Virus record (IMG/VR): IMGVR_UViG_3300050821_009856
Span: 22,248-86,247 of that record
Direction: 5' to 3' (one strand)
Source of the DNA: a virus
DNA length: 64,000 nucleotides
Below, piece by piece: positions 1 through 64,000 of this stretch. How positions within the stretch are numbered: position 1 is the stretch's first letter; the number at the start of each line of letters is the position of its first letter. The notes under the pieces were generated by a model. The model had not been told where the DNA came from and did not search any database. It saw nothing but the letters and a program-made list of their open reading frames with translations. The translations under genes and the position numbers were made by a program.

Positions 1-67
1 GGTCCCTCAACCCGAGCCGACGCCTGTTGCTGAAACCTCCGTCGCCGCTCCGGCGCAGGCGTAACGT

Positions 68-874
68 ATGACCGCCAAACGTAGCACCGAGAAGCGTCCC
101 GTTGTCGTAACACTCGACATCGAGACGGCCCCGCTTGAGGTCTACGTCTGGCGGATCTGGGAAGAGAATGTCGGCATCGACCAAATCAAAAAGGACTGGT
201 GCATCCTCTCTTTCGCCTACAAGTTTCTGGACGAGAAGAAGGTGTACTTCCATTGCACTGGTGGCCGCGGGCCCGACAAGGTTCGAGACGACAAGAAGCT
301 TGTAGAACTGCTCTGGGAGATCCTGGACAAAGCCGACGTGGTCGTCCTTCAAAACGGGAAGGCATTCGACATCAAGAAGATCAACGCCCGGATGGCCATG
401 TATGGGATGAAGCCGTACTCGCCCATCAAGGTCATTGACACGATGCTTATTGCCAAGAAGCAGTTTGGGTTCACCAGTAACAAGCTGGAGTTCTTGGCAC
501 GCATCTTGACCGACACTGGGAAGTCGAAGCACAAGAAGTTCCCCGGCTTCGAACTCTGGGAGGAGTGCCTGAAGGACAACCCGGAGGCTTGGATCGAGAT
601 GGAGAAATACAACAAGATCGACGTCGTGGCTGACGAGAAGGTCTACCTGCGGCTGCGTCCTTGGGTCGAGGGGCATCCAAACTTCGGTGTCTACTCCTCT
701 ACGGAAGAGGTGACGTGTCCGAAGTGTGGCAGCACACATCTACAGAAGCGCGGTAGCTCCTACACTCAGGTCGGTGAGTATCACAGGTTTCAGTGCCTGG
801 ACTGCCATGGCTGGGCCCGGAGCCGTTACGTCACCAACACCAAAGAGAAGCGTAAGGCGCTCCTTAGTAACTGA
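68..874 (+). CDS. RNase H-fold 3'-5' exonuclease (DnaQ/PolB-exo-like) with C-terminal Zn ribbon
   Basis: ExoI LDIET, ExoII NGKAFD, ExoIII YNKIDV; C-terminal CPKC...CLDC. Confidence 0.85.
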   Translation: MTAKRSTEKRPVVVTLDIETAPLEVYVWRIWEENVGIDQIKKDWCILSFAYKFLDEKKVYFHCTGGRGPDKVRDDKKLVELLWEILDKADVVVLQNGKAFDIKKINARMAMYGMKPYSPIKVIDTMLIAKKQFGFTSNKLEFLARILTDTGKSKHKKFPGFELWEECLKDNPEAWIEMEKYNKIDVVADEKVYLRLRPWVEGHPNFGVYSSTEEVTCPKCGSTHLQKRGSSYTQVGEYHRFQCLDCHGWARSRYVTNTKEKRKALLSN

Positions 875-877
875 ACC

Positions 878-1096
878 ATGACGGTCGAGGAGATTCGGCA
901 TCGACTCAGTACGGACGAAGACTTCATTCCCCTGAAGCGCTTCGACTATTCGATGCGGTGTCTGTTGGACCGATATCCCGATGGAGTCCCAGATCGGATC
1001 ATCGCTCAGAGCTTGTTGATTGATGATGAGCAGGTCGAGGTTCTCTACCAGGAAGTTGTGGCCAAACTTCGGACCAACATGAAGGTGGAGACGTGA
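878..1096 (+). CDS. hypothetical protein, possible HTH
   Basis: tightly packed in operon; C-terminal DRIIAQSLLIDDEQVEVLYQ resembles an HTH. Confidence 0.55.
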   Translation: MTVEEIRHRLSTDEDFIPLKRFDYSMRCLLDRYPDGVPDRIIAQSLLIDDEQVEVLYQEVVAKLRTNMKVET

Positions 1097-1284
1097 TCGC
1101 CAAAAAATCGCCACCGTGTCAGCACCTAGAGCTTCACTTTGAGCGTGGTGGCTTGTACGTCGTTTGCAGCAACAAAGAGTGTGGCGACATGTGGCGATCC
1201 GTCTTGAAACCCATGGGGATCGTTGTTAATCCGGCTGCCAGGTCTCAAGGATTGACCAACCTAGACGTGCGTCAGAAGCCTTAA
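1093..1284 (+). CDS. hypothetical Cys-containing protein
   Basis: GTGA overlap with the upstream stop; GGAG upstream. Confidence 0.5.
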   Translation: MIAKKSPPCQHLELHFERGGLYVVCSNKECGDMWRSVLKPMGIVVNPAARSQGLTNLDVRQKP

Positions 1285-1345
1285 TCTTCTCCTCCGTAGC
1301 ATCCCAGTCTGCTGTCAACCCTTGCTGTCGTTATAGTCCAGCCTG

Positions 1346-4300
1346 ATGCCATTTTTGAATTTTGCAACTCCTCATTGTCATGTGGATTCGCTAGACTCCG
1401 CATCAACCCCGAAAGCCTTCGCTCAGCGCGAGCTTGAACTGGAGACCGGGGCTCTCACCATCACAGATCACGGTACTCTGCAGTCTGTCCGGAAGGTCTA
1501 CGACTTAGTCAAGGACAAGAAGTCGCCTTACTTCGGGAAACTCACCCCTATCCTTGGTGTAGAGGGCTACTTCCGAGATGACAGCTGCCCTATTCTTGCC
1601 GCGGCGGGGGTACCCAAGAACGACAAGGGCACGTACGTCGACTTCTTCAAGTACGGACACCTGACTCTTCATGCTCTCGATGCCGATGGCTACGAGACGC
1701 TCTGCCGAGTTCTCTCCGATGCTGATGGCCACGCCGAGAAGCACGGCTCTGAACGCAAGCCCCTCTTCACCTGGAGGGACCTAGAGGAGCTTGGGGGCAA
1801 GAACATCACAGTAGGTAGTGGCTGCCTTATTGGCATGGTTCAGCGGTTCATCATGGCTCATGGGCGCTTCGACCTGGCCGAGGCCTACTACCGTCGACTC
1901 CGATCCACCTTCAAGCCTGGTAACTTCTTCGTAGAGGTCTTCCCGCACGTTTGCGACCGGAACTGGGACGAGACGGTCTTCGTGAAGTTCTCGGACGGTA
2001 GCACCGAGAAGTTCCCTATCTACAAGAACCTCAAGACTGACAAGAAGCCGACCGGCAAGAAGGGTGGTGAGGGATGGAAGGCCAAAGACTTGGCTGCCAA
2101 TTGGCATCGTAGTCCTGAAGGCCATGGCTGCCTTCGGGCTGTCATGCAGGATCGGAAGTGGGTTGAGTACGACTCGCCACGGCAGATCGTTGGCGTCGAG
2201 CACCTACAGGACTTCATCGTCAATGACTGCCAGCCCTGGGCGCCTGGTGGTGACCTGCAATACGGCTGCAACAAGGCGGTCATCGAGTTGGCCGCCAAGT
2301 ACGGCGACAAGATCCTCATCAGCGATGACAGCCATTTCGTCAGGCCTGATGAGAAAGTCATCCAGGACATCCGACTGCAGCAGAGCGGTAGCTGGCGATT
2401 CAGTAGCGCCCACTTTCGGTACAGCAGCGACGATGCCTGGCAGTACTTCCGTGACGTCCTCCAGGTCCCCGAGGCAACCTTCGAGTCGTGGATCGACAAC
2501 AGCAGAGAGTGGAGTCAGCGTTTCAAGGACTTCAAGTTCAAGGACCGGGCGAGCCTTCCCGTAAAGTTCTACCCAGCAGACAGCTGGCGTCACACGGCTC
2601 AGCTAGTACTTCGCCATGGGCGTATGCAGGTTGATCCGCCACATGTCGAGCGGTTTAAGTCGGAAATTGAACTGCTCCATAAGAACGGCACTATCGACTT
2701 GCTGCCGTACTTCTTCATCGATGAAGAGGCGGTCTACCAGTATGAACGCCGCGGCGAACTGACTGGCCCAGGCCGTGGGTCTGCCGCCGGCTTGTCTCTG
2801 ACGTATTTGATGGGCATCACGCATGCGGACCCGCTTCGATATGGTTTGAGTAAGGACCGATTCCTGACCCTCGACCGCATCCAATCAAAGAAGCTCCCCG
2901 ACATCGACCAAGACCTGCCTGAGCGCGAGAAGACTCTTCTGCCATGGCTAGAGAAGAGGTTCGCTGGCCACTACGCACAGATCAGCGTCGATACAACCCT
3001 AAAGCTCCGGTCGAGCGTCAAAGATGTTGCTCGGTGGAAGCGAGCCAAAGATGGGAAGAGCGGCTTTGTCCCTCCAGAGATTGAGAACCTGGCGAAGAAG
3101 TTCGAGGAGGCCCCTCAGGGGGTAACCGACTACGATTTCGTCTTCGGCTACAAAGGAGCTGATGGCTGGGTTCAGGGGAGCCTTGACCACGATCCGGCGT
3201 TGCAGCAATACATTGCCCTGTTCCCCGATGAGTGGGCTCTTGTTCAGAAGTGCCTGGGCCTGAGTCGTCAGAAGGGCAGGCACGCTAGCGCCTTCGTCAT
3301 CACCAACGAGCCCATCAAGAACTTCATCCCCCTGACGTCCGTCTCTGATGTAACTGTCACCCAGTTCACCGCCAACAGCGTCGAAGCGATGGGAGGTCTG
3401 AAGATGGACTTCTTGGTGGTGTCAGCCCTGAACGACATCGGGGCCTGCATTCGTTTGATTCAGAAGCGAAGCGCCGACCAGTCACAGCCCTGGTCGTCTG
3501 CCTACCAGCATTTCGATACGCCTTTCAATGACATCCCGGACGATTTTGTGCCACCGTCGATGACCATTGATGGACTCCGAGTTCCCCTGTTGAGGGTCGT
3601 GCCGTTCAAGGGCGGACACGTTGACATCTGGGACCTGCCAGAAATCCAGGCTGTCTTCAGGGAAATCTGTGAGCAGCGTACGGAAACGGTGTTTCAGTTC
3701 AATACCCCTGGGGCCAAGAAGTGGCTTCGGCACTTTGACTCAGTGAGCGGGGTCGAAGCAGATGGCACCGTTCACAAGGCTCTCGACAGCATTGAAGACC
3801 TGGCTGCCTTCACGGCCCTTGACCGGCCAGGGCCACTCGATGCAACGCCGACACCTGATACGACCCACAATATGCTCGTGGAGTTCGCCAATCGAGCCAA
3901 GGGGAAGCCAGCTGTAGGGGTTGTTCCTATGCTGATGCAGCTTATCAGCGAGACCCATGGTGTCATCACCTACCAGGAACAACTGACTCGCATCTTCAGG
4001 GAGACTGGCAAGTCGACGGCTATTGAGGCAGAGAACTTCCGGATCCACGTCAGCAAGAAGATGCCGATGGAGATTATCAAAGACAAGGCGATCTTCATGA
4101 AAGGGGCAGTCGAGACTGTTGGCCCCGAAGTCGCCGATCAGCTTTGGTCCATGATGGAGACTTTTGGCCAGTACGGATTCAACAAGAGCCACGCCGTCTG
4201 CTACGTCATCATCAGCTATGCCTGCGCCTGGCTGAAGCACCACTTCCCTCTGGAATGGTGGACGTCCGTTCTGACGAATGCAGATCGGAAGGAGATTGAA

Positions 4301-5236
4301 GAGAAGTTCTGGCCGTACTGCGGGCATCTCATCGATTCGCCGGACATTAACAATAGTGGTGACGGGTTCGAAATCCAGGGGACCAGGATTCGAGCACCCC
4401 TGAATCTCATCCAGGGGATCGGTCCCGCGGGTTCAGCAGAACTGAACGCCAATCGCCCTTACGCAAGCCTCCGCGAGTTCTGCGAGAAAATCGTAGCCCA
4501 GAAAAGGGCCACCAGCACTACGACCTTGGACCCAGAAAACGGGAAGTCGTCTGTGAAGGCTGGACGTTCGGCACTTCACCGCGGCATTGTCACCCGACTG
4601 ACTTGCTCCGGTGTCATGGATAGCTTGTTTGGTCCAGAGGTCCTAGACGAAGTTGGCCAGAAGTTAGAGGCCTATGAGCGGATCACCGCAGAGCTAGCGA
4701 AGAAGAGGAAGTGGCAGCCCGTTGACCCGTTCTACACGACGATGAACCCCATGCAGAGGTACCAGCTGAAGAAGTCCATCCTGTCAGCGTATGGCGCGGA
4801 TCTGATTCCGATGGCCCTCGACATGAAGGTAGAGGGGTTCAGGATGACGCCGACAGGATGTGAGTACGCCATCGACAAGGGGCGGATGGGAGTCATCCGG
4901 GCCCTCGACTTGGAAGTGCTCGGGCAACAGACCCTATTGCCGCCTGGTGGTCTGAAGTTCGTCGTCCTGGCCTATGTCAACGCCGATGTCCGACAAAAGT
5001 TTCAGGGCACCAAGGACATGGCGAAGCTAACCCTGGATGTTGAGGGCCATCGACAGGAGTTTGTTCAGTGGCCCCGCCGCGGCGAAGAGATCCTCCCGAT
5101 TGAATACCGTTCAGGGAGCCTCAAGGGTGCTGTGGTCGCCGCTATATTGACTCGGTGGAACTCGGAGAAGCCTTTTCAGATCTCCGGAATAGAGGTTCTC
5201 CAGCCACCGCTGAAGGACCTCAAGGAAGAGGAATGA
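1346..5236 (+). CDS. dnaE: DNA polymerase III alpha subunit (family C)
   Basis: PHP motifs HCH, TDHG, DDSH; GPGRGSAAG; catalytic PDIDQD; GRHAS; KMDFL; YGFNKSHA. Confidence 0.97.
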   Translation: MPFLNFATPHCHVDSLDSASTPKAFAQRELELETGALTITDHGTLQSVRKVYDLVKDKKSPYFGKLTPILGVEGYFRDDSCPILAAAGVPKNDKGTYVDFFKYGHLTLHALDADGYETLCRVLSDADGHAEKHGSERKPLFTWRDLEELGGKNITVGSGCLIGMVQRFIMAHGRFDLAEAYYRRLRSTFKPGNFFVEVFPHVCDRNWDETVFVKFSDGSTEKFPIYKNLKTDKKPTGKKGGEGWKAKDLAANWHRSPEGHGCLRAVMQDRKWVEYDSPRQIVGVEHLQDFIVNDCQPWAPGGDLQYGCNKAVIELAAKYGDKILISDDSHFVRPDEKVIQDIRLQQSGSWRFSSAHFRYSSDDAWQYFRDVLQVPEATFESWIDNSREWSQRFKDFKFKDRASLPVKFYPADSWRHTAQLVLRHGRMQVDPPHVERFKSEIELLHKNGTIDLLPYFFIDEEAVYQYERRGELTGPGRGSAAGLSLTYLMGITHADPLRYGLSKDRFLTLDRIQSKKLPDIDQDLPEREKTLLPWLEKRFAGHYAQISVDTTLKLRSSVKDVARWKRAKDGKSGFVPPEIENLAKKFEEAPQGVTDYDFVFGYKGADGWVQGSLDHDPALQQYIALFPDEWALVQKCLGLSRQKGRHASAFVITNEPIKNFIPLTSVSDVTVTQFTANSVEAMGGLKMDFLVVSALNDIGACIRLIQKRSADQSQPWSSAYQHFDTPFNDIPDDFVPPSMTIDGLRVPLLRVVPFKGGHVDIWDLPEIQAVFREICEQRTETVFQFNTPGAKKWLRHFDSVSGVEADGTVHKALDSIEDLAAFTALDRPGPLDATPTPDTTHNMLVEFANRAKGKPAVGVVPMLMQLISETHGVITYQEQLTRIFRETGKSTAIEAENFRIHVSKKMPMEIIKDKAIFMKGAVETVGPEVADQLWSMMETFGQYGFNKSHAVCYVIISYACAWLKHHFPLEWWTSVLTNADRKEIEEKFWPYCGHLIDSPDINNSGDGFEIQGTRIRAPLNLIQGIGPAGSAELNANRPYASLREFCEKIVAQKRATSTTTLDPENGKSSVKAGRSALHRGIVTRLTCSGVMDSLFGPEVLDEVGQKLEAYERITAELAKKRKWQPVDPFYTTMNPMQRYQLKKSILSAYGADLIPMALDMKVEGFRMTPTGCEYAIDKGRMGVIRALDLEVLGQQTLLPPGGLKFVVLAYVNADVRQKFQGTKDMAKLTLDVEGHRQEFVQWPRRGEEILPIEYRSGSLKGAVVAAILTRWNSEKPFQISGIEVLQPPLKDLKEEE

Positions 5237-6015
5237 AGATGGGCACACCGCTTGTGAATCTCCTGGAGGGCATCAAAGCGTCTCAGGCCGATGCCGATGT
5301 AGACATCGACCAATACCCGATGAAGTACCGACCCGCCAAGGCTATCGCCAAGGCCGACGGCGCTAAGTCGCTGGAGGCTTTCAAGAACGAGTACGCTCGG
5401 GAGTTCGGAAATCGGTCCGCAGTGATTCTCATCACCGGCAGTGCCGCTGCCCAGCAGGCGTTCATGGCCGTGGCCAAGGAGATCGGCGGCACCAACCTCC
5501 TGTCTGCCTCTGCTCTGGAGGCCTATAGAAAGATGGCTGACGATGTAGAGCCGACCATCGGCCGAGAGCGCGAGTTTGCCGGCACCCAGCTTGGGCATTT
5601 GCTTCGGTCTGTTGAGGCTGTTGGGAAGGAAGCTGGGTCGTCCTTCTTGAAGACTCCGACCCTCATCGACGGCGTCTTCATCGTCCGCACCTTCGACGAC
5701 CTGGTGACGGGCATCCGAGATCTGCTGCTCCCACAAGTCGGCGCCGTCCTCAACCGGGATTACCTGCAAACGGTCCTCCTTCGTCAAGCAATTGAGCAGG
5801 AGTTCTCTGCGTCGACAGCCGCTATCGTCGTCACTGACGCTTCACCGAAGGAAATCGAATTCTTCACTACCAACCTGTTCAACGGCGTCGGCATCGTCGT
5901 TGACTTGCCAGAAGACGTATCGAAGATTGACAACAAGTTCGTTGTTGCCACCTTTGATGCCCTGAGGGCAACCAAAAAGCAAGCCGACAACCTGCAGTTC
6001 AATTCCAGCCACTAA
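5233..6015 (+). CDS. hypothetical protein, possibly a degenerate dNMP-kinase fold
   Basis: ATGA overlap with the dnaE stop; VILITG without GKT; IVVTD..PKEIEF. Confidence 0.6.
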   Translation: MKMGTPLVNLLEGIKASQADADVDIDQYPMKYRPAKAIAKADGAKSLEAFKNEYAREFGNRSAVILITGSAAAQQAFMAVAKEIGGTNLLSASALEAYRKMADDVEPTIGREREFAGTQLGHLLRSVEAVGKEAGSSFLKTPTLIDGVFIVRTFDDLVTGIRDLLLPQVGAVLNRDYLQTVLLRQAIEQEFSASTAAIVVTDASPKEIEFFTTNLFNGVGIVVDLPEDVSKIDNKFVVATFDALRATKKQADNLQFNSSH

Positions 6016-6029
6016 CAAGAGGAAACACA

Positions 6030-7277
6030 ATGTCACTCCGCGATTCATTCGGTAAGCCCAAAGAGGGCGGCAAGTTCGAGATCATCACTGTTGGCGAAGG
6101 GGAGTCGAAAGTCTTCCGCTTCATGGCGCCGATGAAGTCTATGGCTCCCAAGGGTATCTGGGGTCGGTACATCAAGCAGCACTACGGCTACGGCGTCAAG
6201 GACAAGAAGAATCCTGATGGCAAGCTGCGGCTGCGCCCCTTCGAGTGTATCGAGGAGAAGGAAGAGTCTGGGCTCGTGACTACCAGCTGCCCTGAGGATC
6301 GGAACATCGAGAACCAGCGGCAGGCCGAGAAGGATGCCATTGCCGTCCGCACCGCGGATCTGCGCGCCAAAGGTGCCAGCAAGGCCGAGCTTGAGGCTGA
6401 AGAGGCGAACGTCCACAAGGCCTTCGCGGTGTGGTTCCGTGACCACAATCTCGACTGCAAGTGGTTCATCCCTGTCAAGACTGAGGACGGCAAGTTCGGA
6501 CTCCTCAAGATTCCACACAAGGGGAAGAAGGCCATTGACAAGGTCCGGACCAAGATGAAGAGTCAGAAGAAGCCCATCGAGATGTTGGACATCGACACCG
6601 GCTTCTGGGTTCGGGTCACTCGCACCGGCACCGGCCTTCAGACGGACTACGAGGCTGAGGTGGTGGTGGAGATGAAGACCCTGCCGAACGGCGAGGAGTA
6701 CCCGGTCACCAAGCTGGCCCCGCTCAGCGATGCTGACCTGGAGCAAGCTCTGGCTAGCATCCCCGACCTTGGAAGTTCACAGCTGGTCCGTCGTCTGACC
6801 AAGGACCAGATCCAGATGTTGGTGGACTCGAAGGGGAATCCGGATGTCGTCGAGACGGTGCTCAACATGAGCCAGAAGGTCAAGACGGCCGACACCGTGG
6901 TCGAAGAGGACGAGGCCGAGGCCGAGCCGATTGTTACTACTGGAACTGTGGCAACGACCAATCCGCCCCCGGTGCAGCTTACCGTTACCTTGCCGCCTTC
7001 GGTTCAGGTGACGCCGGCCGTGATGGTCGAACTGAAAGAGACCCACGCTACCGCAATGGCCGAGCTGGATGAAGAGGCCGAGCTGATGCGGAAGCTCCAA
7101 GAAACCCGGGCCAAGAAAGCCGCGGCAGCTGCCGCGACGACTTCGGCGCCGGTTCAACAGCCGGTTTCGAAACCGGCTACAGTCGTGAAGGCCGCAAACC
7201 CGCTGGATCCGTCGATGTCTGATGACGACTTCATGCGACTTTACGGCCCCGGCTCAACGGCTGCCTCAGCCCGATAG
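6030..7277 (+). CDS. putative single-stranded DNA-binding protein (gp32-like) with low-complexity C-terminal tail
   Basis: FRFM..HYGY..C..C..W, DIDTGFWVRVTRTGTGLQTDY; position beside the recombinase; Ala/Pro/acidic tail. Confidence 0.65.
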   Translation: MSLRDSFGKPKEGGKFEIITVGEGESKVFRFMAPMKSMAPKGIWGRYIKQHYGYGVKDKKNPDGKLRLRPFECIEEKEESGLVTTSCPEDRNIENQRQAEKDAIAVRTADLRAKGASKAELEAEEANVHKAFAVWFRDHNLDCKWFIPVKTEDGKFGLLKIPHKGKKAIDKVRTKMKSQKKPIEMLDIDTGFWVRVTRTGTGLQTDYEAEVVVEMKTLPNGEEYPVTKLAPLSDADLEQALASIPDLGSSQLVRRLTKDQIQMLVDSKGNPDVVETVLNMSQKVKTADTVVEEDEAEAEPIVTTGTVATTNPPPVQLTVTLPPSVQVTPAVMVELKETHATAMAELDEEAELMRKLQETRAKKAAAAAATTSAPVQQPVSKPATVVKAANPLDPSMSDDDFMRLYGPGSTAASAR

Positions 7278-7285
7278 AGGACTTC

Positions 7286-7310
7286 GGGGCCCGCAAGGGC
7301 CCCAAATTTT
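7286..7310 (+). terminator. intrinsic terminator-like hairpin
   Basis: GGGGCCC-GCAA-GGGCCCC followed by AAATTTT, just after the SSB stop. Confidence 0.7.
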
Positions 7311-7312
7311 CC

Positions 7313-7966
7313 ATGCAACTAGACATCCCGATTGTTCCGAAGGACGGTACGTCGGTCCTCAGCTTCAACATGGACCGCATCTACCAGGCTGAGCGTCGAA
7401 ACGACGAGATCGCCATCGCCAACGAGCACAAAGCTCCTGAGTTGATGGCCTTCTTTAACCGGGCGTACATCGACGCCACTGACTACAGTAACGCCCTGGC
7501 TGCGGAAGTGATGAGGGCTAAGAAGCTGGCCGAGAGACGGAAGTCGTCAGTCATTTTGGACGAGGTCCCACGGATCCTACGGGAGAAGGGGCTCGTTCCC
7601 GAGGGCAGCTCCAAAATCAGTGGAACGGTGCTTCAGCAGGAGGCCATCCTCACTCAGGACGTCGAGTACCAGGCTGCAGTCGACCTGGTGGACGGGTTGA
7701 ATCACTACAAGGACTTGATGGACAGGAAGATGAAGACCATCGAGAACATGTACCTGGGCGTCCGGAAGATGATCGGCGGCGACAGGATGCAGTGGGTAGG
7801 GCGTGGGACATCGGCAGGTGCGCCGGTGCTTGAAGACGAGACCTCCAAGTCGGTACGGGAACACGCCGCGGCTTGGGCTCCTAAAGGGGAGAGCGCTAGT
7901 CCGCTGCCGCCGCTACCGCCGCAACCTCGTACCCTGAGATCCTCCTTCGGATCTCCGCGGGACTAG
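7313..7966 (+). CDS. putative UvsY-like recombination mediator
   Basis: helical protein with QDVEYQ..Y..KMKTIEN; lies between SSB and the RecA-like gene. Confidence 0.5.
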   Translation: MQLDIPIVPKDGTSVLSFNMDRIYQAERRNDEIAIANEHKAPELMAFFNRAYIDATDYSNALAAEVMRAKKLAERRKSSVILDEVPRILREKGLVPEGSSKISGTVLQQEAILTQDVEYQAAVDLVDGLNHYKDLMDRKMKTIENMYLGVRKMIGGDRMQWVGRGTSAGAPVLEDETSKSVREHAAAWAPKGESASPLPPLPPQPRTLRSSFGSPRD

Positions 7967-7993
7967 CCCGCTATCTTCAGTTAGGAGAACAAC

Positions 7994-9127
7994 ATGGGTA
8001 AGACCAATTGGAAGTCCAAGCTGGCTACGCTTGAGGGGGCCGTTGACACCTCAGTGCAGCGGAACATCCACTCAACGGTCATCCAGACCGTGTCGCCAAG
8101 CATTAACTTCACCTATGGCCGCGGTTGGGGCTTGCCTAAGGGGTTCTCGCTCGTCCTGTACGGTCCTCCGAAGGCCGGCAAGTCTGTCCTTACGTACATG
8201 CACGCCGCCGGAGTTCAGCATGACTACCCCGAGGACTTCGTCCTCAAGTTCAACACCGAGTTCCGTGAAGAGGGACAGCTCGACGCGAAGGGGATGCAGA
8301 TCTTCGGCATCGACAAGGACCGGTACCAGGGCATCAATGTCAACAACCCAGGCCTGATTTACGATACCATCGAGCAGAAGGTTGCTGCCTGGTGCGCTGA
8401 CGGCATGAAGGTCGGCCTGATCATCATCGACAGCCTTAATGGTGTCCAGGGCCGGCGTGTCCAGGAATCCGTTATGGATCAGACCATCGGTGACGTGGCA
8501 CAGACCAACAAGGAAGGCCTCAAGCGCATCTTGCCGGTTCAACGCAAGTACGGCTTCAGCCTCATCTTGACGTCACACGTTGCTATCGAGATGGACCCCA
8601 TCGAGCAGAAGCGTGGCAACAAGTTCAAGATGGGGGCCAGCGTCGGCGTCCAGCACCACGGCGAGTACTTCATGTACGTTGAGTCGAGCAAGAACAAGGC
8701 TGACCTGGCAGACCTGCTTGGGAAAGAGTTCCGAGACGAGTCGACCAAGGATCTGTTCGGTGCCGACGGTAAGGGCGAGCAAACCGGATTCAAGATTCGT
8801 GCGACCATGAAGGAGTCCACCTTCGGGATCCGCGGTCGCACCGGTCAGTTCACCTGGGATTACGCCAAGGGTGTCATCAACCAGCATGAGGAGGTCTTCT
8901 TGCTGGCTACGCGCCGAAACATCATCGAGCGGCCAAACAACACCTCGTACATCTTCAAGGACCAGAAGTGGGTGGGCAAAGAGACGATGATTTCTGCCCT
9001 CAAGGACTCCACAGAGCTGCAGGGCGCCATCCTCAAGGAGCTACAGGATCGTGACCTCCAGGGTCGCTTGGTGGCCTACGACCAGGTTGAGGCAGCTGCA
9101 GCTGCCGACCCCGAGCTGGAGGAGTAA
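7994..9127 (+). CDS. RecA/UvsX-like recombinase
   Basis: Walker A GPPKAGKS, FNTE, Walker B IIIDS; AGGAG ribosome-binding site. Confidence 0.9.
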   Translation: MGKTNWKSKLATLEGAVDTSVQRNIHSTVIQTVSPSINFTYGRGWGLPKGFSLVLYGPPKAGKSVLTYMHAAGVQHDYPEDFVLKFNTEFREEGQLDAKGMQIFGIDKDRYQGINVNNPGLIYDTIEQKVAAWCADGMKVGLIIIDSLNGVQGRRVQESVMDQTIGDVAQTNKEGLKRILPVQRKYGFSLILTSHVAIEMDPIEQKRGNKFKMGASVGVQHHGEYFMYVESSKNKADLADLLGKEFRDESTKDLFGADGKGEQTGFKIRATMKESTFGIRGRTGQFTWDYAKGVINQHEEVFLLATRRNIIERPNNTSYIFKDQKWVGKETMISALKDSTELQGAILKELQDRDLQGRLVAYDQVEAAAAADPELEE

Positions 9128-10218
9128 TGCCAGGCCTCCAGCGTGGAGGCTGTCGTCCGGAAGCACTCCGAGAGTTCATCGAGTCGTCTGGTCTGAAGTT
9201 TCGTCCTGGCGCGAAATCCTGGATCTTCGAGTGTCCCAAGTGCGGTAAGAGGGACAAGCTCTACATCCGCAGGTCAGACGGCGCCTACATCTGCTGGTAC
9301 TGTGCAGAGACCATCGGCTACAAGGGTAGGAACCCGGAGTACGCACTCGCCGACCTGATGAACATCAGCGTTGCCGCCGTTAAAGAGAAGCTCTACGGCG
9401 TTAGTGCCCCAGAAGATGGCGGTACTCCGTGGGTGAACATCAAGCTCCAGGACTTCTACGCTGAGATAGATGAGCTAGACGAGGACCTGGAAATCTTTCA
9501 GATGCAGGAGCGGCTCTGGCCGCCCGATTACTACGACCTTGGTCAGGCCTGGAGTCAGCCCGGTCGCCAGTATTTGCTTGGCCGCGGCATCGATGACGAC
9601 CTGATTCGGTACTACCACCTGCGATACGACCCGAGCCGAGAGCGTGTCATCTTCCCGGTTGAATATCAGGGGAAGCTCTACGGTTGGCAAGCCCGTTACA
9701 TCAAGCCTGACTCGGGTGTGAACCCGGAGACAGGAGTCGAGTGGCGGATCCCCAAGATTCTTACAAGTGACCCGTTCGAGCGCGAGAAGATCGTCATGTT
9801 CGCCGATCAGCTAGATGGGGCCAAGCAAGCAATCATCTGCGAGGGTCCAGTCGATGCCATCAAGTGCCATGCCTGCCACCCTGAAGGGCAGCCAGGTGGC
9901 AACGTCGTCACCATGGGGAAGGCCGTGTCGACACGTCAGATAGCCTTCATCCGGAATGCCGGCATCCATCAGATCTACCTGGGGCTCGATCCTGATGCGG
10001 CCCAGGAAATTCCGCGGCTGGTTCAAGCCTTCCCTGACTGCAAGCTGTTCCTGATGCGCCCATCCAAAGGGGCTAAGGCGCCAGACGGGAAGCCGGCCAA
10101 GGACCTCGGAGACCTAGACCTGGAGACTGCTCGCGGTGCCTGGTTGAGTGCCGAGCCGATCCGCCCCGGGATGATTTTCGTTTACCTGGACCCGGGTGGC
10201 ATCCCCCGTTGGCGATGA
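9127..10218 (+). CDS. DNA primase (Zn finger + TOPRIM)
   Basis: CPKC...CWYC; YL..RGI; RVIFP; GWQAR; ICEGPVDA; LGLDPD; KDLGD. Confidence 0.9.
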   Translation: MPGLQRGGCRPEALREFIESSGLKFRPGAKSWIFECPKCGKRDKLYIRRSDGAYICWYCAETIGYKGRNPEYALADLMNISVAAVKEKLYGVSAPEDGGTPWVNIKLQDFYAEIDELDEDLEIFQMQERLWPPDYYDLGQAWSQPGRQYLLGRGIDDDLIRYYHLRYDPSRERVIFPVEYQGKLYGWQARYIKPDSGVNPETGVEWRIPKILTSDPFEREKIVMFADQLDGAKQAIICEGPVDAIKCHACHPEGQPGGNVVTMGKAVSTRQIAFIRNAGIHQIYLGLDPDAAQEIPRLVQAFPDCKLFLMRPSKGAKAPDGKPAKDLGDLDLETARGAWLSAEPIRPGMIFVYLDPGGIPRWR

Positions 10219-11499
10219 CTTCTTGCTCCGACACGGCTTGCAGTAGGACTGGCGTTTGACGTATTTCGGACGTCCCGCGTCGTCCCTCTCCATGACTCGC
10301 ACACCGATGTCTGCCTTGGGCAACTCCAAGTGACACTTCCGGCACTCCAGGAGATCCGGCAAGCTTACAAAAAAGGTGTCGATGATGTTGGTCGGAGAGC
10401 AAGTCTGACAATCCAGGCGGTGGACCTTCAGCTCACCGCGGGCCCCAGTCCTGACTGTCTCCCGGTTGCTGTCAGCCAACATGGTGATGATGGAAATGAA
10501 TTCCGAGTGTGGGAACTTCCGCAGATCCGAACTGAACTTCATGGGGTCACAGGCCTGGCAGGTGGTCCAGTGCTGACCCAGCATCTTCCTCGCCGCGGAT
10601 CTGATATCCGATTCGTAACCGGCAATGAACTGGTGTCGGAGAGTCCTCAGCAGCTCATCGTGGTCCAGATCTTCAACCTCCGACCAGACGTCCACCTCGG
10701 ATTCGTTCTTGACGGCGCAGAGGGACATCTCTCCTCCTTCTCCGTACTGACGAACGTGGTGAATGTCCAATCCCAGGTCGATGGTCTCTTCGTCGACCAG
10801 GATGTTCGCCGCCTTCCGACGCAACAGGGGGAGCAGATCCGAGTAGAAACGCTGCTGCAAGTACGAGCAGAGCATCTTCCCGTTCTCTCCCTTCTTAGCG
10901 TTGATTTTTCGCCATCGGCCGTGAAAGTTCGTCAGGTAGATCATGGCGTACGTCTCCAGGTCCGAGACGTCGAAGGCCATGTTCTGGCAGAGCCTGAGGT
11001 TGTTCCTGTAGAACTTGTGGCAGTACCATTCCATGATTCGCCGGTAGTCATCGTCGGCGTACACGGAGGCGGGCAAGTTCGCCACCTGGCGGAACTCTCT
11101 GTGTCGGATAGCGACAAGTTCGGGGGCGTCTTCCGACTTCACGCGGTCCGGCCGGGTCGTCCCACAATCGGGATTCGGGCAGATCTTCTCGTCAGTCAGT
11201 TCCTGGTGGCAGCGCATGCACCTGCGAGCCCCGCGGTCTACCGGCTGGGGGCGCCCGTAGCCAGCTGCCTCCGTGACGGTCCAGAAGACCTTCAGGGCCT
11301 TGTCAAGTGGTGCCGTCAGGTCGTCGGCGCGGATCGCGGTCCCTGCTGTTGGCTGATCCACGACGATCTTCACGGGGATCTCTCCGACAGTCAGGTCTCG
11401 GTCAGCTGCCTGGTCCAGTCGATACGGGACCTTGACGGCGTCCAACCAGCCAACCAGAATCGTAAGTGCTCGGGACTCTTTCAACTTCATGGATCTCAT
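10114..11499 (-). CDS. candidate phage sigma factor (sigma region 2-like) with multiple Zn-binding motifs
   Basis: YRRIMEWYCHKF..FDVSDLETYAMIYL..MLCSYLQQRFYSDLLPLLRR follows the sigma70 region 2 pattern; own promoter and GGAGG before ATG 11499; two HxxxCxxC motifs plus CxxC pairs. Confidence 0.55.
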   Translation of the reverse strand: MRSMKLKESRALTILVGWLDAVKVPYRLDQAADRDLTVGEIPVKIVVDQPTAGTAIRADDLTAPLDKALKVFWTVTEAAGYGRPQPVDRGARRCMRCHQELTDEKICPNPDCGTTRPDRVKSEDAPELVAIRHREFRQVANLPASVYADDDYRRIMEWYCHKFYRNNLRLCQNMAFDVSDLETYAMIYLTNFHGRWRKINAKKGENGKMLCSYLQQRFYSDLLPLLRRKAANILVDEETIDLGLDIHHVRQYGEGGEMSLCAVKNESEVDVWSEVEDLDHDELLRTLRHQFIAGYESDIRSAARKMLGQHWTTCQACDPMKFSSDLRKFPHSEFISIITMLADSNRETVRTGARGELKVHRLDCQTCSPTNIIDTFFVSLPDLLECRKCHLELPKADIGVRVMERDDAGRPKYVKRQSYCKPCRSKKSSPTGDATRVQVNENHPGADRLGTQPGTASSLQV

Positions 11500-11556
11500 C
11501 GGGCCTCCGCCGCTATCGTGTCGTTGCAGGTGGTTACGGTGCTCATCTTCCAACAG

Positions 11557-11586
11557 ACTGTAAGGAGTTCCAGCACCGGCTGTCAA
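11557..11586 (-). promoter_or_regulatory. sigma70-type promoter for the antisense sigma-like gene
   Basis: TTGACA-18 nt-TACAGT on the minus strand. Confidence 0.7.
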
Positions 11587-11641
11587 GTCGTGTGTCGGTG
11601 TAAGTTCAGCAACTACAGTCGTTTGAGGGGTCGTCAAGCCG

Positions 11642-13156
11642 ATGGACAGTAGCGCTGCGGAAGAGGCCGAACGGCGAGCCGTTGAGCCGAAAGTAGGGGA
11701 TCAGCTCCCCTTCAGCCCCGCCAAGCAAGATGCCGTACTTGGCCATCTCCTGATGAACAGGACGTTTTTCCTGACTTGCAAGGACAGAATTAAGCCTAGC
11801 TGGTTTGCTGAGGGGCTGTCTCAACGCGTTTGGACTGCCGCCCTGGACTATTACCAGCAATTCCAGCTGATTCCGAGAGCGGACACCGATCTGCTCCAGC
11901 ATAACCTGATCCAGAGAGAACGCCAGGACCTTCGTAACGCCGTCGAGGCCAAAATCAAAGGGGCCATGCACCAGGCCACCCTCTACCACCTGAAGGCCAT
12001 CGAGACCGAGCTAACGGATTGGCTCCGGGCCCGGCTGTACTTCGAGGGGGTCAACAAGAGCGCCGAGACCTGGAACCGCGGCCAGCTCGTGACCGCCTAC
12101 GATATCCTCGGTAAGGCCTACCGAGAAATCCAGGGTACGGTATTCCATCCGGACACCGCAGCCAGCTTCAAGGACCTGAAAGCGCTGACCAACAAGGTCC
12201 AACTGGATATTCAGAACGCCCTGACCTTTGGATCGACCATTGTCGACAAGCTCATCCTGAAGAACGCTGTCTCTGGCGGTCTTCTGCCCGGCGGCACAAC
12301 CATCCTGGTAGCACCGACCGACATCGGCAAGACAACCACGCTCATGACCATCGCTTGCGCGAACATGAAGCTCGGGAAGTCCGTACTGTTCATCGCCCAC
12401 GAGGGCATCGAAGCGCAGCTGCAGCTGAAGTTCCTTTGCTGCATGTTGGGGGAGACCCTCGATTGGTTTTTGTCGAATCTCTCGAATCCGGATCCGAGCA
12501 TTCAGAGGCGTATCACCAGGGCCCAGGTCATCCTCGATAACAAGCTGACGTTCATCCACTACGTCAAGGCAGGGATGACTGTCGAGCAGGTAATGGCCAT
12601 CATCCGACGGCGCCAGGAAGAGCGCCTGGTAACCACTGGCCATGGGTACGACCTACTGGTCGACGACTACGCTGCGAAGCTTACCACTGAGGAAGCAAAG
12701 CACGGGAAGCTTGAGAAGCGGCAACGCGACGAAATCGTGTACCGCCAGTTCATCGATATTGCCCTTGAGTTCGAGTTCCATCATCTGGGTGCCATCCAGA
12801 CAAATCGCGAGGGCTCTAAAATCAACCGCGGCTTCAAAGGCTATGAGGACCGACTCTTGGAGATGGAGGACGTGAGCGAGAGCATGTCGGTGATGAACGA
12901 CGCTCACTGTGTAATCACCATTAACCGGCCGCCGATTGCCATGGCCCAAGAGTGGGTTACCTATCACATCTCCAAGTCGAAGTTTGGTTCGACCGGTTGG
13001 GCAATTATCTGCAGATCGAACTTCGGTTGCGGTGTCTCCCACAGCAATGACCTTGGGGGCATCTGGTATCGGGGTAGTAGCAGTGGCTCGGAGCGGATCG
13101 ACCAGCTCCTGACGGCCTATAACAACCAACAGCTGCCAGCTACCGAGAAACTCTAG
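11642..13156 (+). CDS. replicative DNA helicase (DnaB/T4 gp41-like)
   Basis: Walker A APTDIGKT, FIAHE, Walker B LLVDDY, QTNR, SES, KSKFG. Confidence 0.9.
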   Translation: MDSSAAEEAERRAVEPKVGDQLPFSPAKQDAVLGHLLMNRTFFLTCKDRIKPSWFAEGLSQRVWTAALDYYQQFQLIPRADTDLLQHNLIQRERQDLRNAVEAKIKGAMHQATLYHLKAIETELTDWLRARLYFEGVNKSAETWNRGQLVTAYDILGKAYREIQGTVFHPDTAASFKDLKALTNKVQLDIQNALTFGSTIVDKLILKNAVSGGLLPGGTTILVAPTDIGKTTTLMTIACANMKLGKSVLFIAHEGIEAQLQLKFLCCMLGETLDWFLSNLSNPDPSIQRRITRAQVILDNKLTFIHYVKAGMTVEQVMAIIRRRQEERLVTTGHGYDLLVDDYAAKLTTEEAKHGKLEKRQRDEIVYRQFIDIALEFEFHHLGAIQTNREGSKINRGFKGYEDRLLEMEDVSESMSVMNDAHCVITINRPPIAMAQEWVTYHISKSKFGSTGWAIICRSNFGCGVSHSNDLGGIWYRGSSSGSERIDQLLTAYNNQQLPATEKL

Positions 13157-13170
13157 GCTATTATCCTCGC

Positions 13171-13773
13171 ATGGGCAAACCCACCGAGAAAGAGTTGAGG
13201 CAGCAGGCCGACCAAGCAGACTCCCTTGTAGCTGCTGTCGGCAACGCCCAGAACCTGAGATTCGAGCCACTCAGTAGGACCATCTTCCTCTGGTCTGACA
13301 TTGAAAACGAGGCGGCCTGTCAGTTCGGCGTGACACTGATGGTTGTGGATCAGACGCTGGGCCCAATCAGACTCGTGATGAATAGCTGTGGCGGCCACTC
13401 CGAGGCAGGTCTGGCCATCTACGATGCCATCAAGACGGCCAAGAACCGCGTGGACATCGACGTCTATGGGGCCTGCGAGAGTATCGCCGCAATTATTCTG
13501 CAGGCCGGGCAGCGTCGACGGTTGTCGCGAAACACCGAGTTCATGGTGCATGACGGTTCCATTCAAATGGACGGCTGGGAATCTGCCAGGGACCTAGCCA
13601 TCTGCAGCAAGCAGCTCGGCAACGTGAATCGACAGATGCACAAGCTCCTGGCCAGTCGATCGAAAATGTCCGAGGCCGCGATTAGGAATCGATGCCGCAA
13701 TGACTTCTATTTGACGGCCGATCAGGCGGTCCGGCTCGGCTTCGCCGACGAAATCATCAAGGAGACCAGATGA
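13171..13773 (+). CDS. ClpP-like protease
   Basis: NSCGG, GLAIYDAIK, CESIAA (Ser), FMVHDG (His), DFYLTADQAVRLGFADEI. Confidence 0.9.
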   Translation: MGKPTEKELRQQADQADSLVAAVGNAQNLRFEPLSRTIFLWSDIENEAACQFGVTLMVVDQTLGPIRLVMNSCGGHSEAGLAIYDAIKTAKNRVDIDVYGACESIAAIILQAGQRRRLSRNTEFMVHDGSIQMDGWESARDLAICSKQLGNVNRQMHKLLASRSKMSEAAIRNRCRNDFYLTADQAVRLGFADEIIKETR

Positions 13774-14612
13774 ACATCGACCTTAAACCTGTCGGAGATG
13801 CTGCGCTGCAGCTGCTTCTGAAGCATGTTCGAACGGTCCTGACTGTTCTGGCGTTCGCCGTCCTTGCGCTCGTCGCGACCGTAAAGATTCACGGGCTGCA
13901 GAGCCAGGTCACCCTGGCCCAGAATCAGGCCGCCCTTGCATCTAAGACGGTAGAGGAAGACAAGGGAGTCTTTGAACGCCAGGTCCAGGCCGACAAGTCA
14001 GCTCTGCAATCTATGCTCAAGGGATCGGATCAGCAGCTCCAGGAACTCAGGGGTCTGCTGAAGCAGAAGAGTGAGCAGCTGGACAACGCCACCACTGTGT
14101 CGGTTCAGCTTCGGAAGGCTCTTCAGGCTCAGACCACGGCCGTACAGACGCAGCAGCAGCCTCCTGCAGCCGGAGGCGGTCCGTCTGCTACTTCTCGGGT
14201 TCGAGTGGACTTCGACCACGACTTCGGCTGGCTCCGCGTGACCGGCTACACGTTGACGGATCCGGCATACGGATTTCTGACCATTAATAACGGCAGCCGC
14301 CCCCTGAAGCTGACAGTTGCTCTCAGCAAGGACAGGCAGAACGCCTGGCACGCCTACGTGACGTCGTCGGATGTCGCCATCAGCGCCGATGTACTGATTG
14401 CCGCGGTTGACCCGTCGATTCGTGACGTGAAGTGGTACGAGCGTCTAGGCGTTATGGGCAACGTAGGGGTCGGTGATGGGTTGCTCGTTGGTGCAGGGCT
14501 GACTCTAGATATTGGCCGCTTTACTGTCGGCCCGGCGGTCTGGTTGAGCGTCAATTCCCAGGTCAGCAAGTACTACGGTATCGCCGCGGTCTGGCGGCCG
14601 TTCGCTCGATGA
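13770..14612 (+). CDS. membrane-anchored coiled-coil protein with C-terminal beta strands
   Basis: N-terminal hydrophobic helix, Gln-rich coiled coil, Gly/aromatic amphipathic C-terminal strands. Confidence 0.7.
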   Translation: MNIDLKPVGDAALQLLLKHVRTVLTVLAFAVLALVATVKIHGLQSQVTLAQNQAALASKTVEEDKGVFERQVQADKSALQSMLKGSDQQLQELRGLLKQKSEQLDNATTVSVQLRKALQAQTTAVQTQQQPPAAGGGPSATSRVRVDFDHDFGWLRVTGYTLTDPAYGFLTINNGSRPLKLTVALSKDRQNAWHAYVTSSDVAISADVLIAAVDPSIRDVKWYERLGVMGNVGVGDGLLVGAGLTLDIGRFTVGPAVWLSVNSQVSKYYGIAAVWRPFAR

Positions 14613-15682
14613 CTGCAGATCCCGACAAGTTTCTGGTCCGGGGCGCCGGGCCAGAGGGAACCTACAACTTAGCGGTTGGAGAACCGGTCTTTCTCCGGAA
14701 GCATCTAGTGGTTCCTCAGAACCTCCTGGTCTCAAACATCGGGGGATCTGACTACCCACCCTACAAGGGGCTCCCACGGCTCCTGGAGGAGCTTGGGTGG
14801 ATGTACCCAGGCAAGCACGTGGTAGTGACGACCGGGGCCAAGCAAGCCCTCCTGGCGGCCTTCTATGCGTATCGGCAGCGCTTCGGGAAACAGGCCGTTT
14901 ACCACGAGGCTCCGTGCTGGCCCTCTTACCCCACGTTGGCGAAGTTGTCGGGCCTGAGCTTTCAGTCGGATCGTATGTCCCTCCTCTGCTTGACGGATGA
15001 GTTCTTCGCTCGTCGATACATCAGCGTCAAGACGGCCCCTAACAATCCCGATGGACGTGTCGCAGACCGGTTGGATTTGAAGCACTACGACATCTGGGAT
15101 GCGGCATATGCCCACCCAGTTTACGGATGGAATCCGGCAGATCTCCCGAGCCATACTGTATCGGTCTGGTCTGCTGCCAAGTTGCTTGGGTTTAGTGGTG
15201 ACCGAATCGGCTGGCTGGTGACTGGAGACAAGGAGCTAGCGGATCTCGCCGCAGACTACATCGAGAAGACGACTTCGGGGGTCAATACCAAGAGTCAGGC
15301 CATCATTGCAGCGGTACTCGGCTATATCAGGTGCTTTCCCGAAGAAGGTCGGAAGATGTACGAGGCTGCCCGCAACGATCTGCTGCACAACTTCATGCGG
15401 TTCATCCAAACGTTCGGGCCGAGCGTCAGGAATGCAAAAGACTACTCTGGAATGTTCGGTTGGTTCGACCTGCCTTACGACGTGGGGGTCCGCCAGGAAG
15501 AGTTCGATGCCCTCCTTCGAGAGGCCAGGGTGATGCTGGTGCCGGCGTCAGCCTGCGGCGTTCTAGATAAGCCTGGCAGATATCGGATTTCTCTCGGCCA
15601 CCGCGTGGAAGTGGTTGATGCGGCGCTACAATCCATCTCTGAAGCCCTTTGGAGGCGTCGTGGACCGCTATTCGGAACTTGA
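14609..15682 (+). CDS. PLP-dependent aminotransferase class I/II
   Basis: TTGAKQAL, PNNPDG, WDAAY, SAAKLLGFSGDRIGW (PLP lysine), YRISL. Confidence 0.92.
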   Translation: MTADPDKFLVRGAGPEGTYNLAVGEPVFLRKHLVVPQNLLVSNIGGSDYPPYKGLPRLLEELGWMYPGKHVVVTTGAKQALLAAFYAYRQRFGKQAVYHEAPCWPSYPTLAKLSGLSFQSDRMSLLCLTDEFFARRYISVKTAPNNPDGRVADRLDLKHYDIWDAAYAHPVYGWNPADLPSHTVSVWSAAKLLGFSGDRIGWLVTGDKELADLAADYIEKTTSGVNTKSQAIIAAVLGYIRCFPEEGRKMYEAARNDLLHNFMRFIQTFGPSVRNAKDYSGMFGWFDLPYDVGVRQEEFDALLREARVMLVPASACGVLDKPGRYRISLGHRVEVVDAALQSISEALWRRRGPLFGT

Positions 15683-16292
15683 AGCAAAGTACAGCGCAAA
15701 CCAGTTGCCCTTCAGTCGCTTCCGAACTGAGATGGACAAGCTGACTTCACTGAAGCAGCCCCACGTTGTCGTCGGATGGGACACTTTCTACGCCAACCCG
15801 GAGACCGGCCTGGTTCTCAGATTCCGGCGAGCAAAGTCCGAGGGCAACGATCACCCCGTCCTGACCTACAAGTACAGGAAGTCCGTTGGGGCCGACAGTG
15901 TCGATCGCCATGAGGTCGATTTGTTCTTGGAGAACAACGACAAGGTTGAAGAGGACACTGACGCCCTCTTGACAATGGCTCTGGGCTGCAAGAAGCATTT
16001 CTCCATTCTGAAGGAGAGCTGCATCTATCACATCGAGGGGGCGGGGCACACAGCCGTCATCGCCCTGTACGATGTCATGGTGCCGGGCAACAATTACGTA
16101 GAGCGCTTTCTTGAGGTAGAGATCGACAAGGATAGCCCATGTACGCCTGAAGAAGGCGCCGCAGCCTTGGCCGCATGGCAAGAGGCCGTTGAATCCCAGT
16201 TCGACCTCCAAAGGCCACTGGGCCAGTCGCTATATGAGCTACTGGGTCGTAACTACGGAGATCCTGAACTTTTCATCAAGGGAACTTTCTGA
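15660..16292 (+). CDS. CYTH-domain protein (class IV adenylate cyclase / triphosphatase fold)
   Basis: N-terminal ELEAK (ExExK), LRFR, LTYK, RHE, FLEVE; GGAGG before GTG 15660. Confidence 0.8.
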   Translation: MDRYSELEAKYSANQLPFSRFRTEMDKLTSLKQPHVVVGWDTFYANPETGLVLRFRRAKSEGNDHPVLTYKYRKSVGADSVDRHEVDLFLENNDKVEEDTDALLTMALGCKKHFSILKESCIYHIEGAGHTAVIALYDVMVPGNNYVERFLEVEIDKDSPCTPEEGAAALAAWQEAVESQFDLQRPLGQSLYELLGRNYGDPELFIKGTF

Positions 16293-16483
16293 TGCCACTC
16301 ACCGAAGAGCAGTTTGCCGAGATCCTGGACGAAGTCATCGACGAGACTCTGGACCTGAAGAAGCAGGACCGAGTCCGATTCAACAACGCCCTCCTGGAGC
16401 GGCTCGGGGAGGAAGATGTCTTCCCTGAAGAGGATGAGGACGAGGGTCTCACTGAAGAGCAGATCGATGCGGAGGAAGAGTGA
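16292..16483 (+). CDS. small highly acidic protein
   Basis: overlapping start/stop codons on both sides; Glu/Asp-rich. Confidence 0.7.
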   Translation: MPLTEEQFAEILDEVIDETLDLKKQDRVRFNNALLERLGEEDVFPEEDEDEGLTEEQIDAEEE

Positions 16484-17322
16484 TGAAGGCCCTAGTCTTG
16501 AGTGGTGGCGGATCTAAGGGGGCCTATGAGGCCGGCGTCGTCAAGTACCTCATGGACTTCGAGGGCCGACGATATGACCTCTTTGCTGGAGTCAGTGTTG
16601 GGGCCCTGAACGCTGCCTTCTTGGCTCAGTACGGAGACGTTTCACCGCTTAGCGTCCATTCTCAGCAATACGCCGCCGAGGACTTGGTGAACCTCTGGAA
16701 GAGCCTCGACAACTCGAATGTCTTCAAGAATTGGTTTCCGCCCTATGTCTCTGCGCTCTGGAGGCCGTCGGTCTTCGATAGTTCGCCGCTCCAGAAGCTC
16801 GTCCGTAGCATCCTGAAGAAACCAGGCCCGAATAAGAAGCTCCGAGTTGGAGCGACTGGCCTGGACACGGGTACCTTCCGAGTCTTCGACGAGACCTACC
16901 CAGATGTCGCTACTGCGGTGCTCGCTAGTTCGGCATTCCCCGGCATGCTGCTGCCCGTGGAGATCGAGGGGCAGCTCTACACCGATGGCGGTGTCTGCAA
17001 CAACACACCGCTCCGACAGGCCATCTCGGCAGGAGCCACGGAGATCGACGTTATTCTTTGCTCGCCCTTGGACGACCCGTCCACGTCCTTCCAGGCCAAG
17101 ACGACCGCAGTGAATGTTGGCTTCCGGGCCATCAGCCTCTTGACCGACCAGGTTCAGCGGGACAGCCTGGTCGACTGTATGGTCAATCGGACAGATCTGA
17201 AGATTCGGCTCATCAAGCCTTCGGCTGTGCTGACCAGTAATCCGTTGGACTTCTCCCCATCGCTGATTGCGTCGATGCTCAAGCAAGGCTATGCTGACGC
17301 CGAAAAGGGGCTATCCAAATGA
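16480..17322 (+). CDS. patatin-like phospholipase
   Basis: GGGSKG, GVSVG nucleophile, ASSAFP, DGG. Confidence 0.93.
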   Translation: MMKALVLSGGGSKGAYEAGVVKYLMDFEGRRYDLFAGVSVGALNAAFLAQYGDVSPLSVHSQQYAAEDLVNLWKSLDNSNVFKNWFPPYVSALWRPSVFDSSPLQKLVRSILKKPGPNKKLRVGATGLDTGTFRVFDETYPDVATAVLASSAFPGMLLPVEIEGQLYTDGGVCNNTPLRQAISAGATEIDVILCSPLDDPSTSFQAKTTAVNVGFRAISLLTDQVQRDSLVDCMVNRTDLKIRLIKPSAVLTSNPLDFSPSLIASMLKQGYADAEKGLSK

Positions 17323-17942
17323 CCACCTGGTTTACCTCGGACCTTCATTTCAACCACGTCAACATCATGCTGCCGTCGTACACGCGGCGGGAAGAGACGT
17401 TCCCAGACCTTCAGGCCATGAACGAGGGGCTGGTTCAGCGCTGGAACGAACGGGTCAAGCCAGATGACGACGTGTACCTCATTGGCGACTTGGCGATGGG
17501 GAAGAAGGCTGAGGCCTTGCCCTACCTGAATCGCCTCGTCGGCCACAAGCACCTCATCTTCGGAAACCACGACTACAAAGACCACAAGTGCACCGCCGTG
17601 CACCCGGCCATCCTTCAGGCCTATAAGGAGGGGGTGCTTGAGACCACCGTAGAGAGCCTACCGGTTCTTGAGAATGGGAAGCGACTCTTCCTCCACCATG
17701 AGCCCTGCTCGGTGCCAGAGACCTTCGACTATGTATTCTGCGGCCATGTTCACGAGTCGTTCACCCGCGCTCGTTGGGATGCCGAGAGGCTGAACACCGA
17801 GACGGGCAAGCCCGGTGTTGCGGTCGCGGATCCAGATGGCAATATCATCAACGTCGGTGTGGACGTGAGCGACTACAAGCCGATGACGCTTGAAGAGCTT
17901 CTGGCTCGGCCTTTCTACGAGGGGCCGAAGCACAGGATCTAG
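17319..17942 (+). CDS. calcineurin-like metallophosphoesterase
   Basis: SDLH, GD, GNHD, HEP, GHVH, NVGVD. Confidence 0.92.
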   Translation: MTTWFTSDLHFNHVNIMLPSYTRREETFPDLQAMNEGLVQRWNERVKPDDDVYLIGDLAMGKKAEALPYLNRLVGHKHLIFGNHDYKDHKCTAVHPAILQAYKEGVLETTVESLPVLENGKRLFLHHEPCSVPETFDYVFCGHVHESFTRARWDAERLNTETGKPGVAVADPDGNIINVGVDVSDYKPMTLEELLARPFYEGPKHRI

Positions 17943-17950
17943 AATGTTAT

Positions 17951-18024
17951 TCCAGGGTGCCAGAGTCTGGTAATGGGCGTGACTGTTAATCACGAAGCCG
18001 GTGGTTCGAATCCACCCCCTGGAG
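17951..18024 (+). tRNA. tRNA-Asn (GUU), CCA not encoded
   Basis: acceptor TCCAGGG/CCCTGGA; anticodon stem CGTGA/TCACG with loop CTGTTAA; T arm GGTGG-TTCGAAT-CCACC; discriminator G. Confidence 0.93.
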
Positions 18025-18446
18025 TTGTAAGGGATAATCCTAAGGCGGTTGGCGAGCGGTCAGAAGCAGCCATTCTGGCTGAACTTTTATTTCGTGGTTA
18101 CACCGTATTGACCCCATTTGGGGATAACCAACGATACGACTTGGTCGTCGACTTGAGGACGAAGTTCCTTAAAATCCAATGTAAGACCGGTAGGATTAAG
18201 GCGGGGGCAATCATATTCCCCACCTCTTCGTCTCAGGCTCATCGTGGCAAGGGGCGCCAGAGTTATCGAGGACAGATCGATCTCTTTGCTGTTTATTGTC
18301 CAGAAAATCGCCGGGTATACGTGGTTCCCGTAGACGATGTCGGCACTTGCGAGGGATCACTTCGAATCGAGGCTACAAAGAATAATCAGACGATCGGATG
18401 TCGAATGGCCGCTGACTATGATCTGCAGTCGCTGGTGTTAGTCTAA
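17973..18446 (+). CDS. PD-(D/E)XK endonuclease of the group I intron-associated type (I-Ssp6803I-like), free-standing; start uncertain
   Basis: KAVGERSE..GY.V..PFGDNQRYDLVVD..KIQCKT..Y...IDLFAVY; visibly AT-richer than flanks. Confidence 0.8.
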   Translation: MGVTVNHEAGGSNPPPGVVRDNPKAVGERSEAAILAELLFRGYTVLTPFGDNQRYDLVVDLRTKFLKIQCKTGRIKAGAIIFPTSSSQAHRGKGRQSYRGQIDLFAVYCPENRRVYVVPVDDVGTCEGSLRIEATKNNQTIGCRMAADYDLQSLVLV

Positions 18447-19096
18447 TGCCAGCAACACTTCACACCGAGGCGATGGCTTGGCTTAGATACGGCAAGCACA
18501 TGCCACTTGTCTGCACCGAGGCGGGCTACTGGAGTGCGGATGTCCTTGGCATCGATGACACCAAATGTGTGGAAGTAGAAATCAAAAAGAGCATAGCAGA
18601 TCTCCGAGCCGACTTCAGGCGGAAAACAAGGAAGCACGAGACATACGCTAACCTGAAAGCCGACGGTCGAGCCATTTGGTCGCCGAACTACTTCTGGATC
18701 TTCGTGCCTGCCAGTATTGGTCGTCAGGCTCTTACTGTCTTGGACGAACTCGACGCCAAGCACGCTGGCCTTGCCGTCTTGGAGGCAGAGACGACGCGTC
18801 CAGGCCACGCCGGTCGCTGGGTGACCATCCTCCGGCGAGCGCCGCGGCTGCACGGCAACAAGCCCCATCCCAAGCTTGTTCGGGCGATCCAGCTTCGAAT
18901 GGGCTCAGAACTGACGACGCTACGGTTGAACCTGGAGCTGCTCAAGCATGCCAAGCCAGAACAAGTAGACGCTATCGTCCAGAGTGCGTTGGAGATCTCG
19001 AAGTCATTAGTCGAGACTCAGGACTGGGAGAAAGACAGTGAATGCGGACAAGAAGCTTCTGAGACTGCTGGGCCAAGCCCTGATGCTCCTCGATAG
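18446..19096 (+). CDS. MmcB-like PD-(D/E)XK protein
   Basis: ADVLG..EVEIKKSIADLRADFRRK..NYFWIFVP. Confidence 0.6.
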   Translation: MPATLHTEAMAWLRYGKHMPLVCTEAGYWSADVLGIDDTKCVEVEIKKSIADLRADFRRKTRKHETYANLKADGRAIWSPNYFWIFVPASIGRQALTVLDELDAKHAGLAVLEAETTRPGHAGRWVTILRRAPRLHGNKPHPKLVRAIQLRMGSELTTLRLNLELLKHAKPEQVDAIVQSALEISKSLVETQDWEKDSECGQEASETAGPSPDAPR

Positions 19097-19193
19097 TGTT
19101 AACTCGGCGGCAACTCAATATGAATATGATTTGCTCATCGTGGCTCGGAGGATGGTGGAAGACCGAGTCTACTCTCACGAGACGAATCGATGA
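19038..19193 (+). CDS. small hypothetical protein (51 aa, absent from ORF track)
   Basis: GTG start; stop overlaps the ATG of the next gene; fills the gap. Confidence 0.4.
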   Translation: MNADKKLLRLLGQALMLLDSVNSAATQYEYDLLIVARRMVEDRVYSHETNR

Positions 19194-19429
19194 AGAAGCT
19201 CCAGTTGGCCAAAATGAGCCTGGGCCAGGGCCAGTACCGCGGCAAGGTGAGCCTCGTCAGCGACTCCTGTGAGCCAGGGACCCTGGAGGATCGTCTGTTC
19301 CGACTCGACCTACTGCAAGCCGTTGCCAACGACCCGCAGCTTCAATCCGTAGCCGGCAAGGACTTCCAGACCATGAAGATGTACTTTGCCGGTGGCCAGT
19401 GGCAAATCGACCTGGAGGCGGACCTCTGA
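19190..19429 (+). CDS. hypothetical protein
   Basis: operon packing. Confidence 0.6.
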   Translation: MKKLQLAKMSLGQGQYRGKVSLVSDSCEPGTLEDRLFRLDLLQAVANDPQLQSVAGKDFQTMKMYFAGGQWQIDLEADL

Positions 19430-19713
19430 TGTGCCCGATCTGCGCCAAGAAGCCGGCCAGCCGCTCCACTGTTTTCTGTGACGACCACTTGAAAGTCTGG
19501 GTGGGCAGCCCGGAACGGTATGCCGTCGATTGGGCCTCCGAGGACAGCTATGAAGCGGAGCAAGCACAGTTCGTGGATCGGGTGCGGAAAGAGATGGGGC
19601 CAGGCATTTTCGTGGGTTCAGCCCTGACCTTCCTCCCGATTGAAATTGTAGTACCAACCGGTAGCGACAGCCTTCCGGTAACCAGATCAGACTCGGGCCA
19701 AACGAATGTCTGA
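19429..19713 (+). CDS. hypothetical protein with N-terminal CxxC...CxxH
   Basis: TGATG overlap; GGAGG upstream. Confidence 0.55.
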   Translation: MCPICAKKPASRSTVFCDDHLKVWVGSPERYAVDWASEDSYEAEQAQFVDRVRKEMGPGIFVGSALTFLPIEIVVPTGSDSLPVTRSDSGQTNV

Positions 19714-19978
19714 CCAGCTGTCACCTTTCTCTGGATGCACCCTCAACAAGGCTTGGCTGGACTCCGAGATTCGCCAGGAGGTCGCTGACGCCATCGTCCG
19801 CCTCAATGGCGCGGCTGCTCGATGGGCCAGGGCCACGCCCCAGAACTACTGGGAGGCAGAGCAAGAGTTCCTGAAGTTCTGGATCGACCTGGAGGGTGTC
19901 ATGATTGGCTTCACCGATACCTACGTGCCGCCTGAGCCCCCTAGCCCTGCTCCTTGGCCGCGTCCACTTTCAGCTTGA
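19706..19978 (+). CDS. hypothetical protein
   Basis: operon packing. Confidence 0.55.
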   Translation: MSDQLSPFSGCTLNKAWLDSEIRQEVADAIVRLNGAAARWARATPQNYWEAEQEFLKFWIDLEGVMIGFTDTYVPPEPPSPAPWPRPLSA

Positions 19979-20004
19979 CGATCTGCTCTCGGTAGCGCTA
20001 TGTT
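19975..20004 (+). promoter_or_regulatory. sigma70-type promoter
   Basis: TTGACG-18 nt-TATGTT ahead of the small-gene cluster. Confidence 0.55.
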
Positions 20005-20037
20005 GATGCCGAACGCTTTACCGGGAGAAAAACTCGA

Positions 20038-20361
20038 ATGGATGCTTTGACTGCCGTAGCGATTGCCCTGGCCATTGATCCCGCCGTCGGGGCCTTAGTC
20101 GAGCCTGCTTTTGAGGATGTCGAAGCCCAGGAATTGCTCGACGCCTCGCAGCGTGAGGCCAAGGCCGAGGAGGAACGCCGGAATGCCGCCAAGCGGGCCC
20201 ACCACAAGCAGGTTCGAGCCCGGCGTCGGAAGCAGCAGCGGCGTGAGGCCAAGAGCTTGGGCCACAAGCTCGGCCAGAACTCGCGGAAGTGTAAGTTCTG
20301 CGGCAACAAGCGCCTGACCATCCTGGAGACGAGCTTGCGGTGCCCGGGGAAGCCGTCGTGA
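20038..20361 (+). CDS. basic hypothetical protein
   Basis: GGAG ribosome-binding site; C-terminal CxxC. Confidence 0.6.
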   Translation: MDALTAVAIALAIDPAVGALVEPAFEDVEAQELLDASQREAKAEEERRNAAKRAHHKQVRARRRKQQRREAKSLGHKLGQNSRKCKFCGNKRLTILETSLRCPGKPS

Positions 20362-20564
20362 AGTGGCTCTTGCTCCTGCTGGCACTGGCCGGCTGCGACT
20401 ACGAGGGCCGGGCTGTCCGCGACCTCCGCTACTACCGTGACACCCGAACCGGTATGTGCTACGCCGCGGCGTACGTGAACGTCGCCGGTGACGCGTCGGT
20501 CGCCCTGACCTGGGTGCCTTGCGAGAAGGTGCCGACGAGCCTCCTGCAGGACGTCAGCCAATGA
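20358..20564 (+). CDS. small lipoprotein
   Basis: signal peptide and lipobox KWLLLLLALAGC. Confidence 0.7.
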   Translation: MKWLLLLLALAGCDYEGRAVRDLRYYRDTRTGMCYAAAYVNVAGDASVALTWVPCEKVPTSLLQDVSQ

Positions 20565-21031
20565 AAGTCATCATCATGCGGGGCGGTCCCGGGAGCGGGA
20601 AGAGCACCCTGGCTAGGAAGCTCGCCTCTGAGTTGGAGGCTCAGGGCTACAAGGCTCGGTGCTTCTCTGCCGACTTTTACTTCGAGAAAGCTGGCGTGTA
20701 CCAGTTTGATCGGAACTTGCTCGGGAAGGCCCATGCGGCTTGCCTAAAGGGGTTTGCCCAGGACCTGGTGTTCTGCTACCAATGGCCGAACAAGGACGTC
20801 CTCATTGTAGACAACACGAACACCACTGAGGCCGAGGTTGCCCCGTACGCCCGGTTGGCTCAAGCCTTTGGAGCTGAACTGGAGATCGTTACCGCCGATT
20901 GCGACCAGGCTACCGCCTTCGCCCGGCAGACCCACGGCGTCCCGGAGAAGAACCACAAGTCGATGGCCGAGAGAATGCAGCGATCTCGGCTCCCCAAGGA
21001 GTGGCCGCAGCGGTCGGTGAAGACGTCATGA
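20561..21031 (+). CDS. P-loop kinase (AAA_33 / polynucleotide kinase-like)
   Basis: RGGPGSGKST, SADFYF, IVDNTN, R.THGVP. Confidence 0.85.
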   Translation: MKVIIMRGGPGSGKSTLARKLASELEAQGYKARCFSADFYFEKAGVYQFDRNLLGKAHAACLKGFAQDLVFCYQWPNKDVLIVDNTNTTEAEVAPYARLAQAFGAELEIVTADCDQATAFARQTHGVPEKNHKSMAERMQRSRLPKEWPQRSVKTS

Positions 21032-21192
21032 GCTACAGCGGCAGCATCAGACTCTGGAGCCTTGCTGACCAGGTCGTCGGCGCCGCTCGCCGCTTCAAGA
21101 CGGATCAGCGGCGAGCTAATGCTCGGGCCAAGTTCTTGGACACCAAAGAAATCGAACGAGACTCGACGCCGACGTACAAGAAGAAGTCATGA
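21028..21192 (+). CDS. small basic hypothetical protein
   Basis: ATGA overlaps at both ends. Confidence 0.5.
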   Translation: MSYSGSIRLWSLADQVVGAARRFKTDQRRANARAKFLDTKEIERDSTPTYKKKS

Positions 21193-21338
21193 GGCCATTC
21201 ACTCGCGGTCAGGCTGCCCTGGAGCTGCTGATTTGGGCGCTCTTCCTTGGCGGCTCAGCCGTCGCGACACCGGCAGTGAACTGGTTGGGGATCCGAGGGG
21301 CTATCGTCTGGATCCAGAGAGAACTGGAGACACCGTGA
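21189..21338 (+). CDS. 49-aa Flp/TadE prepilin-like membrane peptide (absent from ORF track)
   Basis: MRPFTRG|QAALELLIWALFLGG: basic leader, Gly at -1, Glu at +5, hydrophobic helix; start and stop overlap both neighbours. Confidence 0.5.
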   Translation: MRPFTRGQAALELLIWALFLGGSAVATPAVNWLGIRGAIVWIQRELETP

Positions 21339-21880
21339 TGAAGAAAATCTTACTGTGGCCGAATCCCAAGCTGAAGCTCGTGAGTGTCGGCGTTGACGTC
21401 GAAGAGACCAACCGAGACCCCGAGGCCATCAAGTCTTTGCGGACCCTGGCTGAGGAGATGGCCGGCATCATGGGCACCCACGGTGGCGTCGGTCTGGCCG
21501 CCATTCAGATCGATGTACCCATTCGGGTGCTGACGACCCTCGTGGACGGCATCCCGCGGGTCTTCGTGAATCCGGTCCTGGTCGCCAAGGACGGTGAGAC
21601 CGAGTTGATGCGAGAGGGCTGCCTGTCCGTGCCTGACTACTACGACCGGGTCCGACGTTATCCGACCGTCACGGTGGAGCACAACCAGCTTCTGCCGGAC
21701 AAGCTCATCGGCCGGGAGACCTACAAGGCCCATGGGTTACTGGCCCAGGTGCTGCAGCATGAATTGGAGCACCTTGACGGACGCCTCTTCATTGACTCAC
21801 TGTCTCCCGCGAAACGCCAAAACATTCGGGGAGATCTTCTGAAGAAACGCCTTGCAGGGCTTCTTCGAGACTACCGGTGA
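21338..21880 (+). CDS. def: peptide deformylase
   Basis: GVGLAAIQ, EGCLS, QHELEHLDG. Confidence 0.95.
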   Translation: MKKILLWPNPKLKLVSVGVDVEETNRDPEAIKSLRTLAEEMAGIMGTHGGVGLAAIQIDVPIRVLTTLVDGIPRVFVNPVLVAKDGETELMREGCLSVPDYYDRVRRYPTVTVEHNQLLPDKLIGRETYKAHGLLAQVLQHELEHLDGRLFIDSLSPAKRQNIRGDLLKKRLAGLLRDYR

Positions 21881-22329
21881 GCGAGCCACGGTGGTTTGAA
21901 GAGCTTCAAGCAGAGGTCAGCGGCATTCGCATCCGCTGTGGGTACCACGGCCTGGACCGCAGCTGCGTCTACAACAGCAGGATGCAGGTACACTTTCAGC
22001 CCGTGGTTGAGATGCCCGCTTGGGTCACCGAGTACCTGGAAAACATCATAATCCCACTCCATCGAAATTGGCCCGCGACCGACCACATAATGGCTGCCCT
22101 GGCCTGTCAGGTTGCCCAAGAGATGGCGAGACTTGAGCACGCGGGCGCGATTTACAGGACGGATGGTGGTGGCTGGAATGATCCTCGTTGGTCTGGGAAT
22201 CACAAGGACCGATGGGCCAAACCGAATCGTACGGCCGAGCTTGAGCAGAGCCTGAAGCTCGTTGAGGCTCAGCGAGACGCCAATGCCGCCCGCGTTAAAA
22301 ATCTCGAAGCGAGATTCGAGAAGCTATAG
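21877..22329 (+). CDS. hypothetical protein
   Basis: GTGA overlap. Confidence 0.55.
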   Translation: MSEPRWFEELQAEVSGIRIRCGYHGLDRSCVYNSRMQVHFQPVVEMPAWVTEYLENIIIPLHRNWPATDHIMAALACQVAQEMARLEHAGAIYRTDGGGWNDPRWSGNHKDRWAKPNRTAELEQSLKLVEAQRDANAARVKNLEARFEKL

Positions 22330-22348
22330 TTCTGCCAAGGAGAAGCAC

Positions 22349-22627
22349 ATGCCCAACTACGCCCCTGAAGTGGTGGTTTCGAAGTCCACCGTTGACCCCA
22401 CCAAGATGGACCACGCTTTCAGCGAGAAGGTCCCGGCCTGGGTGGACGGCTACATCAAGGCCGTCATTGCTCGAAACTTCCAGATCAGTCAGGACCTCGA
22501 CAACCGCCAGTTGAACCAGGTCCTTCAGACTGCCACCAAGGAACTGAATCAGGTCCTGGAGAACCTGGTCAACAGCGGCCTCGTGTTCCGGTCTGGCAAT
22601 TCCGACTTCAAGTCTGCTGGCGAATAG
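22349..22627 (+). CDS. hypothetical protein
   Basis: AAGGAG before ATG 22349. Confidence 0.65.
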   Translation: MPNYAPEVVVSKSTVDPTKMDHAFSEKVPAWVDGYIKAVIARNFQISQDLDNRQLNQVLQTATKELNQVLENLVNSGLVFRSGNSDFKSAGE

Positions 22628-22664
22628 CCGCTATTACCAATCGAACCCAAACCCGAGGAACACA

Positions 22665-23108
22665 ATGCTCAAGTCCATCATCGCAGCCATCATTCTCACT
22701 GGAGCGGTAGCCACTGCGGCGACCGTCACCGTCACCAGCACAAAGGTGACCACCGTCAAGACTACCAAGCAGAAGGCCGTGGACGCTGGAGTGCCTGACG
22801 CTGGCATGTCTGAAGTGGGGGCGAACCGAGCCGCGGTTCGAAAGGATCTGGCGGATCAACTCGACCAGTCTGCCGTACAGATGTCGAGCGACCTCGGTGT
22901 CGATGTCCGGGTCAAGAAGCTCTACTGGGCTGGAGCAGCTCACCCCACCACGGGGTGCATTGCCGTCTTCTCTGTCGGCAAGACCAAGGAGGTCGCCTTC
23001 TTCCTCTACTACAAGGGCGGCGCCTTCAATCGGATCGAAGAGGATTTCGTCACTGAAGATCAGCTTGATGCCGACGGCGTCGAGGTCCCTACCGAGGTTC
23101 AGAAGTAA
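22665..23108 (+). CDS. exported hypothetical protein
   Basis: signal peptide MLKSIIAAIILTGAVATAA; Thr/Lys linker; DAGVPDAG. Confidence 0.7.
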   Translation: MLKSIIAAIILTGAVATAATVTVTSTKVTTVKTTKQKAVDAGVPDAGMSEVGANRAAVRKDLADQLDQSAVQMSSDLGVDVRVKKLYWAGAAHPTTGCIAVFSVGKTKEVAFFLYYKGGAFNRIEEDFVTEDQLDADGVEVPTEVQK

Positions 23109-23293
23109 TGAAGACAGTGTACGTAGAACTCATCAAGAACAACAGGGGGCAGATTGTCGATGCTGCCCCCATTCTTCTCGGCAAGGTCGTCCGCGGCGTC
23201 AAGGACGGTGTTGAACGCGGGTACGTCCAGATCATCAATGGCCACGCCGTTCAGTACTTCGACGACTCCGAGATTCGGGTCTTCCACGTATGA
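23108..23293 (+). CDS. hypothetical protein
   Basis: operon packing. Confidence 0.55.
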   Translation: MKTVYVELIKNNRGQIVDAAPILLGKVVRGVKDGVERGYVQIINGHAVQYFDDSEIRVFHV

Positions 23294-23703
23294 ACCCCAA
23301 CACCACCAGGCTGTATGTTGTAGTTCGTAAGGAGCTTGGTGACCGCCAGTTTGTGGCCCACTTTGGCCATGCTGCACGGGAGGCTTTCTTTGCTCCGCCG
23401 GTGACGAATGCTCTGCCTGTAGCTCCGAGCGAGGATGAAGCGATCGTTGTCCTCAGGGCCAGCAAGAAGCAGATGGAAGACCTTAGGGTCAACCTGATTG
23501 CTGCAGGAATTGCCGTGAAGGCTTGCGTTGAGATTCATGGACCGATGGCTGGCAGTACGCCATCCCTTGGATTCGCCATCTCCGAATACCAGCGCTCCGT
23601 AGTGGATCCGCTGGTCAAGGATCTGAAGTCGTGGGAGCCGCCTGCAGCGGCGATTGCCGAAGAGGAGTTTCCTCCAGCTGCGGGCTCGGGTTGTAGAGCT
23701 TGA
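23290..23703 (+). CDS. divergent peptidyl-tRNA hydrolase 2 (Pth2)-like protein
   Basis: LYVVVRKEL..AHFGHAA..IVVLRA..GI..LGF follows the Pth2 pattern; canonical K and D positions not clearly kept. Confidence 0.55.
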   Translation: MNPNTTRLYVVVRKELGDRQFVAHFGHAAREAFFAPPVTNALPVAPSEDEAIVVLRASKKQMEDLRVNLIAAGIAVKACVEIHGPMAGSTPSLGFAISEYQRSVVDPLVKDLKSWEPPAAAIAEEEFPPAAGSGCRA

Positions 23704-23754
23704 GCGGCTCCTTGAATACGAGAAGGATCGCTATATCGACGATTGTATCGACGA

Positions 23755-26256
23755 TTAGCCGATGACCTGATAGTTCCAGGTGTAGAGCGTGCCGTCGACC
23801 GGAGCGTTTTTGGTTTCTACGGTGAAGCTACCGGCGGCGGCACTAGCCCACCACTGAAGCCCTGCAGCATTGCTGTTGGTCGGCGTCAGCAGGACGACTG
23901 GGGTAGACGCAAAAGCGCCGCGGTTTGCAGCGAAGGTAACAACCCCGAGCGCACCTGCTCCTGACCCAGTACCTGTCGTGATGCTGACGGTTCCGCGGAC
24001 GTCAGTGTTCCCAGCTCCTGGAGTTAGGGTTGGCCCGGAGCCTACGTTGGCGCCAGCGGTTAGTGTAGGGGCGTCACCAGCTTGGAGGCTTTCGCGGAAG
24101 GATACCAAGCGGTCACCGATCGCCAAGTCACCATTAGGGGCGATCGAACCTGCCGGAGCCCCGTACGGATAGGGGCCGAAGTGATTCATGGTCTCGCCAA
24201 GCTCACTCGGCAGGAGACCTCCGGAGAGACGGATGAAGGTTAGTCCGTAGTAGTCCACGTAGCTGCCAGCAATGGGCTGGCCGGCGCTCAAGAATAGCTC
24301 GACTGTATCGGAAGCCTCGGCTACGCCAACGATGTAGAAGACCTCCCACTCCCAGTCGTTGTTGTCCGAGGTTACCCGACTGCTGTCTTGTTGGATCCCG
24401 CCAGTGACCTGTTCGAGAATGATGTTGTTGGTGGAGCCGACAAGGCTCGGTTTGGTCCAAGCTCCGGCGATCATGATTTCGCCAGCGGCTACGGTGCCGA
24501 CGTTGCTATAAACGATCACCGTGCCGTGATTGCCTGCACCATCTGGATTGAGGACGCGGATGGCCCGGTTGCCGCCGAATGGATCTGGGTGTCCGGTCGT
24601 TGTGGTAGTGCTACCAAGGCTTACCCAGTCGCTTGGATTCTTACTGGCGAGGTTCTGCGATTTGACTGCCGAAGGGGCGTTGAGTCTACGCGCTGCATCG
24701 CTGCTAGCGAAGATGCGGCCGTTATAGAAGCCCACGGCGTTTTGGGCAGATAGGGTCTGGAACTGTCCCTGACCGCCGTTACTTGCGATGTAGGTACATG
24801 GCCCAGTTACGGTGGCGCAGTTAATAACCTGGACGAGGTTACTCATGTATGGAAGAGCTGTTGGAACCTGCCCGTAGCCTTTGAACCCGTCGATGTAAAC
24901 GTCCACGTCAGGAGAGTCCGCGGTGGCGCAGTTCTCCAGAATGGAGTAGCCGGCGATGGAGCCGATCGACATGTGGACGCCAGGGCCGATTGGAATGGTA
25001 CCGTCGCTTTCTGTGGTCCAGTCTCGGATCTGAATCTGCCAGGCCGAGCCAGCATAGTAGGCAATGCCGCCGCCGAACCCATAGCAGTGCTCAATGGCCA
25101 TGAGTCCAGCCGGTTGAGTGACTCCCGGCGAACTAGAGGTCAGGAGTACAGCCATTCGCTCTGGCTGTCTGACCCTATTCGGGAACTGCCAGAGGACGTG
25201 GCCGACACCGCTTGGGACCGTGGCGAAGCTTAGCTGGTGAAGGCTGGTGTTGATGGCCGTGACTTGGTGCTTGGTCGCGTAGTCTGTGTCGAAGACGACC
25301 CAGTCGCCAACCATGTAGTTAGATTCCGCGCCGGCCACACCCATCGTGACGTGCCCGGGAGTACCAGGTGAGTCAGTACAAACATCGCCTACACCATTGC
25401 CGGGGATCCGGTTGATGGTCAGACCTGTCGTGACGCCCGTGTTCGAGTCGAGGCCGACGAATCCATTGACCGAGTCGATGCTCGTCACGGTGTGGGCGTT
25501 ACCAGCTACAGTGACGTTCGTTCCTACTCCAAAGTTGGCTGTGTCGGCTGGGTAGTGAAGGGTAGCAACGTGGGTACTTGCGTTGAAGACATCGATGAGG
25601 CCACCTACGTACGGTCCATGGTTTGGATCCGAGTAGTAGTTAGGCGTGAACTCGCAGTGCCGGAAGTACATCCAGAACGAGTAGCCACTGATGACGGCCG
25701 GCGAGGCAACGCCGCTGAAGGTATTGCTAGAGAAAGCGCAGTGGTCGAACTCCAAGTGGCTGCAGGCGTGGGTAGCATCGCCTCCAGGGTTGCCATTGCC
25801 GTCGCAGCCGATCTCCGTGCGGTCCTGGAAGATGAGGTTGCGGAATGTGAACCCAGCACCTGATGTCCCAGCCAGACGCAGCGCCGGCATCCCGTTGTTG
25901 ACTAGCGAGTTGGTTACGGCTAGTCCACCGTTAGTACCAGCCTCCCCGCCCACACCTACAAACTCGGTGCCCCCAAAAGGAAGAGAGTTCAGCCAGTACG
26001 GAGAGCCGGTGTAGAGAGCCGAATCATTGGTCAACCACAGGCCATGAATGCCGTCTGGGTGGAGGTTTGTGTTGTCTGCGATGTAGAGCCTGGCTTTGAC
26101 CGGGATGGCTGCCATTGCCACGAGGGCGCCGTAGACTGTCGCATAGGCGTTGCTCCAGTCCAGTCCTGAGTTGTTGTCGTTCCCCTTTGGATGGACGTAT
26201 CGTTCAACGAAGGAGCTGGTGTAGATGTTCGGGTTATGGATGTAGCTTGTCGGCAT
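23755..26256 (-). CDS. tail fibre / receptor-binding protein (beta-helix-like + carbohydrate-binding-like domains)
   Basis: ERYVHPKGNDNNSGLDWSNAYATV motif; G/S/T/N-rich; full-length paralogue of 26260-29082. Confidence 0.75.
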   Translation of the reverse strand: MPTSYIHNPNIYTSSFVERYVHPKGNDNNSGLDWSNAYATVYGALVAMAAIPVKARLYIADNTNLHPDGIHGLWLTNDSALYTGSPYWLNSLPFGGTEFVGVGGEAGTNGGLAVTNSLVNNGMPALRLAGTSGAGFTFRNLIFQDRTEIGCDGNGNPGGDATHACSHLEFDHCAFSSNTFSGVASPAVISGYSFWMYFRHCEFTPNYYSDPNHGPYVGGLIDVFNASTHVATLHYPADTANFGVGTNVTVAGNAHTVTSIDSVNGFVGLDSNTGVTTGLTINRIPGNGVGDVCTDSPGTPGHVTMGVAGAESNYMVGDWVVFDTDYATKHQVTAINTSLHQLSFATVPSGVGHVLWQFPNRVRQPERMAVLLTSSSPGVTQPAGLMAIEHCYGFGGGIAYYAGSAWQIQIRDWTTESDGTIPIGPGVHMSIGSIAGYSILENCATADSPDVDVYIDGFKGYGQVPTALPYMSNLVQVINCATVTGPCTYIASNGGQGQFQTLSAQNAVGFYNGRIFASSDAARRLNAPSAVKSQNLASKNPSDWVSLGSTTTTTGHPDPFGGNRAIRVLNPDGAGNHGTVIVYSNVGTVAAGEIMIAGAWTKPSLVGSTNNIILEQVTGGIQQDSSRVTSDNNDWEWEVFYIVGVAEASDTVELFLSAGQPIAGSYVDYYGLTFIRLSGGLLPSELGETMNHFGPYPYGAPAGSIAPNGDLAIGDRLVSFRESLQAGDAPTLTAGANVGSGPTLTPGAGNTDVRGTVSITTGTGSGAGALGVVTFAANRGAFASTPVVLLTPTNSNAAGLQWWASAAAGSFTVETKNAPVDGTLYTWNYQVIG

Positions 26257-26259
26257 GGC

Positions 26260-29082
26260 TTACCCCACTACCAGGTAGTCCCAGGTGTAGGTCGTGGCAT
26301 CTACCAGGGCGTTGAGGGTGTTGAGCAGGAAGGTACTCGCCGTCTTGGTCGGGTACGTCTGAAGGAGGGCGGCAGCAGCAGCGTTGGTCGCCTGGATCTT
26401 AACGTGAGGTGCAGCGGCATAAGCAACAGCAAAGGTGACAGTGGCAAGTAAGCCGCTAGAGGACCCGGTGCCGGTCGTGACGCTGATGGTCCCACACGTA
26501 TCGGTGCCAACGACGGAGACGGTGGGGCTAGTCCCGAGGTTGGTTCCCGCGGCAATTGACGGATGCGTGTTGGCCTGAGGGGACTCCTGGAACGTGACGA
26601 TGTGCTTCGAGAGCCCTAGGTCGAGCATCGGCGCGAACACGCCTGCCGGAGTGTTCGATGGGAATGGGCCACAGTGCTGCTGGAACTCGGCTAGCTCAGT
26701 TACGCTCAGCGTGCCTGCCGGGAAACGGTAGACGACCATCCCGTAGTAGTCTGTTGATGCCGCGGCGATGTTGAAGGTTGTGACGGTGACGGTGACGGTG
26801 TCACTGGCAGATGCGATCCCCAGCATGTAGCCACTACACCACTGCCATTCACCATCTCCTCCAGATGGTCTTGCGAAAGTGTTGTTGGTGGCAACCCCCT
26901 GCCTCAAGACAATGAGTGGCTGTCCTCCAGAGGCACGACACCAGCAGCCGGCGAAGACAATTTCCCCAGAGCCTACGGCACCGGTGTTGGAATAGACCGT
27001 AGCATTGATATTGTTGGTCCCAGCCTGTGTCACACGGAACGCTCGCGTGCCACCAAACGGATCTGCGATTCCGGATGTGACAGTCGCCGGGTTGATGGCT
27101 GCAGGGAAATCGGCTGTGTTGTTTAGCGCCAGATTCTGGAACCTATTCCCTGCGAGTCTTCGGCCTGCATCTGTCTGTCCATAGACTTTGCCAAATAAGA
27201 ATCCGCTTTGCCCCTGAGATGAGGGCTGGAGCTGCACCAACGGGAAATATTGAGTGCCTACAACACATGGGCCAGTCACACCGCTGCAGTGGTCTACGTT
27301 TACTATGCTCGGGTTCGGGACAAATCCATTTATGCCGTCGATCTGCACGTCGGGAAAGAACACCCCGTTGTGGTCCTGGATGTCGTCAGCGTTACCTGAC
27401 CAACTGACTTGAGCAAACCCGTAGTTACCATAAAGCCTCAGGTGGACGCCCGGACCTGTCGGGTGTAAGAAGTCCGACTCAACATTGAAGTCGTTAACGA
27501 AGAAGTCCCACTCTTGAGCGCCATTGTAATAGGTGAGTCCACCGCCGCCAGCAGTGCAATGTTCAATGAAGTACAGGTAGCCACCAGAAATTCCTGTACC
27601 TGGTACGTCTGGTGTTAAGAAAACGGAGGAACGAAGAGGCTGGCCTCTATTTTCCGAGACCTGGAATAGCAACAGCGTGCTGGTCGTCCAGCTGTTGACG
27701 GGGGCCGTGAACGTCAGCTGGTTGGCTCCGACGTTGACCGACAGAACCTGGTAGACAAAGGCGCCAGTGGCGTAATCGCGAATGAAGTCGCCGGGCTGGT
27801 AGTAAGCTGCGTTCCCGGCCGTGGCCAGTGTAACGACAGCCCCGTTGATGCCGTTGGTGGCAATCGGGTCACCTTGGATAGCAATGCGATTGATGGTGTT
27901 GCCGATCGCCAACCCACCTGGACCATCGAAGGTGATAGTGCCTGCACCGAAGTTTGTAGAAACGATTGTCCTGGTTTGTCCACCTACGCTGACCTTCAGG
28001 CCATTCGCGTTGTGGGTGTACATGTCGTCCTGGTAGGACAGAGTAACGGTGTTGGTACTCACATTGGCGATGTATCCGCCCACCGTGATGCCGCCACCGC
28101 CGAGTGCTCCTTGCGCGAAGAAGTGGCAGTCTCGAATGTAGATCCAGAAACTAGCCCCAGCGAGAAATGAGGGGTGGCAGGCTGCGAATCCATTTACGGT
28201 CGTGATGGATGTTTCGAAAGAGCAGTCGTCAAAGCGAATTTTGGTGGGGCCGTGGGTGAAGTCTCCATGGGGAAGCCCCGTGATTGGATCTACGTTCAGC
28301 TCCGTCCTGTCGTAGAAGATGATGTTCTTGAATGACAGGCCGTTGGCGCCGTACAGCTTGAGTGCGGGAACTCCTGCAGCTCCGACCACCTGTGCCTGAC
28401 CACCGAAGCTGAACTGTGTACCCCGGCCGCCTATTCCGATCATCTCAAAGCGTAGGGTGCTACTGTTTACCCACTGATTGCTCCCTGTGTAGACAGCCGA
28501 GTCGGTGGTCAGCCAGATGCCAGTAGAATGGTCCGGATTACAGTAGCTGCCATCTGCCACATAGATCCGAGCTACGCCCAGGGCAGTTCCGCCAGCCGCC
28601 ACGCAAGCCTTCAGGGCTCCGTAGACAGTCGCGTAAGCGTTCTCCCAGTCGACGCCACTGTTGGTATCATTGCCGTTTGGATGAACGTAGCGTTCAGCGA
28701 AGACAGAATTCTTGACGTCTGGATTGAAGAGGATCGCCGGAATACTGGTGTTGACCGATGCCTGGATTTTGTGATTGTCTGAAGTTAGCCCGAGAACGCC
28801 AGTGGTGGACGTAGAGGCTGGCACGGAGCCGGCATTCAGCGTGAGCCCCTGAGTGGTCAGGGCCCCAACGTTGAAGGTCCCCGTGACAGTTAGGTTCTGG
28901 CCGACAGTGAAATTGCTGGTCGAGGTCAGATTGCCAAGGCCGTCACTTGTAACTGATGCGATGAGGTTAGCGATGCTAACGCCAGGCGGCAGCGATGCAC
29001 GATTCAGGCCGTTGTCGGCAAGCCCGTTCAGAAAGGCATTGTCGAGTGCTGTCCTGAACTCATTGGTGAACAGCAGCGACAT
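26260..29082 (-). CDS. tail fibre / receptor-binding protein, paralogue with extra N-terminal segment
   Basis: ERYVHPNGNDTNSGVDWENAYATV; shared C-terminus YTWDYLVVG. Confidence 0.75.
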   Translation of the reverse strand: MSLLFTNEFRTALDNAFLNGLADNGLNRASLPPGVSIANLIASVTSDGLGNLTSTSNFTVGQNLTVTGTFNVGALTTQGLTLNAGSVPASTSTTGVLGLTSDNHKIQASVNTSIPAILFNPDVKNSVFAERYVHPNGNDTNSGVDWENAYATVYGALKACVAAGGTALGVARIYVADGSYCNPDHSTGIWLTTDSAVYTGSNQWVNSSTLRFEMIGIGGRGTQFSFGGQAQVVGAAGVPALKLYGANGLSFKNIIFYDRTELNVDPITGLPHGDFTHGPTKIRFDDCSFETSITTVNGFAACHPSFLAGASFWIYIRDCHFFAQGALGGGGITVGGYIANVSTNTVTLSYQDDMYTHNANGLKVSVGGQTRTIVSTNFGAGTITFDGPGGLAIGNTINRIAIQGDPIATNGINGAVVTLATAGNAAYYQPGDFIRDYATGAFVYQVLSVNVGANQLTFTAPVNSWTTSTLLLFQVSENRGQPLRSSVFLTPDVPGTGISGGYLYFIEHCTAGGGGLTYYNGAQEWDFFVNDFNVESDFLHPTGPGVHLRLYGNYGFAQVSWSGNADDIQDHNGVFFPDVQIDGINGFVPNPSIVNVDHCSGVTGPCVVGTQYFPLVQLQPSSQGQSGFLFGKVYGQTDAGRRLAGNRFQNLALNNTADFPAAINPATVTSGIADPFGGTRAFRVTQAGTNNINATVYSNTGAVGSGEIVFAGCWCRASGGQPLIVLRQGVATNNTFARPSGGDGEWQWCSGYMLGIASASDTVTVTVTTFNIAAASTDYYGMVVYRFPAGTLSVTELAEFQQHCGPFPSNTPAGVFAPMLDLGLSKHIVTFQESPQANTHPSIAAGTNLGTSPTVSVVGTDTCGTISVTTGTGSSSGLLATVTFAVAYAAAPHVKIQATNAAAAALLQTYPTKTASTFLLNTLNALVDATTYTWDYLVVG

Positions 29083-29097
29083 CTAGCCCTGCCTTAC

Positions 29098-30054
29098 TTA
29101 GACCTTGGCGGTGATCCAGTAGTTGGCGCCGTCGCTCACGCAGGTCAAAGAACCGGTGGTCCCCGGGGTAATGACGTTGGTCGCAGCGCCGCCACTCTTT
29201 ACGGTCCCGCTAGTCGCTACGTTCACCGTGATGGTGTTGGTCGAAGTGACGGTACCGCTGGAGTCGACGATCGTGTACTCGCTGCCAGACGGAGCAGCGT
29301 GCGGAAGGGTAACGGTCCTGACAGACGCTCCAGACATGTAGATGATGTGGTCTGTCGCTGCCGCACTATATGAGGTACCAGCTTGCGTAGTGACGCCCAG
29401 AGTCTGCCCGGCATCTTGAAAAGATCCGCCGACCACTTGAACGGCGCCGTTGGCGCTCTGCTGCATGTAGAGTCCAGACTTGCTTGTGCCTTGCCCCTGA
29501 AAACCGATGCCACTGGAGGCAGCGACACTCATGCCAATAGAGTTGGTGTCGAGCGCAAAGACTCCGCCGGCCTGGAATGGCACAGAAGCCGGGAAGGTAT
29601 TGATGCTCCCGCTCACGTAAACGAGCCCTGCCGTGGAGGTAGCGCCAGATGCAGCCCCATTGAGGTCAAGGGCCGCACCTTGGGGGATGGAAACGGCAAC
29701 CTTGTCCGCTCCACTTTGGTACGTTTGGATACCAAAGGTGTACATGGTCGCCCAACGCAGACCGGTTGAGCCGAAGTTGAAGTTGTCATCGATGCTTGGG
29801 GCGATCGCCCCTAAGCCACCGAGACTGATACCGCCGAGACCACCAGCAATGACCAGCTGGTTACCGCCAGACTCGGTAAGAGTCTCCGTGGTACCGATGG
29901 TAATTCCAGTAGGAAAGATGCCGCCGGCTTCGCTATTGAGAATGGCTCCTAGAGAAAACAAGCCGGCAAGCCGCGGCGCAAGTCCTCGACCGGTCATCAG
30001 ACCGAAGAAGGCGCCATCGACTGCAGCAACTTGTTCATTTGTGAGAAGCGCCAT
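29098..30054 (-). CDS. virion fibre-like protein
   Basis: N-terminus MALLTNEQVAAVDGAFFGLMTGRGLAP shared with the next gene; C-terminal TVTLP..VSDGANYW domain. Confidence 0.7.
   Translation of the reverse strand: MALLTNEQVAAVDGAFFGLMTGRGLAPRLAGLFSLGAILNSEAGGIFPTGITIGTTETLTESGGNQLVIAGGLGGISLGGLGAIAPSIDDNFNFGSTGLRWATMYTFGIQTYQSGADKVAVSIPQGAALDLNGAASGATSTAGLVYVSGSINTFPASVPFQAGGVFALDTNSIGMSVAASSGIGFQGQGTSKSGLYMQQSANGAVQVVGGSFQDAGQTLGVTTQAGTSYSAAATDHIIYMSGASVRTVTLPHAAPSGSEYTIVDSSGTVTSTNTITVNVATSGTVKSGGAATNVITPGTTGSLTCVSDGANYWITAKV
29987..30015. repeat. 29-bp exact direct repeat, copy 1
   Basis: CGACCGGTCATCAGACCGAAGAAGGCGCC, also at 31064-31092. Confidence 0.9.
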
Positions 30055-30063
30055 TGTTTTTTC

Positions 30064-31131
30064 TTAGTTGATCTGTTCGATAACCGCTGCGTCATCGTAC
30101 GTGGCGCTGGTGAAAGTCCCCGCCGTACTCACGCTGATCGTCGTGTTGGGGTTCACAGTGATATAGATCGGCAGACCAGCCCAGAAACCAACCGACGTAG
30201 CGGCATTGATCGGCGATGCAGCCAAGCTCAGCGGGACGTTGAGTGTCTGGGCAGCACCTGCGTGGTCGGTGAAGGCGACTTGGAGGTTTATGCTCGCCGA
30301 GCCAGCTACGGTAATCTTGATCATCCCGCTGACAAGATAGGTGTGCTTGTTGCCGTCGTTTGGCGATGTGACGGTAATAAAGCTGGGGTCCGCTGCGGTC
30401 TTACCAGTTCGCGGAGCCGTAATTGCGCGAGTGGTAGAGACACCGATACCCGCAGTTGCTGCCCCACCTACGGTAGGGAGAAATCCCTGGTAGTCAACGG
30501 ACAGTTTTGACGTGGCGTTGTTCTTCAGCAGAAATAACAGGTCGCCGGCAGTACTGAGGGTGTTGCTGGTGTTAACGTTCCAGACGCCCGCTGATGCGGA
30601 ACCACTCGCCACATTGGATGTTATTGTGTGAATGCCAGCATTCTGCACAAGGCTGTCTGTCTCTTGAGCATTGAGGTAGATGGCCTGCCCGTTCGACATA
30701 ATGAACGGAGAACCGGACAAAAAGAATCCACCACCACCTGTCGTCAGCGTGAGCTGTCCACCGCCACTCGCAGATTCAGTGAAGACCTCCGAGCCGATAG
30801 AAAGGCTCTTGTTGGCAGTGGCGATGGTGATCCCACCCAGGAAGTTGAGGTTGGTGCCATCGAAGTACATGTCGCCAGTTGCACCAACGCGGTTGGTGCC
30901 GACGGTCCGGCCAGCCCAGGAAAATCCAGCTGACTGAGGTATCGAGAAGCCGTACTGAGTGCCTGTGGCGGAGGACTGGAAGAGCCCGGAAACGCCGCCC
31001 GGAAAGCTTCCGTTTACGATGGCTCCCAGGGAGAATAACCCTGAGAGAGCTGGTGCAAGCCCGCGACCGGTCATCAGACCGAAGAAGGCGCCGTCAATTG
31101 CTGAAACTTGGTCGTTTGTCAGGAGCGCCAT
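30064..31131 (-). CDS. virion fibre-like protein
   Basis: N-terminus MALLTNDQVSAIDGAFFGLMTGRGLAP; G/S/T-rich. Confidence 0.7.
   Translation of the reverse strand: MALLTNDQVSAIDGAFFGLMTGRGLAPALSGLFSLGAIVNGSFPGGVSGLFQSSATGTQYGFSIPQSAGFSWAGRTVGTNRVGATGDMYFDGTNLNFLGGITIATANKSLSIGSEVFTESASGGGQLTLTTGGGGFFLSGSPFIMSNGQAIYLNAQETDSLVQNAGIHTITSNVASGSASAGVWNVNTSNTLSTAGDLLFLLKNNATSKLSVDYQGFLPTVGGAATAGIGVSTTRAITAPRTGKTAADPSFITVTSPNDGNKHTYLVSGMIKITVAGSASINLQVAFTDHAGAAQTLNVPLSLAASPINAATSVGFWAGLPIYITVNPNTTISVSTAGTFTSATYDDAAVIEQIN
31064..31092. repeat. 29-bp exact direct repeat, copy 2
   Basis: identical to 29987-30015. Confidence 0.9.
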
Positions 31132-31141
31132 GAACTACTCT

Positions 31142-31528
31142 TTAGAAGGTCTGCGACAGGTCGGTCGCGTAGATGAGCTGGTCGTCGCAGTACAGTGTGT
31201 AGGTGCCGCCAGTGAAGGCGCTGAGGTCTGAGGCAGCGTAGGTCACAGGCTTCAGTCGGTTGTCCATGAACTTGGGGCCGATGCCCGCGGAGGGGACATT
31301 GCCGATCGCCGAGTTGGCTTCAACGCTTTCGGCATCGATGACCTTCTGGGCCGTGACGTGCGTTCCATCCGGGACCGTGAGGACTTTCACCTTCTGGCTG
31401 ACGGTACCGTTACTAAGCCAGCCAATCTGGCTGGGATACATGCCAGTGGATGAGGCGACAGTCAGCAGGCCACCGGTGGTGGCTACAGATACGACAGATT
31501 GAACGTTGGGGACAAACTTAGCCGCCAT
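31142..31528 (-). CDS. putative virion protein
   Basis: AGGAG ribosome-binding site; preceded by AATCTT; beta-rich. Confidence 0.7.
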   Translation of the reverse strand: MAAKFVPNVQSVVSVATTGGLLTVASSTGMYPSQIGWLSNGTVSQKVKVLTVPDGTHVTAQKVIDAESVEANSAIGNVPSAGIGPKFMDNRLKPVTYAASDLSAFTGGTYTLYCDDQLIYATDLSQTF

Positions 31529-31549
31529 GGGATTGTTCTCCTAAGGCGG

Positions 31550-31556
31550 AAGATTG
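31550..31556 (-). promoter_or_regulatory. YAATCTT putative late promoter
   Basis: intergenic; one of 8 copies upstream of minus-strand genes. Confidence 0.6.
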
Positions 31557-31559
31557 TGA

Positions 31560-32003
31560 TTAAGCCGGCCACTCTCCGCTGACCATCATTTGGGCGTCTT
31601 CCTGGGCCCTCTTACCAACCTGCTTGGCCCAAAGACTGGCGAGCATGCCAGCGGAAGCTGCCGCATAGTTGCCTTCCTGGATGAAGCCCAGGGTGTGGTG
31701 AAACTGGAGTAACGTGGGCAGCCCCATGTTGAAAGAAAGATCCCCCAGAACGGCCTGACGGACAGGGTCCAGGTCGACTGCCCATGGGAGAGCCTTGAGT
31801 AGCCCACTCATAGCGTCGTCAAGGTCCTGTTGAAGGAGCTGGTCGATTTGATCATCTGTGAGGGGCGGGACCATATCTGAGGGTAGTGGATGGGCCTCGA
31901 TGTTGTGCCCTACCCCCACCGTTTTGATGCCCTTGGAATCCAGATAGACGTTGGCTTCTCTGCCCTCGTGCTTGCTCACCAGCTTCAAGAGACTATCGAT
32001 CAT
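31560..32003 (-). CDS. T4-type lysozyme (GH24) endolysin
   Basis: HEGREANVYLDSKGIKTVGVGH (E-x8-D-x5-T); FNMG; SLWAKQVGKRA. Confidence 0.95.
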   Translation of the reverse strand: MIDSLLKLVSKHEGREANVYLDSKGIKTVGVGHNIEAHPLPSDMVPPLTDDQIDQLLQQDLDDAMSGLLKALPWAVDLDPVRQAVLGDLSFNMGLPTLLQFHHTLGFIQEGNYAAASAGMLASLWAKQVGKRAQEDAQMMVSGEWPA

Positions 32004-32018
32004 TTGCTCTCCCCGATG

Positions 32019-32048
32019 TTGACTAAGATTGTCGCCCTGTGGTAGGGT
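32019..32048 (+). promoter_or_regulatory. sigma70-type promoter whose spacer contains an opposite-strand YAATCTT (32025-32031)
   Basis: TTGACT-18 nt-TAGGGT with TG extension; ATG lies 7 nt after the -10. Confidence 0.55.
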
Positions 32049-32054
32049 TTCTGC

Positions 32055-32564
32055 ATGAAAATCCTTCTACTTGCTGTGGTGCTGGCAGGATGCGGAATCC
32101 GGTTCAATCCCGCCGACATCGTGGAGCCCCTGGACGATTCGCCAGCCCCATTCTACTGTGACTCGCAGTACTTCGGGTCAGTTGAATCTGAGTCGCAGAT
32201 CGACTGCGGCGTCTTCGAGGCCGATGCCAAACTGGCCACCGACATGGTTGTCCGTTTGACCAAGGTTGACTCCAACTCCTACTATCGGATCATGCGACGA
32301 ACGACCGTCCATGTTCGCAGCGTAGTTGAGTGGGGCTCGGGCTCAGATACGGTGAAAGGGCAGGCGTGGTTCCAGCGAATCGACATCGGCAGTTCCGCAA
32401 CCGCCTTGGCGCACGAGACCCTTCACGTCTACAGTTTCTCCCATTGGGAGGTGAACTCTGGTGACCATCCGGGGTGGATTGAGCTGTGTCCGGACGACTC
32501 AGATTCCAGGTGCAACTACTACCTGGCGGCCAACACGTACGCAGACCAAGCCAAGACACCTTAG
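32055..32564 (+). CDS. lipoprotein with HExxH zinc-metalloprotease motif
   Basis: lipobox LAGC; LAHETLH..HPGW; paralogue of 56547-57059. Confidence 0.75.
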   Translation: MKILLLAVVLAGCGIRFNPADIVEPLDDSPAPFYCDSQYFGSVESESQIDCGVFEADAKLATDMVVRLTKVDSNSYYRIMRRTTVHVRSVVEWGSGSDTVKGQAWFQRIDIGSSATALAHETLHVYSFSHWEVNSGDHPGWIELCPDDSDSRCNYYLAANTYADQAKTP

Positions 32565-35440
32565 AGTGGCGGGGTCAAATTCGGCATCGTGTAAAGTACG
32601 CGAGCCCCCTGGAAGTTGACGTTACCGGTTGCCGCAGTTTGCGGTACTCCGATGATGATCTGAACGACACCCTCCGAGGTACCAACAACGCCAGTAGCAA
32701 TTTGCGTGCTCGTCCAGGACTGATTTGCGGACCACCACGTGTACGAAGATGTGTTGTGAGTCACAGTGAACGTGTTGGGGGCGCCAGTATCGATGGCAGT
32801 CACAGTGTACGAGCCGCCCGCCGCATACGTCATCAATTGAGCGTATGAGAAGATGGAGTAGTCGATCGATGCGTGCGTGTTATTGGCCAGCACCTGGACG
32901 GCCGTGACGGTAGCGCCGGTCGGAATTCGCACCGTCGCTACATAGGCGGCGGTGGCACCCGATGTAATGGACTGGATGATCCATACCCGACTGCTACTGA
33001 TGTTGGTGCCGTACCCTGTCGTTAGACCGAAACTATTGAAGTCGGATGGGAGTAGGTGAATCGCCTTACTGACAGTCGTTGCAAACCCATAGTTCTGGGT
33101 GTTGGGGATGATGGTCGCCTGAGTTCCGGCGCCGCCTGCCGTGAAAGACCCACCTGGAGCAGTAGATCCACCAGTGGCTTTTACACCGAAGCCACCGACA
33201 CCGGCATTTTGGCCGTTGCCTCCAAGTAAGGTGGCGCCGTTACCGCCGATCTCCGCGCTACCGCCAGTGCCACCGGACCCGCCTGTCCCCTGGATTGCGT
33301 CGCCACCGGCGTTGTTGAGACCCGGTCGCCCGCCAGCGCCGATGGCGAGAATGGCGACACCGCCAGTGGCCCCGGTGCCTACCGGATTGCCACCTATCGC
33401 GTTGATAGCAACGCCACCATTACCGTTTCCGACCGCTACGCTCCCTATGGCTACAATGGCGGTGGAGCCGTTGACGTTACCAGCTTGCGGTGCACCGCCG
33501 GTGACGTGCATGCCGTCGCCACCGTTGCCAGACGTTGCTCCGCCTTTTCCGCCGTTGACGTCTATCCCAAGCCCGCCGTTCCCGGTTGCTCCACCGGCGC
33601 CCTGATTGTCGTAGGCGGCAGCGCCACCGTTGATGAGAAGACCGGTACCACCACCACCACTTCCGTTGCCGTTGCCAGCATCAAGAGAAAGGGCAGCGCC
33701 ACCGATGCCGTTTGTCGATCCGCTCCCGGCTCCGCCATTGATGTAAGCGCCGATACCACCAGCAGTGCTCGAAGAGCCACCGGTACCACCGCCGAAGTTG
33801 CCGCCGAAGCCGCCGGTCTGGGTGCCGAAGCCATTGCCACCGAAGCCACCGACTCCGTTGCCACCGAGGGTATTACCAGCTGTCCCGTTGCCACCGTTGA
33901 AAGTACCGGCGTTGCTGCCGCCACTGGTGGTGCCCGTGCCGCCGTTAACAGTTAGCCCCTGACCACCGTTGCCTGCCCCATTGTTGAAGCCCGTGACAGT
34001 CAGGCCTGTCACGTTCGAGATAGCGGTGATGGTTCCGCCAGCATCGCTGATGACAATGGGGGTTGATGGAGTGTTGTCGTTGCGGCTCAGCTGGACCACG
34101 CCGACACTGCTTGCAGTTGCAGGCGTAAAGGTCGTCCCGATTGGGTAGATCCAATTCTTAGTGTAGACCTGGGTACCGATGCGCCAGGCCAGAACGTGGC
34201 GGCTTCCAGGCGTAACGGGCGTCCCCATGGTAGACAGGAAGCCCTTGACGGGCTGAATCGGAGTGCCAACGCCAGGGCCGAGATAATCCCAGGTACAAGA
34301 GTTATCGACTTGCCCAGAAGTAGTTCCGGTAGGCCCACCTGAACCGGCAGAAGTCCCCAGGGTCGTGTTGATGTACACGTTCCCGTTGTTCTGAACCGTG
34401 TAGCCAACTGCGTATCCTGTCGTGCCAGCCCAGTTTGCCTTGGCGTGGCACTGGCTGCGATCCAAGTCCACGTACAAGCAGGCGCCATCGGCCAGGTCGG
34501 TCAGACCTGGCGAGTTGCTCGTCTGATCTGCGATGTCGTTCTCGATGCCAGTGCTGTTGTCGAAGATGAAGCGAACGTTTTGCCAGGTCAGGTTGGTACC
34601 AGACCAGCTGAAGTTTTCGCCGTTGGACAGTGTAGCTCCCCACCAAATGACCGTGACGTTTCGGTCCGCGGTGGCGCTGTACCAGTACTGACCGCCACCG
34701 ATTTCCCAAATACGGGTCATGGCAGCCTGCATCCACTCACGGACACTGGAGATGCCCTTGTCGCCGTTTGAGAAGATGTCGCCAGTCAGGTTCTCGAAGC
34801 GCCCACCCGGCCAGTTGTAGCCCTGGTTGATAGCCGCGAAGTCACCACCAGGAGCAACTCTGCCCATGATGTTCCGGCAGTCCTGGATGCTGACGATGTT
34901 CGTGTTGCTGTCGGTGACAACCTTGGCGATCGGCACAAGGTTTGGCTGGGCACTGAAGCTCGTGGTCGAGATGACGAACCGATAGTTCAGAGTTCGAGCC
35001 AGCGGGATATTCTTCGGAACCTCAGTGAGGGTCGTGCCGTTCAGGAACTGAAGAGTATCAGAGGTTGTGGCGTCAGCACTCCTAAGCAAGTCTACGCCGA
35101 TGAAGTTCGTAGCGTTGGCGGTCCAGCTGCCGCTAACAACGGTGTTCGTCGAGTTCAGGGTCTCCGGAGAACGGTTGGAAGGAACCTGGAAGATGGAGCC
35201 AGACTCGGAGGCATTGTAGTTGATGAGGACGCTACCAGCCGTAAGGACCTGGATGGCCGTGGCGGCAGACCCGACAGCAATGTTCGTCAGCTTGAAGCCG
35301 CCAACCACCAGGGCTTGCTTCCCGGACAGGATCCACCCGGACTGGACGTCAAAGTCCGCGGCGACGCTACTCTCCATGGCACGGAGCAGAGGCACGTCGA
35401 CACGCATTTGACCGAGCCAGTTCGTTTGTCTTTCTACCAT
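32561..35440 (-). CDS. glycine-rich tail fibre protein
   Basis: baseplate-attachment-like N-terminus, CBM5/12-like WAGTTGYAVG..NGNVY..WDYLG, long GGxG repeat region. Confidence 0.8.
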   Translation of the reverse strand: MVERQTNWLGQMRVDVPLLRAMESSVAADFDVQSGWILSGKQALVVGGFKLTNIAVGSAATAIQVLTAGSVLINYNASESGSIFQVPSNRSPETLNSTNTVVSGSWTANATNFIGVDLLRSADATTSDTLQFLNGTTLTEVPKNIPLARTLNYRFVISTTSFSAQPNLVPIAKVVTDSNTNIVSIQDCRNIMGRVAPGGDFAAINQGYNWPGGRFENLTGDIFSNGDKGISSVREWMQAAMTRIWEIGGGQYWYSATADRNVTVIWWGATLSNGENFSWSGTNLTWQNVRFIFDNSTGIENDIADQTSNSPGLTDLADGACLYVDLDRSQCHAKANWAGTTGYAVGYTVQNNGNVYINTTLGTSAGSGGPTGTTSGQVDNSCTWDYLGPGVGTPIQPVKGFLSTMGTPVTPGSRHVLAWRIGTQVYTKNWIYPIGTTFTPATASSVGVVQLSRNDNTPSTPIVISDAGGTITAISNVTGLTVTGFNNGAGNGGQGLTVNGGTGTTSGGSNAGTFNGGNGTAGNTLGGNGVGGFGGNGFGTQTGGFGGNFGGGTGGSSSTAGGIGAYINGGAGSGSTNGIGGAALSLDAGNGNGSGGGGTGLLINGGAAAYDNQGAGGATGNGGLGIDVNGGKGGATSGNGGDGMHVTGGAPQAGNVNGSTAIVAIGSVAVGNGNGGVAINAIGGNPVGTGATGGVAILAIGAGGRPGLNNAGGDAIQGTGGSGGTGGSAEIGGNGATLLGGNGQNAGVGGFGVKATGGSTAPGGSFTAGGAGTQATIIPNTQNYGFATTVSKAIHLLPSDFNSFGLTTGYGTNISSSRVWIIQSITSGATAAYVATVRIPTGATVTAVQVLANNTHASIDYSIFSYAQLMTYAAGGSYTVTAIDTGAPNTFTVTHNTSSYTWWSANQSWTSTQIATGVVGTSEGVVQIIIGVPQTAATGNVNFQGARVLYTMPNLTPPL

Positions 35441-35484
35441 GTGGATTCTCCGGACCGCGGTGAAGCCGCCGGCCTGTCAAACTG

Positions 35485-35491
35485 AAGATTA
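35485..35491 (-). promoter_or_regulatory. YAATCTT putative late promoter
   Basis: overlaps the upstream TAA; precedes the Gly-rich fibre gene. Confidence 0.55.
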
Positions 35492-35920
35492 CCCTTGGTC
35501 AGGCCTGAGGATCTCATTACGATAGCTCAAGCCCTTGAAGGTCATCGAGCCCTGAACTACACCGCCGGCCTCGGCTCCCCAGTTCTCATTCACGACAGAG
35601 CAGTATCTGGCTTCGAAAATCAGGGTCTGGGTAACAACTTCCTTCAGCTGGACCGTGAAGAACATGGCGTGTGGGATATCGGCAAAGGCAAACCCAGCCC
35701 CAGCCCCTTGAGCGCCACCATCAAGGCGTGTTCGCCAGACGCCGATGTCCCCCTGAACGCTGACCGCCTGGGGCATGAAGTCGTAGGCCTCGACGCTGTC
35801 CAGGCCGTGGATCTCCCGTTGTGGAGTTGTAGGGCTCCACCGGAAGGACTTTACCTGGCCGTAGGAGCGGCCGTTGATGTAGCAGACGACACTTGCTCCT
35901 ACGATGGTTTGCTGAGGCAT
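35489..35920 (-). CDS. tail tube-like protein
   Basis: CYING..GQVKSF..EIHGLDS..VQGSMTFKG, a tube-fold pattern. Confidence 0.65.
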   Translation of the reverse strand: MPQQTIVGASVVCYINGRSYGQVKSFRWSPTTPQREIHGLDSVEAYDFMPQAVSVQGDIGVWRTRLDGGAQGAGAGFAFADIPHAMFFTVQLKEVVTQTLIFEARYCSVVNENWGAEAGGVVQGSMTFKGLSYRNEILRPDQG

Positions 35921-38900
35921 TACGTTACCCTCGCTGTAGCTACTTCGACATCCACGTCGTCACCACTCCAGATTTCTACTCTGTCGCTAAGCTTGGTCGA
36001 GCCATGGGTCGGGAAGCCACCACCACCGAGTCCCCTGTCACCAGGGTAGACGATGGTCTCAACTAGGTTCAAGCCGGCAGCCACAGAGGCGGCGATGCTC
36101 GATTCCGCGGCCACTCGTGCAGACGCTGTATCGGTCAGGTAGAAGCTTCCCGTCTGTTGTGGTGCTGGCGGAGTCCACGGCCCCTTCTGCACGAGGAGAA
36201 TCACGGAAGATCCAGATGGGATATCGACCGGGAAGACAGTTGTGTAATCCAGGGCGAGGGTGGCGTTGTCGATAAGGCCTGTGTAGTACACCGGGTAGGT
36301 CTGTGCAGAGGTACCGAAACCCAGGACCAGCCAGCCAGGTGCGTCAGGGAATCCGACGGAAGATCCAACGCCAAGGCTAGCGTAGTGCTGCTTCGCCCGT
36401 ATAGAGACAGTCGTAGTCGTAGAGACGTTGCCGATCGCCGGGTCTCCCTTGGAGTCCCAGGTGTACGGTCCAAGCTGGCCGATAGCGGCCGGTTGCTCGT
36501 TCACCGGAGTCAGGGTGGGAGTTCCAACCGCGGCCGCATAGGAGGCCGTTCTCTCTACGGTCTGGAAGGTCAGGGTGGTGCCGTTGGGGGCAGTGGCCAC
36601 AACTTGCATGGCGTTCAAGCCACCGCCACTGATTTGGTCGCCAGCCGGCTGGAACACATCCACGTCCTTGACAGCAGAGGCGCTGACGGTCCCACCGGCG
36701 TAGGCCACCAGGTTGCCGTTCAGTAAGGCCGAGCCACCCAGAGTTCGAGAGAACCCTTCCACAGACGGCGGGGCCATCCAGGTTCTTGTAGCTACATCGA
36801 AATAGTCGACGGCTGTCGATCCACCGAACACAATCACCTTGTTGCTGGCACTCAGGTACAGGGCGTGTGTGTCGCTACGAGCTAGGGACTGGGCACCAAC
36901 CGCCGACCATCGACCGGTGCTGTAATCATACAGTTCGGCCACGGCAATGTTCAGTACAGGGAAGGCTGGCTGGGAAGCGTTGTAGCCTAGTCCACCAACA
37001 ACCAAGACTTTGTCGCCAGGCAGCCAGGCCGCCACGTGCCCAGATCTAGCGAAAATCATATTCCCAGTCTGAACAGTTTTGTTACCAACTGCATCGTAAA
37101 TCTCACAGAGCTGCGTTGGAGTTGCCGCAGAATTCGTATAGCCACCGATCAGCAGCAGTTTCCCGTCAGACATCAACACGGCCTGATGGCTGGCCCGGGG
37201 GGTCAGCATGGCCTGACTGCCAGTTGCCCAGGCTCCGCCACCCACTGAAGGAGTGAAGAACTCGACAGACGACACCGGAGTTCCGCCGACAGACGAGATA
37301 CCTCCGGTGACAGCTATGCGATTATCTACCAGGGTAGTCTCGGTGTGCAGCCGACGCGCCACAGACATCGGGATGTTTGCGCTCCAGCTGTTACCGGCCA
37401 CGTTGTAGATGTAGGCGTTCGTGAAAGAGCCGGCCCCGGCATAGCCACCTGTCAGCAGGACGTTGCCCCCTTGATTGGCATCGGTCAGTACCGAAGCCTG
37501 GTGCTGGGAGACGGCATTCGGGACCGCCGCGGCTGAAGTCAATGTGTACGTGTACTGAGTGCCGCCGTTGGCCTGAACTGCAGAGCCAGTGATGGCGATC
37601 AGGCGGGCGTCCGTATCGTAGGATGCACCTGTGTAGCCACCGGTTACCAGGACCTTGCCGTTCTGGAGTGACGTAGCGACACAGTTGGTCGACAGGTTGC
37701 CGGGCATGTTCCCGAGGTTAGTCCAGATACTAATCGGGCTGGCATTAGTAGTTGAGGAGCCGTTGCCAGTAACAACGGCTGGGGGCGTGGAGGCTGGCAC
37801 TTCTCCATCCAGGAAGAACCACTGATTGGCGACCAGACCGTGGGGCGTGGAGGTCGTTGCCGTGACAGTGCCCCCTGGCTGCCGAATGACAGACGAGAAA
37901 TTAACGGATGGCTGGACAACTGCATAGGCGCCACTGTTTGGGCCGCGGCTGACAGCGATGGTCGTAGTCGGCAGCTGTACATCAACTTCGTTGGCCTTGG
38001 TAGACGACACCGATACGAAGGCGCCGAGGCTGACTGCATCGAGGGCCGACCTGGAGGTGAGGCTCTCAATCTGCGGCCGGAAGAACATCATGTCTGAGGA
38101 AGCGACGATGCTGACGCTACCCTGGCTGACGGAGTTGCTGTTGAGCGTCTCGAAGAACTGTGTCAGGACACCACCGACGACGCGGACGTCGACATTCGTG
38201 ACCGCCAACGTTCCCTGATTGAGAACGTTGAAGTTCGCCCCAAAGACGTTCACGTAGTCGCCGACCTGCAGTAGCAGCAGGTTAGTGGTAGTCACGTTGC
38301 TCGTCAGCGTGTATCTCAGGACTCCAGGGGCAGACGCAGCAACTGCCCAGAAGTCACCAGCCCGAGCCTGGGTGATGAGGGTCGGGAACTGTAGGACGTT
38401 CTGGGCTTCACCACCAGTGACTGCTAAGTTGCCACCCAGCCCTAGCGCACCGCTGTAGATCCGCACCAGGTTCAGGCCCGTATTCGGATCCAGGTAGGCC
38501 AGAGCGTAAGCCTCGGAGTCGTTCAGCTCCAACCACCTGGTGATGACTGCGGCAACCTCGATGGCTTTGGCGGCTGCCACGTTTGTGTAGTCAGAAGATT
38601 TGATGGGGACCGTTATGGCCTGCCCGTCTGCCTTTAGGGTGAGCGTCCATCCATTCTGTAGGGCGAACGGCTCTCCTACGGTTGTCGTGATATGCGCTCT
38701 GCAGCTGTCCTGACCGTAGTAGGCGTTCAGAATGTCTAAGAGTGCCTCGGATACAACCTTGCGGTTCGTCAGCTTCAGGCCCAGCTGTCGGTAGGCGCTG
38801 TCGCCGAGGCCGACATTGACGGGCCGTTGCAACCCGTAGTCGGACATCCGGCGATCCAGATAGACACCAGATGCTGTTGACCGGTAGAGCTGGTTGGCGA

Positions 38901-39378
38901 CTAGTTCGGCGTTGTTGAAGTTATTGCTATCCCCCGCGGCCAAGGCCGCAATGAGCCCCTCGTTGTTGATGCCATCGAGGGCGTCAGGCCAGTGCTTCGT
39001 CAGTACAGCTTCTGCATCGTCGCCGATAGCTCCCGGATTTAGTGGCTCGCCGATGTTGATCGGTGGCACCCAAGTGAAGGCCACGATGGCTGGAGCCTGG
39101 ACGGCAACTCCATCGGGGGTTGTAACATTGATGGCCGACACCAGCCAGGAGCCAGACGGCAGTGCCGTAGGCAGAGCTAAGTAGAGGCTCCTGGCGTCAC
39201 CGCTGACTGTCGAGACAAATAGGACACGAACACTACCGGGCCCTGTCAGACTCCAGTTCTGAGGATTTAGGCCATCCTTGGTTCCTGCTGGGTTCAGCTG
39301 TAGAACAGGGACACTGAAGCTCACCTTGACGGTGAAGCCTTTGTTCAGAACCGTTGCTGATTGGAGGACTGCCGCCAT
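35920..39378 (-). CDS. baseplate wedge protein with inserted Kelch beta-propeller
   Basis: TASGVYLDR..YGLQRP..DSAYR wedge motif; about 7 Kelch repeats (NGKVLVTGGY, DGKLLLIGGY, etc.). Confidence 0.75.
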   Translation of the reverse strand: MAAVLQSATVLNKGFTVKVSFSVPVLQLNPAGTKDGLNPQNWSLTGPGSVRVLFVSTVSGDARSLYLALPTALPSGSWLVSAINVTTPDGVAVQAPAIVAFTWVPPINIGEPLNPGAIGDDAEAVLTKHWPDALDGINNEGLIAALAAGDSNNFNNAELVANQLYRSTASGVYLDRRMSDYGLQRPVNVGLGDSAYRQLGLKLTNRKVVSEALLDILNAYYGQDSCRAHITTTVGEPFALQNGWTLTLKADGQAITVPIKSSDYTNVAAAKAIEVAAVITRWLELNDSEAYALAYLDPNTGLNLVRIYSGALGLGGNLAVTGGEAQNVLQFPTLITQARAGDFWAVAASAPGVLRYTLTSNVTTTNLLLLQVGDYVNVFGANFNVLNQGTLAVTNVDVRVVGGVLTQFFETLNSNSVSQGSVSIVASSDMMFFRPQIESLTSRSALDAVSLGAFVSVSSTKANEVDVQLPTTTIAVSRGPNSGAYAVVQPSVNFSSVIRQPGGTVTATTSTPHGLVANQWFFLDGEVPASTPPAVVTGNGSSTTNASPISIWTNLGNMPGNLSTNCVATSLQNGKVLVTGGYTGASYDTDARLIAITGSAVQANGGTQYTYTLTSAAAVPNAVSQHQASVLTDANQGGNVLLTGGYAGAGSFTNAYIYNVAGNSWSANIPMSVARRLHTETTLVDNRIAVTGGISSVGGTPVSSVEFFTPSVGGGAWATGSQAMLTPRASHQAVLMSDGKLLLIGGYTNSAATPTQLCEIYDAVGNKTVQTGNMIFARSGHVAAWLPGDKVLVVGGLGYNASQPAFPVLNIAVAELYDYSTGRWSAVGAQSLARSDTHALYLSASNKVIVFGGSTAVDYFDVATRTWMAPPSVEGFSRTLGGSALLNGNLVAYAGGTVSASAVKDVDVFQPAGDQISGGGLNAMQVVATAPNGTTLTFQTVERTASYAAAVGTPTLTPVNEQPAAIGQLGPYTWDSKGDPAIGNVSTTTTVSIRAKQHYASLGVGSSVGFPDAPGWLVLGFGTSAQTYPVYYTGLIDNATLALDYTTVFPVDIPSGSSVILLVQKGPWTPPAPQQTGSFYLTDTASARVAAESSIAASVAAGLNLVETIVYPGDRGLGGGGFPTHGSTKLSDRVEIWSGDDVDVEVATARVT

Positions 39379-39406
39379 GAGGAGGACCTTAGACTACGGT
39401 ACTGCT

Positions 39407-39413
39407 AAGATTG
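39407..39413 (-). promoter_or_regulatory. YAATCTT putative late promoter
   Basis: intergenic, upstream of the ATG at 39378. Confidence 0.6.
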
Positions 39414-39418
39414 GGGCC

Positions 39419-42400
39419 TCAGGTGTTGCTGAGGCTAACCAGCACGTCTGTCGTGAGGTTCAAGATCAGGGGCTTCTCGAACGGCTGGACCGCAATTTTC
39501 GAGCTGCCAGAGGCAAACGTTGGGCTAATCCAGGTGACAGCCGTGACGCCAGGCACCGACCGAGCCGCGGAGATCAAGGCTGCGATATCCACACTCTGGC
39601 CGACGCCGGTGTTGTTGATGACCGCGGCAACCACAGACTGGACACGATTGATGACGTCTTGCTGGTTCTGCGTGTTGGCTGCGATTTCGATGCTCAGAGA
39701 CACCTGCAGGCGCCGGACGTTCGGGCCACTGATGTTCACCAGGGCACCTGCGGCCACGATGCCGGGGTAAGTAGAGGAGTCCGCCTCAACACCGTAGGCG
39801 ACCCGGTTGGCCTCAGCGATGAGGCCAGTCGAATACCGATATCCGTCGATCCCCTGAACCAGAGCCGTGGAGAAGTTGAGCTTGTCCAGGGGGGAGATGA
39901 CGGTGCCTGCAATGGTGCCGATGCCGGTGTAGCCCTGGGCGCTGGTGAACTTGATATCGTAGTACAGGCCATTGGCCGCTGAGGGGCTGACGCTTTGGAC
40001 TTTCTTGATGAGCGACGACGGAGCACCCTCGAAGTCCTGGAACAGAGAGAAGGACGTACCAAGGGTCACAGGGCCCGTAAAGTTCGCCGCGGTTCTGCCC
40101 GCGGCATTCAGGGTCACCTGCTTCACGTTGCCTGTGTTGATGCTAGAAACGGTCCAGGCTCCCTGGTTAGCGGTGCCGATGAGACTGCTGCCGATGACCA
40201 TCGTATCGCCAGGCAGGACAGAGCCGTTAGCGATGAACAATAGGTTCGCAGTAGCTCGCTGCTCAACGAGGTTCGGGTTCTCGAACCAGAAGACGTTGTT
40301 AACGCCATCGATACGGACGATACGGAAGGTCCCGAGGTTGGATGCACTAGCAGTACCGCCGCTAATTGTCACGTAGTCGCCCTCTTGGACGCCGGTGATG
40401 CTTGGGGCTCCACCAATGCCATCCCAGGCGAAGGCTACGAAGTTGCCCCACTTCTCGATCTGCCAGGTGAAGCCATTCACTGGCGCAGCACCGCTGTTGG
40501 CGTAGTTCCAGAAGTTCGTGGAGGACGTGCCATCGAGAGTCAGGGTGGCCGCCACACCAGCAACGGTCAGGTTGTTGATGACTGTCGTGGCGGTGAAGAC
40601 TGGCTTGGCCACAGGAGCGCTATTCTTCAGGCGGCACCACATGCGACCGCGGATCCCAATCGCATCCTGGCTGCGGACCTGTACGAGAGCGTATGTTCCG
40701 GCAATCGAAGAGCCGCTGCCAACCACGGAGGCGCCCACGCTGTTGGCGAGACCGCCCTGGACCTGGACAGACCCAGAGCTGCCGGCCGTCCTGGTGGCAA
40801 CCTGAAAATCGTCTCCGGCACCGGCTGTTCCGATGCTGGCTACAGTTCCGAGCCCGGTAACGCCTGGCGTGTTCAACCAGTCCACGATGTTCTGAGCCTT
40901 CACGGGGACCAGACGGACGTCCTCGTTCAGCCAGTCGCTGTTCGTGGCCAGAGTGGCGGTTACAGCTTCTTTGAAGGTGAACTGGTAGTTGTGCGATGTG
41001 TCTACGGGGTTTACTTGTGACTGCACCCAGTTGATGCCGTCTGACAGCTGGTACGTTTTGCTCGGCAGCTGAAACTCGTCCCAGCTGGCTTCTGCGATGA
41101 CGCCGCTGGTGTCGGCGCCGGTACCGACAGCCACAGCCGTCAGAGGATCCGTCGGATTGGCCGTCGCCTGCAGGGCGTTGACTGCCGTGGCGATAGAGGT
41201 GATGGCGTTGGCGCTGCCACTGGTCTTCACCGGGAAGAAGGACAGGTACGTGGCTTGGTTCAGAGGATACCAAGTCAGGGTCGTGGATGGAGCGATGCCA
41301 CCGATGCCAACGGCCACCCAGAATTGATTACCGAACGAGGTGATACGAACGGGCTGCTCGTAGGGTGCCGGCAATCCACCGGTAGGCAGAATCGATGCGA
41401 TGTCGTTGGTGTTGACGGTCGAACCTTGAAGCGTAGCCGCGGCGGTATCGAAGCTGATGGTTCCGGGGCTGGCATCCGGACCTGCATTAGCTCCACTGTC
41501 GGCGTAGCTGACGGTTGTCGCCGTAGAACCAGTGAGGGTGTACGTGCCTGACGGGAAGTTGACGTCCGTGGAAGCCAAGAAAATCTTGTTGCCTGCCACC
41601 AGGCCGTTGTTGGCCACTGAGCCCGGGAGGGTCACGGTGAGGGTGGTGGTTCCGGCCGACCGAGTAGCTGAGGACACGGTGAAGCCGAGGACGTAGGTCA
41701 AGGTCTGAATGCTACCTGGGCCGTTCTGGGCAATGACGCCGATCTGCGTAGACGGATGGACAGTGACCCCAGTCCTGGCTGCGTCCGAGGGGAGCGCGAC
41801 ATAGACTTGAACGTTGCCATCGATGGCGTCGTTGGTCGTAACTGCCACAGGCTGGTTGGCGATCGACGGGTAGATGTACCGGACGTTCGCGTTGTTGCCA
41901 CTGGGCCCTTGCCGGAACCACCGCCACAAGACGGTCTTGTTGGTGTCTCCCGATTCGTTGTGCGACTTGGTTCTAGCCTTCATCCAGACCGCGAAGTCCA
42001 CGAAGTTGAAACTCAGTCCGAAAGCCACGCCGAGGCTGAGCCCTGTATTGTCGGTGTCCGTGAAGAGGTTTGTAGATCCGTAGGTGCTGGTAGTAGGCGA
42101 CACCTTTCTACGCATCAGGACATCGTACTTTTTCTGCTGCGTATCCTGGTCGATGAGTACGGCAAAATCGTCGTCCGGGCCAATCGCGTAGGGCGAAGCC
42201 ATGTAGACCCGCTCATTGACCAGGAACTCCTGGAGGGCAGCTTGCTCCGTGGTGAAGGTCGTGCCACTGATGAGGGAGATCGGCGAGTGGAACCCGGCAT
42301 TGGACCAACGGTCGTCTGGAAGCCCACTGTCTGGATCCGGGAGAGGTCGCAGGAACCGCACCTGGTGGCCACTGTCCGCTCCGGCCGTAGAACCGGTGGT

Positions 42401-45082
42401 GAACTGGGTCGTCGATGCTACAGACGACAGACTGGTGATTTGGAACTCTGGGGTTCCCCATTCCCAACTGCCACTGCCCCCACCGGCCTCTTGGCTACCG
42501 AGGTGTGAGTTTCGGTTCTGAACGTAGGACGTAGTGGTGAAGCCAATCGGAACAGCCGCGGCAGTTTGAGCAACCAGGGCGACGTCGCCGTCGGTGTCGA
42601 AGTCGTTGGTGTTAACCCGCACACTGGTCGTCTTGTAGACGTAGGCGTTGACGCCTCGTAGGCCGGCGGCGTTGAAGGCTGACGCCAAGCTGGAGGCAGT
42701 GTAGGGGTTCCCACCAGTACCAAAGCTCACGGGCTGGACGCGTCCGAGGGTTCTGGCGATGGTGATTCCACCCTGGGTGAGGCTCACTCCCCCCACAGTC
42801 CAGGCTGGGTCTTCTGGCCGCTCAATGTCGATGAACGTGGAACCTGCATCTACGTTTACGACGCGCCAGGATCCTAAGTTAGCAGCCGCGATGGCCGTAT
42901 CCCAGAAGATGGCCCAGTCACCAATGAGGGTGTTGCTGAAGGGTGTGCCGCTACTGGCGGTGATTCTTACCCTATCTCCCCAGGTGGTCTCGGGGGTCGC
43001 GATGTAGTTGGACCAGGTGAAGGTCTGGCCGGCGACAATACCTGTCGAGATGATGGAGGCTCGGCCATCCACGACAAACCAGAGGGTAGCACCTGCAGCC
43101 AGAGTCAGTGGCGCCGTAATCGGAGCCGACTGGAGGAAGCCGCGAGTGTTGACAGTTCCGCAAGCCAGTGTGTCGTTGGCAGACAGGACGTTCGTCAGGC
43201 CGATCTGTCCGGTGTTGCGATTCAGCGTGTAGTCGGACGGAGCGCCTTTGACGCTGGTGACGGAGAACATCCCGTTGGCCACCAAGGTGCCGCTGAGGAT
43301 GGAGATGGCGGCCCTACCATTGGGCCCAAGGTTGGACGTCAGGACGATGGAGCTGCCGCTGATTGAAGCTGTTACGCCGGCCAATCTGGCATTGAAAACT
43401 GTTACCCACGACGCTAAACTGTTAGAACTGGCGACTGTCGTGTAGCCGGTGTTATTATTGATGAAATCTGCGTTCGTAAAAGTATAGGTGTACGAGGGGT
43501 TCGAACCCGTGGGAGCGCTACCGTCGAAGGCAAGCGTGCTGTCTACCTGGAGGACCAAGGTAGCCGGGTTCGTCATCGAGGCAGCCCACAGACCTTGGGG
43601 GGCAGATGTGATGGCCGCGGTGCTGCCGTCCTTGTTCAAGAGCAGGTCATTGCGGTACAGCCGCATTGTAGTGACTTGGCCGGCACTGAATCCGAACGCC
43701 GCATTGGCATCAGTCCCGACGGCCGGCGGCAGCACCTGGACAGCCTCGTTGGTGTCGGTTCGAGCGAAGATCGTAACGAGGTTGCCGAGGGGGCTGCTGG
43801 TCAGGCGTGCACTGAACTGAATGGCGGCATCGCTGTTGATGCTCGCCACAACCTCGTAGGCAGTGGCAGCGCCAGGGGTTTTGAAGTCCGTGGTCTGGAA
43901 GGTGTGCTGATACAGAACTCCGCCGACCTGAACGGCCAGGATGGCGCCACCGAAGAGCGAGAATGGCTCTGCGACAGTCGACGTCACGATGGCTTTGGCT
44001 ACAGGTTCGTTGGCTACCTGGAAGTACTGCTCCCCACCGTTGGCCGCTTGGGTCAGGGTCTCAATGGCGACGCCACTGGTCTGCTCTTGGTAGCCGGTGC
44101 CATCGTCGATGTACAGGGTGGTTGGAGCGCCTTGCGGAGCCACAACGACCGCAGACAGGACCGTCTTGTTTTCGTCTGGTGAGGTGATACCGAGGATGCC
44201 GGTCGTAATGGCCAGGGGCGTACCCAAGCTCCGGCTCGCACGGGTGTTGCGGATCAACTCCCGATAGGTGTCGTCGTCAGCCGTGGGAAGTGCATTGCTG
44301 ATGGCTGCCGGGTTGAGAACCGTGGCAGTCGAGAAGGGCTTCGTGGCCCAACTGTTGATTGCCTGGTAGGCGACGTTCCCGGTGGTTCCCTGGACCTGAC
44401 AAACGACTGGAACGCCGGTGATGAGGTTCTCTCCATCAGGGACAGTCACGGCGTACAGGGTGGCGAACGTAACGGCCGTCAGGACGCTTCCTTGTGCGGT
44501 CTGGCAGATGCTACCGGCAGCGACGACCCGATTGCCACCCTGGGCAACGATGACTGGCTCGTTGACGTTGTGGAAAAGCTGGGTGCCACCACTGAGGGTC
44601 AGGTACCAGAAGGTCCCCGACTGCGTCTTGGAGCTGTAGCCGAGAGGGCCTTCGTAGTTGACGGTACCGCGGCCGATGTAGACGTTGCCTGAGGCGGGGA
44701 ACTGGGAGGCGTCGGATACGTACAGCTTCGTGGTGCCAATGATTGGTGCCGCCTGGCCAGCATAGATTTTCGAGCTGATTTTCTGAAAACTACTATCCCC
44801 GACGTTGACGAAGCCCGAAGAGAAGGTAGCCCCAGGCCGCGGTACGTCATCGTCGTTGCCAAGCTTGTCCAGGGACGGCCCGGTCGCTCGATCAAGCCCC
44901 AAAGAGTTCAGCGTCCCGAAAAGGTCCTGAGTGGACCGGAAGTCAGAGATGGCGCTGGCCTCGACAATGCTCAGAACTGGAGATCCGACCTTCAGAGCCG
45001 GGATGCCAGTCCGCGCCTCGAAGGCATTCAGCTGGTCTTCGATGATCTGCGGGATCGACCTAGGGATTGGGATGAGGGCCAT
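39419..45082 (-). CDS. large baseplate J/gp6-like wedge protein
   Basis: ATGPSLDKLG..R; G..GNV; DDDTYRELIR; C-terminal INNTGVGQSV..VPGV, with a large central insertion. Confidence 0.8.
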   Translation of the reverse strand: MALIPIPRSIPQIIEDQLNAFEARTGIPALKVGSPVLSIVEASAISDFRSTQDLFGTLNSLGLDRATGPSLDKLGNDDDVPRPGATFSSGFVNVGDSSFQKISSKIYAGQAAPIIGTTKLYVSDASQFPASGNVYIGRGTVNYEGPLGYSSKTQSGTFWYLTLSGGTQLFHNVNEPVIVAQGGNRVVAAGSICQTAQGSVLTAVTFATLYAVTVPDGENLITGVPVVCQVQGTTGNVAYQAINSWATKPFSTATVLNPAAISNALPTADDDTYRELIRNTRASRSLGTPLAITTGILGITSPDENKTVLSAVVVAPQGAPTTLYIDDGTGYQEQTSGVAIETLTQAANGGEQYFQVANEPVAKAIVTSTVAEPFSLFGGAILAVQVGGVLYQHTFQTTDFKTPGAATAYEVVASINSDAAIQFSARLTSSPLGNLVTIFARTDTNEAVQVLPPAVGTDANAAFGFSAGQVTTMRLYRNDLLLNKDGSTAAITSAPQGLWAASMTNPATLVLQVDSTLAFDGSAPTGSNPSYTYTFTNADFINNNTGYTTVASSNSLASWVTVFNARLAGVTASISGSSIVLTSNLGPNGRAAISILSGTLVANGMFSVTSVKGAPSDYTLNRNTGQIGLTNVLSANDTLACGTVNTRGFLQSAPITAPLTLAAGATLWFVVDGRASIISTGIVAGQTFTWSNYIATPETTWGDRVRITASSGTPFSNTLIGDWAIFWDTAIAAANLGSWRVVNVDAGSTFIDIERPEDPAWTVGGVSLTQGGITIARTLGRVQPVSFGTGGNPYTASSLASAFNAAGLRGVNAYVYKTTSVRVNTNDFDTDGDVALVAQTAAAVPIGFTTTSYVQNRNSHLGSQEAGGGSGSWEWGTPEFQITSLSSVASTTQFTTGSTAGADSGHQVRFLRPLPDPDSGLPDDRWSNAGFHSPISLISGTTFTTEQAALQEFLVNERVYMASPYAIGPDDDFAVLIDQDTQQKKYDVLMRRKVSPTTSTYGSTNLFTDTDNTGLSLGVAFGLSFNFVDFAVWMKARTKSHNESGDTNKTVLWRWFRQGPSGNNANVRYIYPSIANQPVAVTTNDAIDGNVQVYVALPSDAARTGVTVHPSTQIGVIAQNGPGSIQTLTYVLGFTVSSATRSAGTTTLTVTLPGSVANNGLVAGNKIFLASTDVNFPSGTYTLTGSTATTVSYADSGANAGPDASPGTISFDTAAATLQGSTVNTNDIASILPTGGLPAPYEQPVRITSFGNQFWVAVGIGGIAPSTTLTWYPLNQATYLSFFPVKTSGSANAITSIATAVNALQATANPTDPLTAVAVGTGADTSGVIAEASWDEFQLPSKTYQLSDGINWVQSQVNPVDTSHNYQFTFKEAVTATLATNSDWLNEDVRLVPVKAQNIVDWLNTPGVTGLGTVASIGTAGAGDDFQVATRTAGSSGSVQVQGGLANSVGASVVGSGSSIAGTYALVQVRSQDAIGIRGRMWCRLKNSAPVAKPVFTATTVINNLTVAGVAATLTLDGTSSTNFWNYANSGAAPVNGFTWQIEKWGNFVAFAWDGIGGAPSITGVQEGDYVTISGGTASASNLGTFRIVRIDGVNNVFWFENPNLVEQRATANLLFIANGSVLPGDTMVIGSSLIGTANQGAWTVSSINTGNVKQVTLNAAGRTAANFTGPVTLGTSFSLFQDFEGAPSSLIKKVQSVSPSAANGLYYDIKFTSAQGYTGIGTIAGTVISPLDKLNFSTALVQGIDGYRYSTGLIAEANRVAYGVEADSSTYPGIVAAGALVNISGPNVRRLQVSLSIEIAANTQNQQDVINRVQSVVAAVINNTGVGQSVDIAALISAARSVPGVTAVTWISPTFASGSSKIAVQPFEKPLILNLTTDVLVSLSNT

Positions 45083-45124
45083 CAGGGAACTCCGGCCGGC
45101 GGTTCAGACGGCCGCTTCGGTCAG

Positions 45125-45131
45125 AAGATTG
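45125..45131 (-). promoter_or_regulatory. YAATCTT putative late promoter
   Basis: intergenic; the context GGCGACAATCTT is shared with the 32025 copy. Confidence 0.6.
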
Positions 45132-45139
45132 TCGCCGGC

Positions 45140-47758
45140 TCAGTTGGTATTGGTGTTGACGGTGAAGCTCAACGGGATCCGCTGATTCCAACCGGTGATA
45201 CCGATCTCCGTTGTAATGGTCGTCACTGGCGGGGCTACGACCACCGAAGCAGAGCTGATGTCCGTGAAGGTCGGATCGAATCTAAAGCCGGTCCGAAGGT
45301 TCTGTAGAATCTGGGCTGCCGTCATGTCGGCAACAGACTGCCCTGGCTGCGTGGCCAGGCCATACTCGGGGTGGAACAACGACGACCCCTGGATGGTCGA
45401 CAGGAAGACCCGAAGTCTCTGGATGATGTTCGTCAGACCAACAGCGTACCGGCTGTCGCCATCTGGCGTCATGAAGATGTCGTTGTCGTTCGTCAGTAGC
45501 AAATCCACCCCACCAACCTGGAGGAGCGGGTCGTAGGGGTTGATGTTCGGATTGCCTGGTGGCTGCCAGTCTGGCTGAGCCGGCTGCCCTTGGGAGGGCA
45601 GGTACAAGAGCTGTGTACTGTTGACGGTCTGCGGCAGGAACGAGAAAAGCGTTGCTCCCGCGGCGGTCGTGAACTGGTCGAGGTTCGGCGTACCGTCAAG
45701 GGTGAGAACGGAGACGGCGTCACTGAGCTTCCGGATAGCAACGACGTGTCTGACCTGTCTCGTGACGGTCTGGCTCTGCAGCCAAACCGACTGGTTGACG
45801 TTCAGATTCAAAGAGTCGCTGACCTGGATGTCAGAGCCGTGACCGTTCGTCAGCAGGGCCTCATTGAAGCCAACCTCGTCAACATACGGGGCTCGAAGGT
45901 TGTTCAGGGCTGCGATCTCAATCCACCGACTGGCATCCCCAAGGTACCGCGCCGCGACCATCTCCAGGGTGGAGCCAGTAGGGAAGGGGATAGCATACTT
46001 GCTGGAGGGAACGGTAAAGCTGATGCCAGATTGATTAGCCAGGGCAGCAACGTACTCCAGGGCTGTGATGCGGTTCGTGTCGTCGATCGCCGTGCTTGCG
46101 GCCAGGCGGCCAACCTCGATGACTGCCTGATTAAGGGCGAACATCAACTCCCAGTCGTCATCTGTGGGCGTCCTGGTGGTTGCCACGGGAGGCAGAAGCC
46201 CGTAGTTCGACGCGTACTTCGCTGAACCGGCGCCCACGAAGTTCGAATAGTCCACGATGAACTGCAGGAGCGTCTCGCGGATGGTCTCAAAGTCCAGACG
46301 GGTCATCTGGCGGATGTTCTGCTTGTACGTGATGATTTTCCGGTTGACGGTCGGCTGGATACTGAGCGAGCCCAGGGAGAAACTGCTGAACAGGTCGGCG
46401 TTGCTATCCGGATCCTCGAAAATTAACGTGATTGGGTCCGTCTCTCCAAAGCCCAGGTGGAATTGCCCTTGCAGTTGCTGTATCAGTTGCTGCTGGGTGA
46501 CAGCCAATGGTCCATTCTGGGTCGAGCCTACGCCACTGACAGCAGACAGGGCCCTCAGCTCGTCTCGAATGGCTTGAACCTCAGCGCTCAGTCTCGTGTT
46601 GTTCTGCAGCGGTTGGCCATTGAAGTTTCTGTTGCTGCCACTGGCTACGGCCAGGATGATGGGGATCTTCAGGTCCTGGAGGATGTTTACAGGTAGATCC
46701 AGAGCCGTAAATCCAAGGCCAAGGGCATCCTTACAGTAGGCGACGACCTCGCGGAGGGGCTGGAAGACCTTAGCGTCAACGTTGCTACTGAAGCCGACCA
46801 GGACTGACTTCAGGTTCTGAAGAGCAAGTCGAGCCGTTTGCAAATGCGCGAGGGCGCGTCCAAGCTGATTCGGATCCTTGATAGCCGGTAGGATGGTCGG
46901 AGGAATGCTCAGGCCATCGTCGAGTTCGTCGCCGCTGATTCGCCGCCACGCCTTGAAGGCCAGAGAGTACCTGTACTCCATGGGGGACTCGGCGCTCCGG
47001 CGCAACTCGAACATCTGAGGCGTCACCAGGTAGACGTCGTTATCCTTCCAGATGGCCAGGGCCAATCGATAATCGCGTCCATCCGGAGTTTTCTTGAGGT
47101 TGACGTACGCCTCCAGGAACTGCTTCAGCAACTGGAACTGGTAATAGCCAGTCGCGTGGCTAAACTCTCCCGTGACGTCTGAATCGGTGATGATGTTGTC
47201 AGGGACTCCGAAGACACCAGAGTTGACGGCAAACTGAGAGGCTGTGGAGATTATATTCGTGGCCTGTTTGGCCGTAGGATTGAGGGTGGCAGAGACACCC
47301 TGAACAATGCCAGCAAAGATGGCCCCGGCGACAGCTTGCGGAATCGCGCCACCGCTGAACGGAGAGCCGCGGATCGGCAGGTGTCCTGTAGTCCCCTGGA
47401 CGGTAATCATCCTGATTGGAGCAGCGTTGTGCTCTTCCACGATGCCACCGAGCGTAACCGTCGTGCTGATGGCGAAGGGGGTAGAAATGGTGAGTGCCTC
47501 AGGAGGGATTGGCAACGTGAAGACGCCAGACATGTCCCGGGCATATCCAGCCACACTGCCGGGTACGCGCTTCAGGAAAATGAGCTGATACGGAAAAGAC
47601 TTGTCCCATCGGGTCTCATCGATGACCGCCTGGGACCACATCGTGTCCTGGGTCGGTGCAGTCAAGGCTCCCGAGGTCGACGGAATCTGAGGGATACCGT
47701 TGGCCCGAGCCAGCTCCGTCACCGCGAAGCGGTTCGTCAGCTGTTGGATGGTCGCCAT
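45140..47758 (-). CDS. multidomain baseplate protein (tube initiator-like + LysM-like + gp25-like)
   Basis: FTLPIPPE; STLEMVAARYLGDASRWIEIAALNNL; GLTNIIQRL..T..GS..FHPEYG. Confidence 0.7.
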   Translation of the reverse strand: MATIQQLTNRFAVTELARANGIPQIPSTSGALTAPTQDTMWSQAVIDETRWDKSFPYQLIFLKRVPGSVAGYARDMSGVFTLPIPPEALTISTPFAISTTVTLGGIVEEHNAAPIRMITVQGTTGHLPIRGSPFSGGAIPQAVAGAIFAGIVQGVSATLNPTAKQATNIISTASQFAVNSGVFGVPDNIITDSDVTGEFSHATGYYQFQLLKQFLEAYVNLKKTPDGRDYRLALAIWKDNDVYLVTPQMFELRRSAESPMEYRYSLAFKAWRRISGDELDDGLSIPPTILPAIKDPNQLGRALAHLQTARLALQNLKSVLVGFSSNVDAKVFQPLREVVAYCKDALGLGFTALDLPVNILQDLKIPIILAVASGSNRNFNGQPLQNNTRLSAEVQAIRDELRALSAVSGVGSTQNGPLAVTQQQLIQQLQGQFHLGFGETDPITLIFEDPDSNADLFSSFSLGSLSIQPTVNRKIITYKQNIRQMTRLDFETIRETLLQFIVDYSNFVGAGSAKYASNYGLLPPVATTRTPTDDDWELMFALNQAVIEVGRLAASTAIDDTNRITALEYVAALANQSGISFTVPSSKYAIPFPTGSTLEMVAARYLGDASRWIEIAALNNLRAPYVDEVGFNEALLTNGHGSDIQVSDSLNLNVNQSVWLQSQTVTRQVRHVVAIRKLSDAVSVLTLDGTPNLDQFTTAAGATLFSFLPQTVNSTQLLYLPSQGQPAQPDWQPPGNPNINPYDPLLQVGGVDLLLTNDNDIFMTPDGDSRYAVGLTNIIQRLRVFLSTIQGSSLFHPEYGLATQPGQSVADMTAAQILQNLRTGFRFDPTFTDISSASVVVAPPVTTITTEIGITGWNQRIPLSFTVNTNTN

Positions 47759-47764
47759 AGTGGA

Positions 47765-47771
47765 AAGATTA
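47765..47771 (-). promoter_or_regulatory. YAATCTT putative late promoter (leaderless)
   Basis: only 6 nt between the motif and the ATG; no Shine-Dalgarno. Confidence 0.55.
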
Positions 47772-48125
47772 CGTCGATGCTACGAGGAGGCCACCAACGA
47801 ACGTCAGGGTCCCAGTTCCGCCTGCACTCTTGTTGTAACCGATGACCAGTGGAGATCCAGCAGTGCCTAACCCAACCTGGTCGAAGTTCATGGTCGAGAT
47901 GAAGGCGGCGAACGTAGCCCGGAAGGCGTCTACGGCCTGCTGCTGCTGTGAGCTGTTCAGGAATCCCCACTGGAATGGGGTGAACAGCGGAGCGATGACC
48001 TGGGTCGGGCCCGGGATGTTGACACCGCCGGCCAATGCCTCGGCTAGAGTTCCTGTGACGACATCCTTCATCGGCGTCAGGATGCCAGTGTTCTGGTTGG
48101 TAGTGACCTGGAGTGCGCTCGGCAT
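47769..48125 (-). CDS. putative virion protein
   Basis: follows the spike gene; C-terminal TLTFVGGLL. Confidence 0.6.
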   Translation of the reverse strand: MPSALQVTTNQNTGILTPMKDVVTGTLAEALAGGVNIPGPTQVIAPLFTPFQWGFLNSSQQQQAVDAFRATFAAFISTMNFDQVGLGTAGSPLVIGYNKSAGGTGTLTFVGGLLVAST

Positions 48126-48127
48126 AG

Positions 48128-49150
48128 TTAGCTCGTAAAATTCTGGGTAGACAGGACGTTAGCTACGGCTGTCTCAAAGGCCTGGATTGTCACCTGCATG
48201 GTCGTCACGATGGCCGCGGCTAAGGTGATGTTGGTACCTGCAGCCAGGAAGCCAGGAGCTGCGATTGCCCCGCCGATAATCGGGATGGCGTTTGGAACGC
48301 TGGCTGCAGACAGGGCTGCCCCTGCGGCTGCAAGGAGGCCGCTCAAGGTAGTCAGGGCTGTCATCAGCGCTGTGTGTAGACTCTGCTGGGCTAACCGGAA
48401 GGTGGTTCCCTTGATGATGGCGTCCAGGGCCGTGTTGCCACCAAGCTGGGTGCCCGCGGAGCTAACAATTGTCGAGTACGAGCCAGAGTTGATTGTGATG
48501 TTCGAGGCCGTCGCGTCGATCTTCACGCTCTGGTTGCCCTGCGTCCAGGTGACGCTCCCATCTTGGGACAGCTTTACATTGGTCCCCTGGGCTGATTGGG
48601 AAGCGGATGACCGAAGAGAACCGTCGGCATTGGTCGCACCGTTAAAGGTCAGCGTGAACTCGCCGTTGTCATTGATGGCTGCTTGGATGCCGTTGAAGCT
48701 CCAGGCTAGGTTGTGACCATCCGATTTCTCGTCGCTGTTGTCGTTGGTATCACGGAGGCCACCGAGGATAACGGCGTTTGGCTGGTCGCCGTTGATGCAC
48801 AGCAACAGGACCTTGCTGCCGTCACCGAGGCCGCTTGAGGTGGTGGACTGCCCGGAATCAGCCCGAAGCGTGAAGGTGCTTCGGTCTGCTACGCCACCAA
48901 AGGCGTTGACGACCCAGCAGTTCGGGTACGTCGTAACCGTTCCTGTGTGGTAGGCATCCTTGTGCTGCACCTCGACCCTGTACTCTGTCCAAGTCTTGCT
49001 GATGGACCTCTGGTCAGAGGGGTAAATGATTTCCTTGACCTCGCCAGGCCGCAGCTGGACATTGGTACTCACACCCGGGTTGCCACTTCTGCCGACAGGT
49101 GTCGTGCCGAAGTAGTGGGGAACGATAGTGCCGTCACGAAGCTGCGGCAT
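48128..49150 (-). CDS. baseplate central spike (gpV/gp5-like)
   Basis: OB-fold GSKVLLLCINGD..AVILGG followed by beta-strand repeats. Confidence 0.7.
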   Translation of the reverse strand: MPQLRDGTIVPHYFGTTPVGRSGNPGVSTNVQLRPGEVKEIIYPSDQRSISKTWTEYRVEVQHKDAYHTGTVTTYPNCWVVNAFGGVADRSTFTLRADSGQSTTSSGLGDGSKVLLLCINGDQPNAVILGGLRDTNDNSDEKSDGHNLAWSFNGIQAAINDNGEFTLTFNGATNADGSLRSSASQSAQGTNVKLSQDGSVTWTQGNQSVKIDATASNITINSGSYSTIVSSAGTQLGGNTALDAIIKGTTFRLAQQSLHTALMTALTTLSGLLAAAGAALSAASVPNAIPIIGGAIAAPGFLAAGTNITLAAAIVTTMQVTIQAFETAVANVLSTQNFTS

Positions 49151-51135
49151 TAGGAAGCTCCCGGCGTATTGAAGAAGCTGTTGGGTCCAGACGCATCATT
49201 CAGGGATGTACGGATCGGCGCTCGTTCTCCGCTCTTCAGCTCCGAGGTAACCGCGGGAGCACCGTCAGCAATAGATGTGCCACCAGTTCCGGTCACGTTA
49301 CGGACGCTGAAATACATCTGGACATCACTATTGGTGGTCGTCACGGCGTCTGTTTCAAACCCGGCAGACAGTGACTTCTGAGCTGAAGTATCGGCAAGGA
49401 TACCGTGGCTCACGGCCAGGATTGTCGAGAAGCGCTTCTTGCCGAGAGCGCCGATTTCACAGGTGTGGCTCACGTTCTCGATGTGATAAACGACGCCGTT
49501 GTATTCCAGGTTATCGCCAACAGCAATAGGCGCCTGGATACCTACCGTAGTGAAAGTCCCATTCAAGGTCATCTCTTGACCCATCAAAAAGTCGGAGATG
49601 ATTTGGAGCCAAGTCGAAATACCGTAGCCAGTGGTGTCCTGCTGGCTGCAGGCCACGCTCAGCTGATACGGATGGAGGCCATTCCGTTTCGCATCAGCAT
49701 CGTCGCGGATCGGCGGGTTCCGTACGACCTGCTCTGTCGGGCTGTTGTTGGCTTGCATCATGATGTCCTGTCCTGTCACCATGATAAAGTTGTGGCGAAG
49801 GGCAGAGCTGCGGCCACGCTCGATGCCGCGAATCAGAATCGGATGGAGATGCCACCGGGGTAGTTCCAGGAATGGGGTCACAGCTACATTGGATGGGGCG
49901 TTTTGGGCACCGATTGGAGTCGTGAACGGGAGCTGTCGCACCACAAGGGTGGGGACGACGTCTCCGATCGCATTGGCACGAAGACTGGCGTACATCTCGT
50001 TCACTGCTGGGTTCAGAAACTGGCTGAGAATCGTCCAGACGGAGTTGTCGGTGAAGCTGACAGCCTGGGGCAAGAAGGTTCCAAGCAGAGGATGGCCGGT
50101 CGTAGACCTGCTCCCCGGAATGCCCTCTGAGTCTACGTTGTCTGGAGTGAAGACAATTTGTGGGCCGAGAACGTCGCCAGCGCTACCTTGGTCCATGCTG
50201 TAGCGTTGGACCCCAATGACTGTATCCAAGATGTCTGCAAACGAGAAGACGCCTGAGGCACGCGTTGGCTTGGATTGTCCGAGCAGTGTAGCTACGTCTG
50301 CCGGGATGACGTACGCGTACGGGGCTTCCGTACTGGACGAGCCATCGCTTGTAGACACACCACCAGCAGCTATGTTGAGCCCGCCTGGGGCTGCGAACTG
50401 CTTGCTGACACCGGCTCCAAGGAGGATCTCCACCAACTCGGGCAGAATCAAGTTCGAGTCGATGCCGCCACCATTGGCATCGATGAGTTTGTTCAAGCTT
50501 GTACCCAGGGCTCCCAAGTACTCGCCGATCGACGGGAAGTTCTGCGCCAAGTACTGGTTGTAGAAAATCTGGGAATTCAACTCCTTGAAGGCGCTGCAGT
50601 TCAAGGCGTATCTAAGGGTCTTCAGCCCACCGTCTTCGGTGACACCGATGGTCTCTCGGACGGAGTTGACACGCCCGACGAACTTCAAGCCATCCAGGAA
50701 GTGGTTGCAGGCCTCACGGCTGTTGATCCTCGTAACAATGTTCTTTGCGTCTGCAGACGAGTTGACAATCCAGGCGAACACCCAATCATCTGGGAGGATC
50801 TCCGCCAAATAGTCCCGGTTCGGCATCAACGTGGCCGACATCTGTGGTGAAAACGACTCCTTACTACCATCGACGCGCATCTGGACAACGTCACCGTCGA
50901 TGACCATCACGTCCAGGATGTCTGCCAGGTTGGAGTTGCTGATGGCCTTCGCAGTGGCCATTAGGTCTCTGCTGAAGGTGACCGACAGCTTCCAACGAAC
51001 GACAGCGATGACCCAGGCCGGGTCGAGATCTAGATGGTCGGCCAGCTGTTCACTCCGGACCGTACTCAGGTCATAGGGGAGCGTCCCCGTCGCCGAGGTG
51101 CTGACGAAATCTCGGATGACCGAGTAGCGAGCCAT
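49150..51135 (-). CDS. baseplate hub protein
   Basis: between tape measure and spike; FVGRVNSVR; IAVGD..YHIENVSH. Confidence 0.65.
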   Translation of the reverse strand: MARYSVIRDFVSTSATGTLPYDLSTVRSEQLADHLDLDPAWVIAVVRWKLSVTFSRDLMATAKAISNSNLADILDVMVIDGDVVQMRVDGSKESFSPQMSATLMPNRDYLAEILPDDWVFAWIVNSSADAKNIVTRINSREACNHFLDGLKFVGRVNSVRETIGVTEDGGLKTLRYALNCSAFKELNSQIFYNQYLAQNFPSIGEYLGALGTSLNKLIDANGGGIDSNLILPELVEILLGAGVSKQFAAPGGLNIAAGGVSTSDGSSSTEAPYAYVIPADVATLLGQSKPTRASGVFSFADILDTVIGVQRYSMDQGSAGDVLGPQIVFTPDNVDSEGIPGSRSTTGHPLLGTFLPQAVSFTDNSVWTILSQFLNPAVNEMYASLRANAIGDVVPTLVVRQLPFTTPIGAQNAPSNVAVTPFLELPRWHLHPILIRGIERGRSSALRHNFIMVTGQDIMMQANNSPTEQVVRNPPIRDDADAKRNGLHPYQLSVACSQQDTTGYGISTWLQIISDFLMGQEMTLNGTFTTVGIQAPIAVGDNLEYNGVVYHIENVSHTCEIGALGKKRFSTILAVSHGILADTSAQKSLSAGFETDAVTTTNSDVQMYFSVRNVTGTGGTSIADGAPAVTSELKSGERAPIRTSLNDASGPNSFFNTPGAS

Positions 51136-53588
51136 TACTTTATCAGACGATGGGAACTAGCCGGTTGGGTTGTAGATGCCGATTCATTGGTTTTGTCCAT
51201 GGCCGGATGGTCTGGGGCCTGGCCGCCCAAAGCCTTGTTCAGTTTGTCTACAGTTCCAGTCAGAGCCATGAGCGATTTACCCAGGGCGTCGGCACTGGCG
51301 GCCGAGCTACCGAAGGCCTCAATGTTCTTGCCCTGATTGCCGAGAGTCTTGGCGAGATCTGTCAACCCGGGGCCAAGCGCCTTCAGGGAGTCTGTGATTT
51401 GCTGTTCGATTGCGCCCTGGCCTTCAGCCATGGCCTTCTCTGCACCGCCAAGTCCACCACCAAGCCCCTTGCGGCCCATCAGCTTCCGAGTCTCGATACC
51501 GGACAATCCAGCTTCGATGGCCATCATGCCGATGCCAGCCTCTTCGCCGCCGGCACCATGGCCTCCAGCGAATACTCCCAATCCTTCGATGGCTCGGCGC
51601 TTCTCCTGACCCGTAAGGCTGGCTAGATAGTCTGGCAGAGACTTTCCGGAAGCCTTCGCTTTGCGGATCTCCTCCGACATCATGTCGCCCTGGCCCTGAT
51701 CGACAAACCTGTCAAGCAAAGAGGTCCCTACAGCACCAAGCTGCCTACGGGCCATATCGGAAGTGACACCCATGTACTCGGCGCTAATGGTTCCTTTGCC
51801 GCGGGCCAAGTCTGTCAGCTGCTTGACGTTCATCCCAGACGCCAGGTAGTCCTGGGAATAGATACCACCGCCGGCATTAATGCCGATAGCCGACATGATG
51901 TTGCGACCCTGTTGGAACTGGTCGACCTGTCCTTGAGCGAATCGATTAAGGCCACCTACCCCGGCTTGGAACCGGGCGACCTGGTTCATGTCCCGGATGT
52001 CACCGAACTCTCTGAAGGCCCCCTGGAAGGCCGAGGAGAGACCGGTACCTGAAGTGACGCCCGTGACGTCGAACCCGCTACCGAGGATCCCCTGACCAAG
52101 CTGAAGGCCAGCAGCAGCATTCAGACCAGGTCCGCCCATCGCTGTCCAGGCATTGCCCCCAGATCTCGCCGCACCGGCAAGTACCTCGCCCAGGCCGCCA
52201 TAGCCAGCCGCCGAAGCGGCCATGATATTCCAGGCGTTCTTGCCGGCAAAGCCCTTGCCACCAAGGCCAATCAGGCTCCCGGCGGCACCCATGAACTGAC
52301 CGATATCGTAACCTCCAGCCCTCAGCTTGGCCGCCAGGTCGCCATATGGATCCATGGACTTTGAACCAGAGATGCCGCTACCTCCGACCATACCGAGGCG
52401 CTGGGCTGAAATTCTGGCACCCAAAGAACCAGAGAAGTCCTGAAGAGCCATTGAGGTCAACGGGTCGGCTTCAGCGTACTGACGACCGACATTAGCTAGG
52501 TTCCTCATCATCGAGGTCTGCTGAGCTACGGTTGTGAATGCGCCGAGGGTACCCCCGGCTTGGCCACCGCCGGCAGTGCCACCTGTGACGGCTCCAATAG
52601 TATTTTTTATTCCACCGAAAATACCCTGAAAGGCCTGCTCAACCTGGGCTCCGGTCCCGCTGGTTTGAGCAAGAATTGCCGCTCGGCCTTCGGCATCCGC
52701 CGCAGCCTTGCGTAGACCGAACATCAACGATAGGTCACCACTACGGAGTCTCTCCATCTCGCCGCGGACGGTCCTGCCGCGATCAGACATCAAAGACGAA
52801 CCACGACTCTCGGCCATGACTTCGTTGGTGATGGTCGCCGCACCTGCTACCGCCAGACCCCCGGCTCGGAGACCAAGTCTCATGCCTGGAGACAGCTGTC
52901 GAGCCTGGGTCAGGGGTGCGCCAAAGGGCCCACCGCTACCCTCCACCCAGTTCCCGGTATCGTCGTAGTAGCCAGCCCCTGCCCTAGTGGGGGTCAGCGT
53001 GTTCTGGATCGCCTTGTGCTGTTGCTCCAGGTTTACCAAGTTACTGGCTGCAGCCTGACGAGCAGAGACAGCGCCCCCCAATTGCTGCCCCATCGCCTGG
53101 TATGAGCCAGTCTGGGAGCCGATACCGATGGTCCTCTGAGCGTCTTGAAGGTCGGAGTACTTTGAGGTGAGACTGTCGATCTGTGAGTCGAGATCCTTGA
53201 TGGCCCGCCGTTGCTCTTGGGCGGCTCTCGTGACGACGTCCGACATCACTCGCATTGCCTCTCGACTGACACCCGAGAGGTTCTTCATCGCATTAGCGGA
53301 TTCAGTGAAGCTCGCCGCCAGGGCGTTGCCTGCGTTCCCGCCACCTGAGGTCACCATATTTTGTGGTGACTTCATCGCGGATACTAACTGCTGCTCGTTG
53401 GAGATCCGACCAGTCCCAACGAGGGTTGGTGCCGCCCCGCCAGAACCCGCGGTCAGGCCGCGGCTGGCCTGGACGAAGGACTGAAGGTCTCGGGTGACGT
53501 CGGCAATAGCCGTACGCATTCGCTGGAGAGCTTGCTCATCCAGCTTGAAGATGATGCGAATCTCCTTAGCCGACCCTTCACCCGCCAT
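51135..53588 (-). CDS. tail tape measure protein
   Basis: 817 aa, A/G/S/Q-rich helical; downstream of chaperone-like genes and upstream of hub. Confidence 0.75.
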   Translation of the reverse strand: MAGEGSAKEIRIIFKLDEQALQRMRTAIADVTRDLQSFVQASRGLTAGSGGAAPTLVGTGRISNEQQLVSAMKSPQNMVTSGGGNAGNALAASFTESANAMKNLSGVSREAMRVMSDVVTRAAQEQRRAIKDLDSQIDSLTSKYSDLQDAQRTIGIGSQTGSYQAMGQQLGGAVSARQAAASNLVNLEQQHKAIQNTLTPTRAGAGYYDDTGNWVEGSGGPFGAPLTQARQLSPGMRLGLRAGGLAVAGAATITNEVMAESRGSSLMSDRGRTVRGEMERLRSGDLSLMFGLRKAAADAEGRAAILAQTSGTGAQVEQAFQGIFGGIKNTIGAVTGGTAGGGQAGGTLGAFTTVAQQTSMMRNLANVGRQYAEADPLTSMALQDFSGSLGARISAQRLGMVGGSGISGSKSMDPYGDLAAKLRAGGYDIGQFMGAAGSLIGLGGKGFAGKNAWNIMAASAAGYGGLGEVLAGAARSGGNAWTAMGGPGLNAAAGLQLGQGILGSGFDVTGVTSGTGLSSAFQGAFREFGDIRDMNQVARFQAGVGGLNRFAQGQVDQFQQGRNIMSAIGINAGGGIYSQDYLASGMNVKQLTDLARGKGTISAEYMGVTSDMARRQLGAVGTSLLDRFVDQGQGDMMSEEIRKAKASGKSLPDYLASLTGQEKRRAIEGLGVFAGGHGAGGEEAGIGMMAIEAGLSGIETRKLMGRKGLGGGLGGAEKAMAEGQGAIEQQITDSLKALGPGLTDLAKTLGNQGKNIEAFGSSAASADALGKSLMALTGTVDKLNKALGGQAPDHPAMDKTNESASTTQPASSHRLIK

Positions 53589-53946
53589 GACTCTTCCTTA
53601 GATATTCGATTGCTTTGGAGAGTATTTCTATGCTGTCCTGGGCGCACCCGAGTAACTTGTTGCACCCAGCACACAGTAGACCGCGAACGACCCTAGTCTG
53701 ATGGTCATGGTCTACATTCAGCTGTGAAGACGAGTTCTTTCCGCCCGCCTCTACTGGATTGCCACAGATTGCACAGCAGCCACCTTGTTCGGCGTACAAT
53801 CGTTCATACTCGAACTTTGTGATGCCGTACGCTTTCTCTAGTTTTTGCCAACGAACGGCATCCTTATTTTCATGGTAGTACTGGTTCGCCCGAGCCAGAA
53901 GCTCCTCGCGGTGATCCCGATAGTATTGCTGCTGGTAGGCGGGCAT
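53578..53946 (-). CDS. endonuclease VII-family (likely free-standing homing) endonuclease
   Basis: YGIT..Y..QGGCCAICG..VDHDH..VRGLLCAGCNKLLG; AT-richer than flanks. Confidence 0.9.
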   Translation of the reverse strand: MPAYQQQYYRDHREELLARANQYYHENKDAVRWQKLEKAYGITKFEYERLYAEQGGCCAICGNPVEAGGKNSSSQLNVDHDHQTRVVRGLLCAGCNKLLGCAQDSIEILSKAIEYLRKSHGG

Positions 53947-53958
53947 GGGATTGCTCTA

Positions 53959-53965
53959 AAGATTG
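53959..53965 (-). promoter_or_regulatory. YAATCTT putative late promoter
   Basis: intergenic, upstream of the EndoVII and tape measure genes. Confidence 0.6.
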
Positions 53966-53968
53966 CCG

Positions 53969-54499
53969 TCAGCTGCTTCTGGGGGCGATCGGCACCTGAC
54001 CGAACTCCTCCAGCTTCCTTTCAAGCTCCTCCGGCGTCACGAACTTCATGTCGATCTCAGGCGGGAGGTCCTTAGGGAGCGTACTTGGAAGCGTAGTCTC
54101 AGGGATGAGGCCAGGAGGCGCGACCTGGATGTTAGCCATGGGCACCGCCGGGTTTCCAGGCCTAGATGCAGCTCTCTTGGCCTCTTCTTCCAGGAAGTGG
54201 TGGAACTCCTCGTTCGAGGCCGTCTGGGCATCCTCGGCACGGAGGCGGTCGGCTCGTTGGACCGCCGTCTCCAGAATCAGTTTCTTGATCTCGGCGATAT
54301 CTTCCGGATCTGCAGTCTCGAACTGGTATTCAAAGTAGTGCTGGAGAACGTTCAGGAGCGGGATGTCGTGTTCGACAACGTGTAGGGGCGTTGAAAAGGT
54401 CTGGCTGTACCAGCGCTGCATTCGGCTGATCCGGTAGCCGGCCGTCTCACATAGGACGTCCCTGAATGCCAGGACCTGAATGGCATCAACGAAGCTCAC
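53969..54499 (-). CDS. putative tail assembly chaperone (second part)
   Basis: RWYSQTFSTP motif; position before tape measure; probable GTG start at 54499. Confidence 0.5.
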   Translation of the reverse strand: MSFVDAIQVLAFRDVLCETAGYRISRMQRWYSQTFSTPLHVVEHDIPLLNVLQHYFEYQFETADPEDIAEIKKLILETAVQRADRLRAEDAQTASNEEFHHFLEEEAKRAASRPGNPAVPMANIQVAPPGLIPETTLPSTLPKDLPPEIDMKFVTPEELERKLEEFGQVPIAPRSS

Positions 54500-54737
54500 G
54501 GTGGTCACGCACGGGCCGACTGAGTACCGGCAGAGCCTGACCGAGAACGGCATCCAGATGAAGGGGGAGTAACTCGATGCGGATTCGCGGCATGTTGGCT
54601 GCCTTGCCTACGAATGTCACCTTGGTTACCCCAATCAGCCTTTTGCCATCGAGCTTCACGTAGTTGTTGTCAGGCGAGATCGGCGACCTACTGAGCCGAA
54701 TCTCGATGGTGTGCCCTCTCGATTTCTTCTTGGCCAT
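54486..54737 (-). CDS. small basic hypothetical protein
   Basis: starts 1 nt after the upstream stop. Confidence 0.55.
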   Translation of the reverse strand: MAKKKSRGHTIEIRLSRSPISPDNNYVKLDGKRLIGVTKVTFVGKAANMPRIRIELLPLHLDAVLGQALPVLSRPVRDHRELR

Positions 54738-54738
54738 G

Positions 54739-55149
54739 TTACGCCTTCGCCATCACATTGACCGCGGCGATTTCCTTCTTGGCCGCTTCAGCAGCATCGG
54801 CCAGTTCCTTCCGGAAGTCGTTCTCGACCTTCTCGACCTGGGCGTAGACCGTCTTGACCACGTTATCGTCGAAGAGGTTCATGCCGCCGTTGTTGTCCCT
54901 CCACCATGACGGAGATCCGCCCTCACCAGGCACGATTCGCATCTGACATTCAGCGAACAGCGTGGCCTGGCTAAAGGCCCGCGGAGTGGCATCCGATGGC
55001 CGGGGCCCGAGAATCTCGCGACGGATCCGATCCACTTCCATCTGTTCTCCATGAGAGAGGAGTGGCTTGACCTTGAAGGTACCGGCGAACTCGGTTCCGG
55101 AGGTATCTCCGGTGACCTTGACGATGACTGAGCGGGGCGTGACATCCAT
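54739..55149 (-). CDS. putative tail assembly chaperone
   Basis: GTFKVK..LS..PSWW..D pattern; first gene of the tail operon. Confidence 0.55.
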   Translation of the reverse strand: MDVTPRSVIVKVTGDTSGTEFAGTFKVKPLLSHGEQMEVDRIRREILGPRPSDATPRAFSQATLFAECQMRIVPGEGGSPSWWRDNNGGMNLFDDNVVKTVYAQVEKVENDFRKELADAAEAAKKEIAAVNVMAKA

Positions 55150-55214
55150 GGCGTTACCTGTAGGGGATGGCGTGAGGATCCCCGGATGGGATCGACTCGG
55201 GCCAACGAGACCCC

Positions 55215-55243
55215 TTGAAGATTAAGTCCGGTCCTGCTATGGT
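55215..55243 (+). promoter_or_regulatory. sigma70-type promoter for the RNA ligase operon
   Basis: TTGAAG-17 nt-TATGGT with TG extension; predicted +1 at about 55250. Confidence 0.65.
55218..55224 (-). promoter_or_regulatory. YAATCTT putative late promoter heading the tail operon
   Basis: in the divergent intergenic region; overlaps the -35 of the rightward promoter. Confidence 0.6.
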
Positions 55244-55249
55244 ACTTAA

Positions 55250-55308
55250 GCCTGGGTGGCGGTAGGGTCGCGGACCTTACGCTGCTGGTTTGAGTCCAGC
55301 CCCGGGCA
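55250..55308 (+). ncRNA. D-arm-less tRNA-like RNA element
   Basis: 7-bp acceptor GCCTGGG/CCCGGGC + A; T arm GCTGG-TTTGAGT-CCAGC; central hairpin GTAGGG-TCGCGGA-CCTTAC. Confidence 0.65.
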
Positions 55309-55320
55309 TGGAGGTAGTAC

Positions 55321-56550
55321 ATGCCGTCACTGCACGTTCAAGACTTCTTGCGGTTCCACCAGAAGACCAACCCGCTCGTGGATCCGGTAGAGGCTCTCGG
55401 CAAGCTCTACGCTATCAAGGCCAAGGCGCACGGGAAGTACCCGAATCTGGTACAGCTGAAGTACGACCAGATCGACAGCCCAATGGGCAACCCCATCGTC
55501 CAAGAGTGTCGAGGCCTAATCCTCGACCGGGACAAGAATTGGGCAATCATCGCCCACCCCTTCCATAAGTTCTTCAACAGCGAGGAGGGGCACGCCGCGA
55601 AAATCGACTGGTCAACCGCCAGGGTCCAAGAGAAGGTCGACGGCTCCCTCATCATCATGTACCACCATGACGGTAAGTGGCACGTGGCGACCAGCGGGAC
55701 CCCGGATGCGTCAGGCGCCATCAACGGCCTGCCGATGACCTTCGAAAAGCTGTTCTGGGAGACGGTCTTCATGGAGGGTAGTAAGTCCCACTACTGGGCA
55801 CACGAAGACCCAAATTCTATCTCCCCCGACATCACCTTCATGTGGGAGCTGACTTCCCCATACAACCGGATCGTCGTCCAGCACCCCAAACCCAAGCTCA
55901 CACTCATCGGCATGCGGAATCGAGTAACTGGTGAAGAATACGATGTAGCTACCAGCGCACCTCCAGGCGCTCCCATCGTCAAGCACTTCGACCTGACCAG
56001 CCTGGAGGCAATCGGCAATAGCTTCTCCACCATCTCGGCCCTGAACCAGGAGGGCTACGTGGTGGTCGACGCGAGCTTCAACCGTGTGAAGATCAAACAT
56101 CCTCAGTACGTCGCCCTGCACCACCTGAAGGGCGAGGGCTCAACGCCGAGCACCAAGGGCGCCCTGGCAGTAGTCCGGCAGGGTGAGATGGAAGAGTTGC
56201 TCAGCTACTGGCCGGAATGGGCTCCGATCTTCACCGAGGTCCGTGAGCGCTATGAGAATCTGGTGACCGAGCTGGAGACGGCCTATCAGGACGTCGTCAA
56301 GAAGGTGCCGCCTGTACCGCCCGGGGTCGTTCAGACTGACAAGCGAGCCCAGGGGTTGTTCCGGAAGGAATTCGCCACGCTGGCGACCAAGACCCGGGTG
56401 CCCGCGGTCATGTTCTCCCTGCTTGACGGCAAGGCCAAGTCCGTGCGAGAGTTCCTGGTGGGCATGCAGATCGACCACCTGGCTTCCGTGCTGAAGCTCG
56501 ACGAAATCAAGATCGACCCACAGGTCATTTTCGGGAAGGTGACGCCATGA
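55321..56550 (+). CDS. ATP-dependent RNA ligase (T4 Rnl1-like)
   Basis: ECRGLI, KFFN, motif I EKVDGS, WEL, EGYVV, RVKIK; GGAGG ribosome-binding site. Confidence 0.92.
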   Translation: MPSLHVQDFLRFHQKTNPLVDPVEALGKLYAIKAKAHGKYPNLVQLKYDQIDSPMGNPIVQECRGLILDRDKNWAIIAHPFHKFFNSEEGHAAKIDWSTARVQEKVDGSLIIMYHHDGKWHVATSGTPDASGAINGLPMTFEKLFWETVFMEGSKSHYWAHEDPNSISPDITFMWELTSPYNRIVVQHPKPKLTLIGMRNRVTGEEYDVATSAPPGAPIVKHFDLTSLEAIGNSFSTISALNQEGYVVVDASFNRVKIKHPQYVALHHLKGEGSTPSTKGALAVVRQGEMEELLSYWPEWAPIFTEVRERYENLVTELETAYQDVVKKVPPVPPGVVQTDKRAQGLFRKEFATLATKTRVPAVMFSLLDGKAKSVREFLVGMQIDHLASVLKLDEIKIDPQVIFGKVTP

Positions 56551-57059
56551 GACTGCTGGTTGCGCTGCTCCTCCTCAGCGCCTGCCGGCCGGTCGTTCCG
56601 GACAACGAGGTGCCCATCCATGTACGACTCGGCGGTGCCGAGTGCATGGACCGCATGTGCCACGTCCGAGCGGACAATTTGACGTCCGAGGAGTGCCTCG
56701 AATTCCAGCAGTTCGTCCCGGCGTACGTTGCCGCCCTGGCTGCCCGAACAGATCTGCCGACAGAACGGATCTGCGGGATGTTGGCGGGCCACGACTTGAT
56801 TGTGGTCGATGCCGACGATCACGGCGCCTTCAAGCTTCAGAACAAGTGGGTCAACGGGGCCACCGATTGCGGAAGCCACCTGACCTTCCTCGGCTTGCCG
56901 CCTGGAGCCCCGTACAGTGCCGCCGCCCATGAGCTGACCCATGTCGTCGACTGTCGGTTGCGACATGTGACGACCTCTACTCAGCACGTGGGCTGGACAA
57001 CCAACGGATACTGTGCTGCAATCCACGACGTCAGTACCTTACCTGACGACTGCAAATAG
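56547..57059 (+). CDS. lipoprotein with HExxH motif
   Basis: lipobox LSAC; AAHELTH..HVGW. Confidence 0.75.
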   Translation: MRLLVALLLLSACRPVVPDNEVPIHVRLGGAECMDRMCHVRADNLTSEECLEFQQFVPAYVAALAARTDLPTERICGMLAGHDLIVVDADDHGAFKLQNKWVNGATDCGSHLTFLGLPPGAPYSAAAHELTHVVDCRLRHVTTSTQHVGWTTNGYCAAIHDVSTLPDDCK

Positions 57060-57067
57060 GAGACCGC

Positions 57068-57547
57068 GTGCCCGCTAAGAAGCCCTGCATTAAGTGCAAC
57101 ACCCCGAACTGGCCGATGCACATGAAGGCCGGCGTCTGCAGGGATTGCCAGAAGGCTGACGGCAAAACCCTCGCTCAGGCTCTGTACGCCATTCAGGTGC
57201 GGACGGAGATGCTCTGTCAGCAGGAACGCAACGAGTACGGCGGCAAGGTTCTCTCCGAGAAAACTATCGAACGCATCCAGACCATCCCGGCCTGCAAGTC
57301 TGTCGAGGAGGCAGAGAAGCTCTCGCAAGAGGCGGTGCGCTGGAGCCAGGTCCACTTCCTGTCCGAGTGGGCCAAGGGGCGGATCCGCGGCAAGGTGACA
57401 GCTGAACGTCTGGAGAAGGAGGCCAAGGAGGCCGACAACCTCGCCACCTTCCTGGCCAAGAAGGGGCTGGCCGATCAGGCTCAACAGCAACGCGAGCGAG
57501 CCGCTACACTCCGCAGTGAACTGCAGTCCATGAGAAAGAAGGCCTGA
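57068..57547 (+). CDS. hypothetical protein with N-terminal Zn finger and coiled coil
   Basis: CIKC..CRDC; AGGAG before GTG. Confidence 0.7.
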   Translation: MPAKKPCIKCNTPNWPMHMKAGVCRDCQKADGKTLAQALYAIQVRTEMLCQQERNEYGGKVLSEKTIERIQTIPACKSVEEAEKLSQEAVRWSQVHFLSEWAKGRIRGKVTAERLEKEAKEADNLATFLAKKGLADQAQQQRERAATLRSELQSMRKKA

Positions 57548-57548
57548 G

Positions 57549-57758
57549 ATGGCGACCTGGAAGATTTCCACGAACAAGGACGGCTACATCGTCAACCACA
57601 AGAACAGCAGCGGCCACATCGAGTTCCTTGGTTCCAGGCCGCCGGAGACACCCCTTCAGGACCTGCTCGAATGGGTGGCTTCTGAAATGGACCAAGAGGA
57701 CCTGGTAACTGTCAATGGCCAGCCGGTCCTGCAGAAGTTCAGCGCCGTCGTCGAGTAG
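57549..57758 (+). CDS. hypothetical protein
   Basis: operon packing. Confidence 0.6.
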   Translation: MATWKISTNKDGYIVNHKNSSGHIEFLGSRPPETPLQDLLEWVASEMDQEDLVTVNGQPVLQKFSAVVE

Positions 57759-57761
57759 GCG

Positions 57762-58064
57762 GTGAAGCTCGACGACCACCTCATGTACGGCCTCGTTGCC
57801 CTGAATGGCGCCGATGCCGGACTGACAGCCGCGGGTGCGGCTCTGGTGAACTCCGGCATCGAAGGCAATCCGGCAATGCGCTTGGGGCTGACTCTGAACC
57901 CCGTTCTGTTCTTGGCGTTGAAGCTCGGGGTACTAGCCTTTGCGGCCTCCTATCACCACAGGAATCCGGACCGCCGCCGAGCCTACGTCCTAGCGGGCCT
58001 GGTGGCGGTCTACAGCGTCGTAGTGGTCAGGAATCTGCTGATCTTCATGGGGATCTGGAGGTGA
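57762..58064 (+). CDS. small membrane protein (DUF5658-like)
   Basis: N..D..LT..G.E.NP.M..K pattern with 3 hydrophobic helices. Confidence 0.65.
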   Translation: MKLDDHLMYGLVALNGADAGLTAAGAALVNSGIEGNPAMRLGLTLNPVLFLALKLGVLAFAASYHHRNPDRRRAYVLAGLVAVYSVVVVRNLLIFMGIWR

Positions 58065-58549
58065 TAGAGATCTGGGCAGACGGCAGTAGCAGCGGCAAGT
58101 CCAACCTCCCTGGTGGCTGGGCTTTCGTCATCATGCAAGACGACAGGGTCTTGTCCGCCAATTACGGCGGCGAACCATCGACAACCAACAACGCCATGGA
58201 ACTCGAAGGCGCCCGCCAAGGCCTTCTGGCCTGGTCACGAATGGTAGATCGGTACCCCGACGAGAAGCAGGTCACCCTTATTTCGGACAGCCAGACCACG
58301 TTGGGACTTGCTACCGGGCAGTACACGCCCTCGAAGAACGTAGAGCGGGCCACGGAGCTGCGGTGGCTGTACCACCGATACTGCACAGGCATCCGCTGGG
58401 TCCGCGGCCACGTTGGCATCCTGGCGAACGAAAGGTGTGACCGCCTGGCCAAGAAGGGACGCAAGGAACAGCAAGCGCTATTATCGAAACGTGACGACAC
58501 CAACGGAAGAGACCCAAGTGACGGTCCAGAAAATCAGACTGCACCCTGA
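58061..58549 (+). CDS. rnhA: ribonuclease HI
   Basis: WADGS..PGGWA, TTNNAMELE, SDS, WVRGH, NERCDRLA. Confidence 0.92.
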   Translation: MIEIWADGSSSGKSNLPGGWAFVIMQDDRVLSANYGGEPSTTNNAMELEGARQGLLAWSRMVDRYPDEKQVTLISDSQTTLGLATGQYTPSKNVERATELRWLYHRYCTGIRWVRGHVGILANERCDRLAKKGRKEQQALLSKRDDTNGRDPSDGPENQTAP

Positions 58550-58967
58550 CCCGGCGACTATCGGTTCGCCGCAGGAGCGGGCCATCATGGAGGTCCTTCT
58601 GGAACTCTGTGACGAGAACCTTGACGTCGAAACGACGGCAGATGAGGTGCGAGAGCTGACGGGTGTCTACTGGGAGGCTTTCAAAGCTCAGCCTTTCCTC
58701 GGACTCCGGGAGCTACTTGAAGCCGACACCGGTATGGCGGCATTCTTCGACATGTTCAAGGAGCAGGTTCTGCCGATCAGGCGTGTTGACGAGCGCCACC
58801 AGAAGACCCTCTCGGTGTATAGGCAGTTCATCGAGGTGGCCAAGACGTACCCCCAGACTCCTCACGTCCAGGCGCTCCTGAATCGAGCCCACAACGTCAT
58901 CCTCTTCAACCTCAACTACAAGCTAATGGTGCAGCGTCCGAAGGCAGCCAAGACATGGATCCAGTGA
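58491..58967 (+). CDS. hypothetical protein (start uncertain)
   Basis: phage-like codon use; fills the gap. Confidence 0.55.
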   Translation: MTTPTEETQVTVQKIRLHPDPATIGSPQERAIMEVLLELCDENLDVETTADEVRELTGVYWEAFKAQPFLGLRELLEADTGMAAFFDMFKEQVLPIRRVDERHQKTLSVYRQFIEVAKTYPQTPHVQALLNRAHNVILFNLNYKLMVQRPKAAKTWIQ

Positions 58968-59239
58968 AGTGCAAACTCGTTCGTCTCTGGACCAAAGGGA
59001 AGCTCCATGACCGAGACGTGTACCGGGGCACGTTGCTCCCGCCAATGGCCCTATCGGTGGGGATTTCTCAACTACCCACCGTGAACCAGTGCTTCTACAT
59101 GGCTCGATCTGGAGACGATGTCCTTCGCACTTCGACAGTCACTGACGTCCAGGTGCGTTCGGAAGAAAGCGGAATGGTTTACGTGTTTAGGACGCAGAAC
59201 AGTAAGTACAAGCTGGAGGTGGGTAATGGGTTGCGCTAG
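58955..59239 (+). CDS. hypothetical protein
   Basis: RTS.V...F.TQNSKYKLE pattern; operon packing. Confidence 0.6.
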   Translation: MDPVKCKLVRLWTKGKLHDRDVYRGTLLPPMALSVGISQLPTVNQCFYMARSGDDVLRTSTVTDVQVRSEESGMVYVFRTQNSKYKLEVGNGLR

Positions 59240-59438
59240 TCCGGTGTTCATCACCAGAGAAGACGCCATCGGGCTCCTGATTGACAAGGGCCTGGCTTTC
59301 AATAATGACAAGCTGGAGCAGCTTCTGGAGAATGCCTTCGGTGACGAGCTGACGACCATGCGCGTCGTGAGTAGCTACAGCGATGAGGATCGTGATTACA
59401 ACTACCCGAACCGAAAATGGAGGTTCCACGATGAATGA
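59226..59438 (+). CDS. hypothetical protein
   Basis: GGAGG before ATG 59226. Confidence 0.55.
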   Translation: MGCASPVFITREDAIGLLIDKGLAFNNDKLEQLLENAFGDELTTMRVVSSYSDEDRDYNYPNRKWRFHDE

Positions 59439-60216
59439 GGACTCGTTGGGCGACCGCATGAAGAGCTACGAGGACGTCTTCCGACAGGTCCTCCCGAACC
59501 AGCTTCCCGTCATTCTTCGGGTTGATGGTCGGGCCTTCCACAGCTACACCCGCGGTTGCGAGAAGCCGTTCGACCGGAGCTTGATGGAAGCCATGGATCA
59601 GGTGGCCCTTGATCTTTGCTCAGAGATCAACAACGCTGTCATGGCGTACGTGCAGTCCGACGAGATCAGTGTTCTGGTCGTCCAGAAGTCCAAGGACAGC
59701 CAGCCCTGGTTCGGCGGCAACCTGCAAAAGATGTGCAGCGTGGCCGCCTCCAAGGCTGCGGTCCGGATGACCATGGAGTCGCCGAACGTCTTTCCTGTGA
59801 GTGAGGCCGATTTCAGCAGCGGGACCGCGGACGTTTTCCGTGAGGCCTGCTTCGATGCCCGGGCGTTCGTTCTGCCTCCGCATGAGGTTCAGAACTATTT
59901 CGTGTGGAGGCAGCAGGACTGGGTGAGGAATTCCATTTCCATGCTCACCAGGGCGCACTACAGCCACAAGGAAATGGACGGCAAGTCCCAGTCGGACATG
60001 CACGAGATGCTGTACCAGAAGAATGTCAATTGGGCAGACCTGAGCCCTGACTTGAAGAACGGGCGGGTGGTAGTGAAGCGTGAAGTCCCCATCCAAATTC
60101 CTGCGGGCCCGAAGAGAGGTGAGATCGTCACGCGCTCGAAATGGGGCGTTGAGTTTGCACCGATCTTCACAGCCAATCGGAACTTCATCGAGCAGCTGAT
60201 GTGGCGAGATGCCTAG
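59431..60216 (+). CDS. Thg1-like 3'-5' RNA polymerase / tRNA(His) guanylyltransferase
   Basis: RMKSYE, RVDGRAFH, QSDEIS, FDAR, YFVWRQQD..RNS. Confidence 0.95.
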   Translation: MNEDSLGDRMKSYEDVFRQVLPNQLPVILRVDGRAFHSYTRGCEKPFDRSLMEAMDQVALDLCSEINNAVMAYVQSDEISVLVVQKSKDSQPWFGGNLQKMCSVAASKAAVRMTMESPNVFPVSEADFSSGTADVFREACFDARAFVLPPHEVQNYFVWRQQDWVRNSISMLTRAHYSHKEMDGKSQSDMHEMLYQKNVNWADLSPDLKNGRVVVKREVPIQIPAGPKRGEIVTRSKWGVEFAPIFTANRNFIEQLMWRDA

Positions 60217-60316
60217 TACCTATGACGTCAAGAACGTCAGGCTCTTCTTCAACGGTCAAGAGATCAAGGGCTTTAAGGACATAAGCTATAGTTACCAAAA
60301 GGGAAAGAACCGATGA
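60209..60316 (+). CDS. 35-aa peptide MPSTYDVKNVRLFFNGQEIKGFKDISYSYQKGKNR (absent from ORF track)
   Basis: fills the Thg1-vWA gap exactly; ATGA overlap with the vWA start. Confidence 0.45.
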   Translation: MPSTYDVKNVRLFFNGQEIKGFKDISYSYQKGKNR

Positions 60317-61342
60317 ACACCAAGAAGCTTATCAACCGATTCGCCATCGTCCTGGATGCTAGCGGTAGCATGCTTGGCATCGCCCGGCCCACGGTGGACG
60401 CCTTCAACGCCACCTGTGCCGCCATTCGTGATGGCAGCAAGAGCGAGGGGCAGACCTCCACTGTGACATATCTGACGTTCAGCGAGCGCCACTCAGACGT
60501 CAACGTCAAGTTCCAGGACTCCAACGTGGATCTGCTGACTACTGTCGGCTACAGCGATTACTACCCGGCCGGCTCCGGGACGGCCCTCTGGGATGCTGTC
60601 GGCAAGACCATCGAAACGCTGGAGGCCTTGCCCTTTAGTGACAGCAAGGACGTTGCCAACGTCGTGTTCATCATCACCGATGGCGACGAGAATGCGAGCC
60701 GCCAGTACACAGCTGCCACCCTGAAGGAGCTGATCCATAGCGTTGAAGCGACGAACCACTGGACTCTGGCGTTCTTGCTCCCCCGTGGGGCCAGTGCTGC
60801 CTTTTGTCGGAAATTCGGGATCTCCGAGGGCAACGTCCGGGAGTGGGACCAGACGGTCCGCGGCGTTCAGGAGGCCCAGAAGTCGATGAGCCTTGGTGTA
60901 GCCTCGTTCCTCCGCGGGCGGACCAAGGGTGTCACGTCGACCCGCGGCTTCTTCGTGACGGACCTGAGTAAGGTCTCGGCCACTCAACTCAAGAAGACCC
61001 TCGACGACATCCGCGACAACGTCACGACCATGGCCGTGGACAAGAAAATGACCATCAAGGACTTCGTGGAGAAGAAGACCCGGGGGGACCTACGTCAAGG
61101 GCAATGGCTTCTATCAGCTGACCAAGGACGAGACGATTCAGCCCTACAAGCAGATTCTCCTGATGGAGAAGGGCAAGAGCGCAGTCTACGGTGGATCCGA
61201 CGCCCGGCAGATTCTGGGGCTGCCAGATAACTTGAGCGTCAAGGTGCGGCCGGGCAATCACGCAAACTTCGACATCTTCGTTCAGTCAACGTCCGTGAAC
61301 CGTAAGCTGGTCCGCGGCACCAAGCTCCTCTATCTGCGTTGA
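60313..61342 (+). CDS. vWA-domain protein interrupted by a +1 frameshift at a G6 run
   Basis: MIDAS DASGS, T(ALWDA), ITDG.EN.S; the +1 frame from 61088 gives TYVKGNGFYQLTK..VQSTSVNRKLVRGTKLLYLR to TGA 61342. Confidence 0.8.
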
Positions 61343-61367
61343 CACTGGCGCAGAAGGGCGCTACAGT
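61339..61367 (+). promoter_or_regulatory. sigma70-type promoter, probably giving a leaderless mRNA
   Basis: TTGACA-17 nt-TACAGT; ATG 61374 lies 7 nt after the -10; no Shine-Dalgarno. Confidence 0.75.
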
Positions 61368-61373
61368 ACCTAC

Positions 61374-61715
61374 ATGAAGCTCTGGCTCGACGATGAGCGT
61401 GAAGCGCCCGTGAGGTTCACGTGCTTCAGTACGACCTGTGACTGGACTGTCGCCAGGAATGCCCAAGACGCCATTACCTTCCTGAAGACTGGGCTAGTGA
61501 CGGAGATCAGTTTCGACCATGACCTTGGTCCTCGGGAGCACTACGGTGATGGTTACGACGTTGCCAAGTGGATCGAGGAGGCCGCCTTTGAGGGCCGCAT
61601 CCCGAGGATAATCTGGCGAGTCCACAGTGGGAATGCTGTTGGTCGTTCACAGATCTACATGGCCATGAAAAACGCCAATGACTTTTGGACCAGAAATGAG
61701 GCGGCACGTGACTGA
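61374..61715 (+). CDS. cyclic-phosphate-processing receiver-domain protein
   Basis: KLWLDDER, ISFDHDLG, GYDVAKWIEE, VHSGNAVG. Confidence 0.8.
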   Translation: MKLWLDDEREAPVRFTCFSTTCDWTVARNAQDAITFLKTGLVTEISFDHDLGPREHYGDGYDVAKWIEEAAFEGRIPRIIWRVHSGNAVGRSQIYMAMKNANDFWTRNEAARD

Positions 61716-62790
61716 CTTCGAATTCCCCAAGAGCAACCTGGACTGGCTCCAGAAGCGGACCATCTACCTGACCCGCCACGGATCGCACGCCTACGGGACG
61801 AACACACCGGCCTCCGACGTGGACATCCGCGGCGTGGCCGTTGCTCCTCGGGAGTACTACCTCGGGTACAGCAAGCGCTTCGAGCAAGCCGAGTTCAAGC
61901 AGCCGGTGGACATGGTCGTCTACGAACTGCAGAAGTTCTTCCGTTTAGCCGCGGACTGCAACCCGAACTGCCTGGAGGTCATCTACACGCACCAGCGGGA
62001 CCACCTGCTGAACACCGTGTACGGGAACATGCTGCTGGAGAAACGTGACCTGTTCCTCAGCAAGAAGGCTCGCCACACCTTCAGTGGCTATGCCATGTCC
62101 CAGCTAAAGCGTTTGCGCGCCCACAGCCGGTGGTTGCGTGATCCACCGAAGGGCGAACCAAACCGCAAGGACTTTGACTTGCCGCCGGCCACGTTGATCC
62201 CCAAGAGCCAGCTGGAGGCTGTTCTGGCTGACGTCAGGAAGGTCACTGAGGCCTGGGACATTGCCATTCCAGGGGCCGACGAGGCATCGATCATCGACCT
62301 GAAGAAGAAGTACGCTGTGGCTCTGGCTGAGCAAAAAATCACGGCCGACAACCAGTGGGAGGCGGCCTCTCGCAAGCTCGGGGTGGACGAGAACTTCATC
62401 TACCTGATGGGCCAGGAACGGAAGTTTCAGACGGCCGTCGTGGAGTGGCGGAAGTTCCAGACCTGGAAGGCAGAGCGCAATGAGGCCCGGGCTGCCCTGG
62501 AGGCCAAGCACGGGTACGACACCAAGCACGGCATGCACCTGGTGCGGCTGCTCCGGATGGGGCGCGAGGTCCTGGCCGGCGAGGGCGTAAAGGTCTTCCG
62601 GCCGGATCGAGAGGAGCTGCTGGAGATTCGGAATGGGGCCTGGAGCTTCGACTACCTTATGGAGTGGGCCGAGAAGGCTGACAAGGACTTGGATGCAGCC
62701 TACGCCGCCTCCAGGCTGCCGCGTACGCCTGACCAGGAGAAGCTTGACCAGCTGTGCCAGCACGTCATTGAGCTGGCGGTGGGGCTATAA
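61708..62790 (+). CDS. Pol-beta-family nucleotidyltransferase (RlaP/YcgL-like)
   Basis: GSHAYG..SDVDIRG, NPN..E, FSGYAMSQ, YDTKHGMHLVRLL, L.IRNG. Confidence 0.88.
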   Translation: MTDFEFPKSNLDWLQKRTIYLTRHGSHAYGTNTPASDVDIRGVAVAPREYYLGYSKRFEQAEFKQPVDMVVYELQKFFRLAADCNPNCLEVIYTHQRDHLLNTVYGNMLLEKRDLFLSKKARHTFSGYAMSQLKRLRAHSRWLRDPPKGEPNRKDFDLPPATLIPKSQLEAVLADVRKVTEAWDIAIPGADEASIIDLKKKYAVALAEQKITADNQWEAASRKLGVDENFIYLMGQERKFQTAVVEWRKFQTWKAERNEARAALEAKHGYDTKHGMHLVRLLRMGREVLAGEGVKVFRPDREELLEIRNGAWSFDYLMEWAEKADKDLDAAYAASRLPRTPDQEKLDQLCQHVIELAVGL

Positions 62791-62810
62791 TCGAGCCAGG
62801 AGGTAGCTCG

Positions 62811-63053
62811 ATGCTCCAAGAAGCTGCAGGCATTGCAATCGCCCTTGTTGTCTTCGTTTTGGCGGTGATGGCCGTCAAGTCGGCTCAGTACTTGTCTGGT
62901 ACTGGCGGGGGGCTGATCCCCAGCGTCGAACTGATGGTCGTCCTCCGGAATGGCAAGCTGAAGCCCATCGATGGCAGGGTCCTCCGAGACAGCCGCGGCG
63001 GCTACTACGACATGGAGACCCGCAAGCAGGTTTACCCACAGGAGCTTCGATGA
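62811..63053 (+). CDS. small membrane-anchored protein
   Basis: AGGAGG ribosome-binding site; N-terminal TM helix. Confidence 0.6.
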   Translation: MLQEAAGIAIALVVFVLAVMAVKSAQYLSGTGGGLIPSVELMVVLRNGKLKPIDGRVLRDSRGGYYDMETRKQVYPQELR

Positions 63054-63205
63054 AATTCAACGGCACAGAGAAGAATCTTTTGGAGAAAATCCGGAAGGAC
63101 AAAAACTCCCAATGGGAGGGACTAGACAACACGATCGTCCTGCGGCGTGACGATGGCTCCTTGATTCTGGCCACGATGAAGGTACTCAAGGAGTTCAAGC
63201 GATGA
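63050..63205 (+). CDS. small hypothetical protein (51 aa)
   Basis: AGGAG; ATGA overlaps at both ends. Confidence 0.55.
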   Translation: MKFNGTEKNLLEKIRKDKNSQWEGLDNTIVLRRDDGSLILATMKVLKEFKR

Positions 63206-64000
63206 AGATCGGCGTCGTAGTGGCCCGATTTCAGGTCGACGAGTTGTCCAAGGGGCACAAGTACCTGCTCGGAGTTGTGCGGTCCCATTCGGACGTGGTA
63301 TGCGTCGTCCTCGGATACGACGAGAACCGTGGGAGCAAGAAGAACCCCCTCGACCTCTTGACCAGGAAGAACATGGTCGAAGCCTACTGGCGCGAGGAAG
63401 ATGGCCCAGAACGCCTGATCATCCTCCCAAAACATAACCGGCCAGACGACGCTGTCTGGTCCCAGGAGCTGGACAAGATGCTCTCGGAGACCTTCCCGGG
63501 CCATAGCATTACGCTGTACGGTGGCCGCGACAGTTTCCTTGCCAGGTATTCGGGTGGACTACCGACCTTCGAAGTGGCTGGTGACCCGCTCGTCCAATCT
63601 GGAACGGAGATTCGCAAGGCCATCTCCAAGCAGCCTGGGACGACCAAGGAGTTCCGCCGCGGCGTTATCTACGGCTGCTCGGATCAGTGGCCGCGGGTTT
63701 TCCCGTGCGTGGACATCGCCCTCTTTCGGCCGTGTGCGGTTGGCAAGCTGATTCTCGGTCGTAGGAAGGGTGAGACCTTGAATCGGTTCTTCGGTGGCTT
63801 TGTAGGCCAGGGCGAAGATCTAGAAACAGCTGCCCTTCGGGAGCTGAAGGAAGAGGCGGGGGTGGCCGGACACCTATTGAAATACCTCCACAGCTTTCCC
63901 GTGAACGACTACCGGTACCGGACCCCAGACGACGGTCAGGTGCTGACGTCTTTCTTCGTGTGCGAGGCAGCCCCTGGTGTAGTCCCGACTGCAGGTGATG
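63202..64000 (+). CDS. bifunctional NMN adenylyltransferase/Nudix hydrolase (NadM-Nudix), runs off the window
   Basis: GVVVARFQ..KGH, NPL..R, GGRDSF, SGTEIR, Nudix box GGFVGQGEDLETAALRELKEEAG. Confidence 0.85.
   Translation, partial: MKIGVVVARFQVDELSKGHKYLLGVVRSHSDVVCVVLGYDENRGSKKNPLDLLTRKNMVEAYWREEDGPERLIILPKHNRPDDAVWSQELDKMLSETFPGHSITLYGGRDSFLARYSGGLPTFEVAGDPLVQSGTEIRKAISKQPGTTKEFRRGVIYGCSDQWPRVFPCVDIALFRPCAVGKLILGRRKGETLNRFFGGFVGQGEDLETAALRELKEEAGVAGHLLKYLHSFPVNDYRYRTPDDGQVLTSFFVCEAAPGVVPTAGD

Follow-up and report, generated by a model that had tools for sequence, protein, structure and literature searches.

A protein with a sigma domain 2-like predicted fold encoded among the replication genes of Mx1-like soil phages

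The central domain of P0003, a phage protein encoded on the minus strand in the midst of replication genes, has the fold of domain 2 of bacterial sigma factors, as judged from structural models. P0003 belongs to a large, uncharacterised and previously unnamed family, and the reading preferred here, to which a probability of about 0.5 is given, is that it is a strongly diverged, sigma-70-derived RNAP-binding factor of Mx1-like soil myxophages of ~170 kb. Taken further, P0003 would be an early-expressed specificity factor, a reading that is only partly demonstrated: the analysis shows the gene, its family and synteny, the resemblance in fold and the co-variation of the zinc ligands, beta' binding is predicted, and we infer promoter recognition, timing and targets. 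Coordinates refer to the whole stretch of DNA analysed, 64,000 nucleotides, referred to as the window (Table 1).

The gene and its family

P0003 is a real phage gene. Its frame is open across 10114-11637 on the minus strand, and the likely start is the ATG at 11499, which has a GGAGG 4 nt upstream and gives a product identical (100%) to the database protein P0003, for which 18 homologs were matched. The GC1/2/3 values of this frame (0.58/0.42/0.76) are gene-like and similar to those of the neighbouring genes. An overlying plus-strand ORF of 440 aa (10330-11652) was rejected, as it has the mirror GC pattern (0.74/0.42/0.59) and is without family matches. The C-terminal tail (aa 427-461) is predicted to be disordered (pLDDT < 50) and is conserved among the closest relatives only.

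The family counts 651 cluster representatives (50% identity) at E <= 1e-3, and 260 at E <= 1e-30. Searches of Pfam, PHROGs and NCBIfam gave nothing significant for P0003 or for sets of 19 and 104 family members. Among cultured phages, the family was found by tblastn against 50,697 phage records only in Myxococcus phage Mx1, whose homolog WNM70287.1 is annotated as hypothetical. A Foldseek search of BFVD returned one match, A0A6J5L217 (E 4e-12), itself an uncharacterised member of the family. A degenerate DNA pattern for the family signature TEAAGYGxPxPVDRG had 0 matches in IMG/VR, and a single-protein query, which reaches close relatives only, returned no relative in genome contigs. The sequencing runs listed are of soil metagenome DNA, from 3 studies.

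Table 1. Features of the P0003 locus, in window coordinates
Feature	Position	Strand	Evidence or remark
Primase gene	9127-10218	+	overlaps P0003 3' end
P0003 coding sequence, 461 aa	10114..11499	-	ORF, start context, database match, homologs, GC3
Convergent overlap, 105 bp: disordered P0003 C-terminal tail and primase 3' end	10114..10218	.	ORFs, pLDDT
C-terminal Cys4 ribbon C386/C389/C420/C423 (CRKC...IGVRV...RQSYCKPC)	10231..10344	-	11/104 members, long forms only
Second repeat copy, lineage-specific (H331, H360, C364, C367)	10396..10545	-	repeat alignment
First helical repeat with family-conserved zinc site (H280, H310, C314, C317)	10546..10698	-	HHCC in 91/104 members
Sigma region 1.2/2-like helical domain, aa 121-234	10798..11139	-	VIA, ESM atlas, TIGR02937, predicted interface
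Lineage-specific Cys4 zinc-ribbon insertion C94/C97/C107/C112	11164..11220	-	5/104 family members
Family signature loop TEAAGYGrPqPVDRG, aa 77-90	11230..11271	-	part of predicted beta' interface
N-terminal alpha/beta domain, aa 1-81, weak PD-(D/E)xK endonuclease-like fold	11257..11499	-	
Sigma-70/sigmaA-type promoter-like site TTGACA-18-TACAGT, 58 nt upstream of ATG	11557..11586	-	pattern counts
ClpP gene	13171-13773		PF00574, E 4e-31

A central domain with the sigma domain 2 fold

The model of aa 1-240 (pLDDT 95, pTM 0.89) shows in its central domain the helical bundle of regions 1.2-2.4 by which the sigma domain 2 fold is recognized. When this model was compared with 48,161 PDB representatives in a VIA fold search, ~30 of the best 50 matches were sigma domain 2, all of them falling on aa 142-234. 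They are headed by AR9 gp226 (7s01_A; Z 7.4, rmsd 2.7 A, 84 aligned) and include pro-sigmaK (8vjl_B; Z 7.1, rmsd 2.5 A, 70 aligned) and sigma70 (1sig_A; Z 6.7, rmsd 2.2 A, 71 aligned), as well as SigB, SigE, sigma28, sigma32, sigmaS and many ECF sigma factors; the model of the whole protein gives the same picture. The top match spans residues 171-268 of the gp226 chain and overlaps the part that its authors describe as sigma-2-like, residues 184-316 (PMC9209446). Of the 30 feature matches that the ESM atlas gave for aa 118-240, 23 fall on Sigma70_r2 clusters with a score of 0.94; by structure, its best row for the same segment is a sigma-70 family cluster (TM 0.60). The structural likeness to sigma70 region 2 is thus borne out by VIA and ESM, but not by Foldseek, which gave no PDB match at E <= 0.001 with either model, its best sigma row having an E of 6.5 (aa 1-240 model).

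In sequence comparisons, P0003 stays below the cut-offs of the curated sigma-70 profiles. TIGR02937 aligns its positions 12-83 with aa 154-241 at an E of 0.11 and 12.1 bits (cut-off 42.9), and Pfam Sigma70_r2 (PF04542) has no match at E <= 0.1 among 104 members. A PDB sequence-profile search with P0003 gave chance matches only, none of them to a sigma factor, and an hhalign comparison of the P0003 family with that of P0022, a second sigma-like protein of the same genome, recovers the expected register at an E of 0.4. Within this register, helix 178-195 is the equivalent of region 2.2, with D180-L181 aligned to its 'DL', and helix 205-232 is the equivalent of regions 2.3/2.4; the preceding PELVAIRHREFRQVANLP helix resembles region 1.2. 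The proposal of the first-pass annotation that the central segment follows the sigma70 region 2 pattern is supported, in the register given there: VIA matches many sigma-2 domains, the ESM features are in agreement, and the predicted docking brings helix 179-190 to the beta' clamp helices.

That annotation had also put two tandem repeats where region 4 would be, and no canonical region 4 was detected: Sigma70_r4 and r4_2 have no match at E <= 0.1 among 104 members, the ESM atlas gave no usable feature match for aa 262-372, and aa 268-367 drew from VIA only helices of a generic, VHS/HEAT-like kind. By eye, a stretch of the form LxxLP(H/Q)DxxV...ARxEAxRxL looks like a shortened region 4.

Predicted docking on the beta' clamp helices

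Binding of P0003 to the beta' clamp helices is predicted by complex modelling, which places the region-2.2-like helix there. With residues 200-350 of M. xanthus beta', P0003 scored 0.76, against 0.49 for the best of 3 controls. Solved complexes attained this mark in 58 of 80 cases, mismatched pairs in 2 of 110. Between runs, at least 83% of the contacts agree, and the partner pLDDT is at least 81. In the predicted interface, beta' 268-302 faces helix 179-190 of P0003, together with aa 125-147 and 88-98, and 6 of the 18 most conserved positions of aa 1-240 lie in it, against 2.25 expected (hypergeometric p = 0.015). Since sigma-2/beta' complexes have already been solved, the score may reflect likeness to these rather than binding by P0003.

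These results bear on the possibility that P0003 is a replisome or origin protein (a helicase loader, an initiator or a primosome adaptor), in which the likeness to sigma-2 would be superficial and DNA, or the primase and helicase encoded next to it, would be bound by the nuclease-fold N-domain and the zinc modules. The family gene does lie strictly between the primase and the DnaB-like helicase in 7 of 7 related loci, which could point to such a role. It is nevertheless unlikely: ORC subunits make up just 2 of the best 50 fold matches, next to the abundance of sigma domain 2, the ESM features lead to Sigma70_r2 by an independent route, and residues invariant in the family fall in the predicted beta' interface. 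The late-transcription genes of T4 also sit among replication genes.

About as improbable is a role as RNAP competitor or host shut-off factor, which would block sigmaA at the clamp helices, perhaps passing the RNAP on to P0022, with no promoter reading of its own. This would explain the fold and the predicted beta' interface equally well, and it fits with the lack of a detectable sigma-4 or HTH, with a host-type promoter suited to an early gene, and with a P0022-type protein, which could do the reading of promoters, in every related genome searched. Region 2.3 of sigma70 carries a tryptophan dyad, which is not present in P0003, and the aromatic residues with which sigma70 melts the -10 element are missing from its sequence. 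ECF sigma factors, however, lack the dyad and yet read promoters. The same holds for T4 gp55 (PMC7892883). In addition, N206 (90%), Q216 (91%) and R217 (88%) are conserved on the helix equivalent to regions 2.3/2.4 but outside the predicted beta' interface; their conservation hints at a further ligand, for instance DNA.

Genomic neighbourhood, promoter and expression timing

As had been annotated, no replication-block gene other than P0003 (1346-19096) is on the minus strand, according to synteny and GC3, and its homologs are on the opposite strand in 6 of 7 related loci. The ClpP gene reported nearby is confirmed by its Pfam match; it lies two genes from P0003 here and from the homolog in Mx1, L004, L005 and L008. 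In L007, a locus in which the helicase was not matched, it is close to the homolog as well. No sliding-clamp gene was identified in the window.

The promoter of its own that the first-pass annotation assigned to this gene is present, matching the consensus at 10 of 12 positions. The window has two sites of the form TTGACA-N15-19-TAYART where 0.02 would be expected, each of them upstream of a correctly oriented gene, and comparable host-type sites precede the P0003 homolog in L006, L007 and L008. Because of this host-type promoter and its position in the replication module, P0003 is probably an early gene. The heptamer YAATCTT shows no overall excess in the sequence (11 matches vs 7.8 +/- 2.7 expected), and a crude k-mer comparison of upstream regions was too noisy for any common motif to assign target promoters to P0003.

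The label of phage late sigma is weakened because the same genome holds P0022, a clearer and more canonical sigma-like gene outside the window, ~24 kb from P0003, and because genes of this type co-occur with the P0003 family in every related genome searched. The label thereby fails a condition that the first-pass annotation had set for itself, a different late sigma or RNAP elsewhere in the genome, and calling P0003 "the late sigma" is not supported. No beta' homolog is present in 3 complete related IMG/VR genomes or in the complete Mx1 record, so these phages must use the host RNAP.

A further idea is that P0003, derived from sigma-2, is a fixed part of the replication module and physically links the replisome or origin with the host RNAP, for example by primer or R-loop transcription at an origin between the divergent promoters of primase and helicase, or by replication-dependent late transcription, with the N-domain reading DNA structure. 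This is quite unlikely, more so than the two roles considered above; if true, sigma-like factors that couple replication and transcription would form a new class.

Domain layout and zinc sites

The N-terminal domain has a weak likeness to a nuclease fold. A catalytic D...(D/E)xK set is not conserved in it: within aa 1-80, all acidic and lysine positions stay below 60% conservation. In the signature loop that follows, G80, R89 and G90 are nearly invariant.

Behind the sigma-2-like domain, the conserved core of the family ends in one His2Cys2 zinc site. In P0003 the site is duplicated: HWTTCQAC, which starts at aa 310, has His 280 located 30 positions upstream, and HRLDCQTC, which starts at aa 360, has His 331 located 29 positions upstream. 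The two tandem HxxxCxxC repeats described earlier are a real duplication: their alignment scores 52, while shuffled sequences give 19.2 +/- 4.0 and none of 500 reaches 52. Both motifs are present in 5 of 104 family members, and the second repeat and both Cys4 ribbons are lineage-specific extras. The two ribbons had been described as N- and C-terminal; both exist, but the first lies within the protein, inserted behind the N-domain.

The zinc ligands co-vary within the family. A Cys4 ribbon takes the place of the site in 7 members, and in the Mx1 clade a CPxC ribbon stands in for both His; 5 members are without this zinc site altogether. The site therefore probably serves as a structural element and not as a ZAS switch. 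ZAS domains follow the pattern H/C-x23-26-H-x3-C-x2-C. H280/H310/C314/C317 has the HxxxCxxC with an upstream His ligand, as H-x29-H-x3-C-x2-C, but the spacing of the first ligand is 29 residues in the P0003 family, against ~23-26. Furthermore, zf-HC2 (PF13490) matched 1 of 104 family members (E 0.049), no ESM feature match supports such a domain, the VIA list for this part was filled by generic helical repeats, and the motif is not N-terminal beside a cognate ECF sigma gene but C-terminal to the sigma-2-like domain, in a gene whose neighbours encode primase and helicase. The anti-sigma assignment made from this motif is not supported, and neither is gating by zinc, redox state or ClpP proteolysis. 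A self-gated sigma/anti-sigma fusion, whose ZAS-like domain would fold onto the sigma-2-like domain until released by zinc loss, oxidation or ClpP, could draw on the wide conservation of the ZAS-resembling pattern and on the nearby ClpP gene, but it is very improbable given the different spacing, the scant profile support and an exchange or loss of ligands that suits a structural staple and not a sensor.

Proposed mode of action

Under the preferred reading, that of a sigma-derived specificity factor, the host sigmaA holoenzyme would probably transcribe P0003 at an early stage, from its own TTGACA-18-TACAGT promoter. The sigma-2-like domain of P0003 (aa ~121-234), buttressed by the nuclease-fold N-domain, would use D180 and T183 of the region-2.2-like helix to dock on the clamp helices of the host beta' subunit, displacing or competing with the host sigma factor. 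The next helix, with its conserved polar face (N206, Y213, Q216, R217), would then read a -10-like promoter element, and the zinc-stapled helical hairpin would replace sigma regions 3-4, which would make P0003 akin to the region-2-centred phage factors T4 gp55 and AR9 gp226.

The number of family clusters suggests that the Mx1-like phages are a soil lineage of wide distribution. The related genomes searched encode no RNAP of their own (3 complete IMG/VR genomes and Mx1), yet have two sigma-like genes, one of which, P0003, is invisible to Pfam, PHROGs and NCBIfam. If confirmed, P0003 would join T4 gp55 and AR9 gp226 as a case of extreme sigma remodelling, in which region 2 is retained, regions 3-4 give way to a zinc hairpin and a nuclease-fold domain is added, and a model of the family would serve to annotate hundreds of metagenomic phages. 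As the host of Mx1 is the genetically tractable Myxococcus xanthus, the prediction is directly testable.

Comparison with known systems

P0003 and the ZAS domains (zf-HC2, PF13490) have in common the HxxxCxxC with a fourth, upstream His ligand on a helical hairpin; P0003 differs in the missing HMM support, in the 29-residue spacing, in a motif that is not an N-terminal anti-sigma domain (ASD), and in a site that is replaceable or absent in members. With the sigma-70 groups 3/4 (TIGR02937, PF04542) it shares the domain 2 fold and the register of regions 2.2/2.3, but its HMM score is 12.1 bits where 42.9 are required, no sigma-3 or sigma-4 HTH was detected, and an N-domain and zinc modules are added. 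The sigma-like subunits AR9 gp226 and phiKZ gp68 (PMC9209446) differ from P0003 in their setting: the phages related to P0003 lack a beta' homolog, and its partner would be the host RNAP.

T4 gp55 is a factor consisting of sigma region 2 only, in which acidic residues of H3 contact the clamp helices (PMC7892883). P0003 has no detectable sequence similarity to it (no PHROG match at E <= 0.001 among 104 members), is more than twice its length, has an N-terminal nuclease-fold domain and zinc sites, had no sliding-clamp-binding motif identified in it, and is probably early, whereas gp55 is the specificity factor of late promoters. Both are nonetheless phage proteins centred on a sigma region 2-like domain, with no sigma-4 in T4 gp55 and none detected in P0003, and both are encoded by genes linked to the replication machinery. 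Contact with the clamp helices through a helix bearing acidic residues is shown for T4 gp55 and predicted for P0003, and the sigma-2 part is followed in each by extra helices, a helix-loop-helix motif in the former and the zinc-stapled hairpin in the latter.

Role proposed for the target protein

The target gene encodes P0003, which is read here, with a probability of about one half, as a sigma-derived factor that would be expressed early, bind the beta' clamp helices of the host RNAP, and redirect this enzyme to phage promoters; a zinc-stapled hairpin would stand where sigma has regions 3-4. Positions are collected in the table.

Positions of the target gene and associated features (window coordinates unless marked)
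Feature	Position	Strand	Remark
Target gene (P0003)	10114-11499	-	461 aa
Promoter-like site, TTGACA-18-TACAGT	11586-11557	-	sequence match
TACAGT box, divergent region	11562-11557	-	
TACAGT box, divergent region	11614-11619	+	22 nt before helicase ATG
Second full site, TTGACA-17-TACAGT	61339-61367	+	
Toprim primase gene	9127-10218	+	3' end overlaps target gene
HWTTCQAC	starts aa 310		His 280 upstream
HRLDCQTC	starts aa 360		His 331 upstream
Cys4 ribbons of target protein	C94-C112 and C386-C423		
P0022, second sigma-like gene	G000:C1:7627-8727 (whole record) = L003:1495-2595 (locus)	-	366 aa; outside window

Gene, promoter and neighborhood

The reading frame is open across the whole of 10114-11637 on the minus strand, and the ATG at 11499, with GGAGG ahead of it, is the probable start codon, giving a product identical to the database entry P0003. 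Codon-position GC (0.58/0.42/0.76) is as in the neighboring genes. An overlapping plus-strand ORF of 440 aa has the mirror GC pattern and no homologs, and is therefore taken as an artefact, antisense to a GC-rich gene.

All sequence features listed in the first-pass annotation are found, including the promoter-like site ahead of the gene. The pattern TTGACA-N15-19-TAYART occurs at 2 sites in 64 kb, against 0.02 expected, each ahead of a gene. This host-type promoter and the place of the gene in the replication module suggest early expression. The divergent region between target and helicase (142 bp, 11500-11641) holds an inverted pair of TACAGT boxes which, together with the second full site, may define a phage early promoter class. 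At the opposite end, 105 bp (10114-10218), the final 35 codons of the target gene, are shared with the 3' end of the convergent primase gene; the tail encoded there (aa 427-461) is disordered, yet 'VNE(D/N)..G.D.L' is conserved in the closest relatives.

The virus record (86,247 bp, ~53% complete by CheckV), of which the window is a part, comes from soil metagenomes. PolIII-alpha, a RecA-like ATPase, the primase, a DnaB-like helicase, and ClpP are encoded around the target. Within the replication block, four conserved genes (5155-6015, 6030-7277, 7313-7966, and 13770-14612) have no Pfam match at E <= 0.001, the homolog of 6030-7277 being annotated as an ssDNA-binding protein in Myxococcus phage Mx1, and no sliding clamp was recognized. 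Primase and helicase also flank the homolog in Mx1, five IMG/VR contigs, and one JGI metagenome contig (27-45% identity), and six of these seven loci have the homolog on the opposite strand. With such neighbors, the protein could be a replisome or origin component whose sigma-2-like bundle is coincidental, which is rather unlikely given the structural evidence below.

In the remaining locus, L004, from a complete relative of 171.7 kb, the homolog is co-directional, so that divergent orientation and an own promoter are common but not obligatory. This homolog (L004:5974-6834, 286 aa) has no intergenic gap to primase or helicase. Sigma-70-type promoter-like sites precede the homolog in L006, L007, and L008, and none was found upstream of it in Mx1 or L005. 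The adjoining helicase reaches 871-892 aa in L008:2996-5674 and L009:2320-4935, against 504 aa in the window; only about 270-280 aa of these long helicases align, and an insertion, perhaps an intein, or a fusion could account for the extra length.

A widespread, unannotated family

Among 50,697 GenBank phage records, only Mx1 carries a homolog (WNM70287.1, annotated as a hypothetical protein). A profile of 19 homologs retrieves 651 cluster representatives (50% identity) at E <= 1e-3 and 260 at E <= 1e-30, mostly of 300-400 aa, and the family has no model in Pfam, PHROGs, or NCBIfam. The family is widespread and unannotated, and testable in the Mx1/Myxococcus xanthus system. Its conserved core corresponds to aa 1-320, with G80, R89, G90, R132, H133, N141, D180, N206, Q216, R217, H280, L287, A303, H310, C314, and C317 near-invariant. 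Four parts are lineage-specific: the second HxxxCxxC repeat and the ribbon inside the protein at aa 94-112 (each in 5 of 104 members), the C-terminal ribbon (11/104), and the tail.

The sigma-2-like domain and its predicted contact with the RNAP

The AlphaFold2 model of aa 1-240, built with a 104-sequence alignment (pLDDT 95, pTM 0.89), is a single compact unit, in which an alpha/beta N-domain packs on a helical domain. When VIA-align was run exhaustively over 48,161 PDB representatives, around 30 of the 50 top matches are sigma factor domain 2, always over aa 142-234. The top match is residues 171-268 of the sigma-like gp226 of AR9 (7s01_A; Z 7.4, rmsd 2.7 A, 84 aligned), with pro-sigmaK (8vjl_B; Z 7.1, 2.5 A, 70) and sigma70 (1sig_A; Z 6.7, 2.2 A, 71) also matched, besides SigB, SigE, sigma28, sigma32, sigmaS, WhiG, SigI, and many ECF sigmas. 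The whole-protein model, of lower confidence, gives the same outcome. The ESM-atlas features of aa 118-240 lend independent support: 23 of 30 hits fall on Sigma70_r2 clusters (score 0.94), the best structural match being to a sigma-70 family cluster (TM 0.60). Foldseek returned no significant match for the target models.

At the sequence level, the likeness is a mere echo: TIGR02937 aligns at E 0.11, its profile positions 12-83 lying correctly in register with aa 154-241, and hhalign pairs regions 2.1-2.3 of the target and P0022 families as expected at E 0.4. The sigma-region-2-like central domain proposed earlier is thus upheld by agreeing fold matches and ESM features, though the protein falls outside the curated sigma-70 HMMs; a sigma-2 fold, probably homologous, is well supported and quite likely.

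In a controlled complex prediction, aa 1-240 paired with residues 200-350 of M. xanthus beta' scored 0.76, against 0.49 for the best control; 58 of 80 solved complexes reach that mark, as do 2 of 110 mismatched pairs. Contact agreement between runs is at least 83%, and partner pLDDT at least 81. Helix 179-190, the region-2.2 equivalent bearing D180 (99% of members), is predicted to lie against the clamp helices (beta' 268-302), and residues 125-147 and 88-98 also enter the interface, which includes 6 of the 18 most conserved positions of aa 1-240 (2.25 expected, p = 0.015). Because such complexes are already solved, this result speaks for a likeness of surface, and binding is only predicted. 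A protein making this contact could also be an RNAP competitor that does not initiate, which is judged unlikely.

Zinc motifs

The two HxxxCxxC repeats and the Cys4 ribbons noticed earlier are present, and the repeats represent a true internal duplication: they align with a score of 52, whereas shuffled sequences give 19 +/- 4 and 0 of 500 reach 52. Of 104 members, 91 keep all four ligands H280/H310/C314/C317; in the seven members of the Mx1 clade both histidines are gone together and a CPxC-x7-8-CxxC ribbon is gained at the same place, and five members lack the site. This co-variation indicates a single putative zinc site stapling a helical hairpin, replaceable or dispensable. Aa 268-367 form helical repeats that matched only generic VHS/HEAT-like arrays. 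The anti-sigma (ZAS) reading of the first-pass annotation fares poorly: PF13490 (zf-HC2) matches 1 of 104 members (E 0.049), and, in contrast to ZAS proteins, the motif sits C-terminally, the first ligand is spaced by 29 residues, and there is no adjacent ECF sigma gene. Gating by redox or ClpP loses its support with it, and a self-gated sigma/anti-sigma fusion is very improbable.

A second sigma-like gene

At E 4e-7, the TIGR02937 match of P0022 stays short of the cut-off; relatives of this protein are sigma-70 family proteins by JGI annotation. P0022 ends directly after a region-4.1-like 'LPIIERKLLRLRGISL', and the region 4.2 HTH seems to be absent. Mx1 and all four IMG/VR genomes searched have members of both the P0022 family and the target family; related phages thus carry two sigma-like genes. 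No beta' homolog was found in these genomes, which argues that the related phages rely on the host RNAP. By the refutation criterion that the first-pass annotation itself set, the presence of P0022 in the same genome weakens the claim that the target serves as 'the late sigma'. Other phages, such as SPO1 and T4, do use two-factor schemes.

The motif YAATCTT is not over-represented overall (11 copies against 7.8 +/- 2.7 expected); 8 of the 11 lie on the coding (-) strand of the structural/virion-gene block (31550-55224), in intergenic gaps. The motif is still a candidate single-box late promoter, which nothing ties to the target protein or to P0022.

For the sigma-derived factor preferred here, the predicted contact with beta' is made as sigma region 2 makes it, and as T4 gp55 does, where acidic residues of H3 touch the clamp helices (PMC7892883).

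What the first reader, a model, noticed from the sequence alone, without database searches (positions are those of the whole stretch)
55215..56550. D-arm-less tRNA mimic at the exact 5' end of the RNA ligase mRNA
Seen: 55250-55308 folds into a tRNA top half, with a 7-bp acceptor stem (GCCTGGG/CCCGGGC, one U:G), discriminator A and a 5-bp T stem with a 7-nt TTTGAGT loop. A TG linker leads into one central hairpin (GTAGGG-TCGCGGA-CCTTAC, extendable by 2 bp) with GCG in the anticodon position. There is no D arm and no CCA. The first base falls at the predicted +1 of a TTGAAG-17-TATGGT promoter, and the last base is 1 nt before the GGAGG of the Rnl1-like ligase. Known: T4 Rnl1 repairs tRNA cut by anticodon nucleases such as PrrC. 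Inference: the element could be a decoy for host anticodon nucleases, a sensor whose cleavage or RNase Z processing switches ligase translation, or a dedicated substrate of the phage repair enzymes. A degenerated tRNA gene is the dull alternative.
Basis: partly seen in the sequence, partly recalled or inferred. Interest (0 to 1): 0.85.

Follow-up and report, generated by a model that had tools for sequence, protein, structure and literature searches.

The report
Shortened leucine-tRNA relic heading RNA-repair operon
A 59-base piece of a leucine tRNA gene, stripped of its anticodon part but still perfectly folded, sits exactly between a predicted promoter and the first gene of a soil phage's RNA-repair gene block; it is real and tRNA-derived, but nothing yet shows it is more than a truncated tRNA gene carried along as an mRNA leader.

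Summary
A strict acceptor plus T-arm descriptor hits only this element and true tRNAs in about 1.2 Mb, so it is not chance.

It derives from a class II tRNA-Leu. Its first 13 nt match two bacterial tRNA-Leu(UAA) genes at 12/13 and its last 26 nt at 25/26. The middle hairpin is more likely a remodelled D arm or the long variable arm than an anticodon arm: it has C at position 33 and the loop closes to a GCG triloop.

The promoter and Shine-Dalgarno (SD) geometry is as described. Two leaderless genes in the same phage show the same spacing from the -10 box to +1.

Downstream lie an Rnl1-like ligase, RNase H, a Thg1-like protein, vWA, cREC, RlaP and NUDIX.

No copy exists in the accessible relatives (ligase 48% identical or less), in 87 related loci or in metagenome scans. 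Other soil runs hold the identical phage with no variants, and no RNA run was listed. The closest ligase homologues (60-65%) could not be fetched.

Best reading: an internally deleted tRNA-Leu gene transcribed as the operon leader and probably cut off by tRNA-processing enzymes. Decoy or sensor roles remain untested.

The parts
55215..55243 (+). Predicted sigma-70/sigma-A-type promoter: TTGAAG (55215-55220), 17-nt spacer, TGc-TATGGT (extended -10, hexamer 55238-55243)
   Evidence: Read from the sequence and found by a regex scan. It matches 8/12, so it falls below the 9/12 threshold of the consensus scanner, which reports no promoter here. Two leaderless genes of the same phage share the geometry (-10, then 6 nt, then +1): 32019 TTGACT-18-TAGGGT with ATG at 32055, and 61339 TTGACA-17-TACAGT with ATG at 61374.
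55250..55308 (+). 59-nt tRNA-Leu-derived tRNA-like element: acceptor 5' strand 55250-55256, U8 at 55257, bulged 11-bp hairpin 55258-55283, T arm 55284-55300, acceptor 3' strand 55301-55307, discriminator A 55308
   Evidence: Fold. Descriptor specificity. Identity to bacterial tRNA-Leu ends. A custom tRNA-Leu covariance model scores it 36.4 bits, in the range that full-length non-Leu tRNAs reach with the same model.
55310..55314 (+). Shine-Dalgarno GGAGG of the ligase gene, 1 nt after the discriminator
   Evidence: Sequence. It is unpaired or only weakly paired in the 111-nt fold.
55321..56550 (+). Rnl1-family RNA ligase, 409 aa
   Evidence: PF09511 at 67.5 bits. phrog_562 at 3e-49. TIGR02308 at 66.5 bits, below its 242-bit equivalog cut-off. 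T4 Rnl1 structure 2C5U at E 6e-11 over residues 57-277. Motif I lysine K105 within EK.DGS is invariant in 16 homologues.
58061..58549 (+). RNase H
   Evidence: PF00075 at 61 bits.
59383..60216 (+). Thg1-like 3'-5' nucleotidyltransferase
   Evidence: PF04446 at 101 bits. phrog_4717 at 1e-82.
60313..61230 (+). vWA-domain protein
   Evidence: PF13519 at 25 bits and PF00092 at 20.6 bits, both just under their cut-offs.
61374..61715 (+). cREC_REC (cyclic-phosphate-processing receiver domain) protein, leaderless behind its own promoter
   Evidence: PF20274 at 86 bits. Promoter geometry.
61678..62790 (+). RlaP (RNA-ligase-associated Pol-beta nucleotidyltransferase)
   Evidence: PF10127 at 90 bits.
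54739..55149 (-). First gene of the divergent minus-strand block; it fixes the intergenic region at 55150-55320
   Evidence: Coding-type GC1/2/3 of 0.62/0.43/0.73. The overlapping ORF 54879-55322(-) has GC2 0.64 and an R/S/P-rich product, so it is non-coding.

Best explanation
What it is (high confidence): an internally deleted derivative of a class II tRNA-Leu gene. It keeps the acceptor stem, U8/G9, the start of the D arm and the whole T arm. The roughly 45 nt that normally form the D loop, anticodon arm and variable arm are replaced by one perfect hairpin. It cannot decode. How it most likely works (inferred): the host RNA polymerase starts at its first base from the TTGAAG-17-TATGGT promoter, so the element is the first 59 nt of the early mRNA for the Rnl1-like ligase and the RNA-repair genes behind it. 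The acceptor/T-arm minihelix is the unit that RNase Z, RNase P and the CCA-adding enzyme recognise (established tRNA biology). The likely fate is therefore a cut after discriminator A55308. That would release a stable tRNA-like RNA of about 59 nt, possibly CCA-tailed, and leave an mRNA that begins 1 nt before its SD. I read it as a truncated tRNA gene tolerated or co-opted as a leader and processing module, not as a shown decoy or sensor.
For: Origin: the T arm plus 3' acceptor (25 nt, Y at position 56) occurs in only two of about 185,000 species genomes, both as tRNA-Leu(UAA). The element matches them at 12/13 nt at the 5' end and 25/26 at the 3' end. The two differences are C4>U, which still pairs as G.U, and C56>U, in the T loop. 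All 12 IMG/VR (public viral contig collection) hits to the same end pattern are tRNA-Leu genes. No decoding part: ARAGORN and Rfam give no tRNA call. Transcription: the element lies in the only intergenic gap (171 bp) before an operon that follows a divergent junction. The promoter geometry equals that of two leaderless genes of the same phage. The phage embeds its one intact tRNA (Asn, 17951-18024) tightly among co-oriented genes, so a tRNA packed against a gene is normal here. Singleton status: it is absent from the two complete 169-kb relatives and three fragments, from 80 ligase loci and from 7 Thg1-like loci. In the nearest IMG/VR relative the ligase is preceded by a tightly packed ORF.
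Against: All 23 base pairs are intact and the junction is clean. Most alignments to tRNA-Leu need three indels, including a 13-nt insertion that creates the hairpin, which is more order than plain decay predicts. The start at the predicted +1 and the end 1 nt before the SD look arranged. The genes behind it act on tRNA ends. The promoter is only 8/12 and the consensus scanner does not call it. Processing is inferred, not observed.
Confidence: 0.5

Rival explanations
1. A selected tRNA mimic. Either (a) it acts in cis as an operator: a tRNA-binding repair enzyme, such as the ligase itself, binds the tRNA-like leader next to the SD and represses translation until damaged tRNAs titrate it away, as ThrRS does on the thrS leader. 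Or (b) it acts in trans as a decoy or competitor for host tRNA-targeting nucleases, or as a partner RNA of the repair enzymes.
For: All helices are perfect despite heavy remodelling. The first base falls at the predicted +1 and the last base 1 nt before the SD. It heads a block with Rnl1-like ligase, Thg1-like protein, cREC, RlaP and NUDIX. RlaP acts on damaged tRNA 3' ends (preprint 10.64898/2025.12.29.696909). Defence nucleases that cut tRNA variable loops or amputate anticodon arms exist (PMC13096335; PMC12445682). tRNA-like partner RNAs of RNA-repair proteins are known (PMC7824862).
Against: It is a single instance. None was found near 80 ligase loci or 7 Thg1-like loci, nor in the complete relatives. 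The SD and AUG are not occluded by alternative pairing. The anticodon-like loop lacks U33 and collapses to a triloop, so it is a poor bait for anticodon nucleases. No TROVE/Ro gene lies in the 86 kb.
Confidence: 0.25
2. Inert DNA remnant: a fragment of host tRNA-Leu picked up by illegitimate recombination or left from an att-type site. It is not transcribed as a discrete tRNA-like 5' end, because the real start lies elsewhere, and it has no effect.
For: Its ends match bacterial tRNA-Leu far better than the tRNA-Leu genes of related phages. tRNA-Leu genes sit at the ends of many IMG/VR contigs, as expected of prophage attachment sites. The consensus scanner calls no promoter here.
Against: attP copies normally hold only the 3' part of a tRNA, whereas here the 5' acceptor strand and D-arm start are also present. 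No tyrosine-integrase match lies in the 86 kb, though only about half the genome is held. The operon needs a promoter within 55150-55310, and any start upstream of the SD at 55310 transcribes at least the 3' part of the element; a start at or before 55250 transcribes all of it.
Confidence: 0.12
3. A working unconventional tRNA: D-arm-less tRNA-Arg(GCG), or the 75-nt tRNA-Arg(GCG) that ARAGORN calls at a relaxed threshold (55235-55309).
For: ARAGORN at -ps80 reports a 75-nt tRNA-Arg(gcg) that uses the same hairpin as its anticodon arm.
Against: That fold has two acceptor mismatches and a 3-bp D stem, and its 5' end overlaps the -10 box. Position 33 is C. Default ARAGORN, its mitochondrial modes and Rfam do not call it. 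The 5' 13 nt are tRNA-Leu-like, not Arg-like.
Confidence: 0.02

Closest known systems
Phage tRNA genes and tRNA pseudogenes co-transcribed with protein genes (for example the tRNA clusters of T4-like and large soil phages)
   Same: It is tRNA-derived, packed against co-oriented genes with almost no spacer, and presumably released by host tRNA-processing enzymes. The same phage embeds tRNA-Asn in this way.
   Different: It lacks any anticodon arm, is 59 nt long, starts at a predicted +1 rather than behind a leader, and is not called by tRNA finders.
E. coli thrS mRNA operator (a tRNA-Thr mimic next to the SD, bound by ThrRS); from my own knowledge
   Same: A tRNA-like fold lies immediately 5' of the SD of a gene whose product binds tRNA.
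   Different: The thrS operator mimics anticodon arms, whereas this element mimics the acceptor/T-arm half. No binding or regulation is shown here.
YrlA/Y RNAs with tRNA-like modules beside Ro60 (Rsr) and RtcB RNA-repair genes (context in PMC7824862)
   Same: A tRNA-like non-coding RNA is encoded next to RNA-repair genes, and a vWA-domain protein is present in the block.
   Different: No TROVE/Ro gene in the 86 kb held. No Rfam Y-RNA or YrlA match. There is no Ro-binding helix, and the element is much smaller.
Armless tRNAs of metazoan mitochondria
   Same: A short tRNA with one arm missing and a degenerate T loop.
   Different: Those keep a normal anticodon arm and decode. ARAGORN's mitochondrial mode does not call this fold.
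tmRNA tRNA-like domain
   Same: An acceptor stem plus T arm without an anticodon arm.
   Different: No tag reading frame or pseudoknots, and ARAGORN finds no tmRNA.

Membership tests
Canonical tRNA (Rfam RF00005 / ARAGORN) | 7-bp acceptor stem plus discriminator | tested here: met
   7/7 pairs including one U:G, with A73.
Canonical tRNA (Rfam RF00005 / ARAGORN) | T arm: 5-bp stem, 7-nt loop T54 T55 C56 R57 A58, G53-C61 | tested here: inconclusive
   The stem, G53-C61, T54, T55, G57 and A58 are present, but position 56 is T instead of the near-invariant C.
Canonical tRNA (Rfam RF00005 / ARAGORN) | D arm and anticodon arm with U33 and a 7-nt loop | tested here: not met
   Only one hairpin lies between the acceptor and T arms. 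Position 33 would be C, and the loop closes to a triloop.
Canonical tRNA (Rfam RF00005 / ARAGORN) | Score above the detector threshold | tested here: not met
   ARAGORN default finds none. Rfam gathering finds only tRNA-Asn. The best clan hit is tRNA-Sec at 14.4 bits against a 47-bit cut-off.
tRNA-Leu (class II), as ancestor | 5' signature GCCYGGGTGGCGG, A73, and a T arm/acceptor matching tRNA-Leu genes | tested here: met
   12/13 and 25/26 identity to two bacterial tRNA-Leu(UAA) genes. All 12 IMG/VR genes with these ends are tRNA-Leu. Caveat: the custom tRNA-Leu model's 36.4 bits is not isotype-specific, because tRNA-Asn scores 38.8.
YrlA / Y RNA-Ro60 system | Adjacent TROVE (Ro60/Rsr) gene and a Y-RNA fold | tested here: not met
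   PF05731 is absent from the 86-kb record, with controls positive. No Rfam hit. Only about 53% of the genome is held.
attP-type tRNA fragment of a temperate phage | Only the 3' part of the tRNA, next to an integrase | tested here: not met
   The 5' acceptor strand and D-arm start are present. No PF00589 match in the 86 kb. Serine integrases and the missing half of the genome were not tested.
tRNA-mimic translational operator (thrS type) | Binding by the encoded protein, with SD occlusion | not testable with these tools
   Only the adjacency to the SD (1 nt) is shown.
T4 RnlA (Rnl1) equivalog, for the ligase | NCBIfam TIGR02308 above its equivalog cut-off | tested here: not met
   66.5 bits against a 242-bit cut-off. 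It is a family-level member only (PF09511 at 67.5 bits against 28.3).

The most novel reading that the evidence does not exclude
The element is a purpose-built tRNA-Leu 'top-half' mimic, made at the very 5' end of the RNA-repair operon transcript. It would couple expression of the phage's tRNA-repair enzymes to the state of the tRNA pool, by binding the ligase or another repair enzyme beside the SD. Alternatively, once cut off, it would soak up host tRNA-targeting nucleases. Either way it would be a phage counterpart of thrS-type mimicry or of Y-RNA/Ro partnerships, in a new minimal format.
Probability: 0.2. Interest if true: 0.8.

Novelty: new variant of a known kind. Interest (0 to 1): 0.4.

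Why it matters
If it is only a truncated tRNA gene, it is a tidy example of how phage tRNA genes erode yet stay foldable and processable. It also warns that tRNA finders miss such remnants. If it is selected, it would be the first case of a minimal tRNA mimic placed at +1 of a phage tRNA-repair operon. That would give a direct handle on how phages regulate or protect their repair response to host tRNA nucleases. The two readings can be separated with one retrieval of three related contigs, or with a simple RNA-end mapping experiment.

Tried and rejected
The contigs of the nearest ligase homologues (P0002, P0003, P0004/P0121) could not be read, and the listing of cluster members gave no accession numbers. 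P0121 is only the full-length form of P0004, not an upstream extension.
- Direct DNA or protein searches for close relatives gave nothing useful. GenBank phages gave no DNA match, and their best protein identity was 36%. IMG/VR scans with the single ligase protein and with an exact 25-mer both returned nothing.
- The single metagenome scan, set up for short forms, returned 54 hits. All are ordinary tRNA-Leu(GAG) genes in which GGGTGGCG lies in the anticodon/variable region, apart from one gene with an NN gap. These are false positives.
- Sequencing runs: no RNA holder was listed. Contigs of four soil runs from other samples carry the identical sequence with no variant, so no covariation test was possible.
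- A single-sequence covariance model of the element found only itself and, weakly, tRNAs.
- The hairpin is not a repeated motif in the window, and there is no decayed tRNA array around it.
- There is no CCA-adding enzyme gene in the 86 kb.
- Considered and dropped: an ORF across the region, a terminator (no T run) and a tmRNA.

Full report
**Setting**

The window is the last 64 kb of an 86,247-bp IMG/VR (public viral contig collection) virus record that CheckV estimates at about 53% complete. GC content is about 58%. The same sequence, without a single difference, occurs at low depth in soil metagenomes of other samples and studies.

Its nearest accessible kin are two complete phages of about 169 kb and a few fragments. 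These share a DnaE-type polymerase at 45-51% identity. One of the complete phages (G001) shares the ligase at 48%, and the other (G002) shares the Thg1-like protein at 51%. No cultured phage is close.

**The observation**

- The 59 nt at 55250-55308 fold into a three-way junction:
  - a 7-bp acceptor stem with one U:G pair;
  - U8;
  - an 11-bp hairpin with one bulged G and a GCG triloop;
  - directly after it, a 5-bp T stem with the loop TTTGAGT;
  - the acceptor 3' strand and an unpaired A.
- The fold has -33.3 kcal/mol and z -2.7. It is unchanged when the first 50 nt of the ligase mRNA are added.
- A strict descriptor (TTxxAxx loop, G53-C61, 5/5 T stem, 7/7 acceptor) hits only tRNA-Asn and this element in the window on both strands.
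- In about 540 kb of related loci the same descriptor hits only true tRNAs. Chance is therefore excluded.
ARAGORN finds nothing. Rfam at gathering level finds only tRNA-Asn. The best sub-threshold hit is tRNA-Sec at 14.4 bits.

**Origin**

The T arm plus 3' acceptor (25 nt, allowing C or T at position 56) was scanned against one genome for each of about 185,000 species. It matched two genomes, both at tRNA-Leu(UAA) genes.

- Against these genes the element is identical at 12 of its first 13 nt and 25 of its last 26 nt.
- The two differences are C4>U, which keeps a wobble pair, and C56>U, in the T loop.
- All 12 IMG/VR genes with the same end pattern are tRNA-Leu.
- A73 and the GUGGCGG start are tRNA-Leu features.
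- A custom tRNA-Leu covariance model scores the element 36.4 bits even though 35 model positions are missing. The model is not isotype-specific, because the phage tRNA-Asn scores 38.8. The isotype call therefore rests on the end identities.

**What the hairpin is**

The anticodon-arm reading is the weakest of the three. Position 33 would be C, and positions 32/38 and 33/37 pair, leaving a triloop.

- D-arm reading. Most pairwise alignments to tRNA-Leu genes keep CGGTAG of the D loop and ACGC of the D-stem 3' strand. They insert 13 nt between these, which creates the hairpin, and they delete the whole anticodon and variable arms.
- Variable-arm reading. Infernal instead places the hairpin in the long variable-arm position and deletes the D and anticodon arms.
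- I cannot decide between these two. The first needs about three indels, the second needs one.
- The name 'D-arm-less' is therefore not secure. 'Anticodon-less tRNA-Leu derivative' is.

**Position**

ORF 54739-55149(-) has coding-type composition. The ORF that would cross the element (54879-55322, minus strand) does not. So 55150-55320 is a 171-bp divergent intergenic region.

- Left of it, on the minus strand, lie a baseplate or tail-related protein (45140-47758), unassigned large ORFs and an endonuclease VII gene.
- Right of it, on the plus strand, lies the early block.
- The promoter TTGAAG-17-TGcTATGGT matches the consensus at only 8/12, and the consensus scanner does not call it.
- However, two genes of this phage start with an ATG exactly 6 nt after a stronger promoter of the same type: 32055 behind TTGACT-18-TAGGGT, and 61374 behind TTGACA-17-TACAGT.
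- In these two genes +1 is the seventh base after the -10 hexamer. At our promoter the seventh base is G55250, the first base of the acceptor stem.
- Leaderless starts and TANNNT -10 boxes suggest an actinobacterial host. That is an inference from general knowledge.

**Context**

The operon behind the element contains the following genes.

- An Rnl1-family ligase (PF09511). It is not a T4 RnlA equivalog. Its nearest solved structure is T4 Rnl1, over the nucleotidyltransferase domain only.
- Small ORFs, including a DUF5658 protein.
- RNase H.
- A Thg1-like enzyme.
- A vWA-domain protein.
- A cREC_REC protein with its own leaderless promoter.
- RlaP.
- A NUDIX protein.

RlaP adds one or two nucleotides to damaged RNA 3' ends and is needed to restore heavily damaged tRNA in vitro (preprint 10.64898/2025.12.29.696909). 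Such repair sets are described for large phages (PMC7824862). No TROVE/Ro gene, tyrosine integrase or CCA-adding enzyme lies in the 86 kb held.

**Conservation**

This is the weak point.

- The element is absent from both complete relatives and three fragments.
- It is absent from within 3 kb of 80 ligase homologues.
- It is absent from within 6 kb of 7 Thg1-like homologues.
- In the closest IMG/VR relative the ligase follows a small ORF with almost no gap.
- Other soil runs carry the identical phage, so they offer no variants.
- Covariation therefore could not be tested in either direction.

**Interpretation**

The origin from tRNA-Leu is well supported. Two things argue for an ordinary truncated tRNA gene that is still transcribed as the operon's leader. 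First, the element is a singleton among accessible relatives. Second, this phage also packs its intact tRNA-Asn tightly between genes.

The acceptor/T-arm minihelix is the recognition unit of RNase Z, RNase P and the CCA-adding enzyme (established knowledge). I therefore expect a cut after A55308. That cut would separate a small tRNA-like RNA from an mRNA that starts 1 nt before its SD.

Three things argue for selection:

- all 23 pairs survive after substantial remodelling;
- the element fits exactly between +1 and the SD;
- the genes behind it work on tRNA ends.

A thrS-style operator for a tRNA-binding repair enzyme, or a decoy released by processing, would fit these facts. Neither has any direct support. 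The SD is not masked by the element, and the loop is a poor anticodon bait.

| Reading | Weight |
|---|---|
| Transcribed truncated tRNA-Leu leader | 0.50 |
| Selected mimic | 0.25 |
| Inert remnant | 0.12 |
| Working odd tRNA | 0.02 |

**Verdict**

The element is a new variant of a known kind: a tRNA-derived element in a phage operon. Its interest is moderate and would rise sharply if the 60-65% relatives keep the element.

Noticed in passing
L110/L114 (G002) and L111/L113 (G001); L105:2631-2705(-); L107:8069-8142(+): Related 169-kb phages and two other IMG/VR contigs carry 74-75-nt tRNA-Leu genes (anticodons GAG, CAA, CAG, TAA) without the long variable arm that bacterial tRNA-Leu normally has. 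They score 47-67 bits with the tRNA-Leu model. Loss of a whole arm from tRNA-Leu thus seems to recur in phages.
   Followed up: partly
window 32019-32057 and 61339-61376: Two strong promoters (TTGACT-18-TAGGGT and TTGACA-17-TACAGT) are each followed, after exactly 6 nt, by an ATG: ORFs 32055-32564 and 61374-61715 (cREC_REC). These look like leaderless mRNAs and hint at an actinobacterial host.
   Followed up: partly
window 17951-18024: The only intact tRNA (Asn, GTT) lies 8 nt after the stop of the upstream gene (17942). It is overlapped by the predicted start of the next ORF (17973), and its D arm looks unusual.
   Followed up: no
window 53500-58600: Contigs from soil metagenome runs of other samples and studies (2018 and 2025) match this phage with zero differences over every piece laid. 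One clone appears to be widespread in soils.
   Followed up: no
L099, L101, L103, L104, L109 (positions about 42-123) and others: Many IMG/VR contigs begin or end at a tRNA-Leu gene with the same acceptor and 5' signature. This is the pattern expected if prophages integrate into this tRNA-Leu.
   Followed up: no
L188:6868-7773: In one IMG/VR contig the Thg1-like gene is followed directly by a run of four tRNA-sized elements. At least one has an odd anticodon region.
   Followed up: no
window 53578-53946 (-): An endonuclease VII gene (PF02945, 85 bits) lies among minus-strand genes just left of the divergent junction.
   Followed up: no
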